Assembly (NCBI GenBank): GCA_017504325.1
Contig: JAFVRL010000125.1
Coordinates: forward strand, 1-29,218
Reading direction: 5' to 3'
Source of the DNA: Lentisphaeria bacterium
GTDB taxonomy: Bacteria > Verrucomicrobiota > Lentisphaeria > Victivallales > UBA1829
DNA: 29,218 nucleotides
The notes below the pieces were generated by a model. The model worked only from the letters and a program-made list of their open reading frames with translations, made no database searches and was not told the DNA's origin. Below, piece by piece: positions 1 through 29,218 of this stretch. How positions within the stretch are numbered: position 1 is the stretch's first letter; each line of letters begins with the position of its first letter. A program made the position numbers and the translations under genes.

Positions 1-2
1 TT

Positions 3-497
3 ATTGAAGTTATGGAGGATGCCATGACCGCCAATGTGGCTGGAACAGTGACAATGGGGGATTATCTGCACGGATTTATGACCGGTCTTGCCGGAGCTTT
101 GCGTGCAAAGGGCAGACAGACCATCGAAATGCGTATTCCCAGAGTGGATACATTCAATATCGGTATGCTGATCGCACTGTATGAACGCGCCGTTGCCGCT
201 TATGCGGAACTCATCCATATCAATGCTTTCCATCAGCCCGGTGTCCAGGCTTACAAACTTGCCAGTAAAGGTGTGATCGCTCTTCTCAATGATACAGAAA
301 AAGCATTGCCGGAAATCGCTCCTTTCAACGACACGATCGAAGAACTGGCCGCAAAACTGGGAATGGAAGAAGATCTTTACATTCTGGAAGGGATCATGGC
401 AAAACTTGCTTTCAACAATGAAAAAAGACTTCTCTGCGTAAAGATCACAAGAGAGTGGAAAGACTCGTTTTGGAATTACTGTATCGTGAAAAAGTAA
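3..497 (+). CDS. pgi: Glucose-6-phosphate isomerase, C-terminal part (5' truncated by window edge)
   Basis: The frame is open to the left edge (ATT GAA GTT ATG). It contains GDYLHGF, IGMLIALYERAV and the PGI C-terminal motif INAFHQPGVQAYK, plus a C-terminal extension of the kind seen in cyanobacterial/PVC PGIs. Confidence 0.9.
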   Translation: MEVMEDAMTANVAGTVTMGDYLHGFMTGLAGALRAKGRQTIEMRIPRVDTFNIGMLIALYERAVAAYAELIHINAFHQPGVQAYKLASKGVIALLNDTEKALPEIAPFNDTIEELAAKLGMEEDLYILEGIMAKLAFNNEKRLLCVKITREWKDSFWNYCIVKK

Positions 498-521
498 GAC
501 GGGAAAAGTGAGGATTCTGCT

Positions 522-1343
522 ATGAAAATATTTTCCATGTTTCTGGTGTGTATTTTTTCTTTGAGCCTGACTGCTGCCCCTGTGCAGAAGAAAATTTCTG
601 CTCCTCTCACACAGGAGCAGAAAGATGCCAATGCCGGAAAAGCGGAGGAGTCTTTTCAGAAAGTTCTGGCAAGACTGAAAAAAGATCCGGGATTTATGAA
701 AAAAGCGACCACTCCCGCCAAAGGCAGCAGCCAGCATAATAAACGCATTGCTGAAAAAATGGCGCAGGCAAAGGCACAGAAGGAAAAGATCAGGATCCTT
801 TTTCTGGGGGATTCCATCACCCATGGCTGGGAAAGAGCCGGTAAAAAACTTTTTGAAAAGAATTTTGCCCCTTACAATACTCTGAATCTGGGATGTAACG
901 GCGACCGTACAGAATATACTTTGTGGTTCGTGGAAAAAAGCGGTATTCTGGATCATATCAGGCCGCAGCTTGTGGTTATGATGATCGGTACCAATAATTT
1001 GAGCAGAAGTTATTCTCCGGAAGCCGTGGCAAAAGCCATCGGGATGATCAAAGACAGCCTCCGGAAACGGTATCCGGAAGCAAAGATCCTTCTGTACGGG
1101 ATCTTCCCCAGAGAGGGGGACCCGGCACATCCGCTGCGGCTTCTTATCGCCCGTACCAATGCGATCATTTCCACTTATGCCGACAATAAAAATGTTTTTT
1201 ATGAGGACATCGGTTTTTATATGCTCAATCCTTCCGGGTATCTGCAGCGGAGCATGATGCGGGATCTGCTTCACCCCGGGGAGGAAGGGTATCAGATCTG
1301 GACAGATTCCATTATGAAGTATGTGCAGAGATATGTGAAATAA
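522..1343 (+). CDS. Secreted SGNH/GDSL hydrolase (PAF-acetylhydrolase-like esterase)
   Basis: N-terminal signal peptide (MKIFSMFLVCIFSLSLTAA); block I FLGDSIT, block II GCNGDRT, block III GTNN, block V DLLHP; RBS GAGGA upstream. Confidence 0.88.
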   Translation: MKIFSMFLVCIFSLSLTAAPVQKKISAPLTQEQKDANAGKAEESFQKVLARLKKDPGFMKKATTPAKGSSQHNKRIAEKMAQAKAQKEKIRILFLGDSITHGWERAGKKLFEKNFAPYNTLNLGCNGDRTEYTLWFVEKSGILDHIRPQLVVMMIGTNNLSRSYSPEAVAKAIGMIKDSLRKRYPEAKILLYGIFPREGDPAHPLRLLIARTNAIISTYADNKNVFYEDIGFYMLNPSGYLQRSMMRDLLHPGEEGYQIWTDSIMKYVQRYVK

Positions 1344-1344
1344 G

Positions 1345-1419
1345 AAAACGGGAACACCGGAATTGCAATGACTGCCCGGCACTGACTTCCGGGCATTTTA
1401 TCCCGGTATTCCCGTTTTT
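1345..1419 (+). terminator. Long interrupted hairpin, probable intrinsic terminator of the pgi/SGNH unit
   Basis: AAAACGGGAA(1345-54)/TTCCCGTTTT(1409-18), ACCGG/CCGGT and TGCCCGG(1373-79)/CCGGGCA(1389-95) nest into one rod starting 1 nt after the stop codon and ending in a T run. Confidence 0.6.
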
Positions 1420-1507
1420 CCGGAGCCGTTCCAACTCCATCCTGCCGCTCCGCCTTCATAACCGGAGCATCCTTTTGCCCTCCGCATATTCAGCCATCTG
1501 CCTGTTT

Positions 1508-1539
1508 TTTTCCGGATTTTACTCCGGAAAATACTTTTT
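1508..1539 (+). terminator. Second terminator-like hairpin
   Basis: TTTTCCGGA(1508-16)-TTTTAC-TCCGGAAAA(1523-31) followed by TACTTTTT. Confidence 0.4.
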
Positions 1540-1614
1540 CAGTGATTATTTTAAATATTTTTTTAAAACAGGACTTTTATTTTTTAAAAAAAGAGTTATT
1601 GTTATCTTGAGGGC

Positions 1615-1965
1615 TTGGACTTTTTCTCAAAAGAGAAGAGTGTCCCGGCGTTAATATATATGGAATAAAAGTGACAATTTCAAGCGGACGCATTCATTTT
1701 TTTGTATGCGCTTCCATCAGTCATATTCAGGTACAGAAGTACTTTTTTGCGGCGGAAAAGTCTGTTTATATACGCAGCGGAAAGTATGGGCAGGTTTTCT
1801 GCCGGAAAACGCAGTTGCAGGAAGAGGGACGGATGGACAGCATACAGATGAAGTGTGCATCTGCATCGGGGCGTATGCTGCCGGGATAAGTGTGTAAATA
1901 TGGTTTGTGCCGGAAAAAATCAGAGGAAGCAGGAGTTGTGTTAAGGGCATCTCCGGCTTCTTTTT
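1615..1965 (+). ncRNA. Candidate structured non-coding RNA or long 5' leader in the 6S RNA syntenic slot
   Basis: No credible ORF. An AT-rich promoter-like tract (TGnTATCTT near 1600-1608) lies upstream, there are several hairpins, and a terminator-like hairpin ends it. It sits directly 5' of the 5-formyl-THF cyclo-ligase and rny genes. A canonical 6S rod was not demonstrated. Confidence 0.3.
1926..1965 (+). terminator. Terminator/attenuator-like hairpin upstream of the 5-formyl-THF cyclo-ligase gene
   Basis: GAAGC-A-GGAG(1926-35)/CTCC-G-GCTTC(1951-60) followed by TTTTTGTGTTTTT. Confidence 0.5.
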
Positions 1966-2046
1966 GTGTTTTTACAGCGGTATGATCATACAGAAACAGC
2001 CGGTATTTACGCGTTTCTGGCGTTGAAAGAGGCGGCAGTGGTGGAA

Positions 2047-2649
2047 ATGGAACAGTACAGCAAACAAGGTTTGAGGCGGGAAAAACGACTTCTGAGGAAA
2101 AGTCTGTCCGCAGAGGACCGGAAAAGTTTTGATGATGCCATTTGCCGGACTCTTGAAGGATTGCCTGAAGTGGAAAAGTTCCCCCTGATTGCGGCGTATG
2201 CCACAGACGGGACGGAACCGGATCTTATGAGATTTCTTGAAAAAGCGGTCCGGAAGGGGAGAAAGATCTGTCTTCCCAGATGGATAAGCGATTCTGAATA
2301 CGGGATGGCGTTTGTGGATGAGTCTTTCCGGCTTGTTCAGGGAAAGTGGAATATTCCTGAACCCGGAAGTGAGGCACCCTCTGTCCCGGAGGAAGTTCTG
2401 AAAGAAGCTCTGTTTCTCGTACCCGGCGTTGCCTTTGACGAAGGCTGCGCAAGACTGGGCAGGGGAAAAGGGATCTATGACAGGATGCTTGATACGCTGA
2501 AAGGAAAGTCCATCGGGATCTTTTATGAATGTCAGAAGTGCGGAAAAGTCCCCCTTGAGGAGCATGACAGGCTTCTTGATCTTGTTGTTACGGAAAAACA
2601 GGTGTACCGTAACTGCAACGGAACCGGAAAGTGTACCGGAGAAAAATAA
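2047..2649 (+). CDS. ygfA: 5-formyltetrahydrofolate cyclo-ligase
   Basis: Motifs AAYATDGTEPD, ICLPR, WNIPEP, LVPGVAFD, RLGRGKGIYDR and HDRLLDLVVTE. The start is moved to ATG 2047 (MEQYSKQGLRR) behind a GAGG-containing purine tract. Confidence 0.9.
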   Translation: MEQYSKQGLRREKRLLRKSLSAEDRKSFDDAICRTLEGLPEVEKFPLIAAYATDGTEPDLMRFLEKAVRKGRKICLPRWISDSEYGMAFVDESFRLVQGKWNIPEPGSEAPSVPEEVLKEALFLVPGVAFDEGCARLGRGKGIYDRMLDTLKGKSIGIFYECQKCGKVPLEEHDRLLDLVVTEKQVYRNCNGTGKCTGEK

Positions 2650-2712
2650 TACACTTGTCACCTGTGGATAATTGTGGAAAAGACGGGAACAAATCAGTGA
2701 AAGGAGAAAAAT

Positions 2713-4263
2713 ATGAACTGGATCTATGCTTTTTCCGGACTGGGCGCAGGTATTGCGGTCACGGTCGTTATTTATCTTGTATTGTTGAAAGTTGTGGGTT
2801 CCAAATCCCTGAATGTGGCTGCCAGAAGAGTGGAAGATGCGGAACGGGAAGCGGAACGGTATTTGCGTGAAGCAAGGGTTACTGCTAAAAGTGATGTTCT
2901 CAAGATCAAAGAAGAGTTTGAAAATGAGATGAAGGAACGCCGTAAAGAGATCCAATCTTCTGAAAAGCGTCTTGCCCAGAAGGAGGAAAATCTGGACAGA
3001 AAGATGGATTCCTATGAGGCAAAGATGAAAAATGTGGAGAAGAAAGATCACGAAGCAGATCTTATGCGGGAAAAATTGCAGAAACGGGAAGAGGAACTCA
3101 AAAATGCCATTTCCCGTCAGATCACCGAATTGGAACGCATTACAGAACTGGATCACGAAAGTGCCAAAAACCTTCTTCTGGAAAAACTCCGGGGCGAAGT
3201 GGAGAATGAGTGCGGACTTCTGGTAAGAGACATCGTGGAAGAGTGCCGTCAGAAGGCGGAACGGGAATCCCAGCAGCTGATCGTCCATGCCATCCAGCGG
3301 TACGCCGGAGATTGTACCTATGAACGCACAACCGCCACCATTCCCCTTCCCGGTGATGAGATGAAAGGACGCATCATCGGAAGAGAGGGACGCAACATCC
3401 GTGCTTTGGAAGCGGTTACCGGTGTAAGTATTCTTATTGATGATACCCCTGAAGCGGTGGTCATATCCTGCTTTGACCCCATTCGTAAAGAGGTTGCCCG
3501 CCGCCTGTTGGAAAAACTTATTGCCGACGGAAGGATCCATCCCACCCGTATTGAAGAGTTGATCAAAAAGATCCGCAAGGAAATTGATGATGAAGTCTTT
3601 GAAGCCGGGGAAAAGGCTGTTCTGGAAACCGGGCTTCAGGGCGTACCCAAACAGTTGATCTCCCTTCTGGGCAGATTGAAATTCCGTTTCAGTTTCTCCC
3701 AGAATGTCCTTATGCATTCTATTGAAACTGCCGCTTTCATGGGAACGATCGCTGCTGAACTGGGACTGGATGAAAGAAAGGCACGCAGGATCGGGCTTTT
3801 CCACGATATCGGAAAGGCTGTTGACCACGAGATCGAAGGTACTCACGCCTCCATCGGTGCGGATCTGCTGCGGAAATACGGGGAAAATAAAGATGTGATC
3901 AATGCAGTCGCCGCCCACCATGAAGAGGTGGAAGGTACTTCCGTATATGCATTCCTTGCCAATGCCTGCGATGCTTTGAGTGCTTCCAGACCCGGTGCAA
4001 GAAGTGAGACCACAGAACTTTATCTCAAGCGTCTGGAACAGTTGGAATCCATTGCCAATGAGTTTGACGGAGTGGAATCCTGCTTTGCTCTTCAGGCGGG
4101 CAGAGAAGTGCGTGTTGTCGTTCAGCCTGAAAAGATCTCTGAAGCAAAGGCACAGCTTTTGAGCAGAGATATCTGCAACCGGATCGAAAAAGAGATGAAC
4201 TATCCCGGTCAGATCAAAGTGACCATCATCCGGGAAACCCGTGCTGTGGAATACGCAAAATAA
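2713..4263 (+). CDS. rny: Ribonuclease Y
   Basis: N-terminal TM anchor, long coiled coil, KH domain (MKGRIIGREGRNIR), HD domain (GLFHDIGK) and C-terminal AGREVRV...YPGQIKVTIIRE; RBS AAGGAG. Confidence 0.97.
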   Translation: MNWIYAFSGLGAGIAVTVVIYLVLLKVVGSKSLNVAARRVEDAEREAERYLREARVTAKSDVLKIKEEFENEMKERRKEIQSSEKRLAQKEENLDRKMDSYEAKMKNVEKKDHEADLMREKLQKREEELKNAISRQITELERITELDHESAKNLLLEKLRGEVENECGLLVRDIVEECRQKAERESQQLIVHAIQRYAGDCTYERTTATIPLPGDEMKGRIIGREGRNIRALEAVTGVSILIDDTPEAVVISCFDPIRKEVARRLLEKLIADGRIHPTRIEELIKKIRKEIDDEVFEAGEKAVLETGLQGVPKQLISLLGRLKFRFSFSQNVLMHSIETAAFMGTIAAELGLDERKARRIGLFHDIGKAVDHEIEGTHASIGADLLRKYGENKDVINAVAAHHEEVEGTSVYAFLANACDALSASRPGARSETTELYLKRLEQLESIANEFDGVESCFALQAGREVRVVVQPEKISEAKAQLLSRDICNRIEKEMNYPGQIKVTIIRETRAVEYAK

Positions 4264-4293
4264 TTTTTTGTATTCTCTTACAGGATTTCCGGT

Positions 4294-5133
4294 ATGAAAA
4301 ATTATCTGGATGAGAAGCCGTACCCCTCGGGGATCCGGAGGGAGTTGGAAGAACGATTCCTCTCTTTTGCCTTTGCATATTTTCCTGAATGCGGGAGAGA
4401 GGAAAACGCTCTTCCTTTTATTGTCCGGAGCAAGATCCATCATACATTGGATGTGTGCCGTATCGGGGAATATATCATGGAAAATGATCCCCGGTGGAAA
4501 AATACTTCCCCGGAGGAGAGATTCACCGGATACTGCACATGTCTTGCCCATGATCTTTCCCGTTTTCCCCAATACCGGGATTTCGGGACATTACGGGATG
4601 AACTCTCTTTTGATCACGGGGAAAAAAGTGCTGACATTCTCCGGAAAAGGCAATTTCTGCTGCCGGGATTTTCTGCCGGAGAACTGGAAAAAGTCATCCG
4701 TGCTGTCGGTGTGCATAATAAAAGAAGTATTCCGGAAGAGTATCCGGAAGAGGAACGGCTGCTGGCGGAACTTGTCCGGGATGCAGATAAGTTGTCCATA
4801 CTCAAAGTGGTCACGGATCATTTCGACAGACCGGAAGAGGAGAGAAGTAAAGATGTGGCACTGAATGTGCCGGATACACCCGGATGCACGGAAGAGGTAT
4901 TGGAAATGGCTCTGGCAGGCAAAGGTGTGCCTTATACGGCAATACGTTGTGTCAATGATTTCAAGATCATTGTTTTCCAATGGCCGGGGGATCTGAATTT
5001 TTCTGCCGGAGCAAAGTATGCATTGGAACATGATCTTTTCGGACATTTTGCCTCCTTTCTTCCGGCACATCCGAAAATGCATCTTCTTGTGGATATGACT
5101 ATGCACAGTTTGCAGAAACTTGCAGGGATGTGA
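4294..5133 (+). CDS. HD-domain metal-dependent phosphohydrolase
   Basis: KIHHTLDV, LAHDLSRFPQY, FDHGE, VHNK and RDADK form the H-HD-H-H-D metal ligand set. Confidence 0.85.
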   Translation: MKNYLDEKPYPSGIRRELEERFLSFAFAYFPECGREENALPFIVRSKIHHTLDVCRIGEYIMENDPRWKNTSPEERFTGYCTCLAHDLSRFPQYRDFGTLRDELSFDHGEKSADILRKRQFLLPGFSAGELEKVIRAVGVHNKRSIPEEYPEEERLLAELVRDADKLSILKVVTDHFDRPEEERSKDVALNVPDTPGCTEEVLEMALAGKGVPYTAIRCVNDFKIIVFQWPGDLNFSAGAKYALEHDLFGHFASFLPAHPKMHLLVDMTMHSLQKLAGM

Positions 5134-5140
5134 GACGAAA

Positions 5141-6109
5141 ATGGCACTTCTTGAAGTAAAAGATCTGAAAAAATATTATTCTGCCGGAGGCGGATTTTTT
5201 TCCCGGAAAAAGTTTGTGAAAGCTGTTGACGGGGTAAGTTTCACTCTGGAAGAGGGGGAGACTCTCGGACTTGTGGGGGAAAGCGGATGCGGCAAAAGCA
5301 CACTTGCAAGAGTGCTTCTGCGTCTGGAAGAACCGCAAAGCGGAAGTATTGTCCTTGACGGAACAGATCTTTGTGCGCTGAAAGGAGAGAAACTGCGGAG
5401 GAGAAGAGGGGATTTCCAGATGATCTTTCAGGATCCCTATGCCTCTCTCAATCCCAGAAGAAGTATATATTCCACACTGGAAGAACCTCTTTTACTGCAT
5501 ACGCATCTGGATGAGGCGGGAAGAAAGGAACGCATCGGGGAGCTTCTGGATATGGTGGGACTCCACCGGGAACATGCCGGAAGATATCCACATCAGTTCA
5601 GCGGCGGACAGCGTCAGAGGATCGGGATTGCCCGGGCACTGGCGGTAAATCCCCGTTTTATAGTGGCGGATGAACCGGTTTCCGCTCTGGATGTGAGTGT
5701 TCAGGCGCAGATCGTGAATCTGCTGCAGGATATACAGAAGCAGACAAAGACGGCTTTTCTTTTTATTGCCCATGATCTTGCCGTTGTGGAACATATCAGC
5801 AACAGGATCATGGTCATGTATCTGGGGAAAGTGATGGAAATGGGGGATGTCCGGCTGCTTTGCAGTACACCGGCGCATCCTTATACGGAGGCTTTGCTTG
5901 CTTCCGTACCCGTGCTTGATCCCGCCGGAAGGGGGAAAAAGAAAAGATTAACAGGGGATGTCCCTTCTCCCCTTGCACCTCCGGAAGGATGCCGTTTTCA
6001 TCCCCGGTGTCCTTATGCGGAAAAAGTCTGCATGGAGAAAGAACCGGAAATGCGTGAGATCGGTCCCGGTCACTGGTGCTGTTGTCATTTTGCGGAAAAG
6101 AGCAGGTAG
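5141..6109 (+). CDS. oppF: Oligopeptide/dipeptide ABC transporter ATP-binding protein (OppF/DppF type)
   Basis: Walker A GESGCGKS, Q-loop FQDP, signature FSGGQRQR, Walker B IVADEP, AHDL and the C-terminal PAHPYT...GCRFHPRCP oligo-HPY domain. Confidence 0.9.
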   Translation: MALLEVKDLKKYYSAGGGFFSRKKFVKAVDGVSFTLEEGETLGLVGESGCGKSTLARVLLRLEEPQSGSIVLDGTDLCALKGEKLRRRRGDFQMIFQDPYASLNPRRSIYSTLEEPLLLHTHLDEAGRKERIGELLDMVGLHREHAGRYPHQFSGGQRQRIGIARALAVNPRFIVADEPVSALDVSVQAQIVNLLQDIQKQTKTAFLFIAHDLAVVEHISNRIMVMYLGKVMEMGDVRLLCSTPAHPYTEALLASVPVLDPAGRGKKKRLTGDVPSPLAPPEGCRFHPRCPYAEKVCMEKEPEMREIGPGHWCCCHFAEKSR

Positions 6110-6136
6110 GAAAAAGTGGAGAAAAGGAGAAAGAAG

Positions 6137-8305
6137 ATGAATAAAAAATTAAGATCATTCAGTATAGCACTTCTGTTGATAACGGGGATCTTCTGCTGCG
6201 GCAGGATCGCCGCGGCGACACTGGCGGGGAAAAAAGAGCTGAATACTTCGCCGGAGCAGAGAAAACAGCTTGCCGCAACGAAAGAAATGCAGATCATTGC
6301 AAAAGTCGTAGCATATACCACAGAACACTCTCACTTCAATAAAGAAAAGATCAATACAGAGATCTCCCGTGCGCTTTTTGATGATTTTTTCAAGATCCTT
6401 GATCCCGGAAAAAACCTTTTCACGCAAAAAGATATAGACCGTTTTGCAGCCGGAAGAGACCGGGTCGCATTTCAGCTTGCTTCCGGGGATCTTTCATTTG
6501 CATTTGATGTATTTGAACTTTTTGTAAGAAGACTCCGGGAATATGAAAAATTTGTCAACAATATATTGAGCAAACCGGTGAATCTTTCCTCCGGAGAAAC
6601 CTATATACCCAACCGTTCCAAACTCCCTTACTGTGCCGATAAAAAAGCCCTGACGGAACTCTGGTACCGGCGTCTGGTGAATGATCTTATCCTGATGAAT
6701 ATGATGGATATGTCGGAAAAAGAGGAATCTGCCGGAGCTGCAGGGAAAAAGAAGGGGGGAAAGAGTACGCCTTTGCCGGTGATCAGAAAGAAAAGTCCGG
6801 AGGAACGCATTAAAAAGAGAGTGCATCAGTATGTGCAATATTATTCCAGTATGGAAGCGCAGGAGGTCACAGAACTTTTCCTGACAAGTTTTCTGCAGGT
6901 CTATGATCCCCATTCAGCATATATGTCCCCCAGGACCCAGGAGGACTTTGACATCAATATGAAGCTGTCGCTTGTAGGGATCGGGGCGGTATTGACCAAT
7001 GAGGATGGTTATACGAAAGTGGTCAAGATCATCCCCGGCGGACCGGCGGACCGGAATGGCAGATTGAAAGCCGGGGACAGGATCGCTTCTGTAAGTCAGG
7101 AAAACGGCGAACATACGGATCTTATGGATATGCCTGTTTCCAAAGTGGTGAACCATATCCGCGGAAAGAAAGGAACGAAAGTTACGCTGTATGTACTCAG
7201 TCAGGGAAACAGCGGAGTCCAGAAAAATATCACCCTTATCCGTGATGAAGTGAAACTGAAAGATTCGGAGGCGGCGGGTAAGATCCATAAAATAAAGGAT
7301 CTTGCCGGAAAAGAGAGAAAGATCGGTGTGATCACACTGCCCTCATTCTATATTGATTTTGAAGCGGCATTCCGTGGGGACAGAAATTTCAAAAGTTCTA
7401 CAAGGGATGTTCTGCGTCTTCTCGGCAAATTTGCGGCAGAGGGGGAACTGGATGGTCTTGTGATTGATTTGAGAAGCAATGGCGGAGGCAGTCTTATGGA
7501 AGCAGTGACCCTTACCGGACTTTTTATCCCGGAAGGACCGGTGGTACAGGTGCGTGATCCTAAAAATACCAAAGTGGATTCTGACCGCGATGGCGGTCTC
7601 GTTGCTTATGCCGGACCGCTTGCGGTACTGACCAACCGTTTGAGTGCTTCTGCCGCAGAGATCTTTGCCGGAGCCATACAGGATTACCGCAGGGGTATCA
7701 TTATTGGAGACAGACGCACTCACGGTAAAGGATCGGTACAGACTGTTGCGGATCTCGGGAAATATACATCCTTTCTGGGAATGGGATCTGCGGCAGGCTC
7801 TTTGAAACTCACCAATGCAAAATTCTACCGGATCAACGGGGAATCCACCCAGTTGCGCGGGGTCATGCCGGATATTGTACTTCCTGCATTTACAGAATTG
7901 ATGGAACTTGGTGAGGATAAACTTTCCCATGCCATGCCCTGGGACAAGATCGCTCCTGCCCCTTATGTACCTTTGCGTACCGGTATCCCCCAGTGTCTGG
8001 GTTTGTTGAGAGAGCTGTCAGCCGGAAGAGTTGCCTCCAATGCAGATTTCATTTCATTGCAGAAGGATATGGAGACATACAGAAAGATCCGGGACAAAAA
8101 AGAGGTGGTTCTTGATTTGCAGAAACGGTGGAAAGAGTATCAGGCGGAGAAAAAGCTTCAGGCGGAACAGGATAAACTTTTAAAACTGGATCAGGATGAG
8201 AAAGATTCCGCCAAAGCCGGAAAAGGAAAAGATCTTTATCTGGAAGAGAGTCTTGCCATTATGAGAGACTACATTTCCTGGTGTGATAAAGTGCGGAAAA
8301 ATTGA
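6137..8305 (+). CDS. prc: Carboxy-terminal processing protease (tail-specific protease, S41A, PDZ)
   Basis: Signal peptide; DPHS; PDZ GIGAVL; DLRSNGGGSL; catalytic SASAAEIFAG and GKGSVQ; KFYRINGESTQLRGV. RBS AAGGAG precedes ATG 6137. Confidence 0.92.
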   Translation: MNKKLRSFSIALLLITGIFCCGRIAAATLAGKKELNTSPEQRKQLAATKEMQIIAKVVAYTTEHSHFNKEKINTEISRALFDDFFKILDPGKNLFTQKDIDRFAAGRDRVAFQLASGDLSFAFDVFELFVRRLREYEKFVNNILSKPVNLSSGETYIPNRSKLPYCADKKALTELWYRRLVNDLILMNMMDMSEKEESAGAAGKKKGGKSTPLPVIRKKSPEERIKKRVHQYVQYYSSMEAQEVTELFLTSFLQVYDPHSAYMSPRTQEDFDINMKLSLVGIGAVLTNEDGYTKVVKIIPGGPADRNGRLKAGDRIASVSQENGEHTDLMDMPVSKVVNHIRGKKGTKVTLYVLSQGNSGVQKNITLIRDEVKLKDSEAAGKIHKIKDLAGKERKIGVITLPSFYIDFEAAFRGDRNFKSSTRDVLRLLGKFAAEGELDGLVIDLRSNGGGSLMEAVTLTGLFIPEGPVVQVRDPKNTKVDSDRDGGLVAYAGPLAVLTNRLSASAAEIFAGAIQDYRRGIIIGDRRTHGKGSVQTVADLGKYTSFLGMGSAAGSLKLTNAKFYRINGESTQLRGVMPDIVLPAFTELMELGEDKLSHAMPWDKIAPAPYVPLRTGIPQCLGLLRELSAGRVASNADFISLQKDMETYRKIRDKKEVVLDLQKRWKEYQAEKKLQAEQDKLLKLDQDEKDSAKAGKGKDLYLEESLAIMRDYISWCDKVRKN

Positions 8306-8341
8306 AAAATTTTGCATCATACCATAAAACAAATGGTGAGG

Positions 8342-8391
8342 AAAAAAAGCAGGGTGTTGCAAAACCTGAACAGGATCGCAACACCTTTTTT
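8342..8391. terminator. Bidirectional intrinsic terminator between convergent prc and the FAD oxidoreductase gene
   Basis: A run (8342-48), GGTGTTGC(8353-60)/GCAACACC(8378-85), T run (8386-91). Confidence 0.7.
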
Positions 8392-8433
8392 CATTAATTT
8401 GATCATAAAGCATAATGAAAAATCACAATATTC

Positions 8434-10020
8434 TTATACAGGATTGCTTAAAAGGGCTTCTGCTATGCGGATGCCGTCCGCGGCGGATGAGGTGATGCCT
8501 CCTGCCATTCCGGCACCTTCTCCGGCGGTATAAAGTCCGGGAAGGGAACTGCCCAGAGTTTCCGGATCTCTTGTAAACCGCACGGGGGAGGAAACATGGG
8601 TCTCCAAGCCCACAAGCACTCCTCTGTTGATAAAGGAAGTTGCCATACTGTCAAAATGTTTCAAAGCGCGGTGCAATGCTTTGGCAATATTGCCCGGAAG
8701 GATTTCATCAAGTCTGGCAGGTCTCAATCCCATGGAATAGGAAGAGAACAGTTTGGAGCCGGAAGAGGTTCTGCGGACAAAATCCACCGCACTCTGGGCG
8801 GGACAGGTATAATCACCCCCGCCGGAAGCAAAAACTTTTTTCTCCAGTTCATCCAGAAATGCAAATGCCTTTTGGGGAGAGGAAAACATTTTCTCATCCA
8901 TTGTTGAGATGATGGCAGAATTGGCAAAACGCCCGTTTCGTGCAGCATTACTCATGCCGTTGGTAGATAATCTGCCCTCCTCTGCAGTGGAAGGGATGAT
9001 CTCGCCGCCGGGACACATACAGAAAGTCGTTGCTCCCCCGATACTGCCGTTGCTCATGGGACGGGAAACAAAATTATATTCTGCACTTCCCACTGCCGGC
9101 GGGGCTTCCGGAAGACCGTACATGATACGGTTGATATAATTCTGGGGGTGTTCGATACGGCAGCCGATCTGAAAGCCCTTCATCGTGAAATCAACCCCGG
9201 AGGAGATCATGGAAAGGATGAGTTCTCTTGCACTGTGACCGCAGGCGGAAATGACTGCCGGAGCTTCCACTTTCTCCCCGGAGGCAAGAAGAACACCTTT
9301 GCATCTGCCTTCCCGGACAAGCAGGGAGACTGCTTTGGCGTTCCAGCGGAATGTCCCGCCCAGCGCAATGATCTTTTTCCGCAGGGCGGAGATGACTTGC
9401 GGCAGCTTGTCCGAACCGATATGGGGATGACTGAAATAAGAAATGGCAGGAGAAGCTCCACACTCCACAAAAGTATCCAGAACGAATTTGACTCTGGGAT
9501 CTCTTACTCTTGTATAGAGTTTTCCGTCAGACCATGTTCCGGCACCGCCCTCTCCGTAAAGGAAATTGCTTTCCGGATTCAACTGCCGTGTGGCAAGGAA
9601 ACCTTCAATATCAAATTTTCTTGCATCCACACTTCTGCCCCGTTCAAGAATAACAGGTTTGCATCCGGCAAGAGCAAGGACATAGGCGGCAAAAAGTCCG
9701 GCAGGACCGGCTCCTATGATCACCGGGGATTGAATATGGCTTTTATTGACAAAAATATTTTCTGTACTCTCCGGAGATTCCGGGGCGGGGACAAGGGGAA
9801 ACGCACTTTTCACATTGTCGGGAAGGTCGGCAACAAGTGTATATAAAAGTTTGATATCCCCCTTCCTGCGGGCATCCACACTGCGTTTAACGATCCTGTA
9901 GGAGAGAACATCTCCCGCTTTGATCCCGCATTTTGCGGCAATATAAGGCTGCAGATTTCTGTCAATATCTTCCGGCAGAGTCTTTGCGGAAAGAATAAGA
10001 TTGTCAAGGGAGATCTTCAT
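8434..10020 (-). CDS. FAD/NAD(P)-dependent oxidoreductase (COG2509-type uncharacterised dehydrogenase)
   Basis: IIGAGPAG dinucleotide-binding motif, GEGGAGTWSDGKL, HPHIGSD, TFCMCPGG, NGMS and GEGAGMAGGI.SSAADG; RBS AGGAG. Confidence 0.88.
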   Translation of the reverse strand: MKISLDNLILSAKTLPEDIDRNLQPYIAAKCGIKAGDVLSYRIVKRSVDARRKGDIKLLYTLVADLPDNVKSAFPLVPAPESPESTENIFVNKSHIQSPVIIGAGPAGLFAAYVLALAGCKPVILERGRSVDARKFDIEGFLATRQLNPESNFLYGEGGAGTWSDGKLYTRVRDPRVKFVLDTFVECGASPAISYFSHPHIGSDKLPQVISALRKKIIALGGTFRWNAKAVSLLVREGRCKGVLLASGEKVEAPAVISACGHSARELILSMISSGVDFTMKGFQIGCRIEHPQNYINRIMYGLPEAPPAVGSAEYNFVSRPMSNGSIGGATTFCMCPGGEIIPSTAEEGRLSTNGMSNAARNGRFANSAIISTMDEKMFSSPQKAFAFLDELEKKVFASGGGDYTCPAQSAVDFVRRTSSGSKLFSSYSMGLRPARLDEILPGNIAKALHRALKHFDSMATSFINRGVLVGLETHVSSPVRFTRDPETLGSSLPGLYTAGEGAGMAGGITSSAADGIRIAEALLSNPV

Positions 10021-10114
10021 ACAACTTTCTCCTGCGTTTTTCTATGGAAAAGACGGTAGTTCAAATCATTCAGGGAATGCCGGCTCTTACGGACAGCAGA
10101 TTCCGTCAAAGAGA

Positions 10115-10627
10115 TCATTTTGCAGGATTCTGCAAAGGAGGGAGTCCCTTTTCCGATCTGCCCCGGTTCACCTCCAGCAGAAAAGCCGGATCCCGGAAGA
10201 TAAGTTTGGTAAGTTTGGTTTTACTTATGTTCATGGCTTCAGCCGCCGCAGGAATATCCCAACAGCAATCCATCAATCTGTCCAGCATCAGAGCAAGGGC
10301 AGTGGAATAGGTTTTTACATTATTGAGGGAAGGCGGCGGGGAGAGGACCGGAAGAGGAGAGGTTTCCGTAATGGGATTACGGATCTTCAATGCGATACGG
10401 AGACGCAGTTTTTTCAGGGCATTGGAAAGATTCCTTGCCTGACTGCGTTCCCTGGTATCTTCTGCGGAAAGGCCGCTTGCTTTATGGATCAACCTTACAG
10501 CCGAAGAAGTCTTGTTCACTTTCTGGCCGCCGTTACCGGAGCATTTATGAAAATCGATGATACAGCCTTCTTTCAAATGCTCATCATCTGCTGTCAGCCA
10601 AAGGTCTCTCTTTTCAGTTTCAGACAT
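10115..10627 (-). CDS. Peptide chain release factor-like protein (stand-alone GGQ domain with HTH-like tail)
   Basis: SGNGGQKVNKTSSAVRL...ERSQARN is the class-I release factor catalytic domain 3. The start is moved to ATG 10627 (MSETEK) behind GGAG. Confidence 0.8.
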   Translation of the reverse strand: MSETEKRDLWLTADDEHLKEGCIIDFHKCSGNGGQKVNKTSSAVRLIHKASGLSAEDTRERSQARNLSNALKKLRLRIALKIRNPITETSPLPVLSPPPSLNNVKTYSTALALMLDRLMDCCWDIPAAAEAMNISKTKLTKLIFRDPAFLLEVNRGRSEKGLPPLQNPAK

Positions 10628-10751
10628 ACGATTTTTCTCCACAGAAGGTCCGTTTTCCTCATACCGGAACTTCCGTTCCCGGCAGAAAGATCCGTCCCCG
10701 GTCATTAATAATTCATAACTTTGTATCAATAAATAAAAAACTATCCTTATT

Positions 10752-10780
10752 AATATACACCCTCCTGCCCTTTTTTGCAA
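10752..10780 (-). promoter_or_regulatory. Sigma70-type promoter TTGCAA-N17-TATATT for the RF-like/oxidoreductase unit
   Basis: On the minus strand, -35 at 10775-80 and -10 at 10752-57 with an exact 17-nt spacer; the hexamers are identical to the promoter at 27236-27264. Confidence 0.6.
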
Positions 10781-10781
10781 A

Positions 10782-10824
10782 TAAGGTAATTTTGAAAGTC
10801 GGCAAGACTTCCAAAATTACCTTA
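10782..10824 (-). terminator. 19-bp hairpin downstream of GH39, probable terminator
   Basis: TAAGGTAATTTTG-A-AAGTC/GGCAA/GACTT-C-CAAAATTACCTTA. The single A.C mismatch on + becomes a G.U pair on the minus strand. Only a short U tail follows. Confidence 0.55.
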
Positions 10825-10988
10825 AATATTCCACAGCAGTTCCGTATTTTTTCCATGTTTGAGGGGAGAAAAACGGATTTTGAAAAAGTGATTTTGTCAG
10901 ATCCCCATTCAGGGAGAGACAAACCCTCCTGCGCTTTTTCTTCTTCTCTCTTTTTCCGTAATGCAGGTACAGCAGCAAATCAGGTTTG

Positions 10989-12350
10989 TCAGTTGTTCAG
11001 TTTGACAAGTGCCACAAAAGAGTTGGATTTGTTTTCAAAGCGGATCTTATCTCCATTGATCTCCGCCTGCAACGCTTCAGAAAGATTGTGATTTTCGTCC
11101 AGCAGATATACTTTGCATTTTCCTTCAGGTATTTGCCGGTCAGGAGTAATCTCACAACACACATCCCCTGTGGAAAAACCTGCAATAAGCAGAGCGTGAT
11201 TCTTTTCTTCATCTCTTCCGGAAAGAACTGTCATCTTTTCCCCGTCACAGCTGCATACCGTACGCACAGGATACCGGACGATATCCCCGTAGGCTTTCAG
11301 ACCATTATAGGAAGGCGTAACAGAACTGCTGCCGCTTACATAGCAGCCCCATGCGGTCGTCGTACAGGTATAATAGGCTCCGTAATCCAACGGAGTATCC
11401 TGCCACAGAGTCATCACCGCAACGAGGGCGGCGGCAGAATCCAGTCCTTTCATCTCATTATTATACATATTCTGTTTATATACCGTATCATTGCGCAGTC
11501 TGTGCCAGTCGCCGGGGAAATAGTGCCATTCATTCAAATGGATCTCCGTACCGGCATATCCCAGAGAATCCAGTTTATCCCGCACCATTTTGGGCGTTTC
11601 GGTAATCCATTCAAAAGGATTGTTGAAATAACAGTGATAGGAATAAAAATCAAGGGGAAGTTTGGCTTCTGCACATTTTTCAAGGAAAACGCCGCCTCTG
11701 GCATCCGACCAGCCGCAATGAGCGGGACCGCCGAACTTCAGATGGGGGAAACGGTTTTTCAATTCTTTGATGACTTTGGCAAAGAAGTCAAAGAAACTGT
11801 CCAGATCGCCCAGCCACATAAGATTTTTTGCATTGGGATCGAGTCTGGTATTGCCGCCGCATTCGGGTTCGTTCCAGATCTCCCAGTATTTGATGTCGTA
11901 ATGATAACCGTTCCACAATCCTTCTGTATAGTGGCGGATGATGTTGGAGGCAACTTCGATCCACTTATCCACATCAGCAGGAGGTTCGATAAAATACTTG
12001 TTGACAGTATGGTCAATGGATTCCCCCAGACGGTAGAATACAGGAGTCTGGGCGTCCACTATACAGTTGTGGATATAATCATCGGTATGTTTGAAATGGT
12101 AGTTGCGGGGATCATTCACATCCAGATGGAAAAAGGGGAAAATACAATGGATATCCACCATGGGACAGTTCGCATTTTCCAACGGGGCGTCATGCAAACG
12201 GGCAAAAGCAAGATTGAGATCTTTAAAACTTTTGCGGATATTTCTGCCTGCCATTTCGCCTGCAATGGGAGGGGCAAGATTGCCGCCGTTGAGTTTCCGG
12301 ATCGTTCCTTTTTCTTCCAGAGTTTTCCAGCTTATATTTACTGTCCCCAT
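10989..12350 (-). CDS. Glycoside hydrolase family 39-like (clan GH-A), no signal peptide
   Basis: RLHD, YWEIWNEP (acid/base Glu), LDFYSYHCY and IHLNEW (nucleophile Glu). The start is moved to ATG 12350 (MGTVNISWK) behind AGGAG. Confidence 0.8.
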   Translation of the reverse strand: MGTVNISWKTLEEKGTIRKLNGGNLAPPIAGEMAGRNIRKSFKDLNLAFARLHDAPLENANCPMVDIHCIFPFFHLDVNDPRNYHFKHTDDYIHNCIVDAQTPVFYRLGESIDHTVNKYFIEPPADVDKWIEVASNIIRHYTEGLWNGYHYDIKYWEIWNEPECGGNTRLDPNAKNLMWLGDLDSFFDFFAKVIKELKNRFPHLKFGGPAHCGWSDARGGVFLEKCAEAKLPLDFYSYHCYFNNPFEWITETPKMVRDKLDSLGYAGTEIHLNEWHYFPGDWHRLRNDTVYKQNMYNNEMKGLDSAAALVAVMTLWQDTPLDYGAYYTCTTTAWGCYVSGSSSVTPSYNGLKAYGDIVRYPVRTVCSCDGEKMTVLSGRDEEKNHALLIAGFSTGDVCCEITPDRQIPEGKCKVYLLDENHNLSEALQAEINGDKIRFENKSNSFVALVKLNN

Positions 12351-12557
12351 ATTTTTCTCCTGTGATTGATTTGTGAATATTGTTTCCATACTTTACATCC
12401 TGAAAAGAAAAATACAAACCTTTTTGGAAGATTTGGCGGGTTTTTTCATTACAATCCAGCGGTATTTTCAATGGTTTCCGACTTGAATTTTCGGGAAAAT
12501 ACAGTATTTTTAAATAAGGAGAATTTTTTTCAGATCCAGCCCGAACGGAGGTAAATG

Positions 12558-13061
12558 ATGAGATGTCCCAGATGTGCCTGTCAGGATGATAAGGTGATGG
12601 ATTCCCGGTCAACAAAAGAGGGGGCGGGTGTACGCCGCAGAAGAGAGTGTTTGAACTGCGGACACCGTTTTACAACTTATGAGGAGATCATTCAGGCGGA
12701 ACTTAAAGTCGTGAAGCGGGATGGAACTCATGAGGACTTCGACCGGGAAAAACTCCGCAGAGGGATCGAGAAAGCCTGCTGGAAACGCTCTGTAAGTACA
12801 GAGGAGATCCATTCCCTGATCACTTCCATCATCTCCGGTCTGGAAAAGGATTATGACAGGGAAGTACCCAGTGTGGAGATCGGCAACCGGGTCATGGATG
12901 CTTTGCGTGGCGTGGACAAAGTTGCCTATGTGCGTTTTGCCTCCATTTACCGGGATTTCAAAGATATTGAAGAATTTGTGGCGGAGATCCGGCAGATGGG
13001 AAAGAGCCGCAAAACAGATAACAAACTTGCTGTACCCGGTAAAGATCATGCAGAAAAATAA
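12558..13061 (+). CDS. nrdR: Transcriptional repressor NrdR
   Basis: MRCPRC..DDKVMDSR, RRRRECLNCGHRFTTYE zinc ribbon, ATP-cone VVKRDG...VAYVRFASIYRDF; RBS GGAGG. Confidence 0.96.
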   Translation: MRCPRCACQDDKVMDSRSTKEGAGVRRRRECLNCGHRFTTYEEIIQAELKVVKRDGTHEDFDREKLRRGIEKACWKRSVSTEEIHSLITSIISGLEKDYDREVPSVEIGNRVMDALRGVDKVAYVRFASIYRDFKDIEEFVAEIRQMGKSRKTDNKLAVPGKDHAEK

Positions 13062-14913
13062 GAAAGAAGTTTCAGGCAGTCCTGCGGCGGAAAAATACAA
13101 TAAGGAACAGCTTTATCTGGCAGGAAGAGAACTTTTCCGGCAGAGGGTATTCCGGATCAAAAATATCCTCATCCATGTAATGGGGGGAAAAGGGTTTATT
13201 CTGCTTTTGAGTGTTATTACAGGCGTTGTTTCCGGAGCGGGAGCCGTTCTGTTGAAGCATTTTACCCATTTCTGTCATCATCTGGTGGATAAAATTCCCT
13301 GCAACAGCCTCCTGATGCAGTTCCTTGCTCCTCTCATCCCCTGTTGTGCCATCCTGATATGTATTTTTATCGTCCGGTATATTTACCGTCTGAAACAGTA
13401 TGATAAAAGCCTTGCCTGTGTTATTCTTTCCACGACCAACGGGACAAGTGATCTGCCGCCCTCCAAGATGTATTCCCATATTCTGACCAGCGGACTGGCT
13501 GTGGGATTCGGTGCCTCTGCCGGATTGGAGGCACCCAGCGCACTTACCGGTTCCGCCATCGGCAGTAACATTGCCAAAATGCTCCGGCTGGGAAGAGAGG
13601 GGAGGACTCTCCTTCTTGCCTGTGGAGGTGGAGGGGCTATTTCCGCTATTTTCGACAGTCCCGTGGCCGGGGCATTGTTTGCCTGTGAGATCCTGCTGCC
13701 TTCTTTTTCTGTTCCGGCACTTGTGCCGCTGCTTATGGCATCGGCGGCGGCATCGGTGGTTTCCCAGCTTTTTGCCATTCCCTCCGCCTTTATCCAGTTG
13801 AGTGAGGGGACGGCATGGACGATCCACAATATTTTCTGTTATGTACTTATCGGAGTATGCTGCGGACTGCTTTCCGCTTTTGTCATAAAAAGTACGCTTT
13901 TCATAGGGAAAAAGCTGAAAAAGTTTTCCAATAAATATGTGGAGATCTTTGCCTCTCTTACCATGATCTATCTGACTTTTTTATTGTTTCCTGCTTTGAA
14001 AGGGGAAGGATACAGTCATATTTCCGCTCTGATCGAAGGAAAAAGTGCCACTGTTCTCTCCGGCAGCCTTCTTGCATTTCTTGCAGAAAATCCCTGGTGG
14101 ACAGCTTCTGTCATTGCTTTATTGTTTCTTCTGAAACCGGTGATTTCCGCCTTATGTATCGAAAGCGGAGGCGATGGCGGTATTTTCGGTCCCTCACTGT
14201 TCACCGGTGCTTTTTCGGGGTATTTTCTTGCAAAACTCATTAATGCCAGTTCCCTTGCTTCCATCGATCCGGTCAACTGTATTGCTGTGGGGATGGGCGG
14301 CGTTCTTGCCGGAGTGATGCATGCCCCCCTTACCGGTATATTCCTTATTGCGGAAATCACCGGCGGTTACAAACTTTTTGTTCCATTAATGATCGTTGCC
14401 GCCCTTTCCAGTTTTATTTCCAAGCGTCTTACCGGACACAATATTTACAAATCCGCCATCGTCCAGCGGGGCGGGATACCGGAGATGAAAGAGGGGGATG
14501 CCGCCCTTCACAGACATACATTGCGTTCCCTGGTGGAGACCGATTACATGCCGGTAAAGGAAAATGATACCCTGCGTACTTTACTGGATGTGGTCATCCA
14601 TTCCAGACATACGGTTTTTCCTGTGGTGGATGAAGATGGATTCCTTAAAGGGGTCGTGCGCATTGCCAATATCCGTCCTTATCTTCTCAATACGGAAATG
14701 CATGATGTCGTCCTTATTTACGATGTCATGGGACAGACCGGGCCTGCATTGGATGTAAATGACAATCTCAAAGATGCTGCAAGGCTTTTTGAACATCTGC
14801 GGACAAATCATCTTCCTGTACTTGAAGAGGGCAAATATGCCGGATTCATCTCCAAAGCAGGGCTTTTCGATGCTTACCGTGCCAATATTCAGGGGAAACA
14901 CGAGCTTTTCTGA
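13048..14913 (+). CDS. ClC-family chloride channel/antiporter with C-terminal CBS pair
   Basis: GASAGLEAP (gating Glu), ALFACEI (inner Glu), GGDGGIFGP, MHAPLTGIFLIAEITG and IY, followed by two CBS-like repeats. ATG 13048 overlaps the end of nrdR by 14 nt. Confidence 0.9.
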   Translation: MQKNKKEVSGSPAAEKYNKEQLYLAGRELFRQRVFRIKNILIHVMGGKGFILLLSVITGVVSGAGAVLLKHFTHFCHHLVDKIPCNSLLMQFLAPLIPCCAILICIFIVRYIYRLKQYDKSLACVILSTTNGTSDLPPSKMYSHILTSGLAVGFGASAGLEAPSALTGSAIGSNIAKMLRLGREGRTLLLACGGGGAISAIFDSPVAGALFACEILLPSFSVPALVPLLMASAAASVVSQLFAIPSAFIQLSEGTAWTIHNIFCYVLIGVCCGLLSAFVIKSTLFIGKKLKKFSNKYVEIFASLTMIYLTFLLFPALKGEGYSHISALIEGKSATVLSGSLLAFLAENPWWTASVIALLFLLKPVISALCIESGGDGGIFGPSLFTGAFSGYFLAKLINASSLASIDPVNCIAVGMGGVLAGVMHAPLTGIFLIAEITGGYKLFVPLMIVAALSSFISKRLTGHNIYKSAIVQRGGIPEMKEGDAALHRHTLRSLVETDYMPVKENDTLRTLLDVVIHSRHTVFPVVDEDGFLKGVVRIANIRPYLLNTEMHDVVLIYDVMGQTGPALDVNDNLKDAARLFEHLRTNHLPVLEEGKYAGFISKAGLFDAYRANIQGKHELF

Positions 14914-14924
14914 AAAAAGGTATT

Positions 14925-16832
14925 TCAGGGACAGTCTGCCATATACAATTCAAGGGATATTTTTTCCCTGTGGAAGAGTCTGCCGGCAATTTGATCAAAA
15001 GTGTTGGGTCGGTTTGAGGAAAGGCGTCCTGTAAAAGAGATATGGAAGGATACGATCCTCTTTTCTTCTGTTGATGCTCTCCTGTTCTCCCTGTTCCATA
15101 ATGCGGCAAATTCTTCTGTTTTCTCCAGATAGGGGGAAAATAAAAACGGTTCACCCGCCATTGCCGCAATAAGGTCTTTCTCATAAGAATTTCCATTTGC
15201 TGTGGTAATATGGATAACAGGCGGAGGTACCCTCCACAAAAGGGAAACAAGTTTTCCCCAAAACGAATATTCCATGGAAAAAGAGGCATAAACAAGTTTA
15301 TTCTTATGATGCGGAAGAAGGATCTTTTCCCCGGATGTAAAAGTCTTTTCACAAATCTTTTCCAATTTATTTGCCTTTCCGGCAGGATCTTTCTTCATAA
15401 GAAGCAGTTTTCCTCTGTTGCCGTCAAGGAGTTTTTCCGGTACATATTTTCCGCATAACGGCAATATGGAATAATCTGCCAGCATGGGAAAACGGTTATC
15501 CAGATTTTCCAGCCGGAAGAGAAGAAAATCCGCAGGGGCGGAAGAGGTATAGTTTCTGTTGAGAGCCAGTAATTTTTCTGTATAAGCAGAATAAGTCTGC
15601 ATCACCGGGCGGGGAAGATACTTAAAACCCGTTTTATGAAGAAAATCAAATTCCCCGTAACAATATAAATCACAGCTTTTTCCCTGATATACCCCCGCGG
15701 CATCTTTCTGTGGCAGAAACGGTTTCTCAAAGAGGAAAAGAAGATTCTGCAAGGATATTCTTCTGCCCAGTTCCCTGTGAAAATCCGGCAGTTGTTTTGC
15801 CATTACAAGAATGGGGATACCAACGGCAATGGTGAACAAAGAAGCCCTGCGCAGCAACTCCCCGTCTATAACTTTTTCCGGCATATTTTTGCAGAAAAGA
15901 TATGCGGCAACGGCGGCAAGGTTCAATAATCCCCCCGCAATGTGACCTGCATCCATACGAACCACCGCATACTTGTAACTTACATATAAAGGCAGGGAAA
16001 ATGCAGAAAGAAAAAGGATCTTTTCATACAAAAACAACTCCTTTTTCCTCCACAACAGATATAAAAAGTTCCCCAGGAGAAAGAGAGTAATTGCCAGAGT
16101 AAAATAAAAATACTTTATATCCGCATAAAAAGAACTCATTGTTTTATTAAAGCCATCCATGATTTCAAAGGAATAGAGGAAAAAGTTTATATATTCCTCC
16201 ATCCTCTGACCGGAAAGAAGCCAGATCAACGGCAGAAACAACAAAAATGCCCCTGTAAGAAAACAGCGTTTATGTTTGAGAATCATCCTTATATCCGCAA
16301 AGACAAGAGATAGCAGTATCACCGGAAAAAAGGTGAACTTCATAAAAACACATATTGCTCCTGTAAGAGTAAGGAAAAGCATAAAGAAAATATTGTTTTT
16401 TTCCGGTTTTTCCCCGGTTCTTCCCAGTATGACAAGAGGGAAAAAGAGCAGAAAAAGATCATGTAAAGCAGCCGGAAGTGTAAGGAGGATAAAGGCACTC
16501 TTCCACAGAAATTCTCTTTTGTTACAGAAAAGAAAAAGATCTTTCAAGGCAAAAAGAAAGAGAAGATTCAACATACAGGCAAGAAAATACGCTTCTTTGG
16601 TCATGGGATTAAAGAGATACCCCAGCGGACCGTAGGTAAAAATAAATCCTTTGCCGAAAGAAATATGATTTTCTGCGGCATATTGTAAAGTTTTTATCCA
16701 GGAGGGATCAAGGGAATCCTCTCCCGGTAAAAAGACTTTCATAACAGGAAGATGCCAGAAAAAAACAAGGATAAGAAGGATATAAAAAAGAATTTTTTTC
16801 TGTTTACCGGTAAATTCTTCCTGCAAAAACAT
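14925..16832 (-). CDS. Polytopic membrane protein, putative GT-C glycosyltransferase (lipid-linked sugar donor)
   Basis: About 10-11 hydrophobic segments then a soluble C-terminal domain; the first external loop carries EDSLDPSW and FIFTYGPLG; located directly downstream of a polyprenyl-phosphate GT2 gene. Function is inferred from architecture and context. Confidence 0.55.
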   Translation of the reverse strand: MFLQEEFTGKQKKILFYILLILVFFWHLPVMKVFLPGEDSLDPSWIKTLQYAAENHISFGKGFIFTYGPLGYLFNPMTKEAYFLACMLNLLFLFALKDLFLFCNKREFLWKSAFILLTLPAALHDLFLLFFPLVILGRTGEKPEKNNIFFMLFLTLTGAICVFMKFTFFPVILLSLVFADIRMILKHKRCFLTGAFLLFLPLIWLLSGQRMEEYINFFLYSFEIMDGFNKTMSSFYADIKYFYFTLAITLFLLGNFLYLLWRKKELFLYEKILFLSAFSLPLYVSYKYAVVRMDAGHIAGGLLNLAAVAAYLFCKNMPEKVIDGELLRRASLFTIAVGIPILVMAKQLPDFHRELGRRISLQNLLFLFEKPFLPQKDAAGVYQGKSCDLYCYGEFDFLHKTGFKYLPRPVMQTYSAYTEKLLALNRNYTSSAPADFLLFRLENLDNRFPMLADYSILPLCGKYVPEKLLDGNRGKLLLMKKDPAGKANKLEKICEKTFTSGEKILLPHHKNKLVYASFSMEYSFWGKLVSLLWRVPPPVIHITTANGNSYEKDLIAAMAGEPFLFSPYLEKTEEFAALWNRENRRASTEEKRIVSFHISFTGRLSSNRPNTFDQIAGRLFHREKISLELYMADCP

Positions 16833-17558
16833 TTATTTTTTCCTTTTGCCTGTAAATGCTGCAAAATACCATTTCAGATATTTGGGGAGCCATTTTAGAA
16901 GTTTGAAATTGGATTTGCCTGCGATCCTGTCCTCTCAGGATGTGGGGACTTCCCCGATTTTTTCCCCCTGTAAAAATGCTTTTACAGTGAGTTCCAGTCC
17001 AAGCTCAAATCCTCCGGTACTTTCGATCTTATTTCCGGCAAGAAAACTTTTTCTGTATAATTTGAAACTGTTGGTCACATCATGTACCGGGATACCGGCA
17101 AGAAAATGCAGGGAAAGTCCCGCACAGCGGCTTAAAAAACCTTTCAGAACAGGGCCTCCCGTCTGACTGCCCCCTTTCATATACCGGGAACCGCAGACAA
17201 GAACACAATCCTCCTCTTCCGCCTTCTTTACCATTTCATCAATGACTTCCGGTGGATCACACAGATCTGCCATGGTGACAACAACATATTTGCTCTGTGC
17301 TTTTTCCAGACCGGTTTTAATGGCATAAAGCACTCCCCTGCCGTAAGCATTGCGTACTTTTCTTATCTTTCCTTCCTCCATATTCTTTTCCGCAAGGAAA
17401 GAGGCAAGGGCGGGAAGCGTGGTATCCTCCTCAAAATCATAGACCACCAGAATTTCACAGGAAGTCTTTACTTTTGCAAGAAGACGGGTCAATGCTTCCC
17501 GGATATTTTCCCCTTCATTATAAACGGGAAGAACGATGGAAAGGAGTTTTTCTGCCAT
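16833..17558 (-). pseudogene. GT2 polyprenyl-phosphate glycosyltransferase (DPM1/GtrB-like) interrupted by an in-frame TGA at codon 208
   Basis: SIVLPVYNEGENI, VVYDFEED, MADLCDPP, VCGSRYMKGG and DVTNSFKLY. After GEVPTS-TGA(16935-37) the frame continues EDRIAGKSNFKLLKWLPKYLKWYFAAFTGKRKK to TAA 16833-35, which abuts the next ATG. Confidence 0.75.
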
Positions 17559-17567
17559 AATTCCGCC

Positions 17568-18590
17568 TCAAATACCGCCAAGTCTGATCTGTTCCAATAT
17601 CCAGGGCATCACTTCATCAAGGATTTGAGCAAGAGTCGTTTCCGCTTTGAATCCCAGAAGTTTTTCCGCCTTTTCCACACTGGGAACGCGTTTCTGCACA
17701 TCATACTGGAAAGGGGTGTCGGAAGTGTAACGGAAGGGCTTTTCCCCTTTGTAATACTTGTTCCAGATCAATTCTGCAAGTTCAAGCACGCTTGTGGAGG
17801 TGCCTGTGGACAAGTTGAAATCCTCATTAATGGCTTCCTCTTTTTCAATACACAAACGTATTCCTCTTGCAAGATCGCCGCCGTAGGTATAATGACGGAT
17901 CTGATTGCCGGAACCCAGAATATGCAGAGGATCCTGACCTTTGGCGATCTTCTGCACAAGATCCGGCACAACATGACTCATGGCAAGTTTGATATTGCCG
18001 CTTACGATCTCTTTATCACACAAAGCCCGCTTTTCCCCCGTCCCCACGCAGTTGAAAGGCCGGATGATGGTATAGGGCAATCCATACTGCTCAAAAGCTC
18101 CCTGGGCAAAATATTCACAGGCAAGTTTCTGGAATCCGTAGGTGGAAAGAGGCGGCGGACATTTCCTTTCATCCCCTTCTTTGCTGGGGAAGGAATCAGC
18201 ACACTCATAAACCATACTGGAACTCAATACATTGATCTTTTTGAGTTTCGCATGTTGTTTTGCCCAGATCGCAGTATCGAAAGTAGCAGCAATGATCCTC
18301 TCATTTTCCGCAAGAAGATCATAGGCGAGAGTATGGAAATAGGAGATCCCGCCGATCATGGCAGCTGCCCCTAAAATCTGATCACACTCTTTTGCAAGCT
18401 CCTTCATAAGGGAAAGATCCTTTACATCCCCTTCCACAAAGTGGTAATTGGGGTGTTTATCGTAGGATTTTTCCACCTTGCCGTATTTGGAAAAATTGTC
18501 TATGCCGTAAACGGTATGACCGTGGGCAAGAAGTTCCTCTACAAGATAACCGCATATAAACCCGGCTGAACCGGTGACCAGAATATTCAT
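17568..18590 (-). CDS. NAD-dependent nucleotide-sugar epimerase/dehydratase (extended SDR)
   Basis: ILVTGSAGFI, AAMIGGISYF, catalytic LSSS and YGFQK, IRPFN and R.YTYGGDLA. Confidence 0.9.
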   Translation of the reverse strand: MNILVTGSAGFICGYLVEELLAHGHTVYGIDNFSKYGKVEKSYDKHPNYHFVEGDVKDLSLMKELAKECDQILGAAAMIGGISYFHTLAYDLLAENERIIAATFDTAIWAKQHAKLKKINVLSSSMVYECADSFPSKEGDERKCPPPLSTYGFQKLACEYFAQGAFEQYGLPYTIIRPFNCVGTGEKRALCDKEIVSGNIKLAMSHVVPDLVQKIAKGQDPLHILGSGNQIRHYTYGGDLARGIRLCIEKEEAINEDFNLSTGTSTSVLELAELIWNKYYKGEKPFRYTSDTPFQYDVQKRVPSVEKAEKLLGFKAETTLAQILDEVMPWILEQIRLGGI

Positions 18591-18614
18591 AATATACTTC
18601 CCTGTTGTTTCAGG

Positions 18615-19298
18615 TTATTTCAGGCGGGGGACTTTTCCTGCAAGACGCATCAATTCATTTGTATCCATCACAAGATCAAGACCGCCGTCAGGTCTTACTG
18701 AAAGTTTTTTAACACATTTACCGTATTTCAGCACCTGCGGATGTTTTTCCAGACGGTAAACAAGATGATTTGCCGCTGTTCCCAGAAATGCTCCCGGTGT
18801 ATTGAGACTGCCTGCTTTCAATGTCAGAAGCTGCAATTTTATTTTCCCGTTGTCCACATAAGGAATTGCTTCCATGTAGACATTGAGAGCATTTTTCCCT
18901 TTGGGACGGTTTTTATAGATGTAACAACCTTCCACACAGAGCCGTCCGTTCTTCCAGTGGAAACGGCTCCTTATGCTCCCTTCTTTTGTTTTCATGGATG
19001 AGAACTGGGAGGAAAAATGCAGCAGGGCATTGGTCTCTTTTTCTGTAAAAGAGAGTGTTGCACTGGCAGGAAGGATCCCGTTACGCGGTGCAAAAGCGTT
19101 GGAGATCTTCTTTCCTGCCGTGTTCAGCGGGGAAAAATCCTCAATGGAAAGGACCGGTCCTTCAAAAGGTTTCGGTTTTTCAAAAAGGCGGCTGCTTACG
19201 GAAAAATAAAGAATGATTCCTGTAAGTACAAGAAGAGCAAGAAATGCTCCCGAACCTCCCAGTATCCACAAAAGGATCTTTTTCTTCCGCTGTTCCAT
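18615..19298 (-). CDS. Hypothetical protein with a single N-terminal membrane anchor
   Basis: Basic N-terminus, then a 25-residue hydrophobic segment and a soluble alpha/beta domain; 12- and 24-nt gaps to its neighbours; RBS GGAG. Confidence 0.7.
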   Translation of the reverse strand: MEQRKKKILLWILGGSGAFLALLVLTGIILYFSVSSRLFEKPKPFEGPVLSIEDFSPLNTAGKKISNAFAPRNGILPASATLSFTEKETNALLHFSSQFSSMKTKEGSIRSRFHWKNGRLCVEGCYIYKNRPKGKNALNVYMEAIPYVDNGKIKLQLLTLKAGSLNTPGAFLGTAANHLVYRLEKHPQVLKYGKCVKKLSVRPDGGLDLVMDTNELMRLAGKVPRLK

Positions 19299-19310
19299 AG
19301 AGAGACTCCC

Positions 19311-20246
19311 TTAAAGTTTGCCCACTTCCTTCATCCATTCAAAATTGTCCCGCAAACCGGCTTCCAGATTAATTACCGGTCTCCAGTCAAGATCACGGGC
19401 GGCTTTGGTAATATCCGAACACATGTGCTGACAGACAAAGTCATCAGCGTGACCATATCTTCTTCTCAATTCCGTACGGTCAACAAATTCCAGTTTTGCA
19501 GTTGTGCCGAAGATTTTGGCGATCATACGCACATAATCCTTGATCATCAGACTCCAGTCCCCGCCGATATTATAGACCTCGCCAATGGTAAAAGGTCTCT
19601 GCGCACAGGCAAGGAAGGCTCTTCCCAGATCCTCCACATGACCGGGCTGAAGCAACGCTCTGCCGTTTTCAGATACTTCCACAACTTCCCCGCGGATGAT
19701 GCGTTTGAAATATTCCGGATTTCTTCCTCCCAGACCGTCCAGAGGCACATCCCCTCTGCCGTACACATTGCTCATACGCAGAATGGACATGGGGAAACGC
19801 TTTTCATTGTAAGCGCGCTGCAAACACTCGTCCTGCTTGATCTTGTAATTGAAAATGCGTTCCTCCACTTCCCCTTCCTTTTCCGATTCGGACTGCATCA
19901 TAGGCAGCCACTCCGGAGCAGGGATCCTCCGGGCGTCTCCATAGACACCGATGGAGCCGGTATGGATAAAATGTCCCACATCCGTTCCCAGAGTATCAAT
20001 AATATACTGGAGATCTTCCGCATCAAGAATGGTATCCACCATAATATCCCAGGGACGACCTTTCAGGACTTTGGCAAAATTTTCCTTATCTTTTCTGTCG
20101 CACTGGAAAGAACCGGCGATCCCGTCAAGATTGGCACGGGTGCCCCGGTTCATCACATAAACATTGTAAATACCTGCCTTCAGAAAGTTTTCCACAATAG
20201 CTTTCCCCAGAAAACGGGAACCGCCGATAACAAGTACGTTCATCAT
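19311..20246 (-). CDS. Atypical SDR / NAD-dependent epimerase-dehydratase family protein
   Basis: VLVIGGSRFLG, HTGSIGVYG, ILRMSNVYG and PGHVEDL; no clean YxxxK motif (region reads IFNYKIKQD). Confidence 0.85.
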   Translation of the reverse strand: MMNVLVIGGSRFLGKAIVENFLKAGIYNVYVMNRGTRANLDGIAGSFQCDRKDKENFAKVLKGRPWDIMVDTILDAEDLQYIIDTLGTDVGHFIHTGSIGVYGDARRIPAPEWLPMMQSESEKEGEVEERIFNYKIKQDECLQRAYNEKRFPMSILRMSNVYGRGDVPLDGLGGRNPEYFKRIIRGEVVEVSENGRALLQPGHVEDLGRAFLACAQRPFTIGEVYNIGGDWSLMIKDYVRMIAKIFGTTAKLEFVDRTELRRRYGHADDFVCQHMCSDITKAARDLDWRPVINLEAGLRDNFEWMKEVGKL

Positions 20247-20267
20247 ATTTCTTACCTCAAAACTTTC

Positions 20268-21131
20268 TTATGCAAGTTTCTTCCGCAGGAAGTCCACAGC
20301 CATTTTGATGTCGCCCACAGGATTTTCCCCGCACTCTCTTTCCACAGTAAGGAATCCATCGTAACCGATCTCTTTGAGGGCGGCAATATAGGCATCCCAG
20401 GGAACCATTCCATGACCCAGGGGTACTTCCTTGAAACCGGCGGCACGGGCGGAAATATCCCGCATTGTTCCGTCAGGATTCCGCAGGCCATAGAATTTTG
20501 CGGCACTTCCCACATAAAGATTGATGGCATCTTTGGCATGGGTATGCACGATATAGGGGGCAAGGGTTTTCACGGCATACACAGGATCTTCACAGGAAAC
20601 ACCCCGGAGGTTGGCAGGGTCAAGGTTCACCCCGATACCTTTGGAATTGATGTCTTCAATAAAACTTTTCAATACATCTGCAAGTTCCGGACCTGTTTCA
20701 ATGGCAAATACGCAACCTTTGGAGGCGGCATATTCGGCAAGCGTACGCACGTGTTTAAGCATGGTGGGATAGACAGGATCCTGTTTGCTTTCCGGAATAT
20801 GCCCCACATGGGTGGTCACCACTTTTACGCCAAGTTTAGCAGTATTGTCAATGATCTTTTTAGTCATTTCCACTCTTTCAAGAGCTTCAGATTCCACCTG
20901 AAAGGAATTGCCGCCCACATCACCGCAGATGGCACTTATGACAATATTGTTTTTACGGCATTTTTCCTGTAGATCTTTGAGTTCTTCATCGGTACAGCTG
21001 GTAAGGTCGATCCCGCCTTCAGGATGCCGGGCATAAAGCTGTACGCCGTCCACTTTCAGATCCTGTCCGGCAAAATCCAGATCCTCATCCAAAGGTTTAC
21101 GCAAAAGTTCTGCAATGACTCCGATTTTCAT
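20268..21131 (-). CDS. Sugar phosphate isomerase/epimerase (xylose isomerase-like TIM barrel)
   Basis: FAIETGPE, GVNLDPANL, HTHAKD, VPLGHGMVPW and FLTVERE metal ligands; RBS AGGAG. Confidence 0.88.
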   Translation of the reverse strand: MKIGVIAELLRKPLDEDLDFAGQDLKVDGVQLYARHPEGGIDLTSCTDEELKDLQEKCRKNNIVISAICGDVGGNSFQVESEALERVEMTKKIIDNTAKLGVKVVTTHVGHIPESKQDPVYPTMLKHVRTLAEYAASKGCVFAIETGPELADVLKSFIEDINSKGIGVNLDPANLRGVSCEDPVYAVKTLAPYIVHTHAKDAINLYVGSAAKFYGLRNPDGTMRDISARAAGFKEVPLGHGMVPWDAYIAALKEIGYDGFLTVERECGENPVGDIKMAVDFLRKKLA

Positions 21132-21247
21132 TTTTATTCTCCTGTTTGTGTTTTACATTTTTAATAGATAATACAACTACTTTATCTCCATTTTTCTCAA
21201 AGTCAATTCTTCTTGGAAGAAAATAAAGAAAAATCCTTCAAAAAAAC

Positions 21248-21276
21248 TTGACAAGCGTATTACTTTGTATTACCTT
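21248..21276 (+). promoter_or_regulatory. Sigma70 promoter TTGACA-N17-TACCTT with a tandem GTATTAC operator-like repeat
   Basis: -35 at 21248-53 and -10 at 21271-76; GTATTAC at 21257-63 and 21267-73 (10-bp period) covers the spacer and the -10. Confidence 0.7.
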
Positions 21277-21301
21277 ATAAGCAAAGACAAGGAGAAAGAT
21301 C

Positions 21302-21634
21302 ATGTCAACAGAGAAAAAATCCGCAGTCATCACCTTCAAAGCGGAAGGGGAGATGCTGGAGGCTTTGAATAATGTACCGAACCGGTCGGAGTTTATAAGG
21401 GCTGCATTGCTGAACGCGCTTTCCGAAACCTGTCCCTTATGCGGAGGGGCCGGCTTTCTCAATGCCAAACAGCGTCAGCATTGGGAAGATTTCACCAGAC
21501 TGCATACTGTCCGGCATTGCCGCAAATGCGATGCCCTCACCTTTGAATGCCGGGATCATGCCGGAAGCAGGGGGGAAAACAATAAATGCAGGGAACATAA
21601 ACACCATAAAGATAAAGAGGAGTGCTGTCAATGA
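21302..21634 (+). CDS. Ribbon-helix-helix (CopG/NikR-like) protein with a Cys/His-rich C-terminal metal-binding domain
   Basis: N-terminal strand AVITFKA plus helices (NRSEFIRAALLNAL), then CPLC...H...H..HCRKC...C..H and a HKHH..ECC tail; RBS AAGGAG; its stop overlaps the znuA ATG (ATGA). Confidence 0.75.
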   Translation: MSTEKKSAVITFKAEGEMLEALNNVPNRSEFIRAALLNALSETCPLCGGAGFLNAKQRQHWEDFTRLHTVRHCRKCDALTFECRDHAGSRGENNKCREHKHHKDKEECCQ

Positions 21635-22602
21635 AAAAAATCCTGATCCGTTTCTGCTTTTCCATACTGTTTCTTTTTCCGTTTTTTCTTTCCGGAGCGC
21701 CGGGAGGAAAAAATATTCTCTGCACCACGTTCCCCATCTATCTGTTTACCAGGAATATAACCAAAGGGATCAAAGATGTGAAAGTATCTCTTCTCATTCC
21801 TCCCGGTACAGGATGTCCCCATGATTATACTGTCACTCCCGGCGATATGCGGAAACTTGCAGCAAAAAATATGATCCTTGTGATAAATGGTGCTTCTCTG
21901 GATGATTTTTTTCTCAAGACTGTTAAAAAGGTCAATCCAAATGCGGTGATCATTGATTCTTCCAGAGAGATCGATCTTTCTTCCGCCGCCCCCGGTGATG
22001 CTCACAACCACCATCACCATCATCATACCCCCTCCTGCAATTCCTGCGGGACTCACGGGGATGACTCTTCCGCTGGAACAAAAAGCGGCAATCCCCATCT
22101 TTTTGCCTCTCCCTTTACAGCAAGAAGTGTAGTGAAAAATATCGGGGAAGGGTTGGAAGATGCGGATCCGGCACATGCCTCCTTCTACCATAAAAACACA
22201 GCAGAATACATTGAAAAACTCAATAAACTCTGCGGAGAATTTTCCCGTCTTGCCAAAACGTTCCGTATAAGAAAGATCGTTACCCAGCACAGTGTTTTTG
22301 ATTATCTTGCCGCCCATCTGCATTTGCAGATCACAGGCAATATCAATGAGGGAAATGAAAATTCCCTCAATGCAAGGGATATGCTCCGTCTTATAGGAAA
22401 GATCAAACGGGAAAAAGCCGGAGCCATTTTTACCGAACCGCAGTACTCCTCCCGAACTGCCCAGATCATTGCCAGAGAGTGCAAGATCCCTTTTGCGGAA
22501 CTTGACCCTGTTGCCAATGGCCCTGTAAATGCTCCTTTGGATCATTATGAAAAAGTCATGGAGAAAAACCTTGCCACAATGAGGAAGGTGCTTGTGCCAT
22601 GA
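21631..22602 (+). CDS. znuA: Zn-type metal ABC transporter substrate-binding protein
   Basis: Signal peptide; ligands CPHDY, NPHLF, TQH and LDP (three His, typical of Zn rather than Mn binders); His-rich loop HNHHHHHH; FTEPQ. Confidence 0.85.
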   Translation: MKKILIRFCFSILFLFPFFLSGAPGGKNILCTTFPIYLFTRNITKGIKDVKVSLLIPPGTGCPHDYTVTPGDMRKLAAKNMILVINGASLDDFFLKTVKKVNPNAVIIDSSREIDLSSAAPGDAHNHHHHHHTPSCNSCGTHGDDSSAGTKSGNPHLFASPFTARSVVKNIGEGLEDADPAHASFYHKNTAEYIEKLNKLCGEFSRLAKTFRIRKIVTQHSVFDYLAAHLHLQITGNINEGNENSLNARDMLRLIGKIKREKAGAIFTEPQYSSRTAQIIARECKIPFAELDPVANGPVNAPLDHYEKVMEKNLATMRKVLVP

Positions 22603-23432
22603 AATTTTCAGATGAACACAAAAACTGCGCCTGCTGTCATGTCCATCCGGCTGCCGTAAAGATCGAAGAGGTCTCTGTAAAGCTCGGAGGTGTGAATATT
22701 CTTGAAAATGTATGTTTTCATGTGCCGCAGGGAGTTTGCACCGCCATTGTCGGACCCAACGGAGCCGGAAAGACCACTCTTGTGAAAGCTCTTCTGGGAG
22801 ATGTAACTCATACAGGAAAAATCCTTTTCCGGCAGAAAAACAGGGAGGATTTTTCAGAAAAACGCCCTGTTTTCGGGTATGTCCCCCAGCGTTTGCAGTT
22901 TGACCGGCTTCTGCCCCTTACGGTAATGGAGTTCCTTGCCTGTTCCTTTTGTTTCCGTCCGGTATTTTTCGGTATTTCCCGTTCTTTCCGGAGCATGGCG
23001 GAAGAGTATCTGAATGAAGTGGACTGCATAAGAGTGAAGGACCGGAAACTTGGAGCTTTATCCGGCGGGGAACTGCAGAGAGTGCTTCTTGCTCTTGCGC
23101 TTATGAGAAAACCGGAGATCCTTATACTGGATGAACCTGCGGCAGGAGTGGATTTCAAAGGGGAGAAACTTTGCTGTGAATTATTGGAAATGTTCCGTAA
23201 AAAACAGAATTTCACTCAAATTATGGTAAGTCACGATCTTTCCACCGTTGCCGCCCACGCTGCTCATGTAGTCTGCATCAATCATCAGGTCTATGCGGAA
23301 GGCGATCCGGAAAAAGTATTGACTTCCCGGGCATTGCTGGATACATTCGGATTGCACATGGGAATGGTGGATCTGCATAAAAACTGTCACTGTTCAGGTA
23401 CTTCACACGGGGGAGGAAATGAAAAATGCTGA
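22599..23432 (+). CDS. znuC: Metal ABC transporter ATP-binding protein
   Basis: GPNGAGKTT, YVPQR, LSGGELQR, LILDEP and VSHDL; ATGA overlap with znuA. Confidence 0.88.
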   Translation: MKFSDEHKNCACCHVHPAAVKIEEVSVKLGGVNILENVCFHVPQGVCTAIVGPNGAGKTTLVKALLGDVTHTGKILFRQKNREDFSEKRPVFGYVPQRLQFDRLLPLTVMEFLACSFCFRPVFFGISRSFRSMAEEYLNEVDCIRVKDRKLGALSGGELQRVLLALALMRKPEILILDEPAAGVDFKGEKLCCELLEMFRKKQNFTQIMVSHDLSTVAAHAAHVVCINHQVYAEGDPEKVLTSRALLDTFGLHMGMVDLHKNCHCSGTSHGGGNEKC

Positions 23433-24280
23433 CACATTTTTATGATTTTCTCTGTTCGGCAGTTGCTCTCATTCCGCTGGAATGTATGCAGATGCGTTTC
23501 ATGCAGGAAGCGTTTATCGGTATATTACTTCTTGCCCCGCTGACCGCTGCTGCCGGAATACAGGTGGTGAATTTCCGTATGGCGTTTTTCTCTGATGCCA
23601 TCGGACACAGCGTTTTTGCCGGAGTGGCAATAGGATTGCTTCTTTCTGTATCCCCGGCAGTAAGTATGCCGGTAACAGCATTGATCGTGGGGGGCGGTAT
23701 CATGCTTATGAAACGCTGTTCCCGTCTTTCATCTGATACAGTCATCGGTGTATTTTATTCAGCGGTTGCAGCGGCGGGACTTGCTCTTATCAGCCGCAAT
23801 CCCAATGTGGCAAGGGATATGCAGACCTTCCTCTATGGGGATATTCTTACCATTTCCGGAGGGGAGATCGCCTATCTTTTCATCCTTTCTGTTGCATTTT
23901 ATATTTTCCAGATCTTTGCTTTCAACAAACTTATGATCATCGGACTGGATGAGAAACTTGCAAAGGCACACCGGATCAAAACTGCCTTGTATGAGTTCAT
24001 TTATGTGGCACTTCTTGCACTTACAGTCATTGTAGCAGTTCGGGCAGCGGGGGTATTGCTTGTAACGGCACTGCTTATTGTGCCGTCTGCAGCGGCGCGG
24101 AATCTTGCCTCCAGTGCGGGAAAGATGTTCTTTCTTGCACTGGCAACAGGCTTGTTTTCCGGGATTACAGGTTTACTGCTTTCTGCACAGGAATCCATCA
24201 ATGCTTCTTCCGGAGCCATGATCGTGCTTGTAGCAAGTGCCATATTTCTTGTTACGCTTTTTCTGCAGAAGAAAGGATAA
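23426..24280 (+). CDS. znuB: Metal ABC transporter permease (ABC-3)
   Basis: MAFFSDAIGHSVFAG, LYGDIL, GVLLVTALLIVPSAAAR and SGAMIVL; multiple TM segments; overlaps the end of znuC. Confidence 0.88.
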   Translation: MLTHFYDFLCSAVALIPLECMQMRFMQEAFIGILLLAPLTAAAGIQVVNFRMAFFSDAIGHSVFAGVAIGLLLSVSPAVSMPVTALIVGGGIMLMKRCSRLSSDTVIGVFYSAVAAAGLALISRNPNVARDMQTFLYGDILTISGGEIAYLFILSVAFYIFQIFAFNKLMIIGLDEKLAKAHRIKTALYEFIYVALLALTVIVAVRAAGVLLVTALLIVPSAAARNLASSAGKMFFLALATGLFSGITGLLLSAQESINASSGAMIVLVASAIFLVTLFLQKKG

Positions 24281-24323
24281 ATCACCCGAACCGGATCCTG
24301 TCAGAAATACAAAACGGGCAGGA

Positions 24324-25112
24324 TCATGCCATTTGCAGGTCGATCAGGCGTAAAAAATTCTCCCGGAAAATCATTCTTCTTTCCTCGTCTGTAAGGTGTT
24401 CAAAAAGAACTGCCGCAACATACATACCGCAATTCATCACAGGGAAATCCGTTCCGAAGAGGATCCTTTCAGGTCCCAGCATCTCCACACCTTTCTTCAG
24501 CATACCCCATCTGGTAAGTCCGGTTCCGGAAATATCAAAATACAAATTGGGATATTTCTGTGCAAGAGTATAATTGCCAACGATAGAAGCATACCCGGGA
24601 TGTGCCACAAGCAGTTTCAGACGGGGAAAGTTTTTGACGATCATTTCAATATCTTCCAGATCGCTGTTATGATGGATATTCAGAACCATTCCCAGATCCT
24701 GGGCAAGCTCCATGACCTGAAGCAGTCCTCCGGCATAATATTTTGTATAATTCATCACATAACCGGCAATTTCCCCTACCATACGGAAACCCATATCATA
24801 AAATTTCTGTACTTCCGCACAGGATTCCTCCGGGAAATTGGGATGGACATTTACTCCGGGCAGAAATTGATCCGGATAGGCATTATGGACTTCCAGCACC
24901 CTTCTGTTACACTCTTTTATCACAGAAAAATCGCTGCCGTCATTATGAATATTGAATGCGCCGCAGTTGAGAACGATCCCCGCCCGTTTCTGTTCAGCAA
25001 AAAATTCATCATAATTTACCGGAATATCCAGCCCGAAATCCCGGTCATGGGCAAGATAAGGGTGCATGTGGGCGTCAATGATGCCATATTCGGGCAGATC
25101 CATAAATTTCAT
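24324..25112 (-). CDS. Amidohydrolase family 2 metallo-hydrolase (TIM barrel)
   Basis: IIDAHMHP (HxH), VGEI, NIHH, VAHPG and LFGTDFP. The start is moved to ATG 25112 (MKFMDLP) behind GGAG. Confidence 0.85.
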   Translation of the reverse strand: MKFMDLPEYGIIDAHMHPYLAHDRDFGLDIPVNYDEFFAEQKRAGIVLNCGAFNIHNDGSDFSVIKECNRRVLEVHNAYPDQFLPGVNVHPNFPEESCAEVQKFYDMGFRMVGEIAGYVMNYTKYYAGGLLQVMELAQDLGMVLNIHHNSDLEDIEMIVKNFPRLKLLVAHPGYASIVGNYTLAQKYPNLYFDISGTGLTRWGMLKKGVEMLGPERILFGTDFPVMNCGMYVAAVLFEHLTDEERRMIFRENFLRLIDLQMA

Positions 25113-25410
25113 TTGTTTTTTCTCCAGTATTCCATACATTCCCATTCGGCAAAAAATTGCAATTTTCAGCAGAAAAATATAATCTTCTTTAATGTACTTT
25201 TTTTCTGTGGAAAATACAAACGGAAAAACTGTATATTTCCTGTTTTTTCTGTTGACAGAAAGTTCCGGCAACTCTTTTTTTCCTGCAAAAATTTTATACA
25301 GCAACAGAATTTTTTAACAGAAACCGGGAATTATTTTCTGCTGAAAACTTGAATTTTGCATTTTCAGATATATATTCATAAAAGGAAATCAAACAACAGG
25401 AGTATAAAAT

Positions 25411-25818
25411 ATGCAGAAACTGCCCGGCGGCAACGAAACCATCCTTCTTGTGGACGATCAGGAAACGGTATGGGACTTTCTTATTGAGGCATTACAGAAT
25501 CTGGGGTATTCTGTTATTCTTGCGGAAAACGGGTTGGATGCTGTGGAGATCTGCAAGGAAAATCCCGGAGAGATCGATCTGGTGCTGTTGGATATGATCA
25601 TGCCGAAACTTGGCGGTCATGGGGCTTTTTACCAGATCAAAGCCGTGGATCCCAATATCAAGATCCTTCTTTCCAGCGGTTTTGTGGCACAGGAGGCAGT
25701 GGATGATCTTCTGGCGAACGGGGCAGCAGGTTTTCTGCCGAAACCTCACAGGATCAAAACTCTTGCAGAAGAGTTGCGCCGTATTCTGGATGGGGATAAC
25801 GCTCCTGCAAAGCAATGA
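25411..25818 (+). CDS. Stand-alone response regulator receiver domain protein
   Basis: ILLVDDQ, LLDMIMP (phospho-Asp), LLSSG and FLPKP; no output domain; RBS AGGAG. Confidence 0.9.
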   Translation: MQKLPGGNETILLVDDQETVWDFLIEALQNLGYSVILAENGLDAVEICKENPGEIDLVLLDMIMPKLGGHGAFYQIKAVDPNIKILLSSGFVAQEAVDDLLANGAAGFLPKPHRIKTLAEELRRILDGDNAPAKQ

Positions 25819-25839
25819 AGAGTTTTTTAAACTCAACAG

Positions 25840-25877
25840 AAAAGACCGGATGGAATTTTTCCCCTTCCGGTCTTTTT
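25840..25877. terminator. Bidirectional intrinsic terminator
   Basis: AAAAGACCGGA(25840-50)/TCCGGTCTTTT(25866-76) between the convergent receiver and MBL genes. Confidence 0.7.
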
Positions 25878-25894
25878 GTCTGCTGAAAAAATCC

Positions 25895-26533
25895 TCAATC
25901 AATGACCTCATCGGCAGGATAGTCGATGAAGGGATTGTTTTTCTTTTCAAATCCGATGGTGGTGCTGTAGCCGTGACCCGGAAAGACTTCCACACTGTCA
26001 TCATATTTTGACAGAATGTTTTTCAGAGAGGAAAGCAATGCGGCTGTATTGCCTCCGGGAAGGTCTGTTCTGCCCACGGATGCCCGGAAAAGTGTATCCC
26101 CGGAAAAGAGGGCATTGTATGCGGCAAAATAATAACAGACTCCTCCGGGGGTGTGACCGGGGGTATGCAGTATTTCAAGGGCGGGATCTTCCGGCGGAAA
26201 TACTGCCGGTGCAGGCAGATCTGTTGCTGCCGGATAATAGGGCGGCAATGCATTGGAGGCACTGTTATACATTTCCTCATCAGACGGATGGATATAAAGA
26301 CGCTTTACATTCAGAAGTTTCGCGCATTTGCCTGCACAGGCAATATGGTCGATGTGGGCATGAGTGAATAAAATCACATTCTCTTCACAGGAAAATTTTT
26401 TCGCAGCTTCCGCAATATCTTCCGGATCTCCGCCCGGATCAATGATATAAAGTATCTTTCCTCCGGGTGAGGGGACCAGATAACAATTCACTTCAAACAT
26501 CCCTACCGGGACCATTTCAAATTTTCTGCTCAT
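25895..26533 (-). CDS. MBL-fold metallo-hydrolase (glyoxalase II/YcbL-like)
   Basis: NCYLV, IIDPG, THAHIDH, HTPGHTPG, FSGDTLF and FPGHG. The start is moved to ATG 26533 (MSRKF). Confidence 0.9.
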   Translation of the reverse strand: MSRKFEMVPVGMFEVNCYLVPSPGGKILYIIDPGGDPEDIAEAAKKFSCEENVILFTHAHIDHIACAGKCAKLLNVKRLYIHPSDEEMYNSASNALPPYYPAATDLPAPAVFPPEDPALEILHTPGHTPGGVCYYFAAYNALFSGDTLFRASVGRTDLPGGNTAALLSSLKNILSKYDDSVEVFPGHGYSTTIGFEKKNNPFIDYPADEVID

Positions 26534-26558
26534 AATATATCCCTTCCTGCTTATATTT

Positions 26559-27077
26559 TCAAATACCGTCAAATCTTTTCCCCGGGATGTCATTTCCGTA
26601 CTGATCCCGTCTGGGTGTGAATATCTCCAATTCATCTTCTCTGTTGCCTGATGCACTTTTAGGCTTGCCCACGCAATAGAACATCACTTGAAAACGCTGT
26701 GCCGCTTCTCCATTTTTTTCCCAGGGACGCACATATTCCAGATCCAATGCTGCCTTCCCCGGAGCGATCACCTCGAATTTTAAAAGACGCGTTCCCGGCT
26801 TTCCCGCAGTTTTTTCTCCTGTGGGAGAAAGAAACGAATCCCGGCACAAGCCCAGAACGACCGGATCAAAGGCAGTTGCAAAACGCCATTGATAACCGGT
26901 GGTGGGATTTCCGGGCAGGGTCACTGTGATGAAACTGCCGGTTTTTACCTCAAATGTTCTACCGGAATCCTGCTGTGTCAGATGAAGTTCCCCCGGCGAA
27001 AAACAGCCGCAGAGAAAAAAAAGAAGCGGAAGAAAATACAAAAATAATGCTTTACGGGATAGTATTCTTTCTGTCAT
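26559..27077 (-). CDS. Lipoprotein with a chagasin/I42 cysteine-protease-inhibitor domain
   Basis: Lipobox LCG-C; NPTTGYQW (BC loop) and YVRPWE (FG loop). The start is moved to ATG 27077 (MTERIL) behind AGGAG. Confidence 0.82.
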   Translation of the reverse strand: MTERILSRKALFLYFLPLLFFLCGCFSPGELHLTQQDSGRTFEVKTGSFITVTLPGNPTTGYQWRFATAFDPVVLGLCRDSFLSPTGEKTAGKPGTRLLKFEVIAPGKAALDLEYVRPWEKNGEAAQRFQVMFYCVGKPKSASGNREDELEIFTPRRDQYGNDIPGKRFDGI

Positions 27078-27235
27078 GTCTCTCTCCTTCTGTCTTTCTT
27101 TATCCGCCGGATAATTTACATTGGAGAAGAGTTTTTTCAAGGTGCAGAGCTGCAATATTTTCAAAAATAATGTACGGAATCCTGCTGTAACAGGTGAAAA
27201 GAGTACAGAATATTGATATTTTTTTTATTATTGAC

Positions 27236-27264
27236 TTGCAATGAAATAAAAATGAAGGTATATT
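27236..27264 (+). promoter_or_regulatory. Sigma70 promoter TTGCAA-N17-TATATT
   Basis: -35 at 27236-41 and -10 at 27259-64 with an exact 17-nt spacer; predicts a start site near 27271, about 340 nt upstream of the acyl-CoA synthetase ATG. Confidence 0.7.
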
Positions 27265-27298
27265 CTATAATCCGTTTAATTTGAAACAGTACAGGAAA

Positions 27299-27448
27299 AT
27301 GAAAATGAAGATTTTTTCAGAGGGGAAACTGAAAAATGTTTTTACCGCATTCCTTCCGGCATGCGGCTCTCTTCCTGTGCTTGCTGCCCTCCTTGTATCT
27401 TTTGTTGTACCCGTAGTGGTGCTTCTTGTACTTGCAGGCCGAGTTTGA
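27299..27448 (+). CDS. Unannotated 49-aa Val/Leu-rich small ORF (candidate leader peptide or small membrane protein)
   Basis: MKMKIFSEGKLKNVFTAFLPACGSLPVLAALLVSFVVPVVVLLVLAGRV-TGA; AGGA RBS at 27293-96; lies between the promoter and the acyl-CoA synthetase gene; below the ORF-track length cut-off. Confidence 0.55.
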   Translation: MKMKIFSEGKLKNVFTAFLPACGSLPVLAALLVSFVVPVVVLLVLAGRV

Positions 27449-27590
27449 CGGACCGCGTTGTTTTCCGTCAAGGATAAAAAACACCGCGGTCCGCACCCCA
27501 CAAAAAACCTGATAAGGGGAAAAAGACTTTTGCGTGTTTTCCTGACGGAGATCCGGACATTCTGAAGAAAAATGTCAACTGGACGATCTC
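27449..27590 (+). promoter_or_regulatory. Alternative RNA helices in the acyl-CoA synthetase leader (attenuator-like)
   Basis: Helix A CGGACCGCG(27449-57)/CGCGGTCCG(27485-93) plus TGTTTT/AAAACA. Helix B TCCGTCA(27464-70)/TGACGGA(27543-49) plus AAAACAC(27478-84)/GTGTTTT(27534-40). Helix C GAGATC(27548-53)/GATCTC(27585-90) plus GACATT/AATGTC. Confidence 0.45.
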
Positions 27591-27608
27591 AAATAAAAAG
27601 GAAAAAAA

Positions 27609-29195
27609 ATGTGTAGGAAAGAACAGAATGGGAAAGAGGAGGATTTCCGTATCTTTCAGGAATATCTCACTTTGGAAAAAGATGAAAATGGAGCCGTAAA
27701 AGGCGGCGTGTTCCATTATCCGGAAAATTTCAATTTTGCTTATGATGTGCTTGACCGCATCGCAGAAAAGACTCCGGATAAACCTGCTCTTATCTGGGTG
27801 GGGGACGATTTTTCAGAAAAGGTTTTTTCATTCAGGGAAATATCCCTTCTTTCCATGCAGGCAGCCAATTTTCTTACAGCCCGGGGGATACGGAAAGGGG
27901 ATCATGTGGCACTTGCTCTGCGCCGCAACTGGCAGTTCTGGATCATTATGATGGCCTGTACCCGGATCGGAGCAGTTGCTGTTATGCTCAACAATCAGCT
28001 TCTTGTCCATGATTTTCAATACCGTTTTGAAAAGACCGGAGCGGTTGCAGTTATCTGTTCAGCTATGGACAGAACGATTGAAGAGGCTTCTGCTGCCGCA
28101 GAAAAATGTCCCGCTGTAAAAGTGCGGATCAGTACATGCGGTTCAAGAAATTCCTGGCTCTCCTTTGATGATGAATTTACAAAATATCCGGCTTCTTTCC
28201 CCCGTAATGAACAGCACCGGGCAACAGATCCCCTTCTTATTTTCTTCAGTTCCGGAACAACAGGTTTTCCAAAAGGGATCATCCATACCCATACCTATCC
28301 GCTGGGACATACCATGACTGCATACTGGTGGCAGCAGGTGAATCCCGGGGGAGTTCATCTTACCATTTCCGATACCGGATGGGCAAAAGCCATGTGGGGC
28401 AAACTTTTCGGACAATGGCTGTGTGAAGGGGCTGTTTTTGTTTATGATTTTGACCGTTTCCATGCGTCAAAGATCCTGCCCATGTTCCGGAAATACAATA
28501 TCACCACTTTCTGCGCCCCGGCAACGATGTTCCGTTTCTTCATAAGAGAAGATCTTTCCCATTATGATTTTTCTTCTCTGGAGCATGTGGGGATGGCAGG
28601 AGAGGCTCTCAATCCGGAAGTCATGAACCGTTTTGCTCTTCTTACCGGTCAGATGATCCATGAGGGGTTCGGGCAATCGGAATCCACTGTCCTTATTGCC
28701 GCCGGACGCAATGTTTCTCCCAAAGCAGGATCCATGGGAAAACCCAATCCTCTTTATCCTGTCGTACTGCTCGATCCCGATGGGAAGCAGATCCCCCGGG
28801 GGGAGACCGGGGAAATATGTATAAAGGCAGAACCCGGTGAGATCCCCGGACTTTTTGTGGGATATTACGGGGATGAAGAGGAAACACTCCGGGTGTGGCA
28901 CGACGGATATTATCACACCGGGGATACCGCATGGTGCGATGATGATGGATACTACTGGTATGTGGGAAGAGTGGATGATGTGATCAAATCTTCCGGATAC
29001 AGGATCGGTCCCTTTGAGATCGAAAGCACCCTTATGGAACTTCCTTACGTGCTGGAATGCGGTGTGGTGGGGGCCCCTGATCCCATCCGCGGTCAGGCAG
29101 TGAAGGCATATATCGTTCTTACCAAAGGCAAAGAATTCCGAATGCATCAACTGCGCGTATTGTGGTGCAAAATCTGCAGGCGACAGAAAAAATAA
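27609..29195 (+). CDS. AMP-forming short/medium-chain acyl-CoA synthetase (MACS/ACSM-like); C-terminus aberrant
   Basis: NFNFAYDV, P-loop FFSSGTTGFPKG, SDTGWAKAMWG, GFGQSE, YHTGD and RVDDVIKSSGYRIGPFEIES. Family resemblance ends after IVLTKG at about 29130. Confidence 0.9.
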   Translation: MCRKEQNGKEEDFRIFQEYLTLEKDENGAVKGGVFHYPENFNFAYDVLDRIAEKTPDKPALIWVGDDFSEKVFSFREISLLSMQAANFLTARGIRKGDHVALALRRNWQFWIIMMACTRIGAVAVMLNNQLLVHDFQYRFEKTGAVAVICSAMDRTIEEASAAAEKCPAVKVRISTCGSRNSWLSFDDEFTKYPASFPRNEQHRATDPLLIFFSSGTTGFPKGIIHTHTYPLGHTMTAYWWQQVNPGGVHLTISDTGWAKAMWGKLFGQWLCEGAVFVYDFDRFHASKILPMFRKYNITTFCAPATMFRFFIREDLSHYDFSSLEHVGMAGEALNPEVMNRFALLTGQMIHEGFGQSESTVLIAAGRNVSPKAGSMGKPNPLYPVVLLDPDGKQIPRGETGEICIKAEPGEIPGLFVGYYGDEEETLRVWHDGYYHTGDTAWCDDDGYYWYVGRVDDVIKSSGYRIGPFEIESTLMELPYVLECGVVGAPDPIRGQAVKAYIVLTKGKEFRMHQLRVLWCKICRRQKK

Positions 29196-29218
29196 AAGAA
29201 TTTGCAACTACAAAAAAA

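What the first reader, a model, noticed from the sequence alone, without database searches (positions are those of the whole stretch)
27236..27611. Hidden Val/Leu-rich leader peptide upstream of an acyl-CoA synthetase: candidate BCAA-sensing attenuation of branched-chain fatty acid salvage
Seen: a consensus promoter (27236-64), then an RBS and a 49-codon ORF missing from the ORF track (27299-27448) in which 16 of the last 25 codons are Val or Leu (including GTT GTA CCC GTA GTG GTG CTT CTT GTA CTT). A strong hairpin starts at the first base after the stop, and the synthetase ATG is 160 nt later. Established: ilv/leu operons are controlled by Val/Leu-rich leader peptides (E. coli ilvL, ivbL), and many rumen/gut anaerobes make Val, Leu and Ile by activating isobutyrate, isovalerate and 2-methylbutyrate to CoA esters followed by reductive carboxylation. 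Inference: this synthetase activates branched short-chain acids and is regulated by ribosome stalling on Val/Leu codons. I am not aware of such a leader on an acyl-CoA synthetase. The main alternative is that the ORF is simply a one-helix membrane microprotein.
Basis: partly seen in the sequence, partly recalled or inferred. Interest (0 to 1): 0.75.

Follow-up and report, generated by a model that had tools for sequence, protein, structure and literature searches.

The report
Val/Leu-rich upstream ORF ending in hairpin
A small translated upstream reading frame, very rich in valine and leucine codons and ending inside an unchanging RNA hairpin, precedes a branched short-chain acyl-CoA synthetase in one gut Lentisphaeria genus that lacks two core branched-chain amino acid synthesis genes, so it may be a new amino-acid-sensing leader, although no terminator was found and a membrane micro-protein is not excluded.

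Summary
Promoter, 47/49-codon ORF, Val/Leu run, hairpin at the stop and the 160-nt spacer all sit at the stated coordinates.

**Conservation.** All four species of the genus keep the whole module as one unit, although the flanking genes differ.
- Only 3n indels occur inside the ORF, and 1-2-nt indels begin right after the stop.
- The final ~15 codons (..VVPVVVLLVLxGRV) are conserved.
- Val (10-11) and Leu (7-9) counts stay constant, and the hydrophobic part has no Ile.
- The Val/Leu density is among the top three windows in a six-frame scan of the assembly, and it is the only one in a short ORF.

- The enzyme is closest to MacsMa (PDB 3ETC, which prefers 2-methylbutyrate).
- The genus shows no ilvC or ilvD, but has a VorB-type oxidoreductase and a class-IV aminotransferase.
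- About 160 homologs carry a fused HTH-cupin domain; this paralog lost it and has the leader instead.

- There is no U-tract terminator, although this genome does use them.
- The synthetase RBS is not sequestered.
- The hairpin stem is invariant, so it gives no covariation.
- The uncharged stretch of about 33 residues also fits a membrane micro-protein.

Verdict: a translated, probably regulatory leader. Val/Leu sensing is plausible but unproven. Interest 0.6.

The parts
27236..27264 (+). Sigma-70-like promoter: -35 TTGCAA, 17-nt spacer, -10 TATATT.
   Evidence: Found by the scan. Both hexamers are conserved in the four species. The same TTGCAA-N17-TATATT pair recurs at 10780-10752.
27293..27296 (+). 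AGGA Shine-Dalgarno-like site of the upstream ORF.
   Evidence: Purine-rich SD-like sites lie 3-8 nt before the ATG in all four species.
27299..27448 (+). Upstream ORF of 49 codons, or 47 from the second ATG at 27305. It has a basic N-end, an uncharged stretch of about 33 residues, and a C-end ..VVPVVVLLVLAGRV.
   Evidence: It is open in 4 of 4 species (49, 49, 55 and 55 codons). Indels are 3n inside it and 1-2 nt after its stop.
27371..27445 (+). Last 25 codons, of which 16 are Val or Leu. The core run GTT GTA CCC GTA GTG GTG CTT CTT GTA CTT is at 27404-27433.
   Evidence: The density is among the top three windows of the six-frame translation of the assembly.
27440..27448 (+). Invariant ORF end CGA GTT TGA, followed by C. 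CGA is the rarest Arg codon and TGA-C is the least used TGA context.
   Evidence: CGA makes up 1.5% of Arg codons, and TGA-C accounts for 47 of 362 TGA stops in long ORFs. The end is invariant in four species.
27447..27494 (+). Main hairpin. Arms are at 27449-57 and 27485-93, with an inner stem and apical loop. The stop codon lies in its foot.
   Evidence: dG -26.3, z -4.6. All 10 stem pairs are invariant in four species. Covariance model R1 finds one copy per genome, only in this genus.
27461..27469 (+). Apical strand UUUUCCGUC of the hairpin. It is complementary to the downstream element at 27544-51.
   Evidence: 92% of cells are paired, against 36-64% when the partner is slid. Four pairs change on one side only, all wobble-compatible.
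27496..27502 (+). Conserved C-rich CCCCACA just 3' of the hairpin. It can pair with ORF codons -5 to -3 (UUGUGGG in G001 and G002) or with a downstream UUUGUG.
   Evidence: The outer helix is 86% paired with no compensatory change.
27544..27551 (+). Downstream element GACGGAGA. It is the 3' strand of a small local hairpin, or the alternative partner of the apical strand.
27599..27611 (+). A-rich RBS (AGGA) and ATG of the synthetase.
   Evidence: It is predicted to be mostly unpaired whatever the ribosome position on the leader.
27609..29135 (+). MacsMa-type acyl-CoA synthetase, short form without the HTH-cupin domain. Homology ends at about residue 510 because the contig end is unrelated sequence.
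   Evidence: Pfam AMP-binding. 3ETC scores 535 bits. Orthologs are 85-90% identical.

Best explanation
The 340-nt leader of this synthetase mRNA is a ribosome-dependent cis-regulatory device. A 47-55-codon upstream ORF is translated. Its last ~15 codons are a Val/Leu run followed by a rare CGA codon and a weak UGA-C stop that sits in the foot of an invariant 48-nt hairpin.

A ribosome that reaches the stop must melt the hairpin's 5' arm. That frees the apical strand and the 3' arm for other pairings, such as UUUUCCGUC with GACGGAGA. A ribosome held back on Val/Leu codons when charged tRNA-Val or tRNA-Leu is scarce leaves the hairpin closed.

The choice of fold then sets synthetase output. The enzyme most likely activates branched short-chain acids for reductive carboxylation to Val, Leu or Ile in a genus without ilvC and ilvD.

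**Shown:** conservation of the ORF as a frame, the Val/Leu density, the stop-in-hairpin geometry, the enzyme family and the gene content.

**Inferred:** translation, stalling, the switch and its sign. The output step is unknown. It is not intrinsic termination; Rho-dependent termination or transcript stability are candidates.
For: - The module (promoter, ORF, hairpin, synthetase) is kept in 4 of 4 genomes of the genus, while the flanking genes differ: a chagasin-like inhibitor, Rex or rplM upstream.
- The frame is kept by 3n indels only, and 1-2-nt indels start right after the stop.
- Changes in the last codons are mostly synonymous or among Val, Leu and Ala.
- Val counts are 10-11 and Leu counts 7-9 in all four, although other residues drift (Ser-rich in G002; Ala-, Pro- and Phe-rich in G003). 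Ile is absent from the hydrophobic part, although Ile is 6.9% genome-wide.
- The Val/Leu density is among the top three windows of the six-frame translation of 2.27 Mb.
- The CGA codon (1.5% usage) and the UGA-C stop are invariant at the hairpin foot.
- The hairpin has dG -26.3 and z -4.6. It is single-copy and genus-specific.
- The alternative helix is kept by wobble-compatible changes.
- The short form is one clade (100/100) among the sampled homologs. All other sampled homologs (about 160 loci) carry a fused HTH-cupin domain, so the leader stands where a regulatory domain was lost.
- The enzyme is MacsMa-like with the pocket residues kept.
- ilvC and ilvD were found in 0 of 4 genomes while controls gave 14 of 14. 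VorB is above its cut-off and Aminotran_4 is present.
- Rho is present in all four genomes.
Against: - There is no U-tract after the hairpin and no terminator before the synthetase. U-tract terminators dominate strong hairpins at gene ends in this genome: 77 of 139, against 2 of 14 inside genes.
- The synthetase RBS is A-rich and predicted open in every state.
- The main stem is invariant, so nothing shows that it acts as RNA rather than as a sequence-specific site.
- Every other helix rests on four related sequences with no double-sided change.
- The ORF is longer than classic leaders, and its uncharged stretch of about 33 residues is kept even where it is not Val or Leu, which fits a membrane peptide.
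- MacsMa prefers 2-methylbutyrate, the Ile precursor, yet the leader has no Ile run.
- No similar leader lies upstream of the VOR operon.
Confidence: 0.4

Rival explanations
1. The ORF encodes a single-pass (N-in) membrane micro-protein that is co-transcribed with the synthetase, for example as a membrane tether or partner. The hairpin is then an intercistronic stabiliser or partial stop.
For: - It has a basic N-end and then about 32-34 uncharged residues in all four species, although that part drifts in sequence.
- The C-terminal 15 residues are conserved, with synonymous changes.
- A gene caller called it.
- No terminator or RBS sequestration was found that would give a leader an output.
Against: - The Val/Leu density is far above that of ordinary membrane helices in this genome: only two other windows reach it in six frames.
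- There is no Ile, Met or Trp in the hydrophobic part.
- G003 has several Pro and G002 many Ser in the putative helix.
- No homolog was found elsewhere.
- The stop-in-hairpin geometry and the rare CGA codon are not needed by a micro-protein.
- The synthetase is a soluble-type enzyme.
Confidence: 0.3
2. The ORF-hairpin pair is regulatory but does not sense Val or Leu. Either general translation status is read (a ribosome pauses at CGA/UGA-C and opens the hairpin), or the hydrophobic nascent chain arrests the ribosome, as in tnaC- or secM-like devices.
For: - The rare CGA codon and the weak UGA-C stop are invariant at the hairpin foot.
- The last ~30 residues would lie in the exit tunnel at termination.
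- A C-rich CCCCACA follows the hairpin, and Rho is present.
Against: - The constancy of Val and Leu counts and the absence of Ile are not explained.
- CGA and UGA-C may simply be fixed by the conserved nucleotide element.
- No known arrest motif was recognised.
Confidence: 0.18
3. The element is an untranslated RNA, or a DNA site bound by a protein, for example a site for the HTH-cupin paralogs. The ORF is then a by-product of a pyrimidine-rich sequence.
For: - The stem and much of the loops are invariant, as expected for sequence-specific recognition.
- The inverted repeats TTGACGGA / TCCGTCAA and CGGACCGCG / CGCGGTCCG are perfect.
Against: - 3n-only indels inside the ORF against 1-2-nt indels after it, together with the SD-like sites, argue for translation.
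- The motifs are not found upstream of the six HTH-cupin paralogs.
- There is no Rfam family match.
Confidence: 0.07
4. It is a classic trp/ilv-type transcription attenuator that uses an intrinsic terminator.
For: There is a leader ORF with a regulatory-codon run, and there are mutually exclusive helices.
Against: - No hairpin-plus-U-tract lies between the ORF and the synthetase in any of the four species.
- The best candidate is a 6-bp A-U-rich stem with a broken U-rich tail.
- The genome otherwise uses canonical terminators.
Confidence: 0.05

Closest known systems
E. coli ivbL / ilvL / leuL leader peptides (ribosome-mediated attenuation of branched-chain amino acid operons)
   Same: A short upstream ORF with its own SD site, a dense run of Val and Leu codons near its end (ivbL is also Val/Leu without Ile; from my own knowledge), the stop next to RNA helices that exclude each other, and a downstream gene plausibly serving supply of the same amino acids.
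   Different: No intrinsic terminator. The ORF has 47-55 codons rather than 14-32. The regulated gene is an acyl-CoA synthetase, not an ilv or leu enzyme. The phylum is Lentisphaerota. The output step is unknown.
tnaC-type leaders, where ribosome position at the leader stop controls Rho access
   Same: The stop codon is placed directly before the regulatory RNA, a C-rich tract follows, Rho is encoded in all four genomes, and there is no intrinsic terminator.
   Different: No rut or boxA site was shown. The peptide is unrelated. The sensing would be of tRNA charging, not of a free amino acid in the tunnel.
MacsMa, the medium/branched-chain acyl-CoA synthetase of Methanosarcina acetivorans (PDB 3ETC)
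   Same: 535 bits over residues 37-506. Gly stands at the Acs Trp416 position and the alternate pocket Trp is kept (PMC10455477).
   Different: The source is bacterial. It is one of three paralogs and sits on a long branch (0.68 substitutions per site) after losing the HTH-cupin domain. The substrate is untested.
S. aureus MbcS (branched short-chain acyl-CoA synthetase; PMC10026030, PMC11167679)
   Same: It is the best NCBIfam model for the enzyme, and it has the same proposed role of activating branched short-chain acids.
   Different: The score is 336 bits against a cut-off of 850, so the enzyme is not a member of that equivalog. MbcS feeds fatty-acid synthesis.
Small hydrophobic bacterial micro-proteins encoded in operons (KdpF- or CydX-like)
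   Same: About 50 residues, one hydrophobic stretch, and co-transcription with a larger gene.
   Different: The partner is a soluble enzyme. The Val/Leu bias is extreme. No homologs exist elsewhere. The stop is embedded in a conserved hairpin.

Membership tests
Ribosome-mediated amino-acid attenuator (trpL/ilvL/ivbL type) | Short translated leader ORF with its own start signals upstream of the regulated gene | tested here: met
   The ORF is open in 4 of 4 species, with SD-like sites and 3n-only indels. Translation itself was not observed.
Ribosome-mediated amino-acid attenuator (trpL/ilvL/ivbL type) | Run of codons for the sensed amino acid(s) | tested here: met
   16 of the last 25 codons are Val or Leu. 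The counts are conserved, and the density is among the top three windows genome-wide.
Ribosome-mediated amino-acid attenuator (trpL/ilvL/ivbL type) | Intrinsic terminator (GC hairpin plus U-tract) between the leader and the gene | tested here: not met
   The hairpin tail is CACCCCACA, with no T. No terminator was found in any of the four species. Canonical terminators are common elsewhere in the genome.
Ribosome-mediated amino-acid attenuator (trpL/ilvL/ivbL type) | Mutually exclusive pairings selected by ribosome position | tested here: inconclusive
   Alternative helices exist and are kept, but there are only four related sequences and no double-sided covariation.
Ribosome-mediated amino-acid attenuator (trpL/ilvL/ivbL type) | Expression responds to starvation for the amino acid | not testable with these tools
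   The organism is uncultured, and the only RNA run held no leader sequence.
Translational attenuation / arrest-peptide leaders (ermCL, secM, mifM) | The downstream RBS is sequestered in a helix that the stalled ribosome opens | tested here: not met
   P(unpaired) of the SD-AUG region is 0.45-0.92 in all states, with no consistent change across species. The duplex between the Val/Leu tract and the synthetase start region beats shuffles only in G001.
Single-pass membrane micro-protein | Uncharged hydrophobic stretch of at least 18-20 residues, with a basic cytoplasmic end | tested here: met
   About 32-34 uncharged residues follow a Lys/Arg-rich N-end in all four species.
Single-pass membrane micro-protein | Protein family recognisable beyond this locus | tested here: not met
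   There is no Pfam or NCBIfam hit. Only its own record is in the 5.8-billion-protein set. The Atlas score of 0.80 is at chance level.
MacsMa-type acyl-CoA synthetase | AMP-binding fold with Gly in place of the Acs pocket Trp, plus the alternate pocket Trp | tested here: met
   The residue roles are taken from PMC10455477.
MacsMa-type acyl-CoA synthetase | Preference for small branched acyl substrates | not testable with these tools
   This needs an enzyme assay.
NCBIfam MbcS equivalog (NF047394) | Score above the curated cut-off | tested here: not met
   335.7 bits against a cut-off of 850.
Any Rfam RNA family | Match at the gathering score | tested here: not met
   There are 0 matches at gathering. 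The best E-value-mode hit is 25.6 bits against 60, on the opposite strand.

The most novel reading that the evidence does not exclude
A Val/Leu-sensing leader peptide works without an intrinsic terminator, by Rho or by fold-dependent stability, and controls a branched short-chain acyl-CoA synthetase. It would therefore control salvage of Val and Leu from isobutyrate and isovalerate in gut Lentisphaeria that lack ilvC and ilvD. This leader would have functionally replaced a fused HTH-cupin sensor domain that every other sampled family member carries.
Probability: 0.3. Interest if true: 0.8.

Novelty: new variant of a known kind. Interest (0 to 1): 0.6.

Why it matters
Leader-peptide attenuation is known for amino-acid biosynthetic operons. 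A full-text search found no case on an acyl-CoA synthetase.

If the reading is confirmed, it would have three consequences:
- It would extend tRNA-charging control to the isoacid salvage route that many rumen and gut anaerobes depend on.
- It would do so in a phylum (PVC group) where cis-regulatory RNA is almost unexplored.
- It would show a protein sensor domain being swapped for an RNA/ribosome sensor within one enzyme family.

It also gives a concrete, testable handle on how isoacid use is regulated in rumen microbes.

Tried and rejected
- **Rfam.** No family matched, at gathering or in E-value mode.
- **Protein homologs of the ORF.** Only its own record was found. The ESM Atlas gave a chance-level score of 0.80.
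- **Relic of the lost HTH-cupin domain in the leader.** tblastn found nothing below E = 0.08.
- **Shared operator with the HTH-cupin paralogs.** The inverted-repeat motifs are not upstream of the six long-form genes.
- **Val/Leu tract pairing with the synthetase start region.** The duplex is better than shuffles only in G001, so I read it as generic pyrimidine-purine complementarity.
- **RBS sequestration.** Not seen.
- **First pattern scan of 251 order-level genomes.** I set the first gap too long, so even the own copy was missed. The two hits are chance and that call is void. The covariance model replaced it.
- **Metagenome contigs.** No close relative of the short form was found. The best hit is 59% identical by the tool's own figure (64% over the full domain in my tblastn), and every homolog that reaches its N-terminus is a long form.
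- **RNA evidence.** One metatranscriptome run holds an exact 293-nt contig inside the synthetase (27992-28284) but nothing on the leader. This says nothing about leader transcription.
- **A similar leader upstream of the VOR operon of G001.** None found.
- **Read-through of the UGA.** The downstream frame is open for 19-67 codons but is not conserved, and it is broken by 1-nt indels between species.
- **Type I toxin reading.** No antisense promoter was found, and the ORF is strictly linked to the synthetase.
Full report
**1. Where the window lies.**
The window is a whole contig (C97) of a 57%-complete MAG with 46% GC. Its closest named relatives are Lentisphaeria/Victivallales MAGs from ruminant gut.

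**2. The observation.**
- The promoter is TTGCAA-17-TATATT. It matches 9 of 12 consensus positions rather than all of them.
- AGGA at 27293-96 is too close to the ATG at 27299 and well spaced for the ATG at 27305. A gene caller used the second start (47 aa).
- The hairpin is strong: dG -26.3 kcal/mol, z -4.6. Its foot includes the stop codon.
- No Rfam family matches.

**3. Conservation.**
A DNA search of 41 relatives and a covariance model run over 60 genomes of the family find the leader only in the window's own genus. It occurs once per genome and always upstream of the same synthetase. The four species keep:
- the two promoter hexamers;
- an SD-like site and an ATG;
- an open frame of 49, 49, 55 and 55 codons;
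- the same last codons (..VVPVVVLLVLxGRV, then TGA);
- an almost invariant hairpin.

The N-terminal half of the ORF differs greatly, but MAFFT places only gaps of 3, 6 or 9 nt inside it. Gaps of 1-2 nt begin immediately after the stop. That is the signature of a translated frame.

Flanking genes differ between species: a chagasin-like inhibitor, Rex or rplM upstream, and a convergent pseudopilin downstream. The promoter, ORF, hairpin and synthetase therefore travel as one unit.

**4. Is the Val/Leu bias special?**
- Val is 10-11 and Leu is 7-9 in all four peptides, although the remaining residues drift. G002 is Ser-rich; G003 is Ala-, Pro- and Phe-rich.
- Ile is absent from the hydrophobic part, although it is 6.9% of residues genome-wide.
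- In all six frames of the 2.27-Mb assembly, only three windows reach 11 of 14 Val+Leu. The other two lie in long proteins.
- The ORF ends with CGA, which is 1.5% of Arg codons, and with TGA-C, the least used TGA context. Both are invariant. Nucleotide-level constraint could explain that as well.

**5. The enzyme and its family.**
- Pfam gives AMP-binding domains.
- The best NCBIfam model is MbcS, but far below its cut-off.
- The nearest solved structure is MacsMa (3ETC, 535 bits). Its preferred substrate is 2-methylbutyrate. The Gly that replaces the Acs pocket Trp, and the alternate Trp, are both kept (PMC10455477).
- Every one of about 160 homologs at 50-64% identity from gut Clostridia and Lentisphaeria carries an N-terminal XRE-HTH plus cupin extension of about 200-250 residues, or a frame-broken copy of it.
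- Each genome of this genus has two such long forms and one short form.
- In a maximum-likelihood tree the short forms are one clade (100/100) on a long branch, and every other sampled row is a long form; their sister grouping with a Victivallaceae long-form clade is weak (81/33) and the tree is rooted only at the midpoint. One loss of the regulatory domain is the simplest history.
- No trace of that domain remains in the leader.

**6. Physiology.**
- ilvC and ilvD were not found in any of the four genomes, one of which is 94% complete. The same searches hit 14 of 14 control genomes.
- The acetolactate-synthase model scores below its cut-off.
- A class-IV aminotransferase is found in three of four genomes.
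- Three 2-oxoacid:ferredoxin oxidoreductase genes are present. One is named VorB above its curated cut-off.
- Carboxylation of isoacids to branched-chain amino acids in rumen microbes is established (for example as cited in PMC7356843).

**7. Mechanism.**
- The hairpin has no U-tract, and no terminator lies before the synthetase in any species.
- This matters because canonical terminators are used here. Among 1415 gene ends, 139 have a hairpin of -20 kcal/mol or stronger, and 77 of those have a U-rich tail. Inside genes the figures are 14 and 2.
- The synthetase RBS is A-rich and predicted open in all states.
- The main stem never varies, so covariation cannot confirm it.
- Masking the 5' arm, as a terminating ribosome would, yields a common alternative fold in all four species. 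The apical UUUUCCGUC pairs with a downstream GACGGAGA-like element. 92% of cells are paired against 36-64% when slid, and four pairs show one-sided wobble-compatible changes.
- A C-rich CCCCACA follows the hairpin, and Rho is encoded in all four genomes.

I therefore favour a ribosome-position switch whose output is not intrinsic termination. The output step is unknown.

**8. Rivals.**
- A membrane micro-protein fits the uncharged stretch of about 33 residues and the conserved C-end. It does not explain the extreme Val/Leu bias, the lack of Ile, or the stop-in-hairpin geometry.
- A non-specific translation sensor or an arrest peptide fits the rare codon and the weak stop.
- An untranslated element is disfavoured by the indel pattern.
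- A classic terminator-based attenuator fails its defining test.

**9. Verdict.**
This is a new variant of leader-ORF control, restricted so far to one uncultured genus. It has a plausible but unproven link to Val/Leu supply.

Noticed in passing
Loci L002-L165 (e.g. L002:2333-4483, L003:2386-4524); paralogs G001:C179, G001:C44, G002:C98, G002:C63, G003:C55, G003:C305: About 160 homologs of the synthetase in gut Clostridia and Lentisphaeria are fusion proteins of about 760-810 aa: an XRE-type HTH, a cupin domain and an acyl-CoA synthetase. A text search found no description of this fusion. It looks like a one-component regulator-enzyme family.
   Followed up: partly
Genomes G000-G003 (whole-genome searches): ilvC and ilvD were not found in any of the four genomes of the genus, one of which is 94% complete. 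A VorB-type 2-oxoisovalerate:ferredoxin oxidoreductase and a class-IV aminotransferase are present. This suggests branched-chain amino acids are made from isoacids or imported.
   Followed up: partly
window 29136-29218: The last 83 nt of the contig are unrelated to the orthologous 3' end. The synthetase loses about 54 C-terminal codons and reads ..KEFRMHQLRV.. instead of ..KEPSEALVKE... This is probably an assembly break at the contig end.
   Followed up: yes
window 10780-10752 (minus strand): The same TTGCAA-N17-TATATT promoter pair as at 27236-64 recurs upstream of another gene. GTATATT also precedes the VOR operon in G001 (L193, about 1180).
   Followed up: no
L001:1-250: The contig start upstream of the G003 leader holds two direct copies of a stretch of about 120 nt (CCTATTCGGCCTATTACGG...GCGGAGGG). 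Its nature is unknown.
   Followed up: no
window 27992-28284: A metatranscriptome run (X13) holds a 293-nt contig identical to the synthetase coding region. This is compatible with expression, although DNA carry-over is not excluded.
   Followed up: partly
window 27548-27553 with 27585-27590: A 6-bp helix (GAGAUC/GAUCUC) closes a loop of about 31 nt just upstream of the synthetase RBS. G001 and G002 have UUGAG(C)/(G)CUCAA at the same place, which may be a compensatory change.
   Followed up: no
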